The notes under the pieces: generated by a model
What the model saw: only the letters and a program-made list of their open reading frames with translations
Databases searched by the model: none
Told to the model about the DNA's origin: nothing
In this document: positions 1 to 64,000 of the stretch, in pieces
Numbering within the stretch: position 1 is the stretch's first letter
How the letters are laid out: each line of letters begins with the position of its first letter
Position numbers and translations under genes: made by a program
DNA from: an uncultured virus (IMG/VR IMGVR_UViG_3300029305_005184)
Lineage: Duplodnaviria > Heunggongvirae > Uroviricota > Caudoviricetes
Direction: 5' to 3' (one strand)
IMG/VR virus record: IMGVR_UViG_3300029305_005184
DNA length: 64,000 bases

Positions 1-167
1 TCCAGACCGCAGGCTTCCACAAGCCGCAAAGCGATATTCGGGTGTGTAATCCAGCCGAGATAGACAATCCCTTCCAGCAAGGCAATGGATATCCTGCATC
101 TATACAGCAAATCTCCATGCTTTTTTGATGCTCTGCGATCTTACGCCTCGTTTCGGCCATGCTTGCT

Positions 168-410
168 TCATTGCTCATTTTTTGCTGCTCCTTCATACGA
201 GATCGCGACTTGCACGCATTTAAGCTGTTCAGGCGAAAGATGATGCAGGTTCCACTTCTGAAGAAGCTGTTCATAGAGTGCAAGCGTTTCAATAACTTCC
301 TGTGGAACAAATTGGCCATCAAAAGGCATATTACCGTTCTTATCCGCGAAATTGATCAGCGGAATCACGTGCAGATTTAATCTGGAACTCTGCTGAGTGT
401 ACATTTTCAT
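168..410 (-). CDS. hypothetical phage protein
   Basis: 80 aa ORF in the tightly packed leftward operon. Confidence 0.5.
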   Translation of the reverse strand: MKMYTQQSSRLNLHVIPLINFADKNGNMPFDGQFVPQEVIETLALYEQLLQKWNLHHLSPEQLKCVQVAISYEGAAKNEQ

Positions 411-616
411 GCTTCGCTATTTGCCTTTCCTATGATTGCCGGGCCTTCAAGGAGATAGAGGTAATTATCGTATCCGGCTTTTCCACCTGTTTTCTTTTCG
501 CGGCCTTGACGAACCGTGTAGCCGTTCTTAATGAGAGTGGCAGCTACGGCGAGTCTGTCCGCTTCTGTCGAAATAAGTATTTTAATCATCTGCGACCTCC
601 TAAATATCGAAAGCAA
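407..616 (-). CDS. hypothetical phage protein
   Basis: Short ORF overlapping both neighbours; start probably at MIKILI. Confidence 0.55.
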   Translation of the reverse strand: MLSIFRRSQMIKILISTEADRLAVAATLIKNGYTVRQGREKKTGGKAGYDNYLYLLEGPAIIGKANSEA

Positions 617-1535
617 GCTGGCCTTGTGCTTGTCGGCGTTTATTTGCCGCTGTAACCTCGATCACTTTAACGGGTTCCTGTTCCTCAAGTATTGGTGTAG
701 ACGGTTTTTCAGGCGGCAATACGAGCGTTTCAGAGGGAGTGTCGTATAAAGGTTCATTGTTATCGCGCAAAGCAATGGTCTTATGTGCTGTGGAATCAAT
801 GATCTTCTTCATTGCTGCTATCTTACGTCGATCATGCCATGTCTCGGAAAAGTACATGGGCGTATACCACACATTCGACGAACCTTCGCCGAATAACACA
901 TCACCAGTGAGCGGATTCGACAGTGAATCGCCGATACGCACATATCCGGCGCAACCCAACAGGGAGAGTTGGATATAACACATCAAGGCGGTGGTATAAT
1001 CTATATCCTGAGCAATGAATAAGGCGGTTTGCTGGTAGTTGATTTTCTCAAGATAGAGCGCCTCGGCCGCACCGATTAGCGTCGCTCCCGCCCCGCAAGC
1101 GCAATCGTTGACGGAAAAGTACCCCTTTCGTTTTATCTCATCTTTGCAATTTGAGGAAACAACCACCATCTTTCCCATCATCTGACAGACGGAGTATGGG
1201 GTAAAGAATTGACCGCCGGCATCATTACCAAGACCGAGAAGCATAAACAAATCTCCGAGCAAATCTTGGAATGGATTATCGTCCAGGATACAGATGATCT
1301 TATTAAACAGTGATACAAAATTTCGTTGTGCACCCGGGTTGTATTTGCTGATGCGTTCAAGGTACAGTTTTTCGCGTTCTTCGTAACGCTTTGCGTCTAC
1401 GCTGTTTGAAATGGCTGTGGCGATAATAATCACCATGTCCTGCCAGACTTCCCATCTGGATCGGGTATAACACAAATCATCGTAGATTTTCAGCAATTCC
1501 CTCTGACCTTGATTGCGTGCTACAGCCTTAGACAT
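600..1535 (-). CDS. N-6 DNA methylase-like protein (HsdM-like N-terminal half)
   Basis: GQFFTP and DCACGAG (SAM-binding motif I) and GDSL; no NPPF/Y catalytic motif visible. Confidence 0.75.
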   Translation of the reverse strand: MSKAVARNQGQRELLKIYDDLCYTRSRWEVWQDMVIIIATAISNSVDAKRYEEREKLYLERISKYNPGAQRNFVSLFNKIICILDDNPFQDLLGDLFMLLGLGNDAGGQFFTPYSVCQMMGKMVVVSSNCKDEIKRKGYFSVNDCACGAGATLIGAAEALYLEKINYQQTALFIAQDIDYTTALMCYIQLSLLGCAGYVRIGDSLSNPLTGDVLFGEGSSNVWYTPMYFSETWHDRRKIAAMKKIIDSTAHKTIALRDNNEPLYDTPSETLVLPPEKPSTPILEEQEPVKVIEVTAANKRRQAQGQLAFDI

Positions 1536-1608
1536 ACTCAGTTACCACCTTATTGCCTTGCTCTGTTGCGAAAGTTCTACATGTCCCGTACTGGGGCGCT
1601 TTATTGTT

Positions 1609-1637
1609 ATTATATCCCCTATTTGGGGCATTGTCAA
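1609..1637 (-). promoter_or_regulatory. sigma70/sigmaA promoter with embedded palindromic operator (copy 1)
   Basis: Minus strand TTGACA-ATGCCCCAAATAGGGGA-TATAAT, 17 bp spacer. Confidence 0.85.
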
Positions 1638-1805
1638 GACGATAAGGACGCGAAATGGGTCATTTTTACGATAGAAAAGTCGCACCTTGATTCTATGCAA
1701 AGTGCGACTATAGAATAAACGGCTAGACTTTTTCCGGGATGTGCGTAAATATCACGTTTTGCTCGTTTGCTCTGAAAAGGTGCAAAATTGTCACATGTGG
1801 CTGGA

Positions 1806-2159
1806 CTATTCGGTGAATATGCGTATGTATTCCTGATAAATATCGTCAAAGGCTTTTTCCCAAACGGCATCGTGATCATGTTCAACACCAACAGCAACAT
1901 GCGCAAGCTCATGAGCAAGTATTTCTGCAGCATTGCTGATGCTGAGGTTTGATGATACAAACACAGCCGGCGGCGTTGCATCGTCCGGGAAATCTGTCAA
2001 TCCATAGACAGTACTGCCATCTTCGGAAGGCCGGATTTCATCATGCCAATAACACACGCATTCCTTACCGGGAAATAAGTTTACAAATGCCTGATAGATA
2101 ACGGCAAACGGGTCGTTCTGAAAAGGGGTTATCATGCGGGTAGAGGTGTTATTTTCCAT
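1806..2159 (-). CDS. HExxH metallopeptidase-like protein (ImmA/IrrE-like)
   Basis: EILAHELAHV followed by HDAVW. Confidence 0.55.
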   Translation of the reverse strand: MENNTSTRMITPFQNDPFAVIYQAFVNLFPGKECVCYWHDEIRPSEDGSTVYGLTDFPDDATPPAVFVSSNLSISNAAEILAHELAHVAVGVEHDHDAVWEKAFDDIYQEYIRIFTE

Positions 2160-2511
2160 ATAGCTCCTTATAAAACTCAGGATCGTTCTTTTTTAAGTAT
2201 CTCTTATATTGGCGTTCTTCCAGCCACCAGCGAAAACGGATACGCAGGGTTATGAGCCAGTTGGGAAGCCAAGCAACCGCACAGTGATTACACGCAAGAT
2301 CGCCATCCTGGCGTCCGTCGCAATACTCGCTTGCATCTTCAAAACCCATTTCCCAGCGGTAGCCAGGGCAACTGCCGCACGGAGGCTCGAAGCCGGATCT
2401 GAACATATACGCGATGCGCCTCATCCATCGTATTTCCTGATTTTTACTCACGTAATTTCTCCAACCTTTCCAAAATATCACTTCTTCGCGCCCGGAGGCC
2501 TTGCAGCTCAA
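2149..2511 (-). CDS. hypothetical protein, Cys-rich
   Basis: ORF in operon; CxxC motifs; start uncertain. Confidence 0.45.
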   Translation of the reverse strand: MSCKASGREEVIFWKGWRNYVSKNQEIRWMRRIAYMFRSGFEPPCGSCPGYRWEMGFEDASEYCDGRQDGDLACNHCAVAWLPNWLITLRIRFRWWLEERQYKRYLKKNDPEFYKELYGK

Positions 2512-2859
2512 TTCGATATTCGGCTGTTATCTGAATTTCCTGTGCAAATAGGCTATTAAACTCATTTATGAGCAAATCTCTTTCTTCGCTCGGTGTAAGC
2601 AGCCGAACCAAAGGATCATTCGCAAATCCATCATACATGCGTTTACTTTTCCTCCTTGCGCGAATAATTTTCTATTACAGCAATCAAAGCCTTGTGTTTC
2701 TCTGCAAATTCAGCTAAGGTTATAGCGCAGGATCGCGCAATCCATCCGAGCTGAATAAAAGCATCCGCAAATACTTCAAAATAACCTTTGGGAATCTGGG
2801 CGGTGTGTCGCTGGCTGCGCAATATCAGAAAATGAGCACGCCGGAGCTGCCGTTCCCGG

Positions 2860-3129
2860 TTATTCATTAAACTCACCCCTTTGCTCAGGGAGCGTTTCCT
2901 CAATCCACGCATCCAGACACGGGATGCAGGTGTAACTTTGCACAGGATTTCCGTCCATAAAACCGATTTCGCGCAGTGCATGATCGCCCTTTTTGATCTT
3001 CTTATTGCAATGAGAGCACAGGTGCTCGGTTTTGCATTTGACCACTTTTGACTTGTAAGACGCTATACCTTCAGAGCCGTTAAAACCATAGAACTCGCAG
3101 TTTTCGTATTCTTTCGCCTTATATTTCAC
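2860..3129 (-). CDS. hypothetical zinc-finger protein
   Basis: CSHC...CIPC. Confidence 0.6.
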   Translation of the reverse strand: MKYKAKEYENCEFYGFNGSEGIASYKSKVVKCKTEHLCSHCNKKIKKGDHALREIGFMDGNPVQSYTCIPCLDAWIEETLPEQRGEFNE

Positions 3130-3941
3130 CGCTTACACTCCCACGGAAATTCCTGTTTGAAGCTGCTGCCCATAAGCTCCTTCAGACTTTCCTTCATGAA
3201 TATTGGCCTGCCGGAATACTCGCACTGTCTGAGCAAACCGTCCACCCATTCGCGCTCCGGGCGTATAATATCTTTTCGCTTGCCTGTTTCAGCACCGACA
3301 ATAACCCAATCCGCCGGGCAATGCGTAGAAAATGGCGTAGAGAAATCTCCGTGGATCGGTTCTATGGAAACGAACAGGTTTTTTACCGGGCATTCGTCGG
3401 CATGATGGAACTTCCAGAGCATATCATCTGTGGTCGCACTGTAGCCATACCAGTGCTTTTCCGGCAGCATACCTTTTTTCGCAAGATCAATATAGCGGGC
3501 GGGATTCTTAGTCAGAAATAAGTATTTATGCCAGGAGGCGGCATCACAAGCAGAGAATACATCCTGAATCCATTCATCCGGCACCCATGCGCCGAAAAGA
3601 TCGGACATGGAGCAGACAAAGATCGTGCGTGGCTGCGTCCATTCGGCAGGCTGCTTAAGACGGTAACGATGGAGTGTAGGGGCAAATTCAAAGGGGTACG
3701 GCGCTTTTCGCCTTTCGCCATCTCTTTTAATTGTCAATGGCTTATCCAGTTCAAAAGCACTGTTTTTGAAGTCACGCAGATAGCGGGCCCGATACGAATC
3801 CCATTCTCCATTTTCGCTACAAGAGAAACCTCCAAAACGATGTGCGATCCCTCTTGCGTAGCAGTACTCACAATCGTGCAGACACCCGGTTACGGGATTC
3901 CAACTGGCATCACACCAATCTATCTTAGTGTTATATCCCAA
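3126..3941 (-). CDS. Phage Gp37/Gp68 (DUF5131) family protein
   Basis: TKIDWCDASWNPVTGCLHDCEYCYA, IFVCSMSDLF, LTKNP, WVIVGAETG. Confidence 0.9.
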   Translation of the reverse strand: MGYNTKIDWCDASWNPVTGCLHDCEYCYARGIAHRFGGFSCSENGEWDSYRARYLRDFKNSAFELDKPLTIKRDGERRKAPYPFEFAPTLHRYRLKQPAEWTQPRTIFVCSMSDLFGAWVPDEWIQDVFSACDAASWHKYLFLTKNPARYIDLAKKGMLPEKHWYGYSATTDDMLWKFHHADECPVKNLFVSIEPIHGDFSTPFSTHCPADWVIVGAETGKRKDIIRPEREWVDGLLRQCEYSGRPIFMKESLKELMGSSFKQEFPWECKR

Positions 3942-4116
3942 AGTTACTCACCCCCTCTTGAATCTTCGTCTTCTATAACATAGAATATCCTTCCACAATC
4001 GCACTCGCTGGCGCCATCTGCACGGCGGCAATATATTTTATCACCACAGAACGGACAAACCTCAGCACGGCTTGTGAATCCGGCGGCATAACCGTAGTCA
4101 TTCATGTGTTTTCCTC

Positions 4117-4563
4117 CTAATCCCAGATCAACGTGCTTTTTGTCTTCATGCAATCTTGAAGAATCATACGAAACAGCGCAAAATCCGATATTTCGCTTTT
4201 GTCACGCTCTGCAACATAGCCATAATGGACATTGTCGTCATAGTTCTTAATTACCTTCAAAAGCTCAATACAGCCGCCATAACGCAGCTTGCCTTCGCAA
4301 TCGGATTGCAGAAGAAAGGATGCAACCTTTTCAGAAATCACCTTGCGTTTGAGCATAGCTTCCGTTTCTGCGTCAAATGCGGCAAACAGCCTATCCCTTG
4401 TCTCGCCGTAACTGAATATGTATTGAGCCGTGGATAGCTTTTTATAGTGCGATGCAAACGGCTCGCCTGCGAGTTCGGCTACCTTCTCGCGCAGCCGGTT
4501 AAAGCCGAAATAGCCCATATCAAGGTAACGGTTCGTCTTCTTGCATTTCAACGTTACTCCCAT
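4117..4563 (-). CDS. hypothetical phage protein
   Basis: ORF with AGGAGG RBS before ATG at 4563. Confidence 0.6.
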   Translation of the reverse strand: MGVTLKCKKTNRYLDMGYFGFNRLREKVAELAGEPFASHYKKLSTAQYIFSYGETRDRLFAAFDAETEAMLKRKVISEKVASFLLQSDCEGKLRYGGCIELLKVIKNYDDNVHYGYVAERDKSEISDFALFRMILQDCMKTKSTLIWD

Positions 4564-4582
4564 ATATATCCTCCTGAATAGA

Positions 4583-4975
4583 TCATTGCTTTGCTGCTTG
4601 TACACCGCGCCATTGCCAGTGATCTTCGCTATCACGATCATCTGCACCATGTATACATTCCTCAAATTTACAGCAACTCATAATATCTCCGGGCGGATAA
4701 TGACCATTAAAATGGATGCAGGCTTTGCAAACACCACGCGCATCTTCTATTGCAGTATCGCGTTCGCGCTCAAGTTGCTGGATGAGGGCGAGGGCATCAG
4801 CGTTGCGTATAACCACGCAGCCCCATCCATGTTTAGTATCAACAATATGTTCATAAGGACAACTCGGACAAGCGTTAAACGCGTTGCAGCACTCCAGCCC
4901 CCGCTTAATCTCTTCCGGCGTTCTGCCGTTGATCTTATCGTTCATCTGGAACCTCATTCCTCGCAATACCAGCAT
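4583..4975 (-). CDS. hypothetical Cys-rich phage protein
   Basis: CPSCPY, CKACIH, WQWRG; similar layout to 8683..9078. Confidence 0.6.
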   Translation of the reverse strand: MLVLRGMRFQMNDKINGRTPEEIKRGLECCNAFNACPSCPYEHIVDTKHGWGCVVIRNADALALIQQLERERDTAIEDARGVCKACIHFNGHYPPGDIMSCCKFEECIHGADDRDSEDHWQWRGVQAAKQ

Positions 4976-5159
4976 TCGCCCACATCACGCATTCTTCCAG
5001 TTTGGTCATGGCCAGCGACTTTTCTCGGCTGTCAGGAACCAATTCATCAATCATGTAAGCCAGCTCCTTCGCCATCTTACGAATATCGGCGTACTTTGCC
5101 GCTTGCCCATCTTTGGGAGGGTGATATACGAAAGCATTTTCGATCTGATGATTGTTCAT
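4935..5159 (-). CDS. Acb2/Tad1-like helical-hairpin protein (candidate immune-signal sponge)
   Basis: 74 aa; SREKSLAMTKLEECVMWAN resembles the conserved C-terminal helix of Tad1/Acb2-type proteins; AAGGAG RBS. Confidence 0.6.
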   Translation of the reverse strand: MNNHQIENAFVYHPPKDGQAAKYADIRKMAKELAYMIDELVPDSREKSLAMTKLEECVMWANAGIARNEVPDER

Positions 5160-5176
5160 TTTATTCTCCTTTGCTG

Positions 5177-5434
5177 TCAGAAAAACATAACTTGATCGTC
5201 TTCGCAGGAATCATCTTTTGCTGCTTGTTCTTTTTGATGCTTGATGAACGCGCTTACTTTTTTATTCCAGACATCAATCACATCTCTTGCGTAAACTCTG
5301 CTGTCGTTGACAACCATTGCTGTCAGATGGGCTTTTTTGAAAAGGGGCTTGCACGCCACCTCTACCCGATAGTCGTCGCGATGCTTGATTTTAGGATATT
5401 TGCCGCAGATCGGGCAAGGTTGGATCTCATACAT
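5177..5434 (-). CDS. Lar-like zinc-ribbon protein
   Basis: IQPCPICG at N-terminus, IDVWNK near C-terminus. Confidence 0.45.
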   Translation of the reverse strand: MYEIQPCPICGKYPKIKHRDDYRVEVACKPLFKKAHLTAMVVNDSRVYARDVIDVWNKKVSAFIKHQKEQAAKDDSCEDDQVMFF

Positions 5435-5448
5435 GTCAGATCACCTCT

Positions 5449-5802
5449 TTATCTCTTATTCCAGGGAACGAATTCCTGAATTTTGCGCAGGAGCGACGCC
5501 GCATCACCATCGAAACAGATTGCGCGATCATCGATATACACGATTGCCGAGGGCTTTTCGGAGCATATCTTATCAACCTCGATTCCGTTATCACGAAGGT
5601 AATCGCGCACAGCTCTTGCACCTTCAAGCGTAGCGGTGCGGGTAGACACGATCGCAACTTCATATCCGGCTTGCCGGATGCTTTGGATTGCCTGTCGAAT
5701 ACCGGGTACCGGCGGGTCGGGAATGATGTCAACGCCTTGCCAACCAGATGTGTAGCTATGGATAACACCGTCAAAATCAAATACAACCGTTTGTTTGTTC
5801 AT
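5449..5802 (-). CDS. HAD-superfamily phosphatase/nucleotidase-like protein
   Basis: VVFDFDGVI motif I and YIDDRA motif IV. Confidence 0.8.
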   Translation of the reverse strand: MNKQTVVFDFDGVIHSYTSGWQGVDIIPDPPVPGIRQAIQSIRQAGYEVAIVSTRTATLEGARAVRDYLRDNGIEVDKICSEKPSAIVYIDDRAICFDGDAASLLRKIQEFVPWNKR

Positions 5803-5977
5803 GCTGTTTCATCTCCTTTGCGCGTCTTGCTGATAACTCCTGCACTCTTTTCAGACATGCAGGGCAGTTGAACTTACCGTACCCTTTAGGTAACAGTATA
5901 CCGCAGCGGGTACACAATCCATATTGCTTTCGCTCGGCGCGAAGCCGAGCCATTCTTTCGCGCGGTTTCATATTCAT
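5777..5977 (-). CDS. small zinc-finger protein
   Basis: CTRCG...CPAC. Confidence 0.55.
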   Translation of the reverse strand: MNMKPRERMARLRAERKQYGLCTRCGILLPKGYGKFNCPACLKRVQELSARRAKEMKQHEQTNGCI

Positions 5978-6345
5978 TTCTCCATCTTTTCAAAGTAAAA
6001 TTTCACAGGCTGAGGATTGGGAATTACTAAGCCATAGCGTACGGCTATTCTGTAAGTGGCACTGTCTCTCATAAGCACGGCAGGTTGGTTCTCCAGCATC
6101 CGGCGAAATCCTTCGACGGTTGAACGGCTTTTATAATGATTGCAGCTTCGGCATGCCGGCAGCATATTGTCGAGGGTATCCTCACCTCGCTCGCTCCAGC
6201 CATTGAGAGGTATTACATGGTCTACCTGCATATCGCGGATGGTTAGTTCGCAACCGCAATATGCACAATGGCCGTCTGTCTTGCTGAAAATCCGCTCACG
6301 CTCGGCGTTGGAGAGCTTGCGGCGTTTGCTAATTAGAACATTCAT
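5974..6345 (-). CDS. HNH endonuclease
   Basis: CAYCG, VDHVIP, DNMLPACRSCNHYK. Confidence 0.92.
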   Translation of the reverse strand: MNVLISKRRKLSNAERERIFSKTDGHCAYCGCELTIRDMQVDHVIPLNGWSERGEDTLDNMLPACRSCNHYKSRSTVEGFRRMLENQPAVLMRDSATYRIAVRYGLVIPNPQPVKFYFEKMEK

Positions 6346-6530
6346 AAGGACACCTCATATCGCTGCGTCAATATACATTAACGCAAATGAGCCGACTATA
6401 ATAGCGGAAATAATGGCTAAAATCGTTACGGCTGTACAGACGATCATCCCTATTCGAGTTGTACAATTTATAGCTAACGAATAAAAAGCGCAAGCGATGA
6501 TAATGGATAAGGCACAAATTATGATAGAAC

Positions 6531-6932
6531 TCATTGCAGCAACTCCGCATTATCAAACGTGTTGCCAATTACCTCATAATCGCAATAGTTGGCAATTTTG
6601 CAGGTTTTTTCTTCGCGATTCTGCGTTGTGCGTCTGAACTCACATTTCTCAGAACTCCAGACAATGACGCCGACGGTGAATTTGTCCTTATCATTCAGAT
6701 TATTGTAGTGCCGAACGATGTCGTTTTCATAGATGCGCTTTTTGTTGCGGTCATACAAGCCGGTAAACTGGCAGATGGAGTACGGCTTGACATCCACCTT
6801 AATGCCGGTGACATCGTAAATGTCGCTGATCTCATATCCCTTATAGATACCGAATGGCCCGCTGAGATAGCCTTCAACCCACTCGCTGGTATCACAGCGT
6901 TTTGCCTTAAATAGAAATTCTCTCATGTGCAT
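6531..6932 (-). CDS. YopX family protein
   Basis: MREFLFKAK, QFTGLYD..KRIYENDIV, EVIGNTFDN.ELL. Confidence 0.88.
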   Translation of the reverse strand: MHMREFLFKAKRCDTSEWVEGYLSGPFGIYKGYEISDIYDVTGIKVDVKPYSICQFTGLYDRNKKRIYENDIVRHYNNLNDKDKFTVGVIVWSSEKCEFRRTTQNREEKTCKIANYCDYEVIGNTFDNAELLQ

Positions 6933-7302
6933 TCTCCAATAATTCAGGATTGTCGTGGATATTTCCGATTACTGTCCATGTTCCATAATCGTATGACTCC
7001 AGCATATCGGGCGAACAGCCTGGTTGGCATATACGCCATGCAAAGTCGTTCCACGCGACGAAGCAGACGGTTGTGTCAGAAGGATTCAGGCGATCCAGAT
7101 GCGCAGCGACGATGTCTCCTTCAAAAATCCGCAACCCCTTTGCATCTTTTATGCCGGTGTATTCTCCTACGCTGATTGGATCAACTTGCCCCAAAGTTTC
7201 GGCATAATAGCCGCAATAGGTACGTCCGAGGCTATGGATTAAGTCGCCTTCAATCCATTTTCCAGTATTAAGTTCCTTGCCGCGGAAAAGTATTTCACGC
7301 AT
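6907..7302 (-). CDS. YopX family protein
   Basis: MREILFRGK, YTGIKD..G.RIFEGDIV, VIGNIHDNPELL. Confidence 0.9.
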   Translation of the reverse strand: MREILFRGKELNTGKWIEGDLIHSLGRTYCGYYAETLGQVDPISVGEYTGIKDAKGLRIFEGDIVAAHLDRLNPSDTTVCFVAWNDFAWRICQPGCSPDMLESYDYGTWTVIGNIHDNPELLENAHERISI

Positions 7303-7308
7303 CCAATC

Positions 7309-7686
7309 TCACCCTTTCGCATCGTTTATCGGCCAGATTCCCAGCTTTACTGCTATATTCGCTGGTATTGGCTTATGCCAACAGTAATATGGAGCTCGAT
7401 CACATTCCCCAGATAAAGAACTGCACCCAAGTTCTTTAGGTGATGCAAAAGAGCAAGGAGAGACCATTTTTGCACCGCTGTTTCCGAAATTCGTTTCCCA
7501 CCATTGAATCCACGTGGGGTATTCAGGATGCTCATTTGCCCAGCGCATGACCATTTTTTCGAAGCTGTCAGGGTGTATAAGAGCTGCTGTCGGCATATCA
7601 TCATCAATCAAGCAGATATCTTCTTCGGTCATTGCCGCCTTGCACATGCGATTAAACTGCCGGATTACCTCTTGAAATTCAGCCAT
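7309..7686 (-). CDS. hypothetical phage protein
   Basis: Likely start MAEFQE overlapping the upstream stop. Confidence 0.55.
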   Translation of the reverse strand: MAEFQEVIRQFNRMCKAAMTEEDICLIDDDMPTAALIHPDSFEKMVMRWANEHPEYPTWIQWWETNFGNSGAKMVSPCSFASPKELGCSSLSGECDRAPYYCWHKPIPANIAVKLGIWPINDAKG

Positions 7687-8008
7687 CGTTATCACCTGCC
7701 TCTGCTTCGGTAATCCACTGGTCGATTGTCTGACCGCAGCGATCAAGCGCCTCGGCAAAAGTCGCGCCTTTCCAAGAATAGTGCCGTGCAGGGCCGAGAA
7801 CGTAGCAGTGCAGTTTGATCTCGCAAAAACACTCCTGATGATTGACGGGCTTGCCGCCGTTATCGAAGTAATCCGGGAATACGAATCCGACTTCAAAAGC
7901 GCCTTCGTAGCTTTTGCAATGGCTGTCGCGCTGGAGCTGGCGCTCTATCGCATCGAACACCTTTTGCCGCAAAGCGGTTAAGCGTTGCATGTTTTTGTCA
8001 AAATCCAT
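7679..8008 (-). CDS. hypothetical phage protein
   Basis: 109 aa ORF in operon. Confidence 0.6.
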   Translation of the reverse strand: MDFDKNMQRLTALRQKVFDAIERQLQRDSHCKSYEGAFEVGFVFPDYFDNGGKPVNHQECFCEIKLHCYVLGPARHYSWKGATFAEALDRCGQTIDQWITEAEAGDNDG

Positions 8009-8012
8009 ATTC

Positions 8013-8705
8013 TCACTTACCTTTCCTGCCGGCAGCGTCTTTGCGGATCAGATCATGAAGTTCGTCCAGCAGAACCACGCAGCCATAATCCTCCACATAA
8101 ACTTTGCCGTTCTGACCTTGCTCGGCAGCCCATGCATCATAAGCCTCCTGAACGGTTCGTAACCCCTTCATGTCGAGCATGTCGGTCATATCTTCGTAAC
8201 CTTCGTCGTCGCAAAGGGTTATTACTTTGTCTGTGATATTGAGGTCTTTCAGAATGTCCAATTCAATCATGGAAAACATCCACTTGGGCGGCAAATTTCC
8301 ATTCTCAGCTTCTTCTCGCCAGAACAGTATAAAATCTTCAACATCGCAGATGCTATCACTATTCGGCGCGTTGCACATGCCGGTGTAGTTTGATAAATGG
8401 ATTTTTCGCGCCTTGTTGAATCGCGCCTCATTGAGTTCTGCTATCTGCGCTTTATAACATTCTTCACAGAATGCTTTTCCCCGTGACTTCGGATGTTTTT
8501 TACACTTGGGACAAATGGAATTATCAAGGCCAATTCCATTGCAATCCGGGCAAATCATTATCGTACCCAGCATATTTCGCGCAACGCCTGCGCCTTCGCA
8601 TCTTTCGCATAATTTGTCGGTCTCAAAACGAAGCTCGCGTATAACTGGCGTTGGAAATTTCTTGGCGATTATGGCCGCCACATCAACTGTGATTTTTCTG
8701 CTCAT
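8013..8705 (-). CDS. DnaJ-type zinc-finger containing protein
   Basis: CERCEGAG and CPDCNGIG (CxxCxGxG); AAGGAG RBS before MSRKIT. Confidence 0.6.
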   Translation of the reverse strand: MSRKITVDVAAIIAKKFPTPVIRELRFETDKLCERCEGAGVARNMLGTIMICPDCNGIGLDNSICPKCKKHPKSRGKAFCEECYKAQIAELNEARFNKARKIHLSNYTGMCNAPNSDSICDVEDFILFWREEAENGNLPPKWMFSMIELDILKDLNITDKVITLCDDEGYEDMTDMLDMKGLRTVQEAYDAWAAEQGQNGKVYVEDYGCVVLLDELHDLIRKDAAGRKGK

Positions 8706-9078
8706 GTTTATCTCCTTCTGCGGGTGCACCCCGCCATTTCCAGTTGTTTTCAAAATCGCAATCTGCACAGGGGGTATCTTGAAGCATCGGACAAGTGCCA
8801 AATTCAAAATCCATACATGACCACCGCATATTGGGTATGTCGCTTCCGTCCGACCATTTGACGCCGACCCCTCCGATATACTTAGGGCATTGCTTGTCTG
8901 CGCAGACATGATGATGTGCGCAGACATCACATCCATTGTCCGCATTTTTCACTAGCATGCGCATATCTTTTAATGCTGCATCTAGACGTTTGCATAGCTG
9001 CTTATTTTCCTCGGACAATTCGCTTGCTTGCCTTGCGAGTTCGCGAAAGGTATCAGCTACTGCACTTTCATTCATCAT
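8683..9078 (-). CDS. hypothetical Cys-rich phage protein
   Basis: Coiled coil, several Cys pairs, WKWRG. Confidence 0.6.
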   Translation of the reverse strand: MMNESAVADTFRELARQASELSEENKQLCKRLDAALKDMRMLVKNADNGCDVCAHHHVCADKQCPKYIGGVGVKWSDGSDIPNMRWSCMDFEFGTCPMLQDTPCADCDFENNWKWRGAPAEGDKHEQKNHS

Positions 9079-9400
9079 TTGTTCTCCTTATGCCGCGGCT
9101 GCAAAATTCATCCGGGTTCGGCCAGTTGCCAAACGAATAGCACATCATAACATTACCCATAGGCTCAGGCCTGTAAAGTGTGCAATCCCGACAATGGACA
9201 AGCTGTTGCGCGTTGCCGGCGCGTTTATTCCACATCTGAGCGGCTGTCTCCGCGTTTGACCACTTTTTGCTGATTCTGCCAGGGCAACTGGTGTTCGTGC
9301 AACGAGGCGTATAATCCATGCCTTTGGGAATATGGCGTTCAACCTTCATTTCTGCGGGACTTCCGCAGAATGGACAGTTATCCAACTTCGACATAGTCAC
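9068..9400 (-). CDS. Lar family restriction-alleviation-like protein
   Basis: LDNCPFCGS...C..SC...AAQMWNKR. Confidence 0.65.
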   Translation of the reverse strand: MTMSKLDNCPFCGSPAEMKVERHIPKGMDYTPRCTNTSCPGRISKKWSNAETAAQMWNKRAGNAQQLVHCRDCTLYRPEPMGNVMMCYSFGNWPNPDEFCSRGIRRTNDE

Positions 9401-9831
9401 TCACCAACGGTGCGCATTTTTACAACGAGTTCGGGATTATTGATCTCGTTGCCGATCACCTTGACTGTTGTATGCAAAAACTGATCGGGTGCAAGCGTCC
9501 ACATGATATAATTCTGCCACGACGGGTAGATAATCCACATGCCGTCCTTGCGCTGCTGAACGGTGCCGCGGGCTTGAACACCTTCGCTACAGCATTCAAC
9601 GATATCGCCTTCGAATATCTCATGCCCATCTGCGTCCGTGAGCCCGGTGAACTGACCGATAGTAGACGGAAGAACCGGGCAAACATCTACTTTTGCATGG
9701 CAAGTTACTGGAACATACATGCTATCGAGCCTTACGGAATCGACAATGTACGCTGCGCCGTGTCTCTGGATAAGAGAGCCTTTAACCCATCTGCCGTTAA
9801 AATCCTGACCGCGAAACAGATAATTACGCAT
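9397..9831 (-). CDS. YopX family protein
   Basis: MRNYLFRG, TIGQFTGLTD.DG.EIFEGDIV, VIGNEINNPEL. Confidence 0.88.
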   Translation of the reverse strand: MRNYLFRGQDFNGRWVKGSLIQRHGAAYIVDSVRLDSMYVPVTCHAKVDVCPVLPSTIGQFTGLTDADGHEIFEGDIVECCSEGVQARGTVQQRKDGMWIIYPSWQNYIMWTLAPDQFLHTTVKVIGNEINNPELVVKMRTVGE

Positions 9832-10441
9832 TTTCATGCCACCTCTCCGGCACGTCGCATGGTTCAAATTCAATAACCCACACCCACGGATTGGCTTCCC
9901 AACCGTAGATATCGCGATGCTTTTTATCAATGGTCGAATCCCAAAGCGCGGAATACTGCTTTTTGATCAATTCGGGTCCGACGATGCTGATGTGATTCAC
10001 ACCTTCTGCTTCGCAATCCTTAGGAGTTATTGCCTGAATTCGTTCCATTCGCACACTTTTGATCTTCAAAAAGACACGCGCTGCCTGTTTCGGCATGTGG
10101 ATTGAAGGCTTCCACTTATCGACGTATGAGTTCGGGTAGCTGTAGCCGTAGGGATTATATGCCTTGTAGGCATATCCGCCGGACCACTCAGCCCATGTTT
10201 CACGCGCCCAGATAATATCGCCGACCTTATAAGGAATCTGCTTGGAGAGCGGAAAACCTTCGTCGATAAGTACTTGCTCTTGATGCAGCGGCCAGACAAA
10301 CGACCATTTCGGGCAGTATCTCCACATGCTTTTTTTCTCAAGAATAGTGGGTTGTGGTTTTACGATACGCCGGGTGATGGTTTTGTGTCCGTTCAGGATC
10401 GCTTGCATCATCTGGGTATTAAATAGCATCGGTATGTACAT
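9824..10441 (-). CDS. ASCH/PUA-like phage protein
   Basis: PMLFNTQMMQAILNGHKTITRR, GDIIWARETW, WKPSIHMP, WEANPWVWVIEF. Confidence 0.75.
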   Translation of the reverse strand: MYIPMLFNTQMMQAILNGHKTITRRIVKPQPTILEKKSMWRYCPKWSFVWPLHQEQVLIDEGFPLSKQIPYKVGDIIWARETWAEWSGGYAYKAYNPYGYSYPNSYVDKWKPSIHMPKQAARVFLKIKSVRMERIQAITPKDCEAEGVNHISIVGPELIKKQYSALWDSTIDKKHRDIYGWEANPWVWVIEFEPCDVPERWHENA

Positions 10442-11132
10442 TCAGACTCCCTTCTGCATCAAAGATGCTTACTTGCTGTTGTTCGGCTATAAGACGGGAT
10501 AACGCCCGCTCATAGCAACCTTTGTCCATCTCAAAACCAATCGCTTCAAAACCGAGTCGGTGACATGCGATCAGGCTGCTTGCACTCCCAACATGCGTAT
10601 CGAGTATTCTCCAGCCCGATTGAGCGAAGGTATTGAGCAGCCATACATATAGTGCAATGGGCTTTTGCGTGGGGTGGATACGCTTTTCGTTGAGCTGTTT
10701 ATTGCCTTGCGCTACACGCCCTTCCGAGATGCTTTTTCCTTGCATCATGCCATTCCACATGTACGGAAATAAGCGAACTGACTTAATAAGATCGGTGGCG
10801 GCTATCTCTGCGTCACTAAATGAACTGGCGCCATTGCATTTATCCCACACAATCCTTCCGGGTGAGAAATCCCAGTGAAAATAATTGCAACCCCACACGA
10901 TGTAATGCTTGCTGACCCTTTCCAATTCAACAAAATAGGCTTTGTCTGGAACGGACCATGTGTCGCTTTTTTCATATACGCGATGCACTCCGATAGAGCT
11001 GTGTTTCTTGCCGTAATACTGGCGGCGTTCAGGGCCACTGAAATACGGCGGATCTACGATTGCAAGATCGAAGTGCTTGTCCGGGTATCGAGCCATGCCG
11101 ATCATGCAATCTTCGTTTGTGAAGTTGATCAT
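10419..11132 (-). CDS. DNA N6-adenine/N4-cytosine methyltransferase (beta class)
   Basis: DPPY, HPTQKP, LDTHVGSASS. Confidence 0.9.
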   Translation of the reverse strand: MINFTNEDCMIGMARYPDKHFDLAIVDPPYFSGPERRQYYGKKHSSIGVHRVYEKSDTWSVPDKAYFVELERVSKHYIVWGCNYFHWDFSPGRIVWDKCNGASSFSDAEIAATDLIKSVRLFPYMWNGMMQGKSISEGRVAQGNKQLNEKRIHPTQKPIALYVWLLNTFAQSGWRILDTHVGSASSLIACHRLGFEAIGFEMDKGCYERALSRLIAEQQQVSIFDAEGSLNVHTDAI

Positions 11133-11147
11133 TTTATCCTCGTAATT

Positions 11148-11519
11148 TTACTTGCGCCCATTTGCAAAGTATTCGTTCTGAATGGCTGCAAAATCATCGT
11201 CGCCATAGACGAGCTCAGGTAAAATATGGGCACTGTTTCCCTTTGGGCAGTTCATCCCTTTTGTAACGCCGAACAAGCGACAGATCAACGGCCTGACAGG
11301 GTAGATCGAACATTTTCTTGCATCGTTATCCCGAAAGATGCATTCGAGCGGCGAGTGAGATTGCTCAATCACGTTTCTGGGGTATTCGTTGGCATCAAGA
11401 TAATTCTGTATCTTTTTGATCTCATCTTTGGAAAGCGGTACCGGGCCGCAACATTCGCCGCAATTCTCACAGGTGGTATGCTCCGGGATATTGAGCAGCA
11501 TGTTTTTCAGGTGAGGCAT
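11148..11519 (-). CDS. YkgJ family cysteine-cluster protein
   Basis: CENCGECC, CIF, CSIYPVRPLICRLFG. Confidence 0.88.
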   Translation of the reverse strand: MPHLKNMLLNIPEHTTCENCGECCGPVPLSKDEIKKIQNYLDANEYPRNVIEQSHSPLECIFRDNDARKCSIYPVRPLICRLFGVTKGMNCPKGNSAHILPELVYGDDDFAAIQNEYFANGRK

Positions 11520-11528
11520 ATCGCTACC

Positions 11529-12074
11529 TCATTTCTTCCATGAGTCAGGAATTTTATCGAGAAACATCCGGCTGCCGGTAGCCTCAATCTGATCGTTGTA
11601 TTTCCCACAATACGGACATTCGACAGGAGAAGAATCAAAGAATACCAACTGCGCCACGGGATATCCGGGGATCAACTCGATGTGGCACCCGGATTCGTTT
11701 ACAAGCTCCAGCGTAATATGACCGTGAAAACCAGGATCAACGAACCCGGCGTTCTGCACCGTGAGTCCGATCCTGCCGATGGATGATCTGCCTTGCACGA
11801 ACGCCGCTGCATCTGTCGGAATTTCGATATATTCCTTCGTGGTGGCGAGTACAAATTCGCCTGGCTCGATAACAACTGTTCTGCCGGCGATTACTTCGTG
11901 CCGTTTATACTGCATTTCATCACCGAGCCTAATCAGACGATTGGGAATCGGAGTGAGAAAAGTGTTTCCAAGTCGCAGATTCACGCTTGCAGGATTGATC
12001 TGTCGGACATCTGCATTCTGAATTTTGCCAGTTTCAAATATGCGTTCCTTTATCTTCTGATCTCCCCAAACCAT
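11529..12074 (-). CDS. dcd: dCTP deaminase
   Basis: INPASVNLRLG, GRSSIGRIGL, AGFVDPGFHGHITLEL, GKYNDQ. Confidence 0.92.
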   Translation of the reverse strand: MVWGDQKIKERIFETGKIQNADVRQINPASVNLRLGNTFLTPIPNRLIRLGDEMQYKRHEVIAGRTVVIEPGEFVLATTKEYIEIPTDAAAFVQGRSSIGRIGLTVQNAGFVDPGFHGHITLELVNESGCHIELIPGYPVAQLVFFDSSPVECPYCGKYNDQIEATGSRMFLDKIPDSWKK

Positions 12075-12512
12075 TTAAGATTCCTCCTTGTTATCCGCAT
12101 TCGAAATGTGAATTGTATCGCTGTGATATACCACGTTCAAAATTCTACGTTCATACGCTGTATTGGTTTCACCGGGCGTGCGCTGAACGCCATACATCGG
12201 ACCTATTTTGTTGAGTGTAAGGCCGTGCAGAGCCTTTTTCATTGTCTGATACTTCTGCTTGTTTCTCGAACGAAGCACCAAGCCTGTGAAGACGCCGGAA
12301 ACGATATAGAAAATCATGACCACAATCAACGTGGCAAGATACGCAGGTACAATACACCATACAAAACCCAGCGCAACAATCCACCAATTCCACATGATGA
12401 TCCCGGCATACCTGAGCACGAACAGAACACTCCACATCAACAAGGACAAAGCAATGATAAAAAATCCAATCTCCTTGCCCAGATTCTTTTTCTTAAAGTC
12501 GCGTTTCTCCAT
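12075..12512 (-). CDS. membrane protein
   Basis: Two long hydrophobic segments. Confidence 0.65.
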   Translation of the reverse strand: MEKRDFKKKNLGKEIGFFIIALSLLMWSVLFVLRYAGIIMWNWWIVALGFVWCIVPAYLATLIVVMIFYIVSGVFTGLVLRSRNKQKYQTMKKALHGLTLNKIGPMYGVQRTPGETNTAYERRILNVVYHSDTIHISNADNKEES

Positions 12513-12719
12513 ATACTACCTCACGAGCTTTCTTCCGCAATTACCGCAGAAATTGATATTGTCGGCCGGATTTGCTTTGAGGTCAGCACAACAATCGCAG
12601 CCCTTTTCACGATCCCGTTTTTCCTTCAGCGCTTCATATACCAGATCGCAGTATGGCTTGCTGTTGTCGCCATCATAATGAATCAATGCCAGTTCATACT
12701 TGTTCACACGGAACACCTC

Positions 12720-13625
12720 TCATTCTTCGCCGAGCAGGATGCGCTCGATCTCATCATAATCATTTTCGGCTTTCTCGATTCTCCACGACGGGCCGGTAAA
12801 TTCGACAGGATGACACATCTCCAGAATACGCTCATAGATCCTGCGTTTGTCTCTATCTTCTTCTTCTCTCAGTTCATCCAACGTCAGATTGCTTGTAGCT
12901 ATAAGAGGGCGCATAGCACCGTACCGCGAGTCTATTACTTCATACACCTGTTCAAGCATGTACGGGGTGTCGCGCTCCGCACCGACGTCTTCCAACACCA
13001 ACAAACGAGCCGACTTCATGCCGCGAATCATTTGAAAAAAAGAATCAGAACCTTTGCTAAAAGGGTTGCTGGCGGATGTTAGGCGGCGTATTGATGTAAC
13101 CAGTACGGGAACGCGTTTTTTCATAAGAGCATTAGCAATGCAGGATGCTGTAAAGGTCTTGCCGGTGCTAGACGGTCCAAATAACAGCAAACCTTTGTTT
13201 TTCTTGAACATCATATCGAAATGCTCTACATAATTTTTTGCGCGGCGAATCTGTGAAGCGTTGTGTTCATTGACGATAAAATTCTCAAACGTACTGACCT
13301 TAAAACGATCATCTGTTAGGCTGAACTGGAAAAGGCTATCTACGGCATTTTGCTCGTCTCGCAAACGCTTTTCTTCATCCCTCTTGCGCCACATCTCATT
13401 CATACACTTGCAGGAGCGTGGAACAAGGCGCTTTCCCAGATACGGGACATCACGCAGGACTTCGCGCGCTTCGCCGCACACTTTGCAGTAAAGCACCCCT
13501 TTTTCATCCCGATAATCTGTCGGTGTTTCAGGGATATCTGCACCCAACGCATTGCATAGTCTAGTTCCGAGAGCCTTGATTTTTTCAATCGTTGGTTCAT
13601 CGAAACCATTTTCCTTTCTGTTCAA
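12720..13625 (-). CDS. DnaC/IstB-like ATPase (helicase loader)
   Basis: CKVCG...CKC zinc motif, Walker A GPSSTGKT, LLVLEDVGAE, IDSRY, TSNL. Confidence 0.9.
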   Translation of the reverse strand: MNRKENGFDEPTIEKIKALGTRLCNALGADIPETPTDYRDEKGVLYCKVCGEAREVLRDVPYLGKRLVPRSCKCMNEMWRKRDEEKRLRDEQNAVDSLFQFSLTDDRFKVSTFENFIVNEHNASQIRRAKNYVEHFDMMFKKNKGLLLFGPSSTGKTFTASCIANALMKKRVPVLVTSIRRLTSASNPFSKGSDSFFQMIRGMKSARLLVLEDVGAERDTPYMLEQVYEVIDSRYGAMRPLIATSNLTLDELREEEDRDKRRIYERILEMCHPVEFTGPSWRIEKAENDYDEIERILLGEE

Positions 13626-14542
13626 TTCTTTTTCCTCCTAAACGGATTCTCACCCGGCTTAATCTCAGGTTCACGATCATTTCTCCCGGACGGCTTTTCT
13701 CCTCGCTGCTTTCGTTTATGGGCTTCATTCAGGCGTTTAACATCTTCGAGGCTGCGTACGTTGTTAACGACCCATTCATTCAAGATTGTTTGCACATAAC
13801 TCCAACCACGAATGCCACGCCCCGTAGCCTTATCAACAGCTGCGCGAACAAGCTCGTCTGTCATGCCATCCTCCATGAGAGAATGTAAGGCTTGCCAGTT
13901 TCCTGGGCTCATTTGAAACAGATTCTGCATCAAATACTCATGTAAAGGCACGGAAGCGGCAGCGTTCAAATCGTCCATGTCAGGTACATTTACTTTACTT
14001 TCCTTTACTTTACTTTCCTTTACTTTACTTTGGGGGTTAATTCCACCGGAAACGGGGTTAATTCCACCGGAAACGGGGTTAATTCCACCGGAAACGGATT
14101 GAAAGGTAACTTTAATACGCATCGCCTTCGGGACATCGTTAGGATTGTTGATATCCAAAAGCCAATATTCCTCAAAAAAAGGTATGTCGTCGCGTTTTGC
14201 GGCGGCGCGGATATACCTGCGCTGGATACCAGGTGAGGTCAGCACGCCAAACTGATTAAAAACCCCTTCATCGAACAAGGAACGTTTAACCGACCCCTGC
14301 ACGACCTCCCTGACAAGCTCCGGCGTTATCCCATCTCCGAGTTCCTCGGCGATCAGGAGTGCATCATCCTTATCGAAGCTCGCATAATACCCATTTGTAC
14401 TGTATACTCGACAGAACGTAGAGAGAACGATCATAAGACCACGCGCCCCAAACTCCGCTTTCAACAGCTTTATCTTTTTATCTCCGAAGAAGTCCGTGTC
14501 CATCGGAAAATAGTCAACCCCGCTTTTTTGCGGGCGTGCCAT
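13622..14542 (-). CDS. Phage replication initiator (DUF4373/Lin1244-like N-terminus, DnaD-like C-terminus)
   Basis: MARPQKSGVDYFPMD, VLTSPGIQRRY, YVQTILNEW; internal iteron repeats; directly upstream of the loader. Confidence 0.85.
   Translation of the reverse strand: MARPQKSGVDYFPMDTDFFGDKKIKLLKAEFGARGLMIVLSTFCRVYSTNGYYASFDKDDALLIAEELGDGITPELVREVVQGSVKRSLFDEGVFNQFGVLTSPGIQRRYIRAAAKRDDIPFFEEYWLLDINNPNDVPKAMRIKVTFQSVSGGINPVSGGINPVSGGINPQSKVKESKVKESKVNVPDMDDLNAAASVPLHEYLMQNLFQMSPGNWQALHSLMEDGMTDELVRAAVDKATGRGIRGWSYVQTILNEWVVNNVRSLEDVKRLNEAHKRKQRGEKPSGRNDREPEIKPGENPFRRKKN
13989..14095. repeat. Iteron-like repeats, probable replication origin
   Basis: TTTACTTTACTTTCC x~3 (13989-14031), then GGGGTTAATTCCACCGGAAAC x3 perfect (14033-14095). 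Confidence 0.85.
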
Positions 14543-14564
14543 TTTAAGAAACACCCTCTTTCAT

Positions 14565-14600
14565 CGCCTCCTGCGCTTATACCTGCGGCGCAGGAGGCGT
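14565..14600 (-). terminator. GC-rich hairpin between sbcDC and the initiator gene
   Basis: CGCCTCCTGCGC...GCGCAGGAGGCG inverted repeat. Confidence 0.5.
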
Positions 14601-14608
14601 TTATTAGA

Positions 14609-17600
14609 TCAATTCAAAACAGCATGGCTGCCGGATTCATCCTTGCTTACATCGACGCTCTGCGGGAACCGGCTCTTCATGGCCTCGTCATGGGTGATAA
14701 TCATCACCTTAATGTCGCTGTAGCGCCGCTGGATGGTTTCCAGTGCGTCGCAATAGGCCTGCACTCCGGCGGCATCGAGGAACGGAGGCTCGTCGATAAA
14801 GCGGAATCCGATCTGGACACCGATGTCCGCACTCTTTACTTCGGCCAGAGCAAGGATCACCGAAAGGGCAACCTTCACACGTTCACCGCCCGATCTGGAA
14901 AGATACGGCAATCGCCCGGTTTCGCTGTCGTTGATAAGTACATCGAGCGTAACGACTTCCTTCTTCGAGTTGGATTTCATCACCTTTTCGGTGACAAGCT
15001 CCACAGACATCTTTCCGCCGGACATCTGACCGAGAATGTTTGACGCCGTTGCTTCGAGGACAGGAACCACAGAACGCACAATGGAATGAGGAATACCGTT
15101 GTTGCTGAACGCCTTTTTCAGCGTATCGCAGTATGTAGCAACCGTACTTGCTTCGGTAATACGCTTGCTCAGAGCAGCAATGCGGCCGGAAAGTTCGTTT
15201 GCACGATCAAGTGCAGCCTGAGCAAGCGCTCTGTCTGCCTGAGCCTTCTCAATCTCCTCGGCAATCCTTCGTTTGGTAAGCGAAAGGGATTCAAGGTGGG
15301 TGCGCCATTCATTTGCACGCAAGGCATCTTCCTTTGCTTTATGGAGCGCGATCTGCTTTTCACCGATGCGGGTATCAAGCAAATCAAGCTCACTCTGCAA
15401 TTCACGGATGCGGTTTTCATAGATGGGAGCGCTTGCTCTTGCGGCAAACAGCTTTTCTTCGAGAACTTTGTAACGCTCAAGTTCCTGCATACGGCCGACG
15501 GCGAGAGCGTGAGTTTCGCTTGCATCGATCAGCGGCTCCAGCTTGTCAATCACGTCCTGAAGCACCTTTTCAGTGATGTCAATATCATGCTGAAGCGATG
15601 CTTCATGATCAGCGATGCTGGTTCTGTCGGCCTCTAGGCGCTCGAGGTTGGCTTTGTATGCGGGAATATCATCCAGCTCCATACTTGCGCGCAGAAGTGT
15701 TTGCTGGCGTGACTTAAGCACATTAACGGCGGATGCTTCTACACAAGGAACGGAATCGCGTTCAATGATCTTTTTTTGCAGCTCGGATTTGAGTGCGGTA
15801 ATCGCTTCGGATTCGAGCGCATACAGTTCTTCATCCTGCCTGCGTGCCTCAGGAAGTGCGCTTGCGGCCTTTTTTGCGTCTGCAAGGAAATTACACGTAG
15901 CCGCGGCGCCCAGCGAACAACCGCTGTTCTCAAGCAACGAAGCACGCTGTTCAAGGTTCTTGATATTGGAAAGGCGCACACTGCGTTTCATAGCAGCATC
16001 GCGTTCTTCTGAGCGAACCTGAGACTCTAATTCGGCGCATGATCTGTCGAGTTCAGCGCGCATGCTGAACAGACGATCATTTTCTGCAAGCTGCGATTCT
16101 ACCGTCGCAAGCTCGGCTTTGAGTTCCAGCAATCTAGGTTCCGATTCGACCTTAGCGCGTGTCGTCTCAATCTGCAGATCGGCGGCGGCAAGTTGCTTTT
16201 GAATGATTCCATGAGTTGTCCTGAACGACTTCAGTGTATCATTCAGCGTATCTCTGCGCTGTTCCAGCTGTTTTGCTTTATTTACTTTTTCAAGGCTTGT
16301 GCTGCGCTGGGCATCGGCAGCTCTGTACGCCTTCATGCCGTCCACGATTTCTATCTCGCGGAAAAGAATATCCCTGATCTGATCGTAGTTTCGCTTCGCT
16401 TCAACAATCGCGTTCCGCTTTTTTTCATAATCGTCGCGCAGATCGACGAGTTCTCTGGAATGCTGATTCATGGTATTTTGCGCTGCTTCGGCATCGGAGA
16501 GACCTCTGCTTGCAATGCTGATATTCTGCTCGATATTTGCCGCTGCGGCGCGTGCAGAAATGATCGTGGACTCATAGGATGCGATTGCGGCTACAAGACC
16601 ATCCATATCTGGCATATCGCGCACGGCTGACTCTTTCTCGATTTGCAGACCTCGAATATGCCTGTTTTTATCAGCTGCTTTCTCAGCGGCCAACTCAGCC
16701 ATATCTTCATATATCTGCAAACCGAGTATATCGGACAGAATCTTCATTCGGGATTCCTTGTCAGCCTGAAGGAACAAGCCATACTGATCCTGCATGATCA
16801 ATGCGCAGGCGCGAAGCGTAAGACCATCCATGCCAACCACGCGCTCAATCTCAACCTGTGTATCACGCATCTTTTCCTTGCTTCGATCACGCCATTCACC
16901 ATCGACATATTCGGACAGATTGAGTGTTGCTTTGCCGGATTTCACACGAGTACGCACGACGCGCCACATGCGGTCTCCGACGCGAAAGGTAAAGCGGATT
17001 GCGCCGGACTTGACTTCGGGGTCATTACAGATCCAGCCTGTCAAATCGCCCTCACGGGGGCTCTCGTACAGCGCATCGTAGAGCGCATCGCAGAACAGAG
17101 AGGACTTGCCTGCGCCGTTCTGCCCATTGATGGTGCAGAATGAAACATCGTCAAAACGGAATGTTTCTTCGCGATAATTGCGATAGTTGGTTACACTGAT
17201 CTCTACCGGGACAAACGCGCCGTGTGCCTTTTCAATACGGCCTGCCTGAACCACGTCGGCGATGATTTCACGCGCAATAGGCATCATGGCCTCAATATCC
17301 GATTCGGGTGTTTCGATGGACAAAAGGTACTCGCGAAGGTTGGATTCCGGGTCGTAGTCGCTTTTCATGGCCTGCTTGTTGACCGTTACCGTGATCTTCT
17401 CAGGCGTGATTTCCTGAACCCAGAACGCGCCTTTGTTGTAGAGCAACTTTTCCAGTTGCGCACGGTTCAATGCTTTATTCGATTCATCCGAACAGCTGTA
17501 AAGCACGCGAACTACGGCCTTTTCGACATCAAAGAACGGCAGCACGCCGCTCGTGTTGAGATCGCGGATATTGTCATCGTCCAGGCGAATGGTCTTAAAC

Positions 17601-18439
17601 CGACGATACGGCAGCGTGTGAAACGAACTGTCAATCAGATGTCCGTCTTCAAGCGTATGTACGTAGAATCCGCGATCCTGATTTTCATCATTAAAATTCA
17701 TGGCGTTTACCGCACCGGCGTAGAAAGCGTTATTTCCGAGCTTCTGAGGCCGATGAATATGACCGAAGCAACACAGATCATAACCGGCGGTGCGGATTGC
17801 CTGTTCGTTTACAGTAGGCTCAAACTGGCTGAACATCATCGTTTGGCCGGATTCGGCATTACAGCCTTCAACGGTATAATGACCGACCAATATGGACGGA
17901 ACGCCGGAAGGACAAAGAGCCCTTAAACCCACAAGCATGGAATTGATGGATTCGGACAGCGCGATGTTTTCCTGCTCCTTGTCGATTCCGGGGTTCATGG
18001 ATCGCCAATAACCCTTATCAAAACCAGGCAGACCACAGATACAGACATTTCCCGCCTCTTTCAACTGCAATGCGATCATTTTGGGTTTGGTGAGAATATG
18101 AATCCTCTCGTTGTTGGAAAAATACTGCTGAAGCATTGAGAAATGTTCTGCGCCATCATGATTCGGAGTGCCTCGGATAATCACAACCGGCGCGATCTCC
18201 GAGAGCGCACGAATGCGCTCTGCGGCAGATTCAACCTCACGGATACCGCGCTCAGACCATGTTCTGCTGGCATGGAAAATGTCGCCGGAAATAATGGAAA
18301 GATCAATCTCCATATCCTTTGCGGCGGAGATCATGGCGTCGATGCAGCGCAGAGTATCGCATCCACGGGCATTTGCACCGTCTTCACTGGGGCCGGGAAA
18401 ATCGCCAATATGCCAATCGGCAGTATGCAGTATGCGCAT
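14609..18439 (-). CDS. SbcD-SbcC (Mre11-Rad50-like) fusion nuclease/ATPase
   Basis: LHTADWHIG, GDIFH, NHD, GHIH phosphoesterase motifs; Walker A GQNGAGKS; long coiled coil; SGGE signature; FIDEP Walker B; ITH. Confidence 0.9.
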   Translation of the reverse strand: MRILHTADWHIGDFPGPSEDGANARGCDTLRCIDAMISAAKDMEIDLSIISGDIFHASRTWSERGIREVESAAERIRALSEIAPVVIIRGTPNHDGAEHFSMLQQYFSNNERIHILTKPKMIALQLKEAGNVCICGLPGFDKGYWRSMNPGIDKEQENIALSESINSMLVGLRALCPSGVPSILVGHYTVEGCNAESGQTMMFSQFEPTVNEQAIRTAGYDLCCFGHIHRPQKLGNNAFYAGAVNAMNFNDENQDRGFYVHTLEDGHLIDSSFHTLPYRRFKTIRLDDDNIRDLNTSGVLPFFDVEKAVVRVLYSCSDESNKALNRAQLEKLLYNKGAFWVQEITPEKITVTVNKQAMKSDYDPESNLREYLLSIETPESDIEAMMPIAREIIADVVQAGRIEKAHGAFVPVEISVTNYRNYREETFRFDDVSFCTINGQNGAGKSSLFCDALYDALYESPREGDLTGWICNDPEVKSGAIRFTFRVGDRMWRVVRTRVKSGKATLNLSEYVDGEWRDRSKEKMRDTQVEIERVVGMDGLTLRACALIMQDQYGLFLQADKESRMKILSDILGLQIYEDMAELAAEKAADKNRHIRGLQIEKESAVRDMPDMDGLVAAIASYESTIISARAAAANIEQNISIASRGLSDAEAAQNTMNQHSRELVDLRDDYEKKRNAIVEAKRNYDQIRDILFREIEIVDGMKAYRAADAQRSTSLEKVNKAKQLEQRRDTLNDTLKSFRTTHGIIQKQLAAADLQIETTRAKVESEPRLLELKAELATVESQLAENDRLFSMRAELDRSCAELESQVRSEERDAAMKRSVRLSNIKNLEQRASLLENSGCSLGAAATCNFLADAKKAASALPEARRQDEELYALESEAITALKSELQKKIIERDSVPCVEASAVNVLKSRQQTLLRASMELDDIPAYKANLERLEADRTSIADHEASLQHDIDITEKVLQDVIDKLEPLIDASETHALAVGRMQELERYKVLEEKLFAARASAPIYENRIRELQSELDLLDTRIGEKQIALHKAKEDALRANEWRTHLESLSLTKRRIAEEIEKAQADRALAQAALDRANELSGRIAALSKRITEASTVATYCDTLKKAFSNNGIPHSIVRSVVPVLEATASNILGQMSGGKMSVELVTEKVMKSNSKKEVVTLDVLINDSETGRLPYLSRSGGERVKVALSVILALAEVKSADIGVQIGFRFIDEPPFLDAAGVQAYCDALETIQRRYSDIKVMIITHDEAMKSRFPQSVDVSKDESGSHAVLN

Positions 18440-19470
18440 TATCTCTGACCCCCCTTATTCGTTCTGGCAGCACGCTGGCAGGTGGGACACAACGGGCGGC
18501 CAAACGCCCTTACCGAAAAATCAACGATGTTTTCGGCCTTCCAGTTACCGTTATCAATGATCGCAGAATTGCAATCTGCGCAAATCACGATGTCCGGCGC
18601 GGAAACATCATTATTTCCGGGATAGATGTCGTTGTTTCCGGAAATATCCTCATAACCGGCTTCGGTAATCTCGCCGGGAATGGCATCGGGATAATCAGGG
18701 GAAGAATCATCGTCGTCGGACACCTGAATCTTGCGCGGCTGCACAGCTGCGTCCGGGCCGTATACTGCGCTGGCGTTTGCGAAGAAGCCGTCAATGGCGC
18801 GGGTACGGACTTCGGGATTGTCCAGATTGGGAACGAGATAGGCAACCACAAAAGGTTTTTTCAACTCGTCCAACGTATAGGTTGGCTTGATCAGCATTGC
18901 GGCGCGAAGCGCACGGTTAAGAGCCTTGCTTTCACAGTGTTCGGCGCGAAATTTCATGAACTGTTGCCGCTGATTTTCGCTCATTCCGGCAACCTCGTCA
19001 GCAACGATGATTTCGCGGCTGCACTCATAATACAAATCCTGCCCGGTGAGCTGCGGTGCGGAAATGACCACGGTATACTTTACATCCTTATTGGAACATG
19101 CGCCGCAGTTGACGGGTTTGCCGATGTCGCGATTGACCTGAGCGCATTTCTGGCAGGTGGACGGCAACACGGCTTTGGATGAAATGATCTTAATACCGGC
19201 GGCACGCATGAGTTTCAGAAGACCTTTGCGCGTCAAGGCGTACTGCGCAGGCTGTTCGGGGTAGAACTTGCCGTTGCTGCGGCTGGTGTACGCCGGCTTG
19301 CCCTCCTGCTGAAGATAAATTTCCTTGTCGTTGAGATTGGTGGAGATATGCACCACGTTCATTACGGGGCGCTGGATGTCAGCGATCTCAGCGACGGTCT
19401 GCACGGGAACGAGAATGTTGTACTTCTCAACGGGGTACTGCGCGGAAAGCTGCAAAGTGTTTTCGGACAT
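18439..19470 (-). CDS. putative recombination / single-strand annealing protein
   Basis: Position next to the nuclease; CESKALNRALR helix; C-terminal CxxC..CxxC zinc finger; family not certain. Confidence 0.45.
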   Translation of the reverse strand: MSENTLQLSAQYPVEKYNILVPVQTVAEIADIQRPVMNVVHISTNLNDKEIYLQQEGKPAYTSRSNGKFYPEQPAQYALTRKGLLKLMRAAGIKIISSKAVLPSTCQKCAQVNRDIGKPVNCGACSNKDVKYTVVISAPQLTGQDLYYECSREIIVADEVAGMSENQRQQFMKFRAEHCESKALNRALRAAMLIKPTYTLDELKKPFVVAYLVPNLDNPEVRTRAIDGFFANASAVYGPDAAVQPRKIQVSDDDDSSPDYPDAIPGEITEAGYEDISGNNDIYPGNNDVSAPDIVICADCNSAIIDNGNWKAENIVDFSVRAFGRPLCPTCQRAARTNKGGQR

Positions 19471-19472
19471 TT

Positions 19473-19856
19473 TTATCCCTCCATATTGCAAAGTGCGTCC
19501 GATTGTGATACAATATGGGCAGAGAGATAGAGCTCCATAACTCCTCTCACAGCGGCACGTGTGATTCCAAGCGCTAGTGCCGTTTTTTCTACCCATTTTT
19601 CAGTTCTGTTCGCCTTTTCTTCTTCGGCGAGGCGAATAAATTCATCGCGAATTTCCTGACGCTCCTGATAAAGAGCATCCAGGCGGTTTTGATTGATGAT
19701 CTCCGCGATCACTTGCGCACGATAATCATCATCAAAAGTCTTGCCGAACAAACGGCTTTGAAAATCCAGCTTCATGCTGGCGTAAGATTCAGCTTCGGAA
19801 TATTCTTCATCCGAGAACGGGCGGCCAAATCTTTTTTCAACCATGCTCCTGAGCAT
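19473..19856 (-). CDS. hypothetical phage protein
   Basis: ORF in operon. Confidence 0.6.
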   Translation of the reverse strand: MLRSMVEKRFGRPFSDEEYSEAESYASMKLDFQSRLFGKTFDDDYRAQVIAEIINQNRLDALYQERQEIRDEFIRLAEEEKANRTEKWVEKTALALGITRAAVRGVMELYLSAHIVSQSDALCNMEG

Positions 19857-20079
19857 TGTTTATAACCTCCAACAGATCAAATACGGAAATCTGTCCTTCA
19901 GATTGTGCGACGGTGTTCTGCTTTATAGTGGAACGCTTTTTTCTTTCCTTTGCGCCGCGCGGAATTGACTTTCCGAACAGCTTGCGGAAACACATCGGAC
20001 CATACCCGGCTGCCCGTGCTGTTGCGCTGGTCAGCCTTCGCTTGCAAGCAGCGCATCGAACAATCTGAGTACTCACCAT
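19837..20079 (-). CDS. DUF6011-like zinc-binding protein
   Basis: CAACKRRLT...GYGPMC; AGGAGG RBS. Confidence 0.7.
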   Translation of the reverse strand: MVSTQIVRCAACKRRLTSATARAAGYGPMCFRKLFGKSIPRGAKERKKRSTIKQNTVAQSEGQISVFDLLEVINNAQEHG

Positions 20080-20112
20080 TCAACCTCCTTTCTTAAAGAC
20101 CCGCACGGGGAT

Positions 20113-20141
20113 ATTATAGCCCCATATTGGGGCATTGTCAA
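20113..20141 (-). promoter_or_regulatory. sigmaA promoter with embedded operator (copy 2)
   Basis: Minus strand TTGACA-ATGCCCCAATATGGGGC-TATAAT. Confidence 0.88.
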
Positions 20142-20156
20142 TTCCGAAACCAAAGA

Positions 20157-20441
20157 CTACGCCGGATTTCTTTTTTGCGAAGTCTCCATTCGCGCCCGCC
20201 CATGCTGAACAAACTGCCGTTCAAATTCTGGCGTTGTGAAGCGGCGCGAGGTGGACTCGCTTTTTGCATCCAGCGACATGGCGTAGTTCTCAACACTGAC
20301 GGCGCGTAGCTCCTGATTAAGCTCCTGGACACGCCGCTGATAGTAGTTGCGTTCTTTTCTCAGAGAGCGATCCTTATCCCAGATCACAACCCTGTCCAAG
20401 ATGATCCCGATAGCAAGGGCAACAAAGTAACCGACGGGCAT
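20157..20441 (-). CDS. small membrane-anchored coiled-coil protein
   Basis: N-terminal TM segment; AGGAGG RBS. Confidence 0.65.
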   Translation of the reverse strand: MPVGYFVALAIGIILDRVVIWDKDRSLRKERNYYQRRVQELNQELRAVSVENYAMSLDAKSESTSRRFTTPEFERQFVQHGRARMETSQKRNPA

Positions 20442-20471
20442 ATACTTAACCTCCTGTCTTGCGAATGGCCG

Positions 20472-20777
20472 CTATGAATCGCGATGAACGTTGTATTTAC
20501 GCGGTCTTCCTCTTTTACGCGGCTTTTCCTGCTGCCGCTTATTCATGGCTGCATCAAACGCTTCCTCCTGCAGCTTCATTCTATACAAGTGGCCGTAGTG
20601 TTCTTCATACCACTTATTGAATCCGCTCTCCGATACCCTGATAAGACGCGATTGAGCTCGGATAGCATAACCTTTCGCAAGACATTCGTGCATGATGGTG
20701 TATGCCATATCTTTTTTGACATTGAGTATGTTCATGATGTCTCGCGCACTCAAATGTCTTTCCTCGCAAGCTGACAT
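20472..20777 (-). CDS. Excisionase-like HTH DNA-binding protein
   Basis: LSARDIMNILNVKKDMAY...IRVSE; C-terminal RKRGRPRK. Confidence 0.65.
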   Translation of the reverse strand: MSACEERHLSARDIMNILNVKKDMAYTIMHECLAKGYAIRAQSRLIRVSESGFNKWYEEHYGHLYRMKLQEEAFDAAMNKRQQEKPRKRGRPRKYNVHRDS

Positions 20778-20797
20778 AATCAGCCCTCCTTTGTAAT

Positions 20798-21274
20798 CTA
20801 CAAACCGTTTTTCTCAGCAAAAATCTGAAGTGCGCCTATCGCCTTTTTAAGTCCGCCGAGCTTTGTGACTATGCGCTGAAATTCCTCCATCTCGCTTTTA
20901 TCAACCGTTCCGTCTGCGGCAAAGAGCAAGAGCGTCTTAATGTCCTCGCCGACATCCGCGCTGTTGCAAAACAGACGGACGCTCAGCTGTTCCAAACTGG
21001 AGCATGCTGTCTGCGGAACGCGCCCTTTTCCGATGGGACACATCATTGCGCAGTAGTTCTGCAAAAGCTCCGGCGCACGGTATACCTGCGCCATTCGCCG
21101 GACGTTCATGTTGTTGGGCGTGGTTTCGTCGCGCTCCCAGCGGCCAATCGTTTCCGGCGTTGATATATCCATCTCCTCAGCGGCGCCGGCCAAAGTAGCA
21201 AGCCTTGCGTTGCTGGCGGATGCGTTCAATCGCGCTTCACGACACAGATCGCCGAAAGTTTTTCCCACATCCAT
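20798..21274 (-). CDS. XRE-family HTH protein (phage regulatory)
   Basis: AAEEMDISTPETIGRWERDETTP; YC..CPIG; AADG.VD..E. Confidence 0.75.
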   Translation of the reverse strand: MDVGKTFGDLCREARLNASASNARLATLAGAAEEMDISTPETIGRWERDETTPNNMNVRRMAQVYRAPELLQNYCAMMCPIGKGRVPQTACSSLEQLSVRLFCNSADVGEDIKTLLLFAADGTVDKSEMEEFQRIVTKLGGLKKAIGALQIFAEKNGL

Positions 21275-21335
21275 AAGCCTTTAATCCCTCCTGGAATTTG
21301 ATAAAATATACCTGTGATTGCTTGATTGCAAAGCC

Positions 21336-21575
21336 TTATTTCTTCGCGGCGACAGACACATGACTCTGAACATCCGATTGAACAAACCATTCAACGGGGA
21401 AATCCAGCAGCTTGGCAATTTTTACAGCCAGATCCAAAGATGGATTCTTGGTGCCGTAGATGATTTTCTGAAAATATTCAAGAGTAATGCCAACGGCGAT
21501 GGCTGCTTCGAGCTGCGTAAGTTTCTTATCCTTGCATCTTTCTTTCAGCCATTCACGAGGACCATAGTAGATCAT
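21336..21575 (-). CDS. Cro-like XRE HTH regulator
   Basis: LTQLEAAIAVGIT...GTKNPSLDLAVKIA; AGGAGG RBS. Confidence 0.85.
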   Translation of the reverse strand: MIYYGPREWLKERCKDKKLTQLEAAIAVGITLEYFQKIIYGTKNPSLDLAVKIAKLLDFPVEWFVQSDVQSHVSVAAKK

Positions 21576-21591
21576 TTTTACCTCCTTTCGC

Positions 21592-21620
21592 TAGACATAC
21601 ATCCCAACGGGATGTATAAT
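21592..21620 (+). promoter_or_regulatory. rightward promoter with palindromic spacer
   Basis: TAGACA-17 bp-TATAAT containing ACATCCC-AAC-GGGATGT. Confidence 0.55.
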
Positions 21621-21674
21621 ATAATAAGGTATAATTAGGCCGATTTTATAATCGGCCACAGCAAACCAACTTAG

Positions 21675-22349
21675 TCAGCTCACGAATGAAGTCAGCTCAT
21701 AGTCGTGTCCTTCGTAGCTGTAACCGAGAACATCAAAGCGCACATAATACCAATCCGAAGAACCGAAAATGGGGCGACGATCAATTTTTCTGCCGGTTTT
21801 TCGGACAGAACCCTTTCGGTTCACTTCTTCCTCGTCAATCTCGGTGATAATCTTGATGTCGGAAGTTCTGAAGCCATATTCCTTACCAACAAAGGCGATA
21901 GCTTCTTCCTCGGACATGTATCGGGCAACACCGTTCTTTGCAGCACTTTCTGCAAGACTGCGATAATCCGCGTTACTTACATTCTGCTTACACTCGAAAG
22001 GTTCCCAACCATCCACGGCATCCGAAAGCTCTTTCTGCAGCTTTTCAATCGTATCCTCAAGAACCTTGTTCTTCACTTTGAGGCTCTTGACTTCCTCGCG
22101 AAGCTGTACAACTTCTTTGGGCTCGACGATGTAGATGTTATAGGTATCACCGTTGGAAAGGTTGACTTCCAGACGAGCACACAGATCGCAGATGTAATCG
22201 TACCAGTGCCCCTCCGCAGTGCTGCGGTACACGGGATAGCCGGCGCGCTCACTGGTGGAATCGTCCTTTTCGTAATCGGTAGGAAAGAGGCTGTCTGCCA
22301 ATTCCCAGGCTTCTTTTACGCTGCTGACGGTAAAGACATCGTGCTTCAT
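21675..22349 (-). CDS. hypothetical phage protein (first gene of the leftward transcript)
   Basis: AAGGAG RBS, consensus promoter upstream, central coiled coil. Confidence 0.75.
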   Translation of the reverse strand: MKHDVFTVSSVKEAWELADSLFPTDYEKDDSTSERAGYPVYRSTAEGHWYDYICDLCARLEVNLSNGDTYNIYIVEPKEVVQLREEVKSLKVKNKVLEDTIEKLQKELSDAVDGWEPFECKQNVSNADYRSLAESAAKNGVARYMSEEEAIAFVGKEYGFRTSDIKIITEIDEEEVNRKGSVRKTGRKIDRRPIFGSSDWYYVRFDVLGYSYEGHDYELTSFVS

Positions 22350-22395
22350 GGTGTTTTTCTCCTTTGCAATACGTTCTGTTGGTTTGTATGTATGT

Positions 22396-22424
22396 ATTAT
22401 AGTCCATATTTGGATTTATGTCAA
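22396..22424 (-). promoter_or_regulatory. leftward promoter overlapping a TCCA-N4-TGGA operator
   Basis: Minus strand TTGACA-TAAATCCAAATATGGAC-TATAAT. Confidence 0.8.
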
Positions 22425-22473
22425 TACTAAAATACATATATGGATTTGATAAATTGTTACAAGGAGTGCTATT

Positions 22474-22845
22474 ATGTCCACATTTGGAGATAGAATTGTC
22501 GAGATGAGAACCGAATTGGGTATGCAGCAAGGAGAATTACGTGATACTGCTGGAATTAGAGGCTCGTTTTCTGAAATGGAACGGGGAAAGCGCAATCCAA
22601 CGTACCAAAATCTAATATCCATATGTGGATTTGCTGTAGACAGAGGATATAGATTAGAGTGGTTGCTATTAGGCAATCAACCCAAAAAGATAGAATCTGA
22701 AATTAAAGAAGATTGCAAGGAACTGATAGAAATTTTTAATTCACTCGATAGAAAAGGAAAAACTGCTGTTCTACATGAAGCAGATATACAACTGGAACGT
22801 GTAAAAACTGCGGGGGATAGTAGCATTACAAAAGAACAGGCATAA
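22474..22845 (+). CDS. CI-like XRE repressor
   Basis: FGDRIVEMR..LGMQQ..SEMERGKRNP..LEWLLLG; divergent from the leftward arm. Confidence 0.8.
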   Translation: MSTFGDRIVEMRTELGMQQGELRDTAGIRGSFSEMERGKRNPTYQNLISICGFAVDRGYRLEWLLLGNQPKKIESEIKEDCKELIEIFNSLDRKGKTAVLHEADIQLERVKTAGDSSITKEQA

Positions 22846-22907
22846 TTTCCGTCTGATTCAAGGAAAACTTGATAACGAAGAATAAGCAATACAAAGGAGC
22901 GTTTTGC

Positions 22908-24164
22908 ATGAAAAACGACAAGAATAACAATAAGAACCCCAACAAGAAGAAGCGTACAATCATAGCGATTCTGTGCATTATACTTGCTATAGGCTTTCCA
23001 CCGCTTATCGGTGTGTATGTGGTTGTAGCTTTAATCCTGCTTGTCCGCAAACTTCTTAAACGCCGCAAGGATCGGGCGCCAAAAATGCAAGGCTCTGACG
23101 TAGAGACAATAGCGGCCAACTCAGACGTAAGCATGGAATCCTTCGGTATTTACGCTCCGACTTATGTATTTTCAACCGTGGACGGCTATAAAGACAAGCT
23201 GAAGAACATCCGCGAGGCTCAGGCGTTGCTAATTAAGAACAAGACCGCCTGCACAGTGCCGACGAATTTCACCTTCAACAATAGTCAGGCCGAAGGAACG
23301 CGCGTGGTCAACGATTGGGTAAAGCTCATGCTCCGCGCTTTCAATGGCGAATGCGATGTGATTATTGACCGGGTATCCTATACCAACTTTGAATCCTCAA
23401 AACAGCGCATAGAAAAAAGCGCCGAGTCTATCAGCGCGATTGGAAAGCGTATGCAGATTTCTATCAATAGAAAGTACATTGATCTGAAACAGCAGGAATT
23501 GGTGGTCGCTTATGATTACCAGCAATTCAAGCAGGCAGAAAAAGAGCGCATCCGCCAGATCAGGGAGGAAGAACGCGAAAAGGCGAAGCTGGAAAAGGAG
23601 CTGGCCGACAGACGCGCCAAGATCGCAAAGGATCAATCTCACGTTCAGAATGAGATTGACAGCCTGACCGCACGAATCGAAGCGGCAGACGAAGCGGAGA
23701 AAGAGACCTTACAGGCGCGTATCCAAGAGCTTGAACAGCACCGCGCCAAGCTGGATGATGATATGCAGCAGGTCGCGCTGCGCGAACAGCAGGCAAAGGC
23801 CGGATATGTCTATGTTATCTCCAACATCGGTTCCTTTGGCGAAAATGTGTATAAGATCGGCATGACACGCCGCCTGGAACCGCAGGAACGCGTTGACGAG
23901 CTGGGTGACGCATCCGTACCTTTCCGCTTTGATGTACATGCCTTTATCTTCTCGGAGGATGCTGTCGGGTTGGAAACTGCCCTGCACAACGCTTTTGCAA
24001 GCAAGCGCGTCAACATGGTCAACCCCAGAAAGGAATTTTTCAACGTAACGCTTGGCGAGATCGAAGATTGCGTCAAACACAACTACGACGGTACTGCTGA
24101 ATTTACACAGACCGCCGTAGCTCAGGAATATAGGGAAACTCTCCAGCTGCGCAAGAGCGCGTAA
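22908..24164 (+). CDS. DUF4041 / T5orf172 (GIY-YIG-like) domain membrane protein
   Basis: N-terminal TM; LRAFNGECD; AGYVYVISNIGSFGENVYKIGMTRRLEPQERVDELGDASVPF. Confidence 0.9.
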   Translation: MKNDKNNNKNPNKKKRTIIAILCIILAIGFPPLIGVYVVVALILLVRKLLKRRKDRAPKMQGSDVETIAANSDVSMESFGIYAPTYVFSTVDGYKDKLKNIREAQALLIKNKTACTVPTNFTFNNSQAEGTRVVNDWVKLMLRAFNGECDVIIDRVSYTNFESSKQRIEKSAESISAIGKRMQISINRKYIDLKQQELVVAYDYQQFKQAEKERIRQIREEEREKAKLEKELADRRAKIAKDQSHVQNEIDSLTARIEAADEAEKETLQARIQELEQHRAKLDDDMQQVALREQQAKAGYVYVISNIGSFGENVYKIGMTRRLEPQERVDELGDASVPFRFDVHAFIFSEDAVGLETALHNAFASKRVNMVNPRKEFFNVTLGEIEDCVKHNYDGTAEFTQTAVAQEYRETLQLRKSA

Positions 24165-24167
24165 GCA

Positions 24168-24419
24168 TTAACTCTTTCTTATTCGCGGACGTCGCGGACC
24201 GCCCTTGCGAGGCTTTACATCAGAAAGTATAAATATGTCATCCCTCTCACAGCCAAGCAAGTATTTGATCTTAAGCGATACCGCAAAAGTTGGATTCTTG
24301 TGGCCTTCTTCGATCTGGGAATAATGGCTGCGCGATATACCGAGGCGTTCTGCGAAAGTTACCTGAGTGTACCCCATTTTTACGCGCAGTTCAATGAGTT
24401 TTTCTCTCATGGACACCAC
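24168..24419 (-). CDS. XRE HTH regulator (Cro-like)
   Basis: YTQVTFAERLGISRSHYSQIEEGHKNP. Confidence 0.85.
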   Translation of the reverse strand: MVSMREKLIELRVKMGYTQVTFAERLGISRSHYSQIEEGHKNPTFAVSLKIKYLLGCERDDIFILSDVKPRKGGPRRPRIRKS

Positions 24420-24447
24420 CTTGTTTCAAATTGAGGCTTTTATTTAG

Positions 24448-24477
24448 ATTATAGCCCCGATACGGGGCATTTGTCAA
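24448..24477 (-). promoter_or_regulatory. sigmaA promoter with embedded operator (copy 3)
   Basis: Minus strand TTGACA-AATGCCCCGTATCGGGGC-TATAAT (18 bp spacer), between two divergent HTH genes. Confidence 0.85.
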
Positions 24478-24488
24478 GCGAAAGGAAG

Positions 24489-24938
24489 ATGGACATGCTG
24501 AACACGCTGGAAACCTTTGGCGAACGCCTGCAAACCACACGAAAAGAGGCCGGAATGTCCCAAATGGCGTTGGCTGACAAATTGGGTATGCCCCGATCTA
24601 CAATTTCAGGCTATGAGACGGAAGGAAAAGAACCCCCGTATGCGGTGCTCTGCAAGCTGGCCGATGTATTGGGAGTTACTGTGGATTACCTGATCTGCCG
24701 TAACAATGATCGCTATGCTACGCAGGAATCGGTGTTGCTGGGCAGTTTGAAGGAATTGCAAAAGGATTATGATAAGGCGAGCCTTTGGACGAAACAGCGC
24801 ATTATCAATATACTGGATGATGTCTATACGATCATTGATTACGCGATCCAGAATCCCGGCTCACAGTACATGGATGCATGTGACGATTTTATTCGAGCAG
24901 CGCGACGGGTTATTGATCTGCAACGCAAACAGGAATGA
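24489..24938 (+). CDS. XRE HTH repressor (second CI/ImmR-like)
   Basis: FGERL..RKEAGMSQMALADKLGMPRSTISGYETEGKEP..LADVLGVTVDYL. Confidence 0.88.
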   Translation: MDMLNTLETFGERLQTTRKEAGMSQMALADKLGMPRSTISGYETEGKEPPYAVLCKLADVLGVTVDYLICRNNDRYATQESVLLGSLKELQKDYDKASLWTKQRIINILDDVYTIIDYAIQNPGSQYMDACDDFIRAARRVIDLQRKQE

Positions 24939-24946
24939 GGTAGCAC

Positions 24947-26224
24947 ATGGAAAAGAAACGCTGCCGTAAACGAAAGGGACAACGCAAGGACGGCACCTTT
25001 GCTGTATACGGCGACTATGGACGTGATGCCGAAGGAAAGCGTATACGCAAGACATTCTACGGCGAAACGCTGGAGGAAGCAAATTACAAGAAAGCTCAAT
25101 ACGAGCGTGATATTGCCGACGGCATGAGTGTGGATGCTCATAAGATGAATGTGTCTGAATGGTGCGACAGCTGGATGCGCGTCTACAAATCAAAGCTAAA
25201 AGGCACAAATCGGGTTTCATACGAAGCGAATGTCGCACGGCTCAAAGAGGACATCGGGCAGATGATGGTCAAAGATGTTCGCAACTATCATCTGCAAAAG
25301 TCGCTTAATAACATGGAGGGTATGTCCGAGAGCGCGATCAGCAAATACAAGATGGTAATCCAGCAGATATTCCGACGCGCCAAGCAAAATAAGATCATAC
25401 GCGACAATCCGGCCGAAGACCTCGACATTCCCGGAGGAACCAGCGGCGGACATCGCGCCCTTGAACGCTGGGAGGCCGACTTCATAATTGAGCATTACCA
25501 TCAGCATCGAGCTGGTCTTTGGATGATGCTCATGCTTCTTGCCGGTCTGCGCCGCAGCGAGATGATCGCACTTCAGTGGGATTGCGTTGATCTGGAAAAC
25601 AGAACCCTTCAAGTGCGCCGCGCTGCTGAGATCGTATCGAATCAGGCGGTTATAAAAGAATGGACAAAATCCGATGCAGGTCTGCGCATGCTCCCGATCT
25701 GCGATGCGCTTTATGTCGCCCTCAGCGCCATTCCTGAAAATTGTCGCAAAGGCCATGTATGCTTATCAGCAAACAATAAGCTGATCTCTCAATCTGCCTT
25801 TGATCGTGGCATGGACGGATTCAATCTTGCGATGGAACGTCTGCTCAACGACGAACCGCTTACACAACGAGGCCGCCGGACGGATGTTGAAAGAAAAAGA
25901 ACAACTAAAGCGAACAACATAACAACTAATACAACAACTGATGCAACAACAGAAGAAAGTATCGCAACAACAGAAGAAAAACTCCCGAAACGCAAGACTT
26001 TCTCTATCGAAGCTCACGATCTGCGATATACTTTTGCAACTGCATTGTATGACGCTGGAATTGATGTAAAATCAGCCCAGTACTACATGGGGCATAGCGA
26101 CATCCGTATGACAATGAATATCTACACGCAGCTCTCAAAGGAAAGAGAAAATCAGGCGCGTGCCGCAACGATAGAATTCCTCGATTCCTGGCTGCAAAAA
26201 GAGGCACCAAAGATGCAAAAATAA
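24947..26224 (+). CDS. int: Tyrosine integrase
   Basis: Arm-binding N-terminus; AGLRRSE, TKS, HDLRYTFAT, MGHSDIRMTMNIY. Confidence 0.95.
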   Translation: MEKKRCRKRKGQRKDGTFAVYGDYGRDAEGKRIRKTFYGETLEEANYKKAQYERDIADGMSVDAHKMNVSEWCDSWMRVYKSKLKGTNRVSYEANVARLKEDIGQMMVKDVRNYHLQKSLNNMEGMSESAISKYKMVIQQIFRRAKQNKIIRDNPAEDLDIPGGTSGGHRALERWEADFIIEHYHQHRAGLWMMLMLLAGLRRSEMIALQWDCVDLENRTLQVRRAAEIVSNQAVIKEWTKSDAGLRMLPICDALYVALSAIPENCRKGHVCLSANNKLISQSAFDRGMDGFNLAMERLLNDEPLTQRGRRTDVERKRTTKANNITTNTTTDATTEESIATTEEKLPKRKTFSIEAHDLRYTFATALYDAGIDVKSAQYYMGHSDIRMTMNIYTQLSKERENQARAATIEFLDSWLQKEAPKMQK

Positions 26225-26366
26225 CCATTTTCTGTGCTGTTGGCAGTAAAATGGCAGTAAAAAATAGGATTTTCACTTTGAGGATTTTGATCTGATGCTT
26301 TCAAACCCCTTGAAAATACGAGGTTTTGAGATGGTTTGGTTGTTCAGGAAATATCTTTTGATTTTC

Positions 26367-26414
26367 TGAATGGGGTTCAAGAGGCCGGAGGTTCGAATCC
26401 TCTCACCCAGACCA
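26367..26414 (+). other. att core: 3' part of tRNA-Pro(GGG)
   Basis: TGAATGGGGTTCAAGAGGCCGGAGGTTCGAATCCTCTCACCCAGACCA = anticodon arm, T arm, CCA; no 5' half. Confidence 0.85.
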
Positions 26415-26452
26415 AGTCGGTATGTAAGATTACATACCGACTCTTTTCTTTT
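26415..26452 (+). terminator. intrinsic terminator after the att core
   Basis: AGTCGGTATGTAA-GA-TTACATACCGACT followed by a T-rich tract. Confidence 0.8.
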
Positions 26453-26754
26453 ATACGACTTTTCATATGTCTTTTTGCCAAAATCCCGGAGAAAATCCGG
26501 GATTTTTTGCTTTTTCATATCAGATGTGTATGTAAACGACATGTTTTAGCTTTGTGCTGGTTTCCTTTATAAACAGAAATACTTTTCTATCTATTCGGAT
26601 AAGTCGGATAATTCTGTGCTGTTGGCAGTAAAATGGCAGTATAAGCAAATTACCCCTATCAAAACAAGCGGCAGTGTATGTGGCAGTATGCTTGGCAGTA
26701 GCAATTTTGTCCTATTTCCACAAAAGAAATCTGCGCACTGCCCTGTTTCGGGTC

Positions 26755-26783
26755 TTGACAATGCCCCATAAAGGGGCTATAAT
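26755..26783 (+). promoter_or_regulatory. sigmaA promoter with embedded operator (copy 4)
   Basis: TTGACA-ATGCCCCATAAAGGGGC-TATAAT. Confidence 0.88.
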
Positions 26784-26806
26784 AATCCCGTAAAGGAGCA
26801 ACACGA

Positions 26807-27313
26807 ATGAGTGAAGATTATAAGATGCTCAAAGAGCAGATTGCGGTGGAGACGAAGATCAAGTGCGAAGTCAGCGACACGATCTATGGATATTACCTGA
26901 AATCCCGCCCTCCGATGCCCGGATGCGCACCAACCGGCTATTTCGCTGCGGTATCTCTAAAGTATCAGACCTATCACCCGGAACTTTGCAGGTGCGTATG
27001 GGGCTGGATTGGTTACTCTCGCGCATTGTCACAAGAAGAAGTTGATCAATACGAGCTTTACCCGGACGAAAAGAATCCCGGCAATTACCGGCGATATGCG
27101 ATTGAAAAGGTAAGTATGAAGATTGAAAACGGCAAAAAGAAGATGTCGAGAGCGCTTGTTCGAGATGTTGAAGATATGCCGGTAACAACCTTCTACAAAG
27201 GCAAGGCCATTGAGATCATGACGGAGCTGAACGACCATGCTTGCAAGGAGCTCAACACGGCAACGAGCTTGACTAAGTATTTTGTAAAAGAAATCTATGA
27301 CGCGCAGCAATAA
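26807..27313 (+). CDS. hypothetical protein, possibly DarA-C (defence-against-restriction) related
   Basis: YYLKSRPPMPGCAP...WGWIGYSRALSQEEVDQYEL pattern; AAGGAG RBS. Confidence 0.45.
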   Translation: MSEDYKMLKEQIAVETKIKCEVSDTIYGYYLKSRPPMPGCAPTGYFAAVSLKYQTYHPELCRCVWGWIGYSRALSQEEVDQYELYPDEKNPGNYRRYAIEKVSMKIENGKKKMSRALVRDVEDMPVTTFYKGKAIEIMTELNDHACKELNTATSLTKYFVKEIYDAQQ

Positions 27314-27380
27314 TCTAAGAAGGAAAGATGTCGGGCACTCCAAGCCGAATTTGCGAGTTCGAGCCTCGTTTGCTGCACCA
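27304..27380 (+). tRNA. degenerate tRNA (irregular anticodon arm; TCC or CCA)
   Basis: Acceptor GCAGCAA/TTGCTGC + ACCA; D stem ATCT/AGAT; T arm GCGAG-TTCGAGC-CTCGT. Confidence 0.55.
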
Positions 27381-27537
27381 CCGTCATTGACGGCGCTGGG
27401 TCGCGCCCATCCGTAACCAGCCGGACGGAAAACAAACCGATAGAAATTGTGACACGCGGAGAGCGACGCGAAATAGTCCATAACGAGAGGACGCCCGCAG
27501 GAGCAGACACACTTCGTGAGGTGCAATCCTGCCTTGA

Positions 27538-27614
27538 AGGCCTTTAGCTCAGCTGGTCAGAGCGGCAGACTCATAATCTGCAAGTCTCGGGTTCGACCCC
27601 CGAAAGGCCCACCA
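27538..27614 (+). tRNA. tRNA-CAT (Met or Ile2)
   Basis: Full cloverleaf; GCAGA-CTCATAA-TCTGC; ends ACCA; A1:C72 mismatch. Confidence 0.88.
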
Positions 27615-27969
27615 GCCGGTAATGCTATGACCATCCTCGCAAGATAGAGAAAGGCGCGAGGCTGCCGAAAAAAGTCGGCACGACAAGCATTGACACCCGG
27701 AACAGACGGAGAGATCAGAAAGGAGGCGGACAGGTGTACGTTTGGATTATCGTTATAATTCTGCAGATTGCGCAGGCAAAAGCTGGCAAAATGCCCGATC
27801 TCTCGGAATTTCGCTTATCCGCAAAAACGAAATGGCATTCGTCCGCAACCGGCGTCTAAATATTTATAAAGCGTGCCAGCAATACGCATCGCAGATAGAC
27901 ATGTTCAAACACATTGACCGCTTTCGCCAAAAACGCGAGGCGAAAGCGGTTTTTCACAAAAGGCTCTGT

Positions 27970-28069
27970 GCAGATGTAGGTAACGCAAAGGTATGTGTTT
28001 TCCCTGCGAACCCATATATTTCACCTCCAGTCCCCTTTGCTGACGGTTCGATTCCGTTGATCTGCTCCC
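27970..28069 (+). ncRNA. tRNA-like structured RNA lacking canonical D and anticodon arms
   Basis: GCAGAT/ATCTGC acceptor-like stem; GACGG-TTCGATT-CCGTT T arm; long GCAAAGG/CCTTTGC helix. Confidence 0.5.
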
Positions 28070-28118
28070 CCTGGGCCGCCTTTACGCCATAATAAGGCGG
28101 CCTTTTATCATGCAATAT

Positions 28119-28193
28119 AGTGGCGTAGCCAAGCGGTAAGGCACCGGGTTTTGACCCCGGCATTCGTCGGTTCGAGTCCGGCCGCCACTGCCA
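28119..28193 (+). tRNA. tRNA-Gln(TTG)
   Basis: AGTGGCG/CGCCACT; CCGGG-TTTTGAC-CCCGG; GCCA end. Confidence 0.92.
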
Positions 28194-28218
28194 ATTCATA
28201 ATTTGATCCTTGCAGTAA

Positions 28219-28294
28219 CGGAGTGTAGCGCAGTTGGCAGCGCACGTGCTTTGGGAGCATGATGTCGCAGGTTCGATTCCTGTCACTCCGACCA
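28219..28294 (+). tRNA. tRNA-Pro(TGG)
   Basis: CGGAGTG/CACTCCG; CGTGC-TTTGGGA-GCATG; ACCA end. Confidence 0.93.
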
Positions 28295-28297
28295 CAA

Positions 28298-28372
28298 GCT
28301 GGTGTAGCTCAATGGCAGAGCAACTGAGTTGTAATCAGTGGGTTGCGGGTTCAAGTCCTGTCACCAGCTCCA
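28298..28372 (+). tRNA. tRNA-Thr(TGT)
   Basis: GCTGGTG/CACCAGC; ACTGA-GTTGTAA-TCAGT; TCCA end. Confidence 0.9.
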
Positions 28373-28394
28373 ATTACCAAAGGAGGAATGCCTG

Positions 28395-28613
28395 ATGAAC
28401 ACTGAGATCGGCGCAATGATACGCAAGCTCAATGCTGCGCGGCCATACATGACCAGCCAGCAATACCGCACAATCAAAGGACAGATACTGTCCGACGATC
28501 TGCATGGCGCGGACATCGGAATTCGCAGGCTGCTCAATACAGACAGAAAGGATAAAAAGTATGAAATTCACAGCGTCTACCGCGGCGCTGCAAAAGGCGC
28601 TCTCAATCGTTAG
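28395..28613 (+). CDS. hypothetical small phage protein
   Basis: AGGAGG RBS; QQYRTIKGQI. Confidence 0.55.
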   Translation: MNTEIGAMIRKLNAARPYMTSQQYRTIKGQILSDDLHGADIGIRRLLNTDRKDKKYEIHSVYRGAAKGALNR

Positions 28614-29667
28614 CCCGATCACATCCAGCAAAAGTCCGATGAGCATTCTGGGATGTGTGTTGATCGAGGCATACGACAAAGAAATCCGGCTCACTGGCAC
28701 GGATTTATCTATTTCTGCGACTATAACCGTTGACGGCATGGTTTCTGATCCCGGCTGCGCAGCAATCCGTGGAAAGCTGTTTGAGGATGTTGTCAAACGC
28801 ATGCCGGACGGACAGATAACGGTAAATGTCAATGACAAGCATCGCTTCACTGTGCAGGCTGATGAAATTAAGACTTCGCTGAGCGGAGTTGATGCAGCGG
28901 ATTTTCCAGAAAGAAAGACCGTTGAAGAAACCAGCAAAATATCCGTTCCGCAAGCCATGCTCCATGATATGATCTCCAAAGTAGAATCCTGCATCGCGAA
29001 AGATGATATTCGCCCTGTTCTGACCGGCGGATACCTTGAATTGGAAAAGGGCAGGCTTACGATGGTTGGTATGGATGGATTTCGGATGGCTGTAAAAAGC
29101 ACCAACGGACCTATTGAGCCAACGGGATTAAAGGCGATCATTCCGTGGAAATCCCTGGCAATGCTGAAAAAGCTGGTCTCCCCTTCTTCTGAAGAGCTTG
29201 TAACGCTGATGTTCGACAAGAATGCCTTTGAGGTGGTTATCGACGATGCCGAGCTGCACTGCACATTGATCGCTGAAGAATATGTAAAATGGCGCACGGT
29301 TGTTCCTCAGGCATACAATACCGAAGTCACCGTAGATGCATCCAGATTCCGCGATGCTATTGACCGCGCATCGTTAATTGCGCGTCTGGGCAACTCGAAG
29401 CTGATCAAACTAACCGTCAATGACGACGGCATGACCATTTCTGCATCCTCGGACGTTGATGAAATGATCGAGCGCATTGACGCAGAAAAGACCGGCGCGG
29501 ATATATCTATAGCATTCAACGTTGCATTCGTTGTGGATATGATTCGTACCATGCCGGAAGGAAACATCATTTTCAAAATGGTCAAAAATGTCCATCCCTG
29601 CGTAGTAAAGCACGAGGACGATGACGAGTATTTCTGCTTGCTGCTCCCGGTCAGAACTTCGGCGTAG
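28561..29667 (+). CDS. dnaN: DNA polymerase III beta sliding clamp
   Basis: MKF start, LTGTDL, DFP, RPVLTG, DGFRMA, IAFNVAF, LLLPVR; 368 aa. Confidence 0.93.
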   Translation: MKFTASTAALQKALSIVSPITSSKSPMSILGCVLIEAYDKEIRLTGTDLSISATITVDGMVSDPGCAAIRGKLFEDVVKRMPDGQITVNVNDKHRFTVQADEIKTSLSGVDAADFPERKTVEETSKISVPQAMLHDMISKVESCIAKDDIRPVLTGGYLELEKGRLTMVGMDGFRMAVKSTNGPIEPTGLKAIIPWKSLAMLKKLVSPSSEELVTLMFDKNAFEVVIDDAELHCTLIAEEYVKWRTVVPQAYNTEVTVDASRFRDAIDRASLIARLGNSKLIKLTVNDDGMTISASSDVDEMIERIDAEKTGADISIAFNVAFVVDMIRTMPEGNIIFKMVKNVHPCVVKHEDDDEYFCLLLPVRTSA

Positions 29668-29675
29668 GTGAGCTT

Positions 29676-31502
29676 ATGAAAGAAATCGTTGTAGATAATT
29701 TTGCCGGTGGCGGCGGCGCCTCTACCGGGATAGAAAATGCTATCGGCCGAAGTGTTGATATCGCAATCAATCATGATCCAGCCGCGATTGCCATGCACCG
29801 GGCAAATCACCCTACCACCCGCCATTTTTGCGAAGATGTCTGGGAGGTTGACCCGATTGAAGCGTGCAAAGGTGAACCAGTGGCACTTGCGTGGTTTTCG
29901 CCGGATTGCACCCATCACAGCCGCGCGAAAGGCGGAAAACCTGTAGACAAGAATATTCGCGGCCTTGCGTGGGTTGCCGTGCGATGGGCGTACATGGTTC
30001 GCCCTCGCGTGCTGATGCTGGAAAACGTAGAGGAATTTCGTGATTGGGGTCCGCTGGATAAAAAGAGCAGACCCATTAAGGAACGCGCCGGAGAAACCTT
30101 CGATGGCTTCATCCGCGCGCTGACCACGGGAATCTCGGCAACGCATCCGGCTTATGCCGAGATGTGCGATGTTCTCAAAATCGAGCCTGACGGCCAAATG
30201 GCACAAGCTCTGCAAAAGGGTCTCGGCTACGATGTGGATCACCGGCTGCTTCGCGCCTGTGATTATGGCGCACCGACCATACGCAGAAGATTTTTCCTGA
30301 TCGGACGAAGCGACGGCAAACCTATCTCATGGCCGGAACCCACTCATGCGGAACCTGACAGCCTGGAAGTGATCAGCGGTCTCAAAAAACCGTGGGTACC
30401 TGTGGCAGACGTTCTCGATTTCAGCTTGCCATGCCCCTCCATATTTGCCACATCTGAGGAAATAATGGAAAAATACGGCCTTCGGGCGCAACGTCCGCTT
30501 GCTGACGCAACCATGAAGCGCATTGCGCGCGGCGTTATGAAGTTTGTAATCAACAACCCTGAACCATTCATTATTGAGGTCAATCACAGCGGCGATGATT
30601 TTCGCGGTCAGAGCTTGGATGATCCCATGACCACCATTACAGCAAAGCATGGACGTGGTATCGTCGAACCAGTACTTGCCCCTGTGGAGATCAGAAACAA
30701 TCACGGGGCTTCCGGGAATGACGTGCGCGAACCACTGCGCACCATCACTACAGGAGGACACCACATGCTGGTCACGCCGGTTATGATGTGCAATAACGAA
30801 AACGCTGCCGGCAGCGACGTACAAGACCCCATCAATACCATTACCACCGGCGGACACCACATGCTGGTTACGCCGAACCTGATTCAGTATCATGCCGAGC
30901 AAAGCGACGATGTGCGCGGCCAGAGCATAGATCAGCCGCTCATGACCGTGGACACAAGCAACCGATACGGCCTCGTCTCCACCTTCATCAGCAAATTCTA
31001 CGGCGGAGAAAATGTGCAGGCAAGCGGCGTGGACAAACCACTGCCAACCGTTACTGCCATTGACCACAACGTCGTGTGCGCGGTATCTGTAACCCAATTC
31101 AATAATAACAGCGTCGGACAGGAAGTTACCAAGCCCTTGAACACTATAACGGCTCAGACAAATCACTTCGGAGAAGTTCGGGCGTTTCTTGTGAAATACT
31201 ATGGCAACGGTCAAAATGTTTCCTCCTGCAAAAAGCCTTGCCCTACCATCACGGCAAAGGATAGGATGGGGCTTGTGACCATAAGCGGACAGGATTACCA
31301 GATTGTGGATATAGGGCTGCGAATGCTGACTCCGCGAGAGCTGTTCTGCGCTCAAGGTTTTGCAGACGACTATATCATTGAGCAGGATGCGGACGGGAAT
31401 CCGATCTCAAAGGCAAATCAGGTGGATAAATGCGGCAATTCCGTATGTCCGCCCATTCCTGCCGCACTGGTCCGTGTCAATCTGCCGGAGATATGCGCAT
31501 GA
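29676..31502 (+). CDS. DNA (cytosine-5) methyltransferase with repeat-expanded variable region
   Basis: FAGGGG, SPDC, ENV, R.RFF, RMLTPRE..AQGF, GNSV; repeated P-x-x-T-[IV]-T units. Confidence 0.92.
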   Translation: MKEIVVDNFAGGGGASTGIENAIGRSVDIAINHDPAAIAMHRANHPTTRHFCEDVWEVDPIEACKGEPVALAWFSPDCTHHSRAKGGKPVDKNIRGLAWVAVRWAYMVRPRVLMLENVEEFRDWGPLDKKSRPIKERAGETFDGFIRALTTGISATHPAYAEMCDVLKIEPDGQMAQALQKGLGYDVDHRLLRACDYGAPTIRRRFFLIGRSDGKPISWPEPTHAEPDSLEVISGLKKPWVPVADVLDFSLPCPSIFATSEEIMEKYGLRAQRPLADATMKRIARGVMKFVINNPEPFIIEVNHSGDDFRGQSLDDPMTTITAKHGRGIVEPVLAPVEIRNNHGASGNDVREPLRTITTGGHHMLVTPVMMCNNENAAGSDVQDPINTITTGGHHMLVTPNLIQYHAEQSDDVRGQSIDQPLMTVDTSNRYGLVSTFISKFYGGENVQASGVDKPLPTVTAIDHNVVCAVSVTQFNNNSVGQEVTKPLNTITAQTNHFGEVRAFLVKYYGNGQNVSSCKKPCPTITAKDRMGLVTISGQDYQIVDIGLRMLTPRELFCAQGFADDYIIEQDADGNPISKANQVDKCGNSVCPPIPAALVRVNLPEICA

Positions 31503-32326
31503 AGTTCGGTGAGGTAATCTGCGAAGAAAGCATCGCTGCTTATCGTGTGAAACTGATGGATCGAGAACTATCGCAAAACACCATCGACAGCTATATAACG
31601 GCGGTAAGGCAATATCAGGAAGCTCACACGCGTGTTTCCAAAGAAGACATGCTCAGTTGGAAGCGGGAGCTTATGGACACCGGCAAAAAGCCGGGTACTG
31701 TTAATCTGCGATTGGCGGCCATGAATACATGGTGCCGGATGTTCGATATCCGCGAAGCGGAGGTAAGAACACTGAAGATCCATCAAGCGTCCGCAATCGA
31801 CAATGTGATTACGCAGGAGGATTACGCCAAACTGTGCAAGTGCCTGAACGACGATAATCCACGCTGGTATTTCAATATACGGCTGCTAGCGGCCACCGGC
31901 GCAAGGGTGAGCGAATACATCAAGCTCACCAAAGCTGATTTTGATCGCGGTTATGCTGAGATGTGGACAAAAGGCAAAATCAGGCGCATCTATATTCCAA
32001 AGTCGTTTATAACAGAAGCTCAGGGGTACTACAAAAACTTGCAGCCTCACGAGATGCTGGTGCAATCCATACATGGCAAACCAATCACAACACGCGGGGT
32101 TTCCGAAAACCTTCTTCGGTTTGCTGAAAAGTATGGAATTGACAAAAGAGTTATGCACCCACACTCCTTCAGACATCTGTTCGCGCTCAATTTCCTGTCA
32201 AAAAACAATAACCTTTCCTTATTGGCTGATATAATGGGGCACTCCAGCGTTTCTACGACGGCGATATATACGCGAATGACCAAACAACAGCAAGCGACGG
32301 CGGTGGACGAGATCGTGAACTGGTAA
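31499..32326 (+). CDS. second tyrosine recombinase (XerD-like)
   Basis: TGARVSE, KGK, HPHSFRH, MGHSS..TT.IY; ATGA overlap with the methyltransferase stop. Confidence 0.9.
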   Translation: MKFGEVICEESIAAYRVKLMDRELSQNTIDSYITAVRQYQEAHTRVSKEDMLSWKRELMDTGKKPGTVNLRLAAMNTWCRMFDIREAEVRTLKIHQASAIDNVITQEDYAKLCKCLNDDNPRWYFNIRLLAATGARVSEYIKLTKADFDRGYAEMWTKGKIRRIYIPKSFITEAQGYYKNLQPHEMLVQSIHGKPITTRGVSENLLRFAEKYGIDKRVMHPHSFRHLFALNFLSKNNNLSLLADIMGHSSVSTTAIYTRMTKQQQATAVDEIVNW

Positions 32327-32354
32327 ATAAGGCTTACAAGTTTGAGGTGTTGCA

Positions 32355-32699
32355 ATGATCATCCCATTCATTCCGATAATTTTTAATGCGGCCAGAAGAA
32401 AAACTGAACCTCAGAACGAAGAAAATTCAAAAGAATATCTGCTCGATCAAATCAAGCGCGCCATGCCGGTGCTTGGCGAAGAACAGGTTCAGCGCGTGGC
32501 TGATATTGCCAGAATGATGTCTGAAAACATGATGGTGACAACCGAAAATGCCATGTACTACATACTGGGCATTTGCGCAGGGACGGGACCATCTGAAAAA
32601 CTGGACGATAAACTGGATAAGATCAAGTGCAGAATCGAAGAAAACGCGCCACGAAGCGTATTTGACAAAAGAAAGGAGCTGTGGCCAAATGAAAGATGA
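32355..32699 (+). CDS. hypothetical protein
   Basis: GAGGTG RBS. Confidence 0.55.
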   Translation: MIIPFIPIIFNAARRKTEPQNEENSKEYLLDQIKRAMPVLGEEQVQRVADIARMMSENMMVTTENAMYYILGICAGTGPSEKLDDKLDKIKCRIEENAPRSVFDKRKELWPNER

Positions 32700-33552
32700 C
32701 ATCAAGATCGAACAAACGGTAACTGAATCGAAACCTGAGCGCGACAGCTGCCACGGCTGCGCTCACGATCTGGGCGGCGGTTGCTGCGGCGCTCATCTGG
32801 AGCATGAGTGCGCCGCCGGTGGCGGATATGAAGCATTCCAACCCAAGCAGCCTGAGAAAAGTAACCCGGAGAATACTGAGAAAAAGCAAGCTCGAAACGA
32901 TATGGCGCATGCTTGTATTGAAGGCATTCTTGCCGAACCCATTTCCTACAGCCATACGTCTTTCGGCAGAACGTTCTACCGCTGCGCTGTCAATGTCGCA
33001 CGGCTCTCCGGCACGATAGACAATGTGCCGATCATCATTCCCGGCGATCTGCTTGCGCCCATCAACATCAATCAGACTGCTCCTGGCGTGCGAATGCACG
33101 TCGAAGGCAGCTTGCGCGTTTACCCGGATGCCCATGCGGATTACCTGCGAACGATAGTTGCTGTTTATGCCTGCAAATTGGAGATCAAAAGCGATGAAAA
33201 ACCAAAAATCTGCAAGGACATCGACATCAACAGCATCCGCATCGTCGGCACGATCTGCCGTGCGCCGTCGTATAGAATAACACCCTTCGGCCGCGAGATA
33301 TGCGACATCATGATTGCGGTGCGCCGCGGCACTTACGGAAAGGTAGATACCATTCCCTGCATTGCGTGGGGTTCTGCAGCCAAGAACGCAAGCAAGATGG
33401 CAAATGGCGAATCAATCAGCATCACAGGTCGCTTTCAATCCAGAATCTATGAAAAACAGGTCGAAGGCGAAGAACTCCGAAAATTGTGCGCCCGTGAAAT
33501 ATCCATCTTCCATCTGAACCCTTCCGATGAAACTGAAGAAAATCCAAAGTGA
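32689..33552 (+). CDS. tandem-OB-fold single-stranded DNA-binding protein
   Basis: RLSGTIDNVP; YRITPFGREICDIMIAV; DTIPCIAWG; GRFQSRIYEK. Confidence 0.85.
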   Translation: MKDDIKIEQTVTESKPERDSCHGCAHDLGGGCCGAHLEHECAAGGGYEAFQPKQPEKSNPENTEKKQARNDMAHACIEGILAEPISYSHTSFGRTFYRCAVNVARLSGTIDNVPIIIPGDLLAPININQTAPGVRMHVEGSLRVYPDAHADYLRTIVAVYACKLEIKSDEKPKICKDIDINSIRIVGTICRAPSYRITPFGREICDIMIAVRRGTYGKVDTIPCIAWGSAAKNASKMANGESISITGRFQSRIYEKQVEGEELRKLCAREISIFHLNPSDETEENPK

Positions 33553-33574
33553 GCCTATCGTGGCTCACTTTTTT
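33549..33574 (+). terminator. intrinsic terminator
   Basis: GTGAGCC-TATCGT-GGCTCAC-TTTTT. Confidence 0.8.
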
Positions 33575-33607
33575 CTGCATTTTCTTCAAAACAATTACTT
33601 TTTACTA

Positions 33608-33636
33608 TTGACAGAAAGTAATTTAGAGTATATAAT
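33608..33636 (+). promoter_or_regulatory. consensus sigmaA promoter without the GCCCC operator
   Basis: TTGACA-17 bp-TATAAT ahead of a run of small genes. Confidence 0.75.
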
Positions 33637-33676
33637 AAATCCATCAACAGGAGAACACAGACAAGGAGAAAGAACA

Positions 33677-33826
33677 ATGACCACACGCGAACTGAGAAAG
33701 ATGCTGTTTGAAGTAGAAAATCAGGAACTGACCATCAAGGAGCTGCGCGACATCCTGTTTCAGGTTGAAGATCAGGACAAAGAACTGACCGATACCGCAA
33801 TCAAGCGCCTGACTTACAACAAGTGA
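33677..33826 (+). CDS. small protein with internal duplication
   Basis: AAGGAG RBS; ELRKMLFEVENQE / ELRDILFQVEDQD. Confidence 0.65.
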   Translation: MTTRELRKMLFEVENQELTIKELRDILFQVEDQDKELTDTAIKRLTYNK

Positions 33827-33844
33827 GAACGGAGGACGGGAACG

Positions 33845-34006
33845 ATGGCAGTTATCATTGAGATCAAAGTAAATGGCGAATGGAAGCTCTGGCAGAAATA
33901 CGATCAGTGCGCTATGGGGCACACCCCCAAAGAGAGAGCTGAAATGGGCATGAAGGTTGCAAGCTGCTATGGCGAGTGCAGAATGATTGAAATTGAGAGC
34001 AAGTAA
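33845..34006 (+). CDS. small hypothetical protein (not in ORF track)
   Basis: GGAGG RBS; 53 aa MAVIIEIKVNGEWK... Confidence 0.55.
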   Translation: MAVIIEIKVNGEWKLWQKYDQCAMGHTPKERAEMGMKVASCYGECRMIEIESK

Positions 34007-34019
34007 AGAGGAAATAAAA

Positions 34020-34265
34020 ATGAAGAAGTTCGAGAGCTTAAAAGTGAGCGAGATCAAAAAGGCAGAAAAGGTTGCAAATGAATATTTCAACCGTAATGAT
34101 TGCAAGGTCACAGGTTATTCTTCTCAAAAAAGCGATATCGAAGGTTTCTACGACGTAGATTGTGAGATTTGCTTCAATTATGAAGAACGCGCCCCTTACG
34201 ACGTACTGGTTTCTGTAATGATAACAGATCGCCGCCGCAGCTTTGCAACCATTAAAACGTGGTAA
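34020..34265 (+). CDS. hypothetical protein
   Basis: GAGG RBS before MKKFES. Confidence 0.6.
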   Translation: MKKFESLKVSEIKKAEKVANEYFNRNDCKVTGYSSQKSDIEGFYDVDCEICFNYEERAPYDVLVSVMITDRRRSFATIKTW

Positions 34266-34267
34266 TA

Positions 34268-34323
34268 GCCGAAACGCCTTTGGGTGTCACCGTGAGCTGC
34301 CCCACACGGTCTGATGATGGCAG
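34268..34323 (+). ncRNA. type II hammerhead ribozyme
   Basis: GCC-GAAA-CGCC(TTTG)GGTG-TC-ACCGTG(loop)CACGGT-CTGATGA-T-GGC: all core nucleotides and three stems; intergenic. Confidence 0.85.
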
Positions 34324-34342
34324 GACAGAAAGGATGATCACA

Positions 34343-34732
34343 ATGAAGGAAGCTAAACTGAAGATCGCCAAAGAGTTCATCGGAAAATACACTGAATGGC
34401 TGGGCGACTACAACAACCCCGAGCTGCCCGATAAGGAATACGGGAAGAAGTACGGCTGGGGCAGAGGCGCATTGGAAATGAAGGACACCCAGAAATCCAT
34501 GCTTTGGTTCCAGAGTCACATCTTCAGTGGCAAGTACATCTGGCAGTGGAAAAAAGATGGCATCGAACTGCAAACGCTTGTTGGACTTCACCGCGATGGT
34601 TTCCTTTCCTATGACTTCTATTCTTCACATCGGGCAAGAATGTTGGGAAAAACGGATTTCTACTACATCAGCCAGAACAAAGCAAAGGAAATCTACAAGG
34701 CGTACAAAAACGGTTTCTTTGCTGAAGTATAA
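34343..34732 (+). CDS. hypothetical protein
   Basis: AAAGGA RBS right after the ribozyme. Confidence 0.7.
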   Translation: MKEAKLKIAKEFIGKYTEWLGDYNNPELPDKEYGKKYGWGRGALEMKDTQKSMLWFQSHIFSGKYIWQWKKDGIELQTLVGLHRDGFLSYDFYSSHRARMLGKTDFYYISQNKAKEIYKAYKNGFFAEV

Positions 34733-34776
34733 CCAACGGCCCGCCGGGAGCCTATCCCGGCAGAAAGGGCAGAACC

Positions 34777-34953
34777 ATGAAGATCATCACCAAGAAGTAC
34801 CTCACCGCCTTCTATGGCGTTACCGGCAGCGTAACAACGTATGCGGACGGCTCCGCTCGCCTGAAGATCAAACAAGCCGGAAAATTGCTGCATAACAAGG
34901 TTCACAAGAGCGAAAGAGCTGCTATGTCTGCGTGGTATAGAGCAAACGCATAA
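34777..34953 (+). CDS. small basic hypothetical protein (not in ORF track)
   Basis: 58 aa MKIITKKYLTAFYG... Confidence 0.55.
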   Translation: MKIITKKYLTAFYGVTGSVTTYADGSARLKIKQAGKLLHNKVHKSERAAMSAWYRANA

Positions 34954-34968
34954 TAAGGAGAAAAAATC

Positions 34969-35313
34969 ATGAGAGAGCATATTGAGATTATGCGACACAA
35001 TGTAACCCCTGCTCAGTTCCTTGCTTATGTCCGTGATCAGCTTAAGAAGAAAGGGCTTCGCGATATTTCGTCCGATCTCGATCTTGATTATTTCCGGCGC
35101 GGCAATGATCTAAATTTTAATATCAACAACAGTAATGATCCGGGAAAACCATGCAAAATTGAGAAGTCCGTCTCGCGTCCTTATGAGATGCAGACCTACG
35201 TTCTCTACTGGGATGGCAGTTGCTATAATGAGATTTGTGAATTTTCTTTTGATAACGAAAAAACAGGTACCGGGTACTACTATCTATCCAATAGCATTGT
35301 AGCCACTGCATAG
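34969..35313 (+). CDS. hypothetical protein
   Basis: AAGGAG RBS. Confidence 0.7.
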   Translation: MREHIEIMRHNVTPAQFLAYVRDQLKKKGLRDISSDLDLDYFRRGNDLNFNINNSNDPGKPCKIEKSVSRPYEMQTYVLYWDGSCYNEICEFSFDNEKTGTGYYYLSNSIVATA

Positions 35314-35319
35314 AAAGGA

Positions 35320-35535
35320 TTGGGTGACATGAAGGAATTGACAATTATCCGAGAACTTAACGAAGATACCCGAAAACAAGACATCTGGATGAGGATCGAC
35401 GGTAAAACGATGCTATTCACCTTACACATCACGGGAAATGATGAAGTGATCGTTACAGACAACCGCGATTTCACAAAGATATATAGCGTCCAATCTCTCG
35501 ACTTCTACATTATGCTGAGCAAGCAGGATGAATAA
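35320..35535 (+). CDS. hypothetical protein
   Basis: In operon. Confidence 0.55.
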   Translation: MGDMKELTIIRELNEDTRKQDIWMRIDGKTMLFTLHITGNDEVIVTDNRDFTKIYSVQSLDFYIMLSKQDE

Positions 35536-35890
35536 AGGGGGATGCAAGGTGAAAGACATTAAAAAAATCGTCGAATGGCTGTGTTGCTACTGTACACGCG
35601 GCACTCTGGAAGATATTGCCCAGCGTAACGGTTACAAAAATCCGCGGCATATCGACAGAACAAAATTGGAACAAATTGCGTACATAGATTCTATGTTGTG
35701 CGATGCGTCGAAAACGCACTATAAAATCGTCGATGACGTAACGCAGGAAATTCTTGTGAAACGGTGCTGCACAAAATACATGATCGACTATGTGCTGCGC
35801 GAGTGCTGGTTTAACTGGTTTGATGAAGCAGAGAAGCCGGTACACAAGGAAAGTCACCATGAACTGAGAATCATCCCCTGCCAAAGTTGA
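35528..35890 (+). CDS. hypothetical protein
   Basis: In operon. Confidence 0.55.
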   Translation: MNKGGCKVKDIKKIVEWLCCYCTRGTLEDIAQRNGYKNPRHIDRTKLEQIAYIDSMLCDASKTHYKIVDDVTQEILVKRCCTKYMIDYVLRECWFNWFDEAEKPVHKESHHELRIIPCQS

Positions 35891-36093
35891 GTAAGCAATC
35901 AAAAACAATCACAAAGGAGAAAGCAGCAATGGCATACAAGCGTTCTTACATCTGGGCATACCTCGACGGGAAAAAGCTGGTGGAAGTAATTCAGGCAGCT
36001 TTGGACAATAACATGATGGTTTCTGACCTGAAGCAGAAGTTGATCGACGAAAACCCCGGCCATGAAGTGACCTTCAAGGTAATTAGACGCTGA
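35887..36093 (+). CDS. hypothetical protein
   Basis: AAGGAG RBS; likely start MAYKRS. Confidence 0.6.
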   Translation: MSKQSKTITKEKAAMAYKRSYIWAYLDGKKLVEVIQAALDNNMMVSDLKQKLIDENPGHEVTFKVIRR

Positions 36094-36244
36094 GCGCGAC
36101 AAAATCGGCAAATATGTGTAGTTTGGGCAACATTGATGCTCTGTAACCTTTTCTACAACAAAAGGCGTAAAATGTCGCCTGCACCAGTTGTAGCACTTTT
36201 GCTACATTCCGCTAAAAAACGCCCCGGATGTTCGATTTGCGAAC

Positions 36245-36529
36245 ATGACGCTATATAAACACACCAAAGGAGATGCGATGATGAAGAAACTGAACTATGT
36301 AATCACCTGTGAAAAGGCAACCAAGAACCGAAACTTCGACGCTGTCGTGATTCGCGAAAAAGATTCCGGCGAACTGAATGCCATGTTCCCGATCATCAAA
36401 GAGGAGACCGGCGTTCTGGAAACGGTGAATATGGCTTTCCTGAGATACCTCCAGCACCTTGTAAACGACTTTGATGCGAACATATCCTGGAGCATCTATT
36501 CGGACGTACTCAATCGCACAGACAATTAA
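36245..36529 (+). CDS. hypothetical protein
   Basis: AAGGAG RBS before MMKKLN. Confidence 0.6.
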   Translation: MTLYKHTKGDAMMKKLNYVITCEKATKNRNFDAVVIREKDSGELNAMFPIIKEETGVLETVNMAFLRYLQHLVNDFDANISWSIYSDVLNRTDN

Positions 36530-36540
36530 GGAGGAATACC

Positions 36541-36771
36541 ATGCGCACCACATCAAAGAAATATCACTTTACGATCTATGCAGAGAAAGACCTTCCGGGA
36601 ATCTATGAAGGCGGCGTCAATAAATTCTCCTGCAACTGCAAGTCGATTCAGGGCGCAGAGAATTACGCCCGAAAAATCGCATCCATCGGCGCCGATTTGG
36701 CGAAACCCATCCGCTGCGAAATCACTTACAAAACCCAGCGAGGCATTCAGACCCGCGAAATCACATTCTGA
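36541..36771 (+). CDS. hypothetical protein
   Basis: AAGGAGG RBS. Confidence 0.65.
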   Translation: MRTTSKKYHFTIYAEKDLPGIYEGGVNKFSCNCKSIQGAENYARKIASIGADLAKPIRCEITYKTQRGIQTREITF

Positions 36772-36789
36772 GGCAAGGAGCATGAGGAC

Positions 36790-36948
36790 ATGCCGAGATA
36801 CCGAGTGACGGCCTGTTACTACGAAACGGCTGATTTCGATGCCGAGAGTGAAGAACAGGCAATCGAGATGGCACGAAAGAACATCCGGCTCCCGGGCGGA
36901 CACTCCTTCGACGAATACGAAGCCGAGTGCCTGGATGAAGACGAATAA
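36790..36948 (+). CDS. small acidic protein (DpnD/PcfM-like pattern; not in ORF track)
   Basis: MPRYRVT...DAESEEQAIEMA. Confidence 0.5.
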   Translation: MPRYRVTACYYETADFDAESEEQAIEMARKNIRLPGGHSFDEYEAECLDEDE

Positions 36949-36968
36949 CTTACGAAAGGACGATCACA

Positions 36969-37412
36969 ATGTACGCAGTAAAACTTAAAACCAATCTGGA
37001 AATCGAGATGGTGGAAATTCCGGCAAATAAGTCGTTTATTGATTTTTGCCATGAGCAGATCGGATGCGACACTGTGGAAAGGGTACACCCCCGCAATCTG
37101 GAAGAACCTTATGTGATGATGATCGACGAAGAAGGTCTGATGACGGCAAAACCGATTATCAACTTCATCGGGTCATATCTCTACGGCACCCATGAACATC
37201 AGCAGCCCATTGTAGGAGACGCCTTGATCGCGATACAGAACGGACCAAACATCGGCGGCATGAGTTTTGAAAAAGCACAAGTCATGCTGATCAAGATGTC
37301 TGCAATCAGCACAATGGCCTACAAAAAGGTCTGGCGAGCAATGGCTCACCTTCTGCATCCGATGGAAGAAGCACAGATCCACCCTGACCCGGGCAACGGC
37401 TTTTTATGTTGA
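36969..37412 (+). CDS. DUF3846-like protein
   Basis: IGCDTVE, MMIDEEGL, N..S.LYG, IVGDALI. Confidence 0.7.
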   Translation: MYAVKLKTNLEIEMVEIPANKSFIDFCHEQIGCDTVERVHPRNLEEPYVMMIDEEGLMTAKPIINFIGSYLYGTHEHQQPIVGDALIAIQNGPNIGGMSFEKAQVMLIKMSAISTMAYKKVWRAMAHLLHPMEEAQIHPDPGNGFLC

Positions 37413-37437
37413 CAATGCCCCATAATGGGGCTATAAT
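37409..37437 (+). promoter_or_regulatory. sigmaA promoter with embedded operator (copy 5)
   Basis: TTGACA-ATGCCCCATAATGGGGC-TATAAT. Confidence 0.88.
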
Positions 37438-37480
37438 ATAAATACAAGCCGCATTTCAGGACACACGAAAGGATGATACG

Positions 37481-37843
37481 ATGAATATATGGCTTGACCT
37501 TGCAATTTCCATTCTGCTGATTATCGCCGGTCTTGCCGGGCTGATCTCCACGCGCTTTATGGCAAAGCGATTTGATGAATTTAACGCCATTTGTCGAATG
37601 ACTCCCCATCGACTGCACATTGAGCTTACGCGCTGCGTTGGCGCGATCATCGTATGCGCAGAAAAGGGCGACAGGCGCGCGGTACGCTACGCAAGGCGCA
37701 GAATCCGTCTTTACAGCAAGGCGCTGACCGTGAGCAATAACAGACAGCGAGAAGCAGCAAGGCTACGCCGCATACGCAGGCATATCTACTTCGCTCCTGT
37801 TCCGCACGGCGCGACGATTGCAAAAGGGGTGACGACGATATGA
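37481..37843 (+). CDS. membrane-anchored basic protein
   Basis: N-terminal TM segment; AAAGGA RBS. Confidence 0.6.
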   Translation: MNIWLDLAISILLIIAGLAGLISTRFMAKRFDEFNAICRMTPHRLHIELTRCVGAIIVCAEKGDRRAVRYARRRIRLYSKALTVSNNRQREAARLRRIRRHIYFAPVPHGATIAKGVTTI

Positions 37844-37915
37844 AAAGATGGCCGTGATGATTCCAAGTATAGTTCCAATTTTTCTCTGCAAAAATGCAAA
37901 TATGGAGGTATCAAC

Positions 37916-38488
37916 ATGAAAATCCGAGCAAAACACCTGCTGATCCTGGCGATCCTAATTGCCATTGTGTTCACCATGACGGCTTGCGGCGATGTGGCCG
38001 TAAGCGGCTCTTATGAGGACATGGACAACACCATTGAAAACGCCAATCGCCTGCAAAGCAATCAGCCGACGCCACAGGACATCAATTATTCGCTGGAACG
38101 CTACAACCTGATCCGCCGCGCATACTGGGTGAACGGTCAGCGCGAAAAGGCTGCGGCCGTGATCTGCCCCGTGGAAGTGCCGCTGAGCTACATCACCCTT
38201 TTTACCGAAAACGGCGCGGTGGTTGGTTCCTTTGTGGTGGATGGCAAGGTATCTTCCCTGAATAGTTTCCTAACCCCGGACAGCGAATATTATGAGTACA
38301 GCCGCGGTGAATACACCATGCGAAACAACTGGATTGCCGATGTAGACGGCAGCTACGGAGAAAATGACGCAGGCATATTCTTTTTTGATCCTGCCGGACA
38401 TTATTGGGAATGGACAGGAACCTATCTCTATTCCGATGTACCCATTGAGATTGAAAGCCCTGTGATTACATACAGCACAGCGAATTGA
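37916..38488 (+). CDS. putative lipoprotein
   Basis: Signal peptide with lipobox MTA-C; GGAGG RBS. Confidence 0.75.
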   Translation: MKIRAKHLLILAILIAIVFTMTACGDVAVSGSYEDMDNTIENANRLQSNQPTPQDINYSLERYNLIRRAYWVNGQREKAAAVICPVEVPLSYITLFTENGAVVGSFVVDGKVSSLNSFLTPDSEYYEYSRGEYTMRNNWIADVDGSYGENDAGIFFFDPAGHYWEWTGTYLYSDVPIEIESPVITYSTAN

Positions 38489-38498
38489 GGGAAACGGC

Positions 38499-38903
38499 AT
38501 GAGAAGACAAAGCAGAAACGGCTGCTATGCAGGCTGCCTGACAGTTATCATTGTGGCGATACTGATTGCGGTGATCTTTGCGATGGTGATTCCGTCCATT
38601 CGCGCATCCTTCAACGAATGGGGATTCGCACTTCAGAAAGTGGACGATCAGACCACCTACGCCACCCGAAAACAGGTTGAAGACACCTGCCGCGCCATGA
38701 TCGCAAGCTACAAGGCGGATGTATTGCGCTACGAACAGTATATAGTCAGCGGCGATCCTGAGCAGAAAAATTGGGGTGAACAGGCCAAGATGCGCGCTAA
38801 CAGTACCGCCGTAAAATACAACGAATACATTCTGAAAAACAGCTTCGTTTTTGAGAACAATATCCCTTCCGACATTCAGCAGGAGCTCGTCTATATCGAA
38901 TAG
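38499..38903 (+). CDS. membrane-anchored protein
   Basis: N-terminal TM; ANSTAVKYNEY. Confidence 0.7.
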   Translation: MRRQSRNGCYAGCLTVIIVAILIAVIFAMVIPSIRASFNEWGFALQKVDDQTTYATRKQVEDTCRAMIASYKADVLRYEQYIVSGDPEQKNWGEQAKMRANSTAVKYNEYILKNSFVFENNIPSDIQQELVYIE

Positions 38904-39501
38904 CGAGCTTTATGCCTTTATACAAAAGCACATGAAAAACAGCATAATTCTGTACATCAGCCCGGACGGAACCATTCAAAGCAGCTGCCCTGAAAGGAAA
39001 TTCGCCGGGATCGGCGACTATCCGGGCTATTTTGCCGACAGCGACGGCAATATCTACCGTTCAACAGACAGTGAGATTATCAACGGCCTACGCGTGTGCT
39101 GCGCAGAGCCGATCAGAAAACATCAAAACGGCGGATATGAGACCGTCAGCATGATTCGCAGGGATTTTGAACGTGTAACGGTAAATGTTCACACCATCAT
39201 CTGCGCGACATTTCACGGGCTGCCGCCTGCGCCTGGCCTTCAGGTACGCCACCTGAATGGGAACGGGCTTTGCAACCGGGAGGACAACCTGGCATACGGT
39301 ACTGCCCGACAGAACTGGAACGACAAATACGCATGCGGAACGGCAACCTGCGGGGAAAGAAACCCCATGTCCAAGCTGACCGATCTGCAGCGCATGGAAA
39401 TTATCTGCCTTTGGAAAAACGGCGCCAAGCAAACTGAGATAGCGCGAAGTTACGGGGTAACACAGAGCGCGATCAGCAAGATCATTCGCAAGGCGGTATG
39501 A
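38851..39501 (+). CDS. HNH endonuclease with C-terminal HTH
   Basis: YFADSDGNI, VHTII..TFHG, VRHLNGN..CN..DNLAYGT..N; start uncertain. Confidence 0.85.
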   Translation: MRTISLPTFSRSSSISNSELYAFIQKHMKNSIILYISPDGTIQSSCPERKFAGIGDYPGYFADSDGNIYRSTDSEIINGLRVCCAEPIRKHQNGGYETVSMIRRDFERVTVNVHTIICATFHGLPPAPGLQVRHLNGNGLCNREDNLAYGTARQNWNDKYACGTATCGERNPMSKLTDLQRMEIICLWKNGAKQTEIARSYGVTQSAISKIIRKAV

Positions 39502-39511
39502 GGAGGATATT

Positions 39512-39934
39512 TTGAACAAAGCAATTTTGATTGGCAATCTCGCCAACGATGTGGAAACCCGAACCACGACCAGCGGCAAGATGGTTGCTCAATTCCGGCT
39601 TGCCACTCAACGACGGTACACAAACGCACAAGGTGTGCGCGAAGCGGACTTTCACACGATTGTCTGCTGGGGAAAGACGGCGGAAAACTGCACACGCTAT
39701 ATTCACAAAGGAAGCAAAGTGAGTGTAGAAGGATCTATTCAATACAGATCATACGATGCCCAGGATGGCTCCAAGCGCTATGTGACGGAAATCATGGCTG
39801 AAAACGTTGAATTTCTGAGCAGTGCCAAAAGTGACGATCAATCCGGATTCGTTCCACAGCAAAACGCCCCCCGGCAGGCCGCACCCAATAACGGCGGCTT
39901 CATGGAGGTGGACGACGATGAACTGCCCTTCTGA
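39512..39934 (+). CDS. ssb: single-stranded DNA-binding protein
   Basis: MNKAILIGNL...KGSKVSVEG..YVTEI; acidic tail DDDELPF. Confidence 0.95.
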   Translation: MNKAILIGNLANDVETRTTTSGKMVAQFRLATQRRYTNAQGVREADFHTIVCWGKTAENCTRYIHKGSKVSVEGSIQYRSYDAQDGSKRYVTEIMAENVEFLSSAKSDDQSGFVPQQNAPRQAAPNNGGFMEVDDDELPF

Positions 39935-40689
39935 TGCAGAACAAGACGTGGACGCAGGATGAGATTGACTACCTGTGCGAGAAATGGGGCGTGCAATCCG
40001 GGACGTCTATAGCAAAACATCTCGGAAGGAGCGTCAATGCGGTAAAGGTTAAAGTACAAAGGCTGCATCTGGGCGCATTCAGCGCAGGTGGAGGCTACGT
40101 TTCTTTATTTGAACTTATGCAGGCAATCGGCGGAAAACGGCACAGTCATCGCTACAGCCTGACGCGATTGATCGAAGCCGGATTGCCTTACCGAAAAAAG
40201 AAGATATGGGATCAAAGTATCAAGGTTATATCCATTGACGATTTTTGGAAATGGGCTCAGAAGCATCAGAAATTGCTCGATTTTTCCCACTTTGAAGAAG
40301 GGGCGCTCGGCGCGGAACCTGCATGGGTCAGAAAGAAACGGCGCATAGATACCGCTTGCACGATACCTAAGCGAAAATGGACACCGGAGGAAGACGACCA
40401 CCTGAAAGCCATGCTTCGGGAACATCGATACAACTTCAAGCAGCTTGCCGCCGCGCTGAACAGATCAGAACCGGCAATCAAAAGGCGAATCTATGACTTG
40501 AAGCTGAAAGATTGGCCGGTTCGCCAAAAACCGCTCGATTGGACGGAAAAGGAAATCGAAATCCTGTGCCGCTTGATCGGCGAAGGTTATAGCTATGAAT
40601 ACGCAGCAAAAACGTTACATCGCACGGCAAGCGCGTGTCGCGGGAAATACGAGAACATTGTCAAAAAGAGGTCTGAGCATGTACAATGA
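39934..40689 (+). CDS. Myb/HTH-repeat DNA-binding protein
   Basis: Three W-T-x-[DEK]-E repeats, each followed by an A..L.R[ST] helix. Confidence 0.7.
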   Translation: MQNKTWTQDEIDYLCEKWGVQSGTSIAKHLGRSVNAVKVKVQRLHLGAFSAGGGYVSLFELMQAIGGKRHSHRYSLTRLIEAGLPYRKKKIWDQSIKVISIDDFWKWAQKHQKLLDFSHFEEGALGAEPAWVRKKRRIDTACTIPKRKWTPEEDDHLKAMLREHRYNFKQLAAALNRSEPAIKRRIYDLKLKDWPVRQKPLDWTEKEIEILCRLIGEGYSYEYAAKTLHRTASACRGKYENIVKKRSEHVQ

Positions 40690-41206
40690 AGACAGGCATT
40701 ATGCCAACCGCGTGCGCGGCAAAGTGAGCCGCGATCACGGAAATTTGTTTGAGGACATTATCAAGGCGGCTTGTGAATATTATGCCGAAATGGGCATAGC
40801 GGCCATTGAAAAGACTCCGGAGCCCATGCGCCCGCTTCGCCGCATGGATAACGGTCATTTTCTGGCCTGTTTTGAAAAAAAGGCGCAGCCCGATTTCAAA
40901 GGCACACTCAATGGCGGTGGCAGCGTGGTTTTTGAAGCCAAACACACCGACGGTGATCAGATCAAGCAAAGCGCGGTGACAGACGAACAGGCAAAACGCT
41001 TCATCCAGCACACTGCGCTGGGCGCGACCTGTTTCGTGCTGGTAAGCTTTTCCTATCGGGAATTCGCGCGCATTCCCTGGAAGGTATGGCGCGATATGAA
41101 GCGCATCTATGGCAGAAAATATATCACTATGGAAGAAGCGCGAAAATACAAAGTTTCCTTTACCGGCTCCAAGCTACTGTTTTTGGAGTATGCAGACGGT
41201 ATCTGA
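40679..41206 (+). CDS. recU: Holliday junction resolvase RecU-like
   Basis: G..FE..I, IEKTPEP, AQPDFKG, FEAKHT, Q. Confidence 0.85.
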   Translation: MYNEDRHYANRVRGKVSRDHGNLFEDIIKAACEYYAEMGIAAIEKTPEPMRPLRRMDNGHFLACFEKKAQPDFKGTLNGGGSVVFEAKHTDGDQIKQSAVTDEQAKRFIQHTALGATCFVLVSFSYREFARIPWKVWRDMKRIYGRKYITMEEARKYKVSFTGSKLLFLEYADGI

Positions 41207-41218
41207 TCTGAAGGAGGG

Positions 41219-41863
41219 TTGGTAATGACACCTGAACAAATCGCAAAAATCGCAGCTGAAGCAGGAGCTAAAGCGGCCATAGAAGCAATACGCGAATTCG
41301 GCGGAAGCTCCCTTCAGGAAACAATCAGTGACATTACCAAAGAGGCGGCAAAGGCCGGAGCTGAAGCGGTTAAACGCGAAAACAAGCTGATCGCCGCTCA
41401 GGAGCACGCGCGGACAAAAGACCGCCGCCTGAGAAACACCCGCCTGTTATTGAAAAACTATCGTTCTCTGAAATCCCACTGCGAACAGGCGGTGAGCGAA
41501 TTAAGCGAACTGGACGCGGACGACATGCAGCCAGGCATGATCTTTGAGATCATGAGCCGCGGATATTCCTCTGAAGAAGTATATATCGACGCGATTCGGC
41601 GCACTGCCGGGCGAACTGCGATCATGATCGGACATCTGGAAAGAATGCTGCACCTTTACGAGACGGCATGCGCCGCATCTGCCTTTGAAAGCGAAAGACG
41701 CCGCTGGCGAATACTGAAAGATAGATACCTCATGGAAAAACCCTTGCCGCTGAGCGAGATTGCAGACAGAGAACACATTCACAAACGAACCGCCGAGCGT
41801 GATCTGGACGCGGCCATCGAAAGCCTGTCCGCGCTGATATTCGGAATCGACGGAATAAGATAA
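41219..41863 (+). CDS. late transcription regulator (ArpU/RinA-like)
   Basis: RLRNTRLLLKNYR; C-terminal HTH (EIADREHIHKRTAERD); LIFGIDG; last gene before the late promoter. Confidence 0.7.
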   Translation: MVMTPEQIAKIAAEAGAKAAIEAIREFGGSSLQETISDITKEAAKAGAEAVKRENKLIAAQEHARTKDRRLRNTRLLLKNYRSLKSHCEQAVSELSELDADDMQPGMIFEIMSRGYSSEEVYIDAIRRTAGRTAIMIGHLERMLHLYETACAASAFESERRRWRILKDRYLMEKPLPLSEIADREHIHKRTAERDLDAAIESLSALIFGIDGIR

Positions 41864-41928
41864 ATAGTACCGCCACGCCAAAGCATGATCTGCGGCGCAG
41901 GCGGTATTTTTGCGCTAGATATTTCTTT

Positions 41929-42063
41929 GTGCGATATGTAAATCGCAGCATCAGCCGCACCGTTACGCTGCCGGCATGGCTCAACGCAATCGCACTGAAA
42001 CACAATGTCAACTTTTCGCAGGTGCTTCAGGATGCATTAAAAAAACTGTTCGATCTTGCATGA
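41929..42063 (+). pseudogene. orphan HicB C-terminal RHH fragment
   Basis: RTVTLPAWLNAIALKHNVNFSQVLQDALKK; no HicB N-domain, no hicA nearby, no clear RBS. Confidence 0.65.
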
Positions 42064-42109
42064 ATAAGGCGCAAAAAATAATGCCCCAAAACATGTCGCA
42101 AACTCGCCG

Positions 42110-42139
42110 TTGACGCGCCGTTTGGGGGCATGCTATAAT
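42110..42139 (+). promoter_or_regulatory. putative late promoter
   Basis: TTGACG-18 bp-TATAAT with extended TG; hairpin at ~42171-42204. Confidence 0.6.
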
Positions 42140-42224
42140 CTAAACTGTCAAAAATAGTAATTCAGACCGACAAAGCCTTTGCTTCAAAAAAGCGAAGGCT
42201 TTTTGCGTTGAGAAGGAGCGGAAT

Positions 42225-42902
42225 ATGAAAGAGATTGAGTGCAGCATCCGAATGATGGCGGTAGAAGAAGTACACCCATACGAAAACAACCCGCGCATCA
42301 ACAAAGACGCCGTAAAGGACGTGGCAACCAGCATTAAAAAGTACGGCTTCAAACAGCCCATCGTAATCGACAAGGACGGCGTGATTGTGGTAGGCCATAC
42401 GCGCTATCAAGCCGCCTTGCAGCTAGGCTACAAGAAAGTACCGTGCGTGGTGAGCGACCTTTCCGACAAGGAGAACAGTGAATACCGAATCGCGGACAAT
42501 AAGACCAACGAGGCATCCACATGGGATTTCGGAAAGTTGGATATTGAGAAGGAAATGAAGAAGCTGGACTTCAGCGAGTTCGACTTTGATATTCCCACCT
42601 TCGACATCGACGATCTGGACAATCTATTTACCCGCGCTGAGACCAAACAACCGCTGACGAGCTCGCCTCAGCCTGTCGCATCGGCGCCGATGCAGAGCGC
42701 GCCCGGTCAGATCGCACCGATGCAAAGCGCACCCGGCCAATCCTTGCCGATCTTCGACAGCGGCGCAGAACAGACAACATACGAGCCTTACCAACCCGGA
42801 AACAACGAACTTGCCGGATTCGGAACGCCGCCGGCCATGCGCACGGAACAGATTCAGTGTCCGCATTGCGGCCAGTGGATTGAACTGAATCGCGGCGTGT
42901 AA
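42225..42902 (+). CDS. ParB/Srx-like N-terminal domain protein
   Basis: PYENNPR.N, SIKKYGFKQPIVID, GHTRY.A, RIADNK; C-terminal CPHCG. Confidence 0.9.
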   Translation: MKEIECSIRMMAVEEVHPYENNPRINKDAVKDVATSIKKYGFKQPIVIDKDGVIVVGHTRYQAALQLGYKKVPCVVSDLSDKENSEYRIADNKTNEASTWDFGKLDIEKEMKKLDFSEFDFDIPTFDIDDLDNLFTRAETKQPLTSSPQPVASAPMQSAPGQIAPMQSAPGQSLPIFDSGAEQTTYEPYQPGNNELAGFGTPPAMRTEQIQCPHCGQWIELNRGV

Positions 42903-42910
42903 GCAAAAAA

Positions 42911-43735
42911 ATGAAGGTGTATCTGGCCGGTTGCGCATCTCGTAAATTGTTCATGCTCTACGATCAGCTGCGGGAGGATGAAGAGATGAAAGTGCATCTT
43001 GCAGGCGTTATGCCGTGGCGAAGCGAAGGAATCTATGACCCGATCATCGCGGAACATAAGCCGTATATCCTTGAATCATTTTACTATGTAAACGAGATCA
43101 CCACCAGGCAGATTCCCAATTTCGGGAGCTTCATGCTGGATAGCGGCGCGTTTACATTTTTGCAGAACAGGCAGAGCGGGAACATACTTTGGGAGGACTA
43201 CGTTGAAAGATACGCCCATTACATCAACGAAAACAAAGTCAAGCTCTACTTTGAACTGGACATAGACGGCGTAGTAGGTTATCCTGCCGTTCTTGATCTG
43301 AGGAAACGGCTTGAAGGGCTGACAGGAACACAATCCATCCCCGTCTGGCACAAGAGTCGTGGCATTCAGGAATTCAAGAAAATGTGCCATGAATATCCGT
43401 ATGTGGCGATTGGCGGATATGTGATCAAGGAATTATCGCAGAGCGATCTTGATTATTTTCCGATCATGATCGACTACGCCCACAAGTGCGGCGCAAAGAT
43501 TCACTGTCTGGGCTATACCAAGCTGAAAAACCTGCGCAAGCATCATTTTGACAGCGTAGACAGCACCACATGGACCAGCGGGAACCGATTCGGGTATTAC
43601 TACAAATTCGACGGCAAGACGATTGTTCGATTCGATAAGCCGGAAGGATACCGCATTGCGGATGCGAAACACTGCGCTGTTCACAACTTCATTGAATGGC
43701 TGAAATTTCAGAAATGGGCGGACACGCACCTTTGA
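42911..43735 (+). CDS. TGT/DpdA-like transglycosylase
   Basis: LDSGAF, ELD, IPVWH, AIGG, IHCLG, DSVDSTTW. Confidence 0.75.
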   Translation: MKVYLAGCASRKLFMLYDQLREDEEMKVHLAGVMPWRSEGIYDPIIAEHKPYILESFYYVNEITTRQIPNFGSFMLDSGAFTFLQNRQSGNILWEDYVERYAHYINENKVKLYFELDIDGVVGYPAVLDLRKRLEGLTGTQSIPVWHKSRGIQEFKKMCHEYPYVAIGGYVIKELSQSDLDYFPIMIDYAHKCGAKIHCLGYTKLKNLRKHHFDSVDSTTWTSGNRFGYYYKFDGKTIVRFDKPEGYRIADAKHCAVHNFIEWLKFQKWADTHL

Positions 43736-43746
43736 GGAGGAAAGAC

Positions 43747-44574
43747 ATGGGAACACAACGGGAAATTGTGTATCGGGTGGAAGATGGAATGAACCGGGAA
43801 AACATTCTCTGCACCACCTACCAGATGCGAAACTTTTACGATCAGTTCCGCGACGGTTATTTCACCAATCTGGACGTAATGAATTACATTCAGCACTATG
43901 CCGCCGCACAGATGGCAAAGAAAGGCGCAAACGTAGTGGATGTGTGCTGCGGAAGATCGCTCATGCTCCCTTTGCTGCGTTACTACGCGAAAGACATCGG
44001 CAGCTATACCGGCGTAGACATCTGCGAAAGCAATATCAAAGAGGCAATGCGCGGCGCGGTTAAGAAAAATCTGACGCCAAAGGAGATACCGGGCTATTAT
44101 CCATTCCGGGTTGCGTGGAAGATGTGCAATGTGGCGCAGATGACCAAAGTAATTCCCGAAGCCGTTGCGGATTTCGTAATCTACACATCGGCCATAGAAC
44201 ACATGCACAAGGACGATGGATATTCCAGCCTTGCAGAGTGCCACAAGATCATGAAAAAAGGCGCAAAGATGTTCCTTTCCTGCCCCAACACGCCGGGAAA
44301 CGGATATGACACCCAATATCGCGCCCATGTGTACGAATGGGGTTATAACGAGCTGAAAACTGCGCTTTATCAGCTGGGCTTCACCATCCGACAGGAAGTA
44401 GGCCTTGTAATGGGCGCACGTGAAATGAACGAGCATTACGCCCAGCAGAGCCCGGAAATACAGGCGTTCTACAACACCATGAAGGCTTACGTACCCACCG
44501 CATGGCTGACGGCCATGATGTCCATACCCTTCCCCAAAGCATCCAAAGAAGTACTTTTCATCTGTGAGAAATGA
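43747..44574 (+). CDS. class I SAM-dependent methyltransferase
   Basis: VVDVCCGRS, YTGVDI, SAIEHM, LSCPN, HVYEW; GAGGAGG RBS. Confidence 0.85.
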   Translation: MGTQREIVYRVEDGMNRENILCTTYQMRNFYDQFRDGYFTNLDVMNYIQHYAAAQMAKKGANVVDVCCGRSLMLPLLRYYAKDIGSYTGVDICESNIKEAMRGAVKKNLTPKEIPGYYPFRVAWKMCNVAQMTKVIPEAVADFVIYTSAIEHMHKDDGYSSLAECHKIMKKGAKMFLSCPNTPGNGYDTQYRAHVYEWGYNELKTALYQLGFTIRQEVGLVMGAREMNEHYAQQSPEIQAFYNTMKAYVPTAWLTAMMSIPFPKASKEVLFICEK

Positions 44575-44584
44575 GGATAACGCC

Positions 44585-45259
44585 ATGAAGAAAACCGAAA
44601 CCAATCTGAGAATCCTGATCGTAGCATTTGTAGCCTCTCTGATCGTAGCCAACGTGCTGGGCGCGAGAAGCATCCAAACCAATATGTCCATTGGCAATGT
44701 CGCGCTGGTGCTTTCCGGCGGCGCTCTGACCTACGCATTTACCTTTTTGTGTACCGACATCATCAGCGAAATTTGGGGCAAGAAGGAGGCTCAAGGCTGC
44801 GTCAAGTACGGCTTTATCGGCCAGATATTCGCAACCATGCTGATTGCGCTGACCGGCATGCTGCCGGCAGTGGATGCAGAGATCGACAACGCCTTCAAAT
44901 TGCTGCTGGGTCAGAATTGGGTGTTTGTAATCGGTTCGCTGTGCGCCTACTACGCAAGCCAGAGCTGGGACGTATACATCTTTCACCGAATCAAAAACGC
45001 CTATATCAAGCGTCACGGCGAATACACCGGCAAAGGTCGCTGGCTATGGAACAACATGAGCACTATGAGCAGCCAGATCATAGATACTGTGATCTACGCG
45101 ACCATTTCCTTTGGCATCGGCCTCGGTTGGCTGAAAACGCCTGAGATGCGGATGCAGCTGATCGGCATCATGATCGGTCAATACATCCTGAAATTCGCGC
45201 TGGCCGCACTGGACACCCCGATATTCTACCTCATGACACACAGAAACAAGGCAGAATGA
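44585..45259 (+). CDS. queuosine precursor transporter (YhhQ/QPTR, VUT family)
   Basis: Multi-TM; ANVL, FLCTDIISEIWG, GSL.AY..SQ.WDV.IF, WLWNN.ST..SQ.IDT, K..LA.LDTP. Confidence 0.88.
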   Translation: MKKTETNLRILIVAFVASLIVANVLGARSIQTNMSIGNVALVLSGGALTYAFTFLCTDIISEIWGKKEAQGCVKYGFIGQIFATMLIALTGMLPAVDAEIDNAFKLLLGQNWVFVIGSLCAYYASQSWDVYIFHRIKNAYIKRHGEYTGKGRWLWNNMSTMSSQIIDTVIYATISFGIGLGWLKTPEMRMQLIGIMIGQYILKFALAALDTPIFYLMTHRNKAE

Positions 45260-45402
45260 GCCAATATAATGCAGATCGAACAATGCATACAAACCTTTAG
45301 GCTGTATTCAATAAGCTACTATCAACCTTTTGTAGATAGTAATTTTTCTGCGCTGAAAAAATAGGAATCAACCAAACAAACGAGTTGGAGGGGGTGGCGA
45401 CA

Positions 45403-46251
45403 TTGCCGAGAGAAAGAGACCCTAAACGTGATGCTGCCTTGAAACTCTGGCTCGAAGCGGACGACAGGACATCGCTGAAGGATATAGCGGAAAAGCTGGA
45501 TGTCCCCCTTTCAAGGCTGAGAAACTGGAAACGCTACGACAACTGGAACGAGATCAAGGACAAGATACCCGGCTCCACGCGCAGGAAACAGGGCGCGCCC
45601 AAAGGCAACAAAAATGCCGAAGGCCACGGCGCACCCCCGGGAAACAAAAACGGCGTGGGTCACGGCGCGCCTTTGGACAATAAAAACAGCTTTATTCACG
45701 GCGCATTTGAGCGCTTTGCCTTTGAGTACATGGAGGATGACGAAAAGGAAGTTGCGCAGGAGACAGGCATTGACGATGTTGAGCAGGAGCTATTGAGAAC
45801 GCTTGCCTTTCTGAAAGCCCGGGAACTGCGCCTGATGAAGCGCATCAAGAAAATCCGCGATCTGGACATCAAGTACGACATGATGATTTCCAGTGTGAGC
45901 AAGGTGAAATCCGAAAAACGCACCGGCATATTCACGGAGGATGAAGACGGAAATCTGGTCAAAGAAGCGGGAACGGGCTTTTTCGACGGCGAACGGTTGG
46001 ATACAACGACCACGAATACCTCGTCGAAAGAGGATGCACTCAATCGGCTTGAAGCGGAGCTGGACAAGGTTCAGGGTCAAAAGATCAAGGTTCTTGCACA
46101 GCTTGACCGCATGAAGATGGACAGAGAACGGCTTGAAATTGAAAGGCTGAGAGCAAAAGGCGAATCCGAACAAAGCAAGCTGGCAAATGAATGGGTGGAG
46201 GCTCTGCTTGCAATTACCAGCGGCGCGGCGGAGGATGAAGATGATGAATAA
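45403..46251 (+). CDS. terS: terminase small subunit
   Basis: PRERDP.RD.A; HTH; GAPKGNKNA repeats; upstream of terL. Confidence 0.85.
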   Translation: MPRERDPKRDAALKLWLEADDRTSLKDIAEKLDVPLSRLRNWKRYDNWNEIKDKIPGSTRRKQGAPKGNKNAEGHGAPPGNKNGVGHGAPLDNKNSFIHGAFERFAFEYMEDDEKEVAQETGIDDVEQELLRTLAFLKARELRLMKRIKKIRDLDIKYDMMISSVSKVKSEKRTGIFTEDEDGNLVKEAGTGFFDGERLDTTTTNTSSKEDALNRLEAELDKVQGQKIKVLAQLDRMKMDRERLEIERLRAKGESEQSKLANEWVEALLAITSGAAEDEDDE

Positions 46252-47656
46252 GCGCGTAAAGGCGTTTATGAAGATTCAGAAGGCCTACCGCAAAGACCCT
46301 GTTCTCTTTGCCAAAGATGTGCTTGACTTTGAAGCGGATCAATATCAGGCCGCCGTCATGATGGATGTGGCGCAGGCCAACCGCGTTTCCGTGCGAAGCG
46401 GCCAGGGCGTGGGCAAGACAGGCCTGACCGCCGTTATCATTCTCTGGTTTCTGACCACATACCCCTACGCCCGCGTTGTATGCACTGCGCCCACCCGACA
46501 GCAGCTGCACGACGTTCTCTGGGCTGAGATTGAGAAATGGAGAAGCAAATCTCCGCTGCTCAACGCCATACTCAAATGGACAAAGACCTACGTTTACATG
46601 TCGGGTTTTGAAAAACGCTGGTTTGCCGTAGCAAGAACGGCCACAAAGCCGGAGAACATGCAGGGTTTCCACGAGGAAAACATGCTGTTCGTGATCGACG
46701 AAGCATCCGGTGTTGCAGAGCCCATCATGGAGGCGATTTTGGGTACGCTTTCCGGCCCCAATAACAAGCTGCTGATGTGCGGAAACCCTACGCAGACCAG
46801 TGGAACTTTTTATGATTCCCACAACCGGGATAAGGCTCTGTATCGCACCCATCGCATATCCAGCCGGGATTGTCCAAGAACCAACAAAGAGAACATTGCG
46901 GCGATGGAGCGGAAGTATGGCAAATACTCCAACTTCATACGGGTTCGCGTGGATGGAGAATTCCCCCTTCAGGAAGACGATGTATTCCTGAGCCTCTCCA
47001 TGTTGGAAAACAGCCTGCAGACGGAATGGGAGATGCGCCGTCCGCTGAAGATCGACATCGCCTGCGACGTTGCCCGGTTCGGCGACGACAAGACGATTAT
47101 CGCATACAAGATCAATGAAAAGGTGACGATTCACAGCAAGACGCAAGGCCGCGATCTGATGTCCACAGCCGACAAGATCGTAGAGCTGGGCGTTGAGCTT
47201 ATCCGCAAATATAAGTATAAAGGCACAATCCTGATTCGCATTGACGACAGCGGCGTGGGCGGCGGCGTGACCGACAGGCTGCGCCAGATCAAGAGCAAGT
47301 CTCCTTCCCGTTTTGCGTGGATGGAGGTTTTGCCTGTACATTTCGGCATGCGCATCAAGCACGCCTATTATCACGACTCCACCACTTACATGTACGGCGT
47401 GGTAAAAGAGTTGCTGAGCACTACGGACGAGGACGGCAAGCCAAAGCCCGTAGACCTGATTCTGCCAAACGATCAGGACTTGATTGCCCAGCTTTCAACG
47501 CGCAAATATGAAATGACAGACCGCTCCAAGATGCGCGTTGAGAGCAAGGATGAAGTAAAAAAACGCACCGGCACATCCCCGGATGAAGCGGACTGCATAT
47601 TGCTTTTGTGCCTGCCTGCAAGGGTACGCAAAAAGCCGACAAACAGGAAGGAGTAA
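46241..47656 (+). CDS. terL: terminase large subunit
   Basis: SGQGVGKT, VIDEASG, GNP, DVARFGDD, SPDEAD. Confidence 0.93.
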   Translation: MMNKRVKAFMKIQKAYRKDPVLFAKDVLDFEADQYQAAVMMDVAQANRVSVRSGQGVGKTGLTAVIILWFLTTYPYARVVCTAPTRQQLHDVLWAEIEKWRSKSPLLNAILKWTKTYVYMSGFEKRWFAVARTATKPENMQGFHEENMLFVIDEASGVAEPIMEAILGTLSGPNNKLLMCGNPTQTSGTFYDSHNRDKALYRTHRISSRDCPRTNKENIAAMERKYGKYSNFIRVRVDGEFPLQEDDVFLSLSMLENSLQTEWEMRRPLKIDIACDVARFGDDKTIIAYKINEKVTIHSKTQGRDLMSTADKIVELGVELIRKYKYKGTILIRIDDSGVGGGVTDRLRQIKSKSPSRFAWMEVLPVHFGMRIKHAYYHDSTTYMYGVVKELLSTTDEDGKPKPVDLILPNDQDLIAQLSTRKYEMTDRSKMRVESKDEVKKRTGTSPDEADCILLLCLPARVRKKPTNRKE

Positions 47657-47662
47657 ACAGCA

Positions 47663-49267
47663 ATGAACGAAGAAAACAAGCCCAAAGCTGCGCCTCGGCA
47701 AATGCACGTGCGCGTGGTTAAGGCAAAGGAAAATCCCGTTCAGCCTGTGAGCAAGGCCGAGCATGCAACCAACATCGCGCCGGAAAAAGACCGGGTGGCC
47801 GGCGATTGGCTGCAGCATCCGCTTGATTTCGACGGGTTGGATGTGCTTGTGCAGCACTCCACCATTCTGCCTCAGTGTATCAAGGCTTATCAGAACAATG
47901 TAGTCGGCTTTGGCATTGAAGTTGACTATGTTGACGATATTGACCAGAAGGAAGAAACCTCGGAAATGAAAACTGAGTATGACCGCATAAAACACATACT
48001 CGATCTTCTTTCCTTTGAATGCTCCACGCAGAACATGCTTGGACGCATGGTAGCCACCCGCGAGAGATATGGCATCGCCTATCTGGAGGTTATCCGCAAC
48101 CTAGCAAATGAAGTTGTCGAAATTGTCAACATCCGCAAACCCGGCAGCATATTCCAGACAACAGAACAAGACGAATATGTGGATGTTCCCTATTATTACA
48201 AAGGTGAAATCACCAATCGCAAGCGCAGATTCAGAAAGTTCAAGCAAGTGGTCGGCGCGGAAGTTTTGTATTTCAAGGAGTTCGGCGATCCGCGCATCAT
48301 GGACAGGCGCAACGGGCGCTATGTGACGGAATTGGAGCTTGAAAATCAGGCCAACGAACTGCTGGACTTCCCCATCGGCGACCAGCCATACGGCGAGGTA
48401 CGCTGGATCGGTCAGATCATGGGCGTAGACGGCGCACACCAGGCGGAAAAGCTGAACAACAATTATTTCCAGAATGGGCGCCATACGCCGCTGATGATTA
48501 TGATTCAGGGCGGCACGATGTCGGAAGAAAGCTACACCAAGCTGCAAGGGTATATGGAGGAAATCAAGGGCGAGGCCGGACAGCACGCCTTCCTTGTGGT
48601 GGAGTTTGAAAACACCGATACCGCAGCGGCCTTTGAGGAAACGAAAAACCCCACAGTGCAGGTGAAAGACCTTTCGCCCATGCTTCAGAAGGACGAGCTG
48701 TTTCAAGGCTATCTCGACAACGTGCGCAAGAAATGTCAATCTGCTTTCCAGCTGCCCGATCTCTATGTAGGTTACTGCACGGACTTCAACCGCGCAACGG
48801 CACAGACGGCAATGGAAATCACTGAAAAACAGGTGTTTATCCCATACCGAAACGAGCTTTCGTGGTTGATTAACCGCAGGCTTTTTGCTGAGTATCAGTT
48901 CAAGTACTGCGAGGTACGGTTCCGCGCCCCGGACGTAACCAACCCGGACGATCAGGCGAAGATACTGAACGTTGCCGAGCGCGCCGGCGGCGTAACGCCC
49001 AACGATGCACGCCAGATCGCCGCAAAGATGACCGGCGCAACTGCCGAGAACTACGAGGGCGATTGGGGCAACGTACCACTGGTATACACCAAAGCCCTTC
49101 AGGAAAAGGCGAATCAGAGTTTGTCCGAAAATGTGCTCAACCAGCTGGATGAACGCATACAGAAAGCCGCCGTCCACGACAGCGAGGAGCTTGTTGCCGT
49201 TATGAAGCAAGTTCGCAGGCTGCTTGTGGATATGGGCAAACAAAAGGGTGATGCAGATGTGCGTTGA
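47663..49267 (+). CDS. portal protein (PBSX/XkdE-like)
   Basis: Follows terL; YGEVRW, YFQNGRH.P, FNRATA, TPNDAR. Confidence 0.9.
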   Translation: MNEENKPKAAPRQMHVRVVKAKENPVQPVSKAEHATNIAPEKDRVAGDWLQHPLDFDGLDVLVQHSTILPQCIKAYQNNVVGFGIEVDYVDDIDQKEETSEMKTEYDRIKHILDLLSFECSTQNMLGRMVATRERYGIAYLEVIRNLANEVVEIVNIRKPGSIFQTTEQDEYVDVPYYYKGEITNRKRRFRKFKQVVGAEVLYFKEFGDPRIMDRRNGRYVTELELENQANELLDFPIGDQPYGEVRWIGQIMGVDGAHQAEKLNNNYFQNGRHTPLMIMIQGGTMSEESYTKLQGYMEEIKGEAGQHAFLVVEFENTDTAAAFEETKNPTVQVKDLSPMLQKDELFQGYLDNVRKKCQSAFQLPDLYVGYCTDFNRATAQTAMEITEKQVFIPYRNELSWLINRRLFAEYQFKYCEVRFRAPDVTNPDDQAKILNVAERAGGVTPNDARQIAAKMTGATAENYEGDWGNVPLVYTKALQEKANQSLSENVLNQLDERIQKAAVHDSEELVAVMKQVRRLLVDMGKQKGDADVR

Positions 49268-50837
49268 TTGCTCTCAACTGATTAAAGCCATAGACGCCTA
49301 TATCCTGAAGCAAAAAGATGATCTGGAGGATGCGCTCGATCAGGAAGGTTATCTGGAGGCCTCCGAAAGCACAGACGCCGCCCAGCGCTTTGAGGACGAG
49401 CTTGTCGATGTAATGAACGCCGACACGCAGAACGTGGCCGATCAGCTTGAAAAGGCGGACAGTCCGGAGGACTTCGTGGCTGATACATGGGAAACGATTC
49501 AGGAGGCATCTGCGCTGGCAGAAGACATCCGGGATGTGTTTGAAAACGGCTTGACCGAGCTGATTCCAAAGCTGGTTGAGGCATATTTGCAGGAGACGGA
49601 CATGTATCTGGTTGCGGATGTGATCAGCCAGAGAACCACAGATTGGATTGCAAATTGGAGTTATAACCTCGGCCAGATGATGAAGCTGACCAGCCACACC
49701 GGGCTTGAAAGCATCCTGACCGACGCCGTAGGCAACGGAAAAAGCGTCTACGAGGCCGCAGACGAGATCATGGACAAGGGCATCCGCTCCAATTACTCCC
49801 GCGCCAGATCCACCGCATTGACGGAGATGCTGACCGCCCACTCCGTAGCCAGAAATGAGGGGCTCATGCAAAGCCCGGCAGTGGAAGATAAGGAATGGCG
49901 GCATTCCGGCGGGCGCAGAAACAAGGTTCGCAAAAACCATGTAGCGATGGATGGAACGGTTGTTCCGAAGGACAAAAAGTTTGAACTGCGCGGCGCGGAC
50001 GGCGTGATGTATCATCCCGAATATCCAAGAGACCCCATCCTGCCGCCATCCGAGCGCGTAAATTGCCACTGCCTGCATCGCGGCATCGTGAACAGCGATA
50101 TTCTGGGATTGAGCCTTGACGAGCGCCGCAAACTGCAGCAACAAGCCATAGACGCAGATGATCGCCGCTGGGCTGAGGAACTGGACGATAAAAACCGTCA
50201 AAAAGCCGGAATTGAACCCGCTGGAAAAAGTGCAAACAGCTGGTTTCCAAACGGAAATCGTGGTATAATGGAGATAACGAAAACGGCTCAAAGATTCGAC
50301 ATAATTGCAGAGCCAAATGACGTGATTGATGTTGTCTACAAAAAAGGTGGCGTAAGCCGCGCTATCTACGACGAGGAAGGTAGAATCGTTCTTCGTATAG
50401 ATAACAACGATCATGGAAATTCGCGCAATCATCCGTTTGGCAACGGCGGAGCGCATTATCTGCTGGCTATCTATGACAAAGACGGTAACTTTGTAAAGTG
50501 GTCAAAAAACATGTCGCTCACCGCTAAGATGCGCCGTTGTTGTGCGGACATTCTCGAAGATACCCACGTTGGTTCGATTAAAGGAGCGGATACCATGCTT
50601 TATACTTATGAGGAGTTCATAGAGGCAATGGATGTCTACTATGAGGAGGTTATTTTTGATTATCAGGGAGTGCGTTATATAATCTCCATGAGCATCAAAC
50701 CAGACCCCCAAAAAGGCCTTTGGGGTTGTTTTGGCACTGACGGCTACGAGGTCTACGCCAATAATGCAGAGGAAATGCTGGACGCCGTTGTGATCGACGG
50801 CGAAAAGCTGCGCAATCTGCTGGACAAAATTGAATAA
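49257..50837 (+). CDS. MuF / SPP1 gp7-like minor head protein with toxin-like and immunity-like C-terminal extension
   Basis: TALTE, KEWRH, R..H..MDG, P.DP.LP..E.VNCHC; then NDHGN..HP..GAH; internal RBS+ATG at 50595. Confidence 0.8.
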   Translation: MCVDCSQLIKAIDAYILKQKDDLEDALDQEGYLEASESTDAAQRFEDELVDVMNADTQNVADQLEKADSPEDFVADTWETIQEASALAEDIRDVFENGLTELIPKLVEAYLQETDMYLVADVISQRTTDWIANWSYNLGQMMKLTSHTGLESILTDAVGNGKSVYEAADEIMDKGIRSNYSRARSTALTEMLTAHSVARNEGLMQSPAVEDKEWRHSGGRRNKVRKNHVAMDGTVVPKDKKFELRGADGVMYHPEYPRDPILPPSERVNCHCLHRGIVNSDILGLSLDERRKLQQQAIDADDRRWAEELDDKNRQKAGIEPAGKSANSWFPNGNRGIMEITKTAQRFDIIAEPNDVIDVVYKKGGVSRAIYDEEGRIVLRIDNNDHGNSRNHPFGNGGAHYLLAIYDKDGNFVKWSKNMSLTAKMRRCCADILEDTHVGSIKGADTMLYTYEEFIEAMDVYYEEVIFDYQGVRYIISMSIKPDPQKGLWGCFGTDGYEVYANNAEEMLDAVVIDGEKLRNLLDKIE

Positions 50838-50893
50838 CCCTTAAAGGCTGCGATTCATTCAGGATCGCAGCCTGATTCATTCCGATAAATCAA

Positions 50894-50936
50894 GCGCTGA
50901 CAAACGGCATAACGCCTCACGTCGGCGCTTTTTTTA
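50894..50936 (+). terminator. intrinsic terminator
   Basis: AGCGCTGAC...GTCGGCGCT followed by a T run; additional hairpin at 50846-50874. Confidence 0.6.
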
Positions 50937-51031
50937 TACCCATTTTTGGCAATCACACCGAAAGGAGGCAGGCGAGTGGTGGTTGGTCACATTATCAGAT
51001 TCCATCAAGCAAAGAAGGAGGTGAACAAGCG

Positions 51032-52423
51032 ATGAGCAACGTTGCCAAGTCCATTGAGATTACGGACGCCAAGATTCAGTTTGTTTCGCTGGTCGATAAG
51101 GCCGCAAACAAGAAGAAATTCCTGATCGCCAAGCAGGAAGACGGCGCCGCCCAATTCCAGACCTTCGGCAAGATCATCAAGGCGGACAGCGAAAAGCACC
51201 ATGTTACCGGCATCGTATATGAGCCGATGGTTGCCGACGCGCATGACAATTTCATGACCGAAGCCGAGATCGAAAAAGCCGCGCACTGGTTTTTGAAGAA
51301 TGGCGACAAGATCGACATTCAGCACTCCTTTGAAGAAGCAAAGGGTGTTTCGGTGGTGGAAAGCTCCGTCACCAAAGCCGATTGTACCATTGAGGGAGAA
51401 GAAATCAGGAAGGGCACCTGGATTATGACCGTTGAGATCACCGATGAAGACATCTGGAAAAGCGTCGAAAACGGCGATATTACCGGCCTTTCTATGGGTG
51501 GCGTCGGCAAGTATGCCGCAGAGGAAACCGAGCTTGAAAAAGGCGCACAGAAGCCGCAGGAAACACATACAGCCGAATCCGCCGGTGAAAAAACCGGCCT
51601 GATGAAGCGCCTTGCCAAGATGCTGGGCATTGAAATGATCGAGAAGGGTGAAGTGATGGACCTTTACAACAAAAGGAACATCAACGAGCGTTTCTGGACG
51701 GCCATTTACGCCCTGCGCGACGTGCTTTTCGAGTGGGATTACTATTCCTGCACCGAAAAGTGGGAAAGCGACGAAGAAAAGGTTCGCGAAGCTCTGGAGG
51801 ATTTCTCCACCATCATTTCTGAGCTTCTGAAAAGCGGCGAATCCATTACCAAGACGCTCAGCGAGGGCGCAAAGAACGGCATGGATGTATTCAGCAAGCC
51901 CGATTCCGCTGAAAGCGGCATCGAAAAGGCCGGAAAGAAGATGTCCGCCGCCAATAAAGCCCGTCTGACGGAGATCAGCCAAAGCCTGAGCGACTTTATC
52001 AAGGATTTTGACGATCCCGAACCCGAAGACAATCCCGACAACGATAACAACGATGAGGAGGACGACGACATGAAAAAGGAAGACATCCAGAAGATGATCG
52101 ACGAGAGCATTGAAAAGGCTCTCAAGCCGGTTGAGAAGGCCGAGAACCCGCAAACTCCCCCGGCTGCCGAAGCCAAGCCTGAGCTGACCGCCGAATCCGT
52201 TCAGAAGATGATCGAAGAAGCAGTTGCAAAGGCACTTCAGCCCGCCGAGCCCGTTCAGGAAATCGAAAAGACCGAAGAAGGTCCTCTCGATGAAGAGCGC
52301 GTTTCCAAGATGATCGAAACCGCCATTTCCGAAGTCCTGAAAGCCCGCGGCGTTCCCAGCCAGATCAACACCGAAAAGCCTGTTGAAAAGCAGGAGCAGC
52401 ACTATCTCCACGGCATTCTGTAA
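51032..52423 (+). CDS. XkdF-like prohead protease with scaffold region
   Basis: FVSLVDKAAN, GIVYEP, D.QH, GTWI, TGLSMGG; acidic IEKA repeats. Confidence 0.88.
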   Translation: MSNVAKSIEITDAKIQFVSLVDKAANKKKFLIAKQEDGAAQFQTFGKIIKADSEKHHVTGIVYEPMVADAHDNFMTEAEIEKAAHWFLKNGDKIDIQHSFEEAKGVSVVESSVTKADCTIEGEEIRKGTWIMTVEITDEDIWKSVENGDITGLSMGGVGKYAAEETELEKGAQKPQETHTAESAGEKTGLMKRLAKMLGIEMIEKGEVMDLYNKRNINERFWTAIYALRDVLFEWDYYSCTEKWESDEEKVREALEDFSTIISELLKSGESITKTLSEGAKNGMDVFSKPDSAESGIEKAGKKMSAANKARLTEISQSLSDFIKDFDDPEPEDNPDNDNNDEEDDDMKKEDIQKMIDESIEKALKPVEKAENPQTPPAAEAKPELTAESVQKMIEEAVAKALQPAEPVQEIEKTEEGPLDEERVSKMIETAISEVLKARGVPSQINTEKPVEKQEQHYLHGIL

Positions 52424-52444
52424 GAAATAAGGAGGAAATCGACC

Positions 52445-53368
52445 ATGAATAACGCTCAAATCGTCCGCAAGGCCATTACCACCACCGACCTGAAGGCCGG
52501 TGGTTATCTTTTGCCCGAACAGGCCAAGAAGTTCATCCTGCAGACCTTCGAGAAGACCGCTCTGGGCAATCTGATCCGCCATGAGCAGCGCACTTCCCGC
52601 GCCGGTGAGCTGGATAAGCTGGGCATCGACAAGCGCATCCTTCGCGCCAAGACCGAGAACGTTGACGACGGCTATCGTGCAAAGCCCAAGCACGACAAGA
52701 TCGAGTATGCGACCACCGCCGTGCGCCTGCCCTGGGAGATCACCGAAGAAACCCTGCGCGAGAACATCGAGGGTCAGAACTACGAGGAGCTGGTAACTGA
52801 CCTGATGACCACTCAGCTGGGCATTGACCGCGAAGACCTGCTGGTCAACGGCGACACTGAGACCGCGGAAGACAACGCCGATTACGACTTCCTGAAGGTA
52901 AATGACGGCTGGTACAAGCAGGCAAAGGCCGACGGTCATTCCGTGGACTTCTCCGCCGTTGCCGCCGGTGCTATGAGCATCGATGTATTCTACAACATGC
53001 TCAAGTCCGTGCCTGATAAGTACAACGACGGCAAGCTGAAGTGGATGATGTCTCCTTCCCGCGCTCAGGCATGGGAGCAGTACCTGCTGAACCAGATGAT
53101 CACCGCTGGCGGCGCTATCTCCGACAGCATCATGCGCGCCCCTGCCGGCATTGAGATCGTGCGCGTTCCCTCCATGCCTGCCGATTCCATCATGCTGACC
53201 AATCCCAAGAACCTGATCTGCGTTGATACTTACAATGTTATCATCCGCAAGACCACTGAGGGCAAGGAAGCTGTGATGCAGGACAAGCGCTTCTACACCG
53301 TTCACTTCGATTTCGATGCAGTGATCGAGGAACTCGACGCCATCGCCGTGGGTTACGGTCTGGCCTAA
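52445..53368 (+). CDS. major capsid protein (XkdG-like)
   Basis: GGYLLPEQA, LRENIEG, NGDT, DGW.K, LTNPKNL; strong RBS. Confidence 0.9.
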   Translation: MNNAQIVRKAITTTDLKAGGYLLPEQAKKFILQTFEKTALGNLIRHEQRTSRAGELDKLGIDKRILRAKTENVDDGYRAKPKHDKIEYATTAVRLPWEITEETLRENIEGQNYEELVTDLMTTQLGIDREDLLVNGDTETAEDNADYDFLKVNDGWYKQAKADGHSVDFSAVAAGAMSIDVFYNMLKSVPDKYNDGKLKWMMSPSRAQAWEQYLLNQMITAGGAISDSIMRAPAGIEIVRVPSMPADSIMLTNPKNLICVDTYNVIIRKTTEGKEAVMQDKRFYTVHFDFDAVIEELDAIAVGYGLA

Positions 53369-53392
53369 TTTCTGGAACAGGAGGATAGACGG

Positions 53393-53800
53393 ATGTTTCA
53401 CCTGCGTTTGACGCACGGCAAGAGCCATTACAATGGCTTTGTCCGTGCAACTCAGGCGCAGCCCGACGTCTACATTGAGGACGAAGCCGTTGCCAAGCAG
53501 TGCATTGACGGCGGCTTTTTCGCCCTCGTAGAAGCCGAGCGTGCCCCTGAAAACTGTAATAATGCAGACGGCGGACAAGATACCGCCGACAAAGAAAACG
53601 GCTCTCAGCCGGATTTCAACGCCGATATGAACAGCAACGGCGAATCGGGCGGCGATCCCGAAGACGATCTTGCGGAACTGAACTCCATGACCGTTCCCGA
53701 ACTCAAAGCGTATGCCGAAAATACCGGCATCGACCTGAAGGGCGCAACCAAGAAAAGCGACATCATTGCCGCGATTATGGCTGCGGAATCCGCGGAGTAA
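53393..53800 (+). CDS. YqbF-like protein with Rho-N/HeH C-terminal domain
   Basis: L.SMTVPELKAYA..GIDL..KKSDII. Confidence 0.7.
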   Translation: MFHLRLTHGKSHYNGFVRATQAQPDVYIEDEAVAKQCIDGGFFALVEAERAPENCNNADGGQDTADKENGSQPDFNADMNSNGESGGDPEDDLAELNSMTVPELKAYAENTGIDLKGATKKSDIIAAIMAAESAE

Positions 53801-53812
53801 GGAGGATGCGAT

Positions 53813-54205
53813 ATGCCTGACAGACCGTGGGTAAATCCGCAGGAGGTGCGCGATTATTCCGATTCCACGGACATCGCCGCCCGAAGCGACGACAAGCTGA
53901 AGATCGACATCACGAGAGCCGAGCAGGCGGTGATTGCCTACACCAATAACCGCTTTGATGCGCCGGAATACGCTGAAAAGCTGCCTGAGCCGGTGCGGCT
54001 TGCCGTGCTGCTGATCGCTGAACGGTACGCCGTAAAGGCGCGTCAGGCATCTCAGGCATACAAGAGCGAGACGCTTGACGATTGGAGCTATACCGCAAGC
54101 GAATCCCCGGACGATTTCGCCGATCTTGATCTGAGCGCACTGCTGGACGAATACAAACTAGGCGCGGCGACGGGTAATATCCGTTTCCGAATGCGCAGAT
54201 TGTAG
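53813..54205 (+). CDS. head-tail connector (YqbG-like)
   Basis: WVNPQEVRDYS, I.RAE, KSETLDDWSY. Confidence 0.75.
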   Translation: MPDRPWVNPQEVRDYSDSTDIAARSDDKLKIDITRAEQAVIAYTNNRFDAPEYAEKLPEPVRLAVLLIAERYAVKARQASQAYKSETLDDWSYTASESPDDFADLDLSALLDEYKLGAATGNIRFRMRRL

Positions 54206-54212
54206 GTGCAGC

Positions 54213-54584
54213 ATGGCGTTTCTGGATTTTTTAGATCATTCCTGCGACATCTACCACGTTATCGTTGAAGATACCTCTTTGGGCTATGGCATCGAAGGAA
54301 TCAAGAAGCGCCGCTATTCAAGCGAAGCGGACGCGACCTACAAATGCCATTTCGCTCAATCCGGCTCCAGCGGCACGGTGAATACCTATCACAGCGATCC
54401 CCCTCACACCCTGAACGAAGACCGCATAAAAGTTGTTTTTCCGCTAGAAGCGGACATTCGCGCAAACGATAAGGTGATCGACCACAGAACCGGCTTTGTG
54501 TATTACATGGAAATACCGCGCACGATTCGCAATCACCACAAATACGCATTTGTAAAGCGCGAAGGAAACGAGGCGGCACTATAA
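54213..54584 (+). CDS. head closure protein (XkdH/YqbH-like)
   Basis: LDHSCDIYH, CHF, DIR.NDKV, PR.IRNHH. Confidence 0.75.
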   Translation: MAFLDFLDHSCDIYHVIVEDTSLGYGIEGIKKRRYSSEADATYKCHFAQSGSSGTVNTYHSDPPHTLNEDRIKVVFPLEADIRANDKVIDHRTGFVYYMEIPRTIRNHHKYAFVKREGNEAAL

Positions 54585-55111
54585 TGGCAGGAAACGACAT
54601 TGTAGTGGACATGTCCGAATACGACGCCTTTTTTGCAAGGCTTAAACAGGCCGGAAACGGAGATTTCGAGAAAGAACTCCGATTATTCATCGAAGGTCTG
54701 GGCTATGAGTTTCTGCGGATTATCGAAGACGAAATCATCCGCATGGAGGCGGTGGACACGCGCTTGCTTCTGAACTCATTTCAAAAGGGCGGCGGCGAAA
54801 ACATCTGGGAGCTGAGCAACGGCGGCTTAAAGCTGGAGGTTGGCACCAACGTGAAGTACGCTGCTTATGTCAACGACGGACACTGGGCAAATCCTCAGGG
54901 CGTTGCGGTGAGATTTATACCGGGCAAATGGAGCGGAGACCGCTTCATTTATCAAAAGGGTTCTGATGAAGGTATGATTCTGCGCCAACAATGGGTGGAA
55001 GGTTATCACTACTGGGAGAGCGGTTTCAAAATACTGGAGGCGATGGTTCCTGATTTTCTGGAAGCCAAGCTGCAGGATTGGATGAACCGCTATTTCAGCA
55101 TGTTCAAATGA
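54584..55111 (+). CDS. HK97 gp10-like tail component
   Basis: VDTRLLLNSF, VGTNVKYA.YVNDGH. Confidence 0.82.
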   Translation: MAGNDIVVDMSEYDAFFARLKQAGNGDFEKELRLFIEGLGYEFLRIIEDEIIRMEAVDTRLLLNSFQKGGGENIWELSNGGLKLEVGTNVKYAAYVNDGHWANPQGVAVRFIPGKWSGDRFIYQKGSDEGMILRQQWVEGYHYWESGFKILEAMVPDFLEAKLQDWMNRYFSMFK

Positions 55112-55135
55112 TCTGGCGATGCGAGGTGATGAATT

Positions 55136-55585
55136 ATGATCGAGCAGGAGACGGCGGGAATCATCCGTTTTATCCGTGATGTGCTCAGCGAAGCGGTTGC
55201 CTATTTCTGGGATATACCGCAAGGCTTTCAAATGCCCGCCGTATATTTCCCGGTACCTGAAGCGGATTCCGCTGGCGACACGCTTTCGACTTACCAGCTC
55301 AGTTACGTCATGTACGTCAAGCTGTTCGCGGAAACGACTCAACAGGCGCAGAGCATGGCAATTCGCACGTTGCACGCCATACAGCAGTGCGGCAATCTGA
55401 TTCCCCTCTACAAAGAGGACGGAACAGCCGAAGGCTTTGGCTTTCGGCTGCGCGACCCGCAGATTAAGCCTGTAGACACCGGCATTTACCAGCTTACCTT
55501 ACAATGGAACAGCGCACGCGAATACAAGGAAGGCTCTGCGGCCAAAGCAAAGGAGATACACATAAACCTCACCCTCAATGGGTGA
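55136..55585 (+). CDS. tail terminator-like protein
   Basis: Synteny; IPQGF.MPAVYFP. Confidence 0.6.
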   Translation: MIEQETAGIIRFIRDVLSEAVAYFWDIPQGFQMPAVYFPVPEADSAGDTLSTYQLSYVMYVKLFAETTQQAQSMAIRTLHAIQQCGNLIPLYKEDGTAEGFGFRLRDPQIKPVDTGIYQLTLQWNSAREYKEGSAAKAKEIHINLTLNG

Positions 55586-55594
55586 TGCGGAGGT

Positions 55595-55834
55595 GTGAAC
55601 ATGGCAAAGACCCGAAAAGAGGGCGTTCCGGCAGAACAGGAAACTGTTCAGGAATCGCCCGTTTCATCTGCGGAGAAACCCCGTTTTTCCGTGGCGGCGC
55701 TTCGCGCTTCTGCGCGAAAGCTGTTCGACGTGTCGATTAGCACATACGACGCGGCGACATACAAGCTCACCGGCGAATACACGGTAGACGCCATGCGTGA
55801 GCACATCAACAAGTGGCTGAAGGAGGGCTATTGA
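55595..55834 (+). CDS. small protein preceding sheath (YqzN/YkzM-like)
   Basis: FS..ALR..A..LF.V; YT...I.KWL. Confidence 0.65.
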   Translation: MNMAKTRKEGVPAEQETVQESPVSSAEKPRFSVAALRASARKLFDVSISTYDAATYKLTGEYTVDAMREHINKWLKEGY

Positions 55835-55835
55835 T

Positions 55836-57197
55836 ATGGCTGGCGGCACTTTTACCCTTGCCGGGAAGAAGGACAGACCCGGAACTTATGTAAATCTGAA
55901 AAGCCAAAAGAAAACCTTGCTTGCAGGTGCAAGAAGCGGCACTGTTATCCTGCCGCTGATCAAGCACAACTACGGTCCTGCGCAGGAGTTCATTGAAATC
56001 ACCGCAGCGGCTCCCGACGACGGATTTGAGAAGCTGGGCTACAGCATCTATGACAACGACCCGAACCAGAACATGCTTCGCATCCGCGAAACCTTGAAAG
56101 GCGCGGAAAAAGTTGTCGTATTCATTCCTACTGAGGGCAAGAAGGCAAGTGCGGAGGTTTCCGGCATGACCTGCACCGCCAAGTACGGCGGCAGCCTGGG
56201 CAATGATCTGAAGGTTTCCGTAGTTGATAACGCGGAGCTGGGCGAAGGTTTCTTCAACGTGGTTGTCACCCTCGGCGCCGCCACGGTTGAGACCATGACC
56301 GGCATGAAGACCATCGGCGATGTGATCGCCCACGGCTGCGCATGGCTGGCCGTTACCGGCGAAAGCGCAACCGCGCTTCAGGCCGCGGCTGCCGTTTCCC
56401 TGACCGGCGGCGAAGACGGCGCAATGAACAACGCCGATTTCACCAATATGGTGGACAAAGCCGAAAGCATGGATTTCAAGGTGTTTGCCTTCCCGTATTC
56501 CAGCGAGACCTACGGTGCGCTGTGCGCGGCCATCAAGAGCAAGGTGGAATTCATGAACAACGGCGCAGGCAAGCGCGTAAAGGCTGTTATGGCCGCATAC
56601 GCAAGCGACTACGAACAGTGTCTGAACGTGACCAACGGCGTTGTTCTTGAAGACGACACCGAGATCACAAAGGAGCTGGCCGTATGCTTTATCGCCGGTA
56701 TCACTGCTAGCGCAAGCTACACCCAGAGCAACACCTACCGCGCATATCCCGGTGCAAAAAGCGTTCTCAATCCGAAGAATCACGATGAAGCCGTGGCCGC
56801 CATCCGCGCCGGCGAAATCTTCTTCAGCTATAACAACGCTTATGAGGTTGTGGTCGAATACGACATCAACAGCCTTACCACCATTACCAGCGATAAGGAC
56901 GAAAGCTACAAGAAGAACCGCGTAATGCGCGTATTCGACACTTTCATCGAGGCGCTCAACGCCAATTTCCCGCCCAATAAGTATGACAACAGCGAGACCG
57001 GCTGGGCTGTCATGGAGGGCGTAGGCCGCTCTCTGCTGGAACTGTTTGAGAAGGACGGCGCGATCGACGAAGTGGATTACGAGGCCGACTTCCAGGTGGA
57101 CCGCAAGCTGAGCGAAGGCGACAAGACCTTCTTTAATGTTGGTCTGAAAGCTGTGGACAGCGCAGAAAAGCTGTTCTTCACCGTAAACACCCGATAA
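55836..57197 (+). CDS. tail sheath protein (XkdK-like)
   Basis: MAGGTF..K.RPGTYVN, AKY.G..GN, LTGG.DG, DINSLT, KNRV.RV.D, AEKLF. Confidence 0.93.
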   Translation: MAGGTFTLAGKKDRPGTYVNLKSQKKTLLAGARSGTVILPLIKHNYGPAQEFIEITAAAPDDGFEKLGYSIYDNDPNQNMLRIRETLKGAEKVVVFIPTEGKKASAEVSGMTCTAKYGGSLGNDLKVSVVDNAELGEGFFNVVVTLGAATVETMTGMKTIGDVIAHGCAWLAVTGESATALQAAAAVSLTGGEDGAMNNADFTNMVDKAESMDFKVFAFPYSSETYGALCAAIKSKVEFMNNGAGKRVKAVMAAYASDYEQCLNVTNGVVLEDDTEITKELAVCFIAGITASASYTQSNTYRAYPGAKSVLNPKNHDEAVAAIRAGEIFFSYNNAYEVVVEYDINSLTTITSDKDESYKKNRVMRVFDTFIEALNANFPPNKYDNSETGWAVMEGVGRSLLELFEKDGAIDEVDYEADFQVDRKLSEGDKTFFNVGLKAVDSAEKLFFTVNTR

Positions 57198-57251
57198 GGG
57201 CATTCTGCCGGGCTGCATGCGCGGCCCGGCAAGTTATAAGGAGGTTTTTCT

Positions 57252-57680
57252 ATGAGCATCAATAAGCGCCGCATATCCATGCGCGAGGGCGAAGCCTATC
57301 TGGACGGCCTCAAGGTTATGGATTCCATCAAGCTGGAAGCCAAATTCACCCCGGAGGTTGTTGAAAGCCGTGCGTTGAAGGAGCGCGGCAAGTCCCGCCG
57401 CTGGATCGGTTACGACATCACCGGCACCCTCGGCGAATATCGCGCCACCCCGTGGCTCAGACAGGCCGTTGAAAAGTATATGCGCACCGGCATCACTCCT
57501 GAATTTACCATCACCGGCATTCAGGACGACAAGAACAGCGAATACTACGAGGATAACGGCCTGATTGCCCTCACGCTCTCCGGATGCGTGCTGACCGGCG
57601 ATATTACCCTTTTGCAGCTGGATTCCGAAGGTGAACTCGTAAAGGACGAGGTTGAGTTTGCCGCGGCATCCATGACCTGA
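57252..57680 (+). CDS. tail tube protein (XkdM-like)
   Basis: Follows sheath; 142 aa; ITGTL, DITLL.LD. Confidence 0.85.
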   Translation: MSINKRRISMREGEAYLDGLKVMDSIKLEAKFTPEVVESRALKERGKSRRWIGYDITGTLGEYRATPWLRQAVEKYMRTGITPEFTITGIQDDKNSEYYEDNGLIALTLSGCVLTGDITLLQLDSEGELVKDEVEFAAASMT

Positions 57681-57755
57681 TCCTAAAATCACACATTGAC
57701 CACAGGCGGACGATAAGCGTCCGCCTGAATTTATATTTTGAGGAGGATATCAATC

Positions 57756-58223
57756 ATGTCTAACGCTACCAGCCTGAAATTTTTCATGCGCGAGGAACTG
57801 AAGCAGGAAATGATCGTTGAGGTTCCCGGCATCCAGACCTTCTGCGACGATAAAGGCGAGCCTGTTCCCTTCAAACTCCGCGCCATCGGTTCCGACGAGC
57901 TGAACAAGATTCGCGACGGCTGCCATATCCGCAAGATGGTAAAGGACAAGAAAGGCAAGCCCATGTTCCTGAACGGTCAGATTCAGTATACCGACGAATA
58001 CGACAATGTGCTGCTGACCGACATGCTGATCGTCAGCTCCCTTGTATTCCCTGATCTTCGCGACAAAGAGCTTCTGGCGTTCTACAACGAACAGGATTCC
58101 ACGAAGCTGGTGCACAAGGTGTTCCGCAGAATCGAGGATTACAAGTATATCTCCGAAAAGGTCATGGAGGTTTCCGGCATCACCGATGATGCGGACGACG
58201 TGATTGATACCGTAAAAAACTAA
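57756..58223 (+). CDS. tail assembly chaperone (XkdN-like)
   Basis: PVPFKLRAI, VFPDL.DKEL; ends V-K-N at a slippery site. Confidence 0.85.
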   Translation: MSNATSLKFFMREELKQEMIVEVPGIQTFCDDKGEPVPFKLRAIGSDELNKIRDGCHIRKMVKDKKGKPMFLNGQIQYTDEYDNVLLTDMLIVSSLVFPDLRDKELLAFYNEQDSTKLVHKVFRRIEDYKYISEKVMEVSGITDDADDVIDTVKN

Positions 58224-58420
58224 TTGCCGAAGGCGGCGATTCGGAGAGCCGTTGGGCGCATTTGCTATGGCAGAGAAAGCGCATCCCCTTTGAACGCTTC
58301 TACGCCATGTCGCCTGATCTGAGATCAGTATACATCGCATCCGAGATGGAAGAAATGCAGAATCCGCAGGAGCCTATCAGTATACTTCTGCGAGCTTTAT
58401 CCAAGATCAGAACCAAATAA
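58214..58420 (+). CDS. -1 frameshift extension of the tail assembly chaperone
   Basis: A AAA AAC heptamer; -1 frame open to TAA at 58418-58420 (LIAEGGDSESRWAHLLWQ...). Confidence 0.8.
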   Translation, partial: KKLIAEGGDSESRWAHLLWQRKRIPFERFYAMSPDLRSVYIASEMEEMQNPQEPISILLRALSKIRTK

Positions 58421-58516
58421 AGCTGCGGCTATGCGCCGCCGCACAGGAAACAGCCCGCCGGGAAAGCGCAAGCCGCTTCTTCCAGCGGGCTGTTTTCGTT
58501 GAAAGGGAGGGTTGCA

Positions 58517-61500
58517 ATGGCAACACTTACCGCCATTTTTCAAGCGCAAGACCGAATCAGCAGTGCACTGAGAAACACAGCCTCGCAAGGCTCCAAGACA
58601 TCCAGCATACTGCAAAAGATCGGCAATATCGGTTCCGTTGCCTTTAAGGGCATCGTAACCGCCGTAACCGCTGCGACGGGCGCGATCACCGCACTCGGCG
58701 GCGCGGCATTGAAAGTCGGCCTGAATTTTGAGGCAAGCATGTCACAGGTCATCGCCACGATGGGCAAAGACCTCTCAACAGCCGAAGGACAGGCCGCTTA
58801 TGATAAACTGGCTGCCACCGCAAAGGAAATGGGCGCATCCACGGCGTTTTCCAGTTCCGAAGCAGCCGACGCATTGAACTATCTGGCTCTTGCAGGCTAT
58901 GACGTGGACAAAGCCTGCGCAGCGCTCCCCAACATCCTTTATCTCGCCGGTGCTGGCGCGATGGATCTGGCAGGAGCATCCGACCTTGTTACCGACGCAA
59001 TGGCGGCTTTGCAGCTTGAAGCGAATCAGGCAAACCTGACGCAATTCTCCGATCAGCTGGCAAAGACGGCATCGAGTACAAATACATCCGTTTCGCAGCT
59101 GGGCGAAGCCATACTGACGGTGGGCGCAACCGCCGCCAATCTCGCCGGCGGCACAACGGAACTGAACACCGCGCTGGGCATCTTGGCAAACGTAGGCATC
59201 AAAGGCGCAGAGGGCGGCACACACCTGCGAAACCTGATTCTTTCCCTTCAGAGCCCGACGGACATCGCGGCTAAGAAGCTGAAAAGTCTGGGCGTATCGG
59301 TATACGACTCAGAAGGCAAAATGCGCGGCATGGGCGATATATTTGCCGACCTGAGCGGCGCGATGGAAGGCATGAATCAATCCCAGATTGACAACATCAT
59401 GAGCACCATCTTCAACAAAACCGACCTTGCGGCGGCCAACGCGCTGCTATCCGCAAGCGGCGATGAATGGGAGCGCATTTTCGGCCTTATTGACGAAAGT
59501 GCAGGCGCATGTGAACAGATGTACGCAACCATGATGGATAACCTCAAAGGTGATTTGGACGAGTTTTCAAGCGCAAGCGAAGCGCTGGGCATCGCGGTCT
59601 ATGATTCCTTAAAAGGTGAATTGCGAAACATCGTTCAGATGGGTACCGGGTACATCAACCGGCTCACCGCTGCATTTGAGCAAGGCGGCTTTGAGGGCAT
59701 GGTGACGGAGCTGGGTTCTGTGCTGAGCGACGCCGTTGGCGTGATCGTATCTTATGCGCCCATACTGGCAGACGCCGGTGTGAACATCATCGTAGGTCTC
59801 GTGGACGGCATTGCAGGCAACGCAGACATCATTGTTGACGCTGCGCTTCAGATCGGCGTAGTGCTGGCGCGCGGCATATTGAAGATTGCGCCTCGGCTGG
59901 GCAAGGCGGTTGTTACCGCACTGGGTTCTATCGCCAAGACGCTTCTGACCATGCTGCCCAAGCTGCTGGGCAAGGTGCCGAACAGCCTGTTTGACGCGCT
60001 GGGATTGAGCAAGGGCAAGATCATTCTTGCAGTTGCAAAATTCGGCACACACATGAAAGACGCTATCGGCCAGTTGTTTGCCGGAGATACTTTTGGTGCC
60101 GTTGATTCCATCGGCGCGGCATTCAACATGGACGCTGGCGCACTTACAAAAGTAAAAGGCATCCTGACCAACATCGGCACGGCTTTCAGCACTGTATGGG
60201 GATTTGCACAAAGAGCAGCCGCGGCCATAGCGGGCTTTATCGGCAAATTCGCATCCATCGGCGGGATCGAAGCCATCGTAGCCGGACTCGCCTCTGCATT
60301 TATCGTTCTGAAAGGCATCAACATCGGCAAGAGCCTCATGAACATGGCGAAGGGATTCAAGACAGCTGGAACCGCGCTGAAGGTTCTGCTTTCCGGCAAT
60401 CCGATCATGCTCATCGTAACGGCGATTGCCGCGCTTGTGGCCGGTATCGTATTGCTGGTGAAGAACTGGGACACGGTAAAAAACGCGCTCGCAGGCGGTT
60501 TGGACAGCATATTCGGCGCAGGCACATTTGATAAGGTTTCTCAATCACTGAGCAAGGTTGGCGAATCCTTTACCAAGCTGGGTCAATGGGCAAGTTCTTC
60601 CTGGGGCGACATCAAAAACGCTTTCAGCGAAGGTTATAGCAGCGGCGGTCTTGTAGGCGGTTTGAAAGCTGCGCTCGGCTCCATCGTAGATACCTTTTCC
60701 GGCATTGATTGGGTCGGGATTGGAACAAGCGCATGGGAGGCCATCAAGAGCGGATTCAGCGCAACCGGCGATTGGATCAAACAAAAGGTGCTCGGCGACA
60801 GCTATACACCCGATTCCACATGGGGCGACGTTGGCTTGCAGATATGGGAAACCATCAAAGGCGGCATTTCTGCCACCGACGATTGGCTGAAGGAAAAGCT
60901 GGGCTATTCACCCAGCGATTCGTGGAGCGAAGTCGGCAAAGGCTTATGGGAAAAGGTGAAAACCGGAATTTCGGACGCTGGCGACTGGCTGAAAACGAAG
61001 CTGGGATATACACCTTCGGATTCATGGAGCGAGATCGGTTTGTCCATGTGGGAAACCATCAAAGGCGGCATCAGCGCAACCGGCGATTGGCTCAAAGACA
61101 AGCTGGGCTATACCCCGTCTGATTCGTGGGGCGATATAGGCGCTTCGATATGGAGCAAGATTTGGGGCGGCATTACCGATACCGGCGAAATACTAAAACA
61201 GAAATTGAGCGAAGTGCTCGGAAAGATACCGGGATTCATCAATGAACTGCTTGGCGGCGGCGAAGCCGGCGCGGCGGGTGAAGGCATCCTGACCAGCATC
61301 GGCGAATCCTTCAAAACTTCATTCGAGAATCTAGGCACATACTTTGAACCGATCAAGGAAAAGTTCGGTGAAATATGGCTAAAAATCCAAGAGGTTGGCC
61401 AAAAACTTGTTCCTGTTTTTGAGTTTATCGGTAACGGATTTTTGACGATTGCAAAGGTGGCGGGTGCTGCTTTAGGCGCAATCGCCACATGGTTTACCGG

Positions 61501-63166
61501 CTTAATCAACGGCGTTATCAACACCATCGGCCCGGTAATCTCCGCTATAGTCAATTTCTTCGGTGCCATAATTGATATAGTATCAGCTGTAATCAGCGCG
61601 ATCACAGGCGATTTTTCCGGCGCATGGGAGAGCCTGAAATCCGCATTCCAGGGTATATGGAACATGATTCAAGACCTTTGGGCGGCGATCAGCGGATTTT
61701 TCAGCGGTATATGGAGTATCGTCTCCGGCGTTGTCGATGCAATCGTCGGCGCATTCAGCGGCGTAGGCGTGTTTATCTCCGGCATCTGGACGGGAATCGT
61801 GAACGGCCTCATTAACGCGCTGAACTGGTGCATTGACCGAATCAACGATCTTACCGGCGGCTTATCCTCTATCTGGACATGGACAGGCCTTGAAGGTATC
61901 GGCGAAATCGGGCATATTGACCCCGTTGAAGTGCCGGTCACATATGTTCCTCAGAACACCGCGGACAGTGCAGGATCAAGCGCAATCGTTGTGGATGTGC
62001 CTGTAAATCCCGTATTCGACACCAGCTCTTACGGCGAACAGATCACAACGGCGACGGATGCTGTTTCTCAGCAAATCGCAGGAACAACGATTGAAATGCC
62101 TCAGTTGGACACTTCCGGGCTTGAAACTGCCAATCAGACGGCGGCAGAGACCAAGACCACCATTGAGGAAATGGGCAATATCACATTACCTGATCTGAGC
62201 ATCGGAACTGCTGATCTGGAAAATATGCAGCTCTCCATCGCGGACACAACCTCCAGCCTGAGCAGCCTTGAGACGGAGATCAGCAGCGTAAGCAGTTCGC
62301 TGACAGACCTGAATACCGGCATCGCACAGACGGCGGCCACGCCCGTCACTGTGGACACCACACCCGTAGAAACGCTGGATTTGACCGGGCAAGGCACGCG
62401 CATTGCGGCAAGCCTGAACACCGGCATATCCTCGATGGGCGGCGCGATCACAGCGACGGTAAGCACCATCGGCGCAGGAATTAGGAACACGGCTGCGGCT
62501 GTAAACCTGACATCCGTAGGCGTAAACATCATGTCCGGCCTGCGCAACGGCATCAACAGCATGCGCGGCAGCCTGATCGCCACGGCCAATTCCATCGCAA
62601 ACGCTATCAAGAACACCTTGAAAAGAGCGATGCAGATCAATTCGCCATCCAAATTCACCTTTGGATTGGGTCGATTCCTGGATGAAGGCCTGATCGGCGG
62701 CATGCTGGGCGGATTGCGCAAGGTAGTTGCCGCAGCCACAACCGTGGCAATGGGCGTTACCGGCGCATTTGGCGGCGCAATGGCGGCGGATGTTCATCTG
62801 GGCATACCTGCCTACGCAGCCGGCACGCGAAATGCGGCCAATATCGCACTGGTGGGCGAACGCGGTCCTGAGATCGTGGCCGGAATCGGCGGCGCGACGG
62901 TATTTCCCAATACGGAAACGGAGCGCATCCTGAACGCCATCGGTCAGCCGCTTCAGATTTCCACCGAAGGCTACAATTACAAAGACCGAGATGCTGAAAC
63001 CGTGCGCCGGGTGGTGATCGAGATCGCCGGACACGGCAGCATCGAAGTTACCGGCATGAGCAAGGCTGAAGCGGTTGAGCTGATCAACAGCAGCCTGAAA
63101 CCCGAACTCATGCGCATACTCGAAGATGAAATCTTTGAAGGAGGCGACGATACTTATGAGTTCTAG
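58517..63166 (+). CDS. tape measure protein (TP901 family core)
   Basis: FEASMSQV.A, EAADAL.YLALAG, GIKGAEGGT.LR, DNL.GD, I.SPSK, VGERGPE. Confidence 0.95.
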   Translation: MATLTAIFQAQDRISSALRNTASQGSKTSSILQKIGNIGSVAFKGIVTAVTAATGAITALGGAALKVGLNFEASMSQVIATMGKDLSTAEGQAAYDKLAATAKEMGASTAFSSSEAADALNYLALAGYDVDKACAALPNILYLAGAGAMDLAGASDLVTDAMAALQLEANQANLTQFSDQLAKTASSTNTSVSQLGEAILTVGATAANLAGGTTELNTALGILANVGIKGAEGGTHLRNLILSLQSPTDIAAKKLKSLGVSVYDSEGKMRGMGDIFADLSGAMEGMNQSQIDNIMSTIFNKTDLAAANALLSASGDEWERIFGLIDESAGACEQMYATMMDNLKGDLDEFSSASEALGIAVYDSLKGELRNIVQMGTGYINRLTAAFEQGGFEGMVTELGSVLSDAVGVIVSYAPILADAGVNIIVGLVDGIAGNADIIVDAALQIGVVLARGILKIAPRLGKAVVTALGSIAKTLLTMLPKLLGKVPNSLFDALGLSKGKIILAVAKFGTHMKDAIGQLFAGDTFGAVDSIGAAFNMDAGALTKVKGILTNIGTAFSTVWGFAQRAAAAIAGFIGKFASIGGIEAIVAGLASAFIVLKGINIGKSLMNMAKGFKTAGTALKVLLSGNPIMLIVTAIAALVAGIVLLVKNWDTVKNALAGGLDSIFGAGTFDKVSQSLSKVGESFTKLGQWASSSWGDIKNAFSEGYSSGGLVGGLKAALGSIVDTFSGIDWVGIGTSAWEAIKSGFSATGDWIKQKVLGDSYTPDSTWGDVGLQIWETIKGGISATDDWLKEKLGYSPSDSWSEVGKGLWEKVKTGISDAGDWLKTKLGYTPSDSWSEIGLSMWETIKGGISATGDWLKDKLGYTPSDSWGDIGASIWSKIWGGITDTGEILKQKLSEVLGKIPGFINELLGGGEAGAAGEGILTSIGESFKTSFENLGTYFEPIKEKFGEIWLKIQEVGQKLVPVFEFIGNGFLTIAKVAGAALGAIATWFTGLINGVINTIGPVISAIVNFFGAIIDIVSAVISAITGDFSGAWESLKSAFQGIWNMIQDLWAAISGFFSGIWSIVSGVVDAIVGAFSGVGVFISGIWTGIVNGLINALNWCIDRINDLTGGLSSIWTWTGLEGIGEIGHIDPVEVPVTYVPQNTADSAGSSAIVVDVPVNPVFDTSSYGEQITTATDAVSQQIAGTTIEMPQLDTSGLETANQTAAETKTTIEEMGNITLPDLSIGTADLENMQLSIADTTSSLSSLETEISSVSSSLTDLNTGIAQTAATPVTVDTTPVETLDLTGQGTRIAASLNTGISSMGGAITATVSTIGAGIRNTAAAVNLTSVGVNIMSGLRNGINSMRGSLIATANSIANAIKNTLKRAMQINSPSKFTFGLGRFLDEGLIGGMLGGLRKVVAAATTVAMGVTGAFGGAMAADVHLGIPAYAAGTRNAANIALVGERGPEIVAGIGGATVFPNTETERILNAIGQPLQISTEGYNYKDRDAETVRRVVIEIAGHGSIEVTGMSKAEAVELINSSLKPELMRILEDEIFEGGDDTYEF

Positions 63167-64000
63167 CGCATGCCAGATGTGGTTGACCAACAATGCGGGA
63201 GCTGATCGGATTCAGCTCCCGGTCAACCCGGAGAAAATCACCATATCACAGGGCAACAAGAACGAAACGGTAAATGTGGCCGGTCTGGGTGAAGTGACCA
63301 TCATTCAGGATCGGGCAGCATTGCAGTTTGAATTTTCTTCCCACTTCCCCGGCGTTAAGCATCAGGGGTGCGTGGTGAAGACGCTGTACGCTCCTTCATA
63401 CTACGTGGACAAGATTCGCAAGTGGATCGAGAGCAAGAAACCCGTAAAGTACATCGTAACAGGCTGCAACATCAACGTATTTTGCAGCATTGAGAGCTTT
63501 TCCTATTATGAGGAGGGCGGCGATCCTGATACGCTGCACTACACACTGAAGCTAAAGGAATACCGGGAGGTAAAAATCCGGCAGCTGGACACTTCGCCGA
63601 AGATTCCGGCCGTAGTTGAAGATCCTAATATTCCCGATCCGAAGATTGCAGTTAAGCAGATAGGCACCGTGACCGGCGGCAGCGTCTATTACCGCAGAGG
63701 CCCGTCCACCAGCTACAAGGCCTACGGCATCAAGCACAAGGGCGACAAGCTGGACGTGATTGGCAAAAGCGGCAACTGGTATAAATTCACTTACGCAAAA
63801 GGCGAAGGCGGCGTAGCGTGGATGAGCGGAAAATACGTGAAGATCACCGAGACCAAGACCTATCAGAAGGGCAAGGTGAGCACCGACGGCAGCCGCCTTG
63901 TGCTGTACAAATCTGCATCCAATACCAGCGCGGAGCTTGCGAAAATGCCAAACGGCGCAAGCGTGGAGGTTCTGGCCAGAAGCGGAAGCTGGTATCAGGT
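63156..64000 (+). CDS. XkdP-like tail protein with C-terminal SH3b domains (partial)
   Basis: GGAGG RBS; LPVNPEKI, V.GLGE, F.SHFP, Y.LKLKEYR, then R.GPSTSY..G..GNWYK; runs off the window. Confidence 0.75.
   Translation, partial: MSSSACQMWLTNNAGADRIQLPVNPEKITISQGNKNETVNVAGLGEVTIIQDRAALQFEFSSHFPGVKHQGCVVKTLYAPSYYVDKIRKWIESKKPVKYIVTGCNINVFCSIESFSYYEEGGDPDTLHYTLKLKEYREVKIRQLDTSPKIPAVVEDPNIPDPKIAVKQIGTVTGGSVYYRRGPSTSYKAYGIKHKGDKLDVIGKSGNWYKFTYAKGEGGVAWMSGKYVKITETKTYQKGKVSTDGSRLVLYKSASNTSAELAKMPNGASVEVLARSGSWYQ

Follow-up and report, generated by a model that had tools for sequence, protein, structure and literature searches.

Sequence analysis of a type II hammerhead ribozyme between small genes of an uncultured temperate phage

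The motif found between genes 3 and 4 of a small-gene operon of an uncultured phage (IMG/VR IMGVR_UViG_3300029305_005184) is, judged from its sequence, a genuine type II hammerhead ribozyme. It is an ordinary instance of the type II hammerheads between phage genes, known since 2011. The whole stretch of DNA analysed is 64,000 nt long and is called the window here; all positions refer to it, and the ribozyme and the operon genes around it are coded on the + strand.

The phage, its operon and the ribozyme

The window represents a tailed temperate phage with an integrase gene (24947-26224), terminase-like and head protease genes, a major capsid protein, and four tRNAs, the genes of which are located at 27538-28369. 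DNA near-identical to the window is carried by runs from animal faeces or gut (22 runs listed, none of them an RNA run). As top matches, a capsid search gave Dulem virus 37 and a faecal phage that has no annotation. The gut origin and the distribution of the hammerhead family suggest a possible Clostridia-type host. The nearest virus record, G001, is a fragment (29% complete) that has neither the ribozyme locus nor any hammerhead.

A perfect sigma-70/sigma-A consensus promoter (TTGACA-17-TATAAT) was identified on the + strand at 33608-33636, with the probable transcription start of the operon near 33643. About 13 small genes follow on the same strand. Gene 1 (33677-33826) codes for 49 aa, gene 2 (33845-34006) for 53 aa, and gene 3 (34020-34265), the upstream neighbour of the ribozyme, for 81 aa; the downstream neighbour, gene 4 (34343-34732), codes for 129 aa and is skipped in close relatives, and gene 5 (34777-34953) codes for 58 aa and has a homologue directly after the Shine-Dalgarno sequence (SD) of the ribozyme in these relatives. 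PHROGs and Pfam gave no family for the first 12 operon genes, genes 1 to 4 included, and gene 13 is a DUF3846 gene. In IMG/VR, no relative was found for the protein of gene 4, and for that of gene 3 a sole match 15 residues long (L247); neither product is named in the protein Atlas. The ribozyme is located about 650 nt behind the promoter, between a stop codon and an SD. The preliminary description had placed it in an early small-gene operon; a small-gene spacer driven by a promoter is borne out, and the operon can be regarded as probably early from its promoter and the type of its genes.

There are six perfect sigma-70 consensus promoters in the window, while 0.01 would be expected by chance. 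Four of them, at 1609-1637 and 20113-20141 on the - strand and at 26755-26783 and 37409-37437 on the + strand, have in common a near-palindromic GCCCCA...GGGG spacer that resembles a phage repressor operator, and four similar copies of this promoter type are present on the record G001. The other two are located at 22396-22424 (-) and in front of the ribozyme operon. The promoter of the ribozyme operon is without the GCCCCA...GGGG spacer, a short inverted repeat (TTACT/AGTAA) spans its -35 box, and it may be under separate control. Just upstream of it, at 33546-33575, a strong hairpin is followed by a T run on the + strand; A/T runs flank the hairpin on both sides, and the terminator scan called it on the - strand. 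It is likely a terminator isolating the operon.

Gene 3 ends with TAA (34263-65), followed by an in-frame TAG (34266-68), the last base of which, G34268, is the first base of stem II. The 5' strand of stem II (GCC, 34268-34270) pairs with GGC at 34319-21, and the core bases G12, A13, A14, and A15.1 (GAAA) occupy 34271-34274. The stem III hairpin (34274-34287) has a 4-nt loop and five pairs between 34274-78 and 34283-87, namely A-U, C-G, G.U, C-G, and C-G, of which A34274-U34287 is the A15.1-U16.1 pair. The GTC triplet (34286-88) ends with C34288, which represents C17 (H17), and the hammerhead consensus position predicts a cut between C34288 and A34289. The stem I hairpin (34289-34310) consists of six Watson-Crick pairs (34289-94/34305-10) and the 10-nt loop I. 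The core segment C3 U4 G5 A6 N7 G8 A9 (CUGAUGA) at 34311-34317 is followed by an extra U at 34318, and then by the 3' strand of stem II with the linker A34322 (34319-34322), conserved as A in 51 of 52 relatives. Stems I and III both end in loops and stem II is open, with the G10.1-C11.1 pair formed, as in the type II topology. Most type II members have a pseudoknot of at least four pairs from loop I to the 3' tail; here, the strand 34297-34302 in loop I faces 34323-34328, and five of six pairs are formed, with C34300 opposite A34325 as a mismatch. The SD of gene 4 (34327-34334) overlaps the pseudoknot end by 2 nt and precedes the start codon ATG at 34343. Both core segments, the GTC triplet with the cleavage position after C34288, the three stems, and the location between the stop codon TAA and the ATG of gene 4 are all as the preliminary description had them.

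A covariance-model search, proposed there as a check, gave a match that stood below the cut-off: Rfam Hammerhead_II (RF02276) aligned over its whole length to 34267-34329 with 30.2 bits (E 0.003), against a gathering score of 37, which is a curation threshold and no structural feature. Close relatives reached 39-69 bits with the same model, and three copies with a similar loop I 38.7-44.7 bits. When the whole window was scanned against Rfam, only the four tRNAs were found at gathering score. A type II descriptor matched the window once, at the ribozyme site; of 200 dinucleotide-shuffled versions of the window, two were matched. A look-alike at 37134-37155 was rejected, as it lies inside a coding sequence and has no descriptor match, and so was an in-frame GTG at 34259 that would extend gene 4 across the ribozyme, with no SD visible upstream of it. 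The exact stem I pattern had no match in JGI metagenomes.

The extra-U subfamily, folding and the pseudoknot

A search pattern with the core spacing of the window recognized at least 124 IMG/VR loci, from which 114 distinct copies, the window included, were parsed. Among the matches listed, the outer pair of stem II is formed in 111 of the 114 distinct copies, eight of them with two-sided changes; the two inner pairs are fixed by the search pattern and hence lie outside the covariation test. The outer pair fixes the register and so identifies U34318 as a base inserted between A9 and G10.1. Reading it as a U10.1.C11.1 mismatch instead was rejected, since the outer pair covaries solely in the extra-U register. 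A scan that did not fix this position gave 123 matches at 122 loci. Proper stems were formed in 33 of these matches: 21 were canonical, nine had an extra U, one had an extra G, and two lacked stem II. In GTDB genomes, 122 of 126 pattern matches were well formed, and the 80 titles listed are largely Clostridia, with Planctomycetota, Streptomyces, Paenibacillus, and Vibrio also present. On these alignments, the extra U34318 is the mark of a common subfamily of phage type II hammerheads. Extra-U copies scored 62-69 bits against RF02276 at all five loci tested, and the Rfam model thus already covers the subfamily. Among canonical type II copies, many have CCGAUGA in place of CUGAUGA in otherwise intact ribozymes; this U4C core variant was found in the second spacer of L250, L268, L271, L276, L285, and others.

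In its permutation, core, short stem II, pseudoknot between loop I and tail, and varying small phage genes as neighbours, the ribozyme resembles RF02276 and the type II hammerheads of Perreault et al. 2011 (PMC3088659). It differs from them in that it scores below the cut-off, has a pseudoknot with a C.A mismatch and a stem III that is weak, and occurs as a single and not a tandem copy. In the portion of Perreault et al. 2011 (PMC3088659) examined, no mention is made of an extra U behind A9. The extra-U string had no match in the searchable supplements of that paper; since alignment gaps there may conceal it, its absence does not indicate novelty. An insertion between A9 and G10.1 is also a feature of the hammerheads of the CChMVd viroid (De la Pena and Flores 2001, via the review PMC3705267), in which a U at this position is reported to have raised trans-cleavage 3-4-fold. 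The viroid is an RNA replicon, its hammerheads use loop-loop tertiary contacts, and its natural nucleotide at this position is A (PMC3705267), while the window is a DNA phage with a type II ribozyme, a pseudoknot, and a natural U.

Covariation in related phages, also named beforehand as a check, is clear. When the 52 copies whose stem I hairpin measures 22 nt were aligned (gap-free), 99.4% of stem I was paired, and all six pairs had two-sided changes. The conserved pseudoknot joins loop I with the five bases after the linker A, which corresponds to the helix 34297-34302/34323-34328 in the window; 84.6% of its cells are paired, and all five pairs have two-sided changes. Its covariation score was reached by none of 500 shuffles, and slid controls gave 31-46% for the whole structure. 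Among the matches listed, a pseudoknot of at least 5 bp is present in 70 of 114 copies, versus a mean of 28 in 1000 shuffles of the tail. The preliminary description had paired loop I with GGCAG, and this part did not hold: such a helix would consume stem II, it is complete in only three of 52 relatives, and the real contact is one register downstream. In the GGCAG register, 60.4% of cells are paired and none of five pairs has a two-sided change, although its 3' strand is partly fixed by the search pattern, which makes covariation there impossible.

The mismatch C34300.A34325 takes the place of the central pseudoknot pair. In the 52 relatives, this column is G-C in 21, A-U in 18, C-G in nine, and other in four (intact in 48 of 52), and of 97 genome copies, 96 preserve the central pair. 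In six selected relatives whose loop is similar, the position mismatched in the window is G throughout. The window adds an outer C-G pair to the pseudoknot that was found in 13 of 52 relatives. Contigs of the runs X3 and X9 share the mismatch, so it is no sequencing error; one other viral contig has it (L379), and its stem III is broken. Shortening of a type II pseudoknot from 6 to 4 bp lowered the rate about 20-fold (PMC3088659). Given this loss, a slower but not dead ribozyme is expected, and by analogy the mismatch may slow the ribozyme of the window.

The minimum-energy fold of 34262-34336 has stems I, II, and III (-16.0 kcal/mol), with pair probabilities of 0.47, 0.47, and 0.57, respectively. 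The wider segment 34255-34345 has a non-hammerhead fold as its minimum-energy structure, the stability of which does not exceed that of shuffles (z +1.05). As predicted by a folding program that cannot model pseudoknots, the hammerhead fold is thus marginal without the pseudoknot. Stem III is weaker than in most relatives (pair probability 0.59 versus a median of 0.99, with six of 51 lower), as is the pseudoknot duplex (-5.3 kcal/mol versus a median of -7.7, with just six of 51 weaker). The competing CUGCC/GGCAG helix has a probability of 0.21 in the nested ensemble and a duplex energy of -9.0, compared with -5.3 for the native one.

Spacing and gene turnover at the spacers

The spacing from stop codon to ribozyme to SD is conserved across the family. 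It was examined in 77 distinct copies, the window included, with at least 400 nt on each side. The upstream reading frame stops at most 15 nt from G12 in 65 of them, the median distance between stop and G12 is 3 nt (71 copies with a called frame), and 45 of 77 have an SD with start codon at most 35 nt downstream. On the antisense strand used as control, a stop within 30 nt was found in nine of 77 and an SD with start in none of 77. An in-frame stop within the four bases before the CC of stem II is present in 39 of 75 upstream contexts, in which related upstream genes are incompletely collapsed, compared with 13 of 318 stop triplets further upstream. TAG terminates nine of 12 upstream gene families versus 20 of 60 others. 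Of the 63 copies for which a start was called, 27 have an SD that begins 8 nt behind UGG, directly after the pseudoknot. Some of this spacing could result from phage spacers being compact in general.

Four of the 22 listed runs were compared with the window at this locus. From the promoter through genes 1-3 and the ribozyme to 34335, X6, X9, and X13 are 95-99% identical to the window; beyond this point they diverge. In X6 and X9, 34335 is joined to 34858 via 86 other letters and gene 4 is skipped, while X13 passes from the SD into the start of a gene 5 homologue. The 86 letters fit a 5-nt spacer followed by a 5' portion of gene 5 that has diverged; gene 4, together with the hairpin behind it, is therefore a presence/absence cassette, whose left edge by this comparison is the SD of the ribozyme. 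The heptamer of this SD recurs at 34762-68, closing the cassette. Within the ribozyme, two substitutions in X9 give G.U wobbles in stem I and the pseudoknot, and X6 has one substitution in loop III.

The cassette is closed by a second spacer motif at 34737-34768 (+), a GC-rich hairpin with an SD, for which no Rfam family, ribozymes included, scored at its cut-off. The hairpin resembles the stem I hairpin of some hammerhead relatives, has no core, and is located just ahead of a start codon in four IMG/VR contigs. Its assignment to M23 RNA was rejected (18.9 bits against a cut-off of 41.2, E 4.3). A sequence of 18 nt from SD to ATG is common to gene 4 (34328-34345) and the DUF3846 gene (36954-36971), with 17 of 18 letters identical, and could possibly serve as microhomology for gene exchange.

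Gene order was compared in a phage group rich in the extra-U subfamily, with 65 of 79 loci used and 63 distinct arrangements; of the earlier rounds, one had kept seven loci and was discarded as underpowered, and another had 33 of 66 motifs. Operons of these phages are strings of small genes parted by spacers of about 85 nt, which are of four types: extra-U hammerhead, canonical hammerhead, a T-loop-like motif, and a third motif. When the upstream gene belonged to the same family, the downstream neighbour was shared in 24 of 161 pairs across hammerhead spacers, compared with 59 of 82 across gaps of at most 30 nt. None of 17 upstream families kept a single downstream partner across hammerhead spacers, compared with seven of 11 across short gaps (Fisher p 2.8e-4), and in the reverse direction a single partner was kept in four of 17 and 11 of 15, respectively (p 0.012). 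These counts come from heuristic gene calls, non-independent pairs, and loci chosen via the ribozyme. T-loop spacers, which are not ribozymes, behave alike (neighbour shared in 11 of 36 pairs), and turnover is therefore a property of the conserved spacers and not of catalysis.

The T-loop-like motif, about 85 nt long and with a hairpin like the T-loop of tRNA, was found at 37 junctions in related phages, and the third motif, also about 85 nt long and beginning with CCGCCGCAGAG, at 13 junctions. Both are located about 300-1400 nt downstream of hammerheads, usually after them (L264, L266, L279, L285, L295, and others), and in the five loci scanned they had only weak, chance-level Rfam matches. 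They are candidates for novel structured RNAs, with a context of the ribozyme type. L319 has, about 240 nt downstream of its hammerhead, a chimeric spacer, in which the 5' part of a hammerhead is fused to the CCGCCGCAGAG motif, and L255 and L311 have hammerheads with damaged cores.

Another conserved intergenic element in a region of non-essential small genes that are gained, lost, and swapped is the PeSL of T4-type phages (Arbiol et al. 2010, PMC2839356), likewise a regulatory one. PeSLs are promoter-terminator DNA cassettes with shown mini-circles (PMC2839356), whereas the element of the window is a ribozyme with SD that would work at the RNA level. No promoter or terminator was called in 34266-34342. 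Gain, loss, and exchange of genes bounded at the element were found, with recombination inferred from gene order alone, and the window has one hammerhead where PeSLs are repeated in a genome.

Proposed function and its alternatives

The role of hammerheads in bacteria is described as largely unresolved in a 2019 review (PMC6765202). Type II hammerheads with a pseudoknot between loop I and the 3' tail, located beside changing prophage genes and active in vitro, were described by Perreault et al. 2011, who propose processing of long phage transcripts (PMC3088659). Tandem prophage hammerheads, including those of Clostridium scindens, cleaved within transcripts of about 2 kb (PMC3088659), and in Desulfovibrio cells, cleavage occurs at three type II hammerheads that lie close to phage-like genes (PMC8782182). 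For the window, we consider it fairly probable that the ribozyme is a working, somewhat slowed type II hammerhead that cuts the polycistronic transcript once, co-transcriptionally, after C34288. The central mismatch, the weak stem III, the competing helix, the non-hammerhead minimum-energy fold of the wider segment, and the score below the cut-off weigh against activity, as does the broken stem III of L379, the one other viral copy with this mismatch. Processing of polycistronic mRNA would fit the conserved spacing of stop codon, ribozyme, and SD, and it is a published hypothesis for such ribozymes (PMC3088659, PMC6765202).

According to this proposal, a single long message of about 13 small genes would start from the promoter at 33608. 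Stems III and I would fold locally, and the 3-bp stem II together with the pseudoknot of loop I and 3' tail would dock both; the 2'-OH of C17 would then attack the adjacent phosphate. The upstream piece (about 645 nt, genes 1-3) would end with the stem III hairpin and a 2',3'-cyclic phosphate. The downstream piece would open with the first paired base of stem I, which would bear the 5'-OH, and would have a fixed leader of 54 nt with its own SD. The cut would be in effect one-way, because the pieces are held by only three base pairs, and as both new ends are hairpins, two separately stable messages are the most likely outcome. Expression of the downstream gene would be freed from the upstream context, as by an insulator. 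Ribosomes that terminate at the stop of gene 3 or initiate at the SD would mask stem II or the pseudoknot and could modulate the rate of cleavage. The glmS ribozyme and RiboJ also self-cleave upstream of a coding region and give a message with 5'-OH, with decay (glmS, PMC3997798) or higher, context-free expression (RiboJ, PMC6206723) as the known outcomes. RNase J1 can enter at the 5'-OH end made by glmS (PMC3997798), and RiboJ, a ribozyme with a hairpin, raises downstream RNA and protein in E. coli (PMC6206723). However, glmS has a different fold and depends on a metabolite as cofactor, and RiboJ is an engineered element assayed in E. coli (PMC3997798, PMC6206723). As a 5'-OH end can be an entry site of RNase J1, stabilisation of the message is not assured.

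It is unlikely that the copy in the window is decaying or nearly silent, with cleavage too slow to matter and the spacer kept for its stop codon context and SD. Such decay would agree with the location of the mismatch at the best-covarying position of the pseudoknot, its combination with a broken stem III in L379, the visibly broken copies in spacers of relatives (e.g., L255 and L311), and an Rfam score lower than in the three copies with a similar loop I. Against this, the core is intact, the extra outer pair compensates in the pseudoknot, and the mismatch is present in both X3 and X9 and hence persistent. X13 has 26 substitutions in 33570-34229 and none in 34230-34324, which is not significant (about 2.4 expected, 62-nt motif), and its substitution list leaves out sites near the alignment end, including 34325. 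A shut-off in the manner of glmS is improbable as well. In that case, RNase J1 would degrade the 5'-OH piece and genes 4 onward would be expressed briefly or below genes 1-3, for which the start of RNase J1 on the 5'-OH end of glmS (PMC3997798) and the frequent presence of the hammerhead family in Clostridia genomes would speak. By contrast, 27 of the 63 copies with a start called keep the SD directly behind the ribozyme, an arrangement suited to translating the cut product. RNase J requires a single-stranded 5' end, and the new 5' end would be the first paired base of a 6-bp stem.

A role at the DNA level, in which the conserved spacer is a homology joint for cassette swapping and cleavage is incidental, we regard as quite improbable. 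The joining of 34335 to 34858 without gene 4 in X6 and X9, the passage of X13 from the SD into the gene 5 homologue, the seldom shared downstream neighbours across hammerhead spacers (24/161, versus 59/82 across short gaps), and chimeric spacers such as that of L319 are what it would predict. But covariation of the stems and the pseudoknot shows selection on RNA structure and not on DNA identity, the same turnover occurs at non-ribozyme spacers (11/36), the window has a single hammerhead, and the loci of the comparison were picked by the ribozyme, with pairs non-independent. Highly improbable is a two-state switch, in which a signal would shift loop I between GGCAG (inactive, stem II broken) and the downstream strand (active). 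The GGCAG duplex is indeed stronger than the mismatched native one (-9.0 versus -5.3) and reaches a probability of 0.21, but all five of its pairs are present in three of 52 relatives only, none of the five has a two-sided change, and no ligand or trigger is evident.

Next to transcript processing by a working ribozyme, a more tentative reading appears possible, in which the 75-nt module of stop codon, ribozyme, and SD is a plug-and-play gene boundary: recombination would swap accessory genes, and cleavage would make each message independent of its neighbours. The parts of such a module would be the upstream stop codon, the ribozyme halves as protective hairpins on both products, and the downstream SD. 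In the literature searched, with most subscription journals outside the search, no published claim of a cassette or shuffling role for ribozymes in phages was found.

As a single motif, the ribozyme is of little weight: its kind, a type II hammerhead between genes of a phage, has been known since 2011, and its subfamily is covered by the Rfam model. The locus offers a natural test pair, with a pseudoknot-mismatched ribozyme and a strain-variable downstream gene whose boundary is at the SD. The family-wide spacing of stop codon, ribozyme, and SD, together with gene turnover at the spacers, gives concrete predictions on insulation and shuffling. If the plug-and-play reading is true, it would explain why early regions of phages are full of self-cleaving ribozymes beside ever-changing genes.
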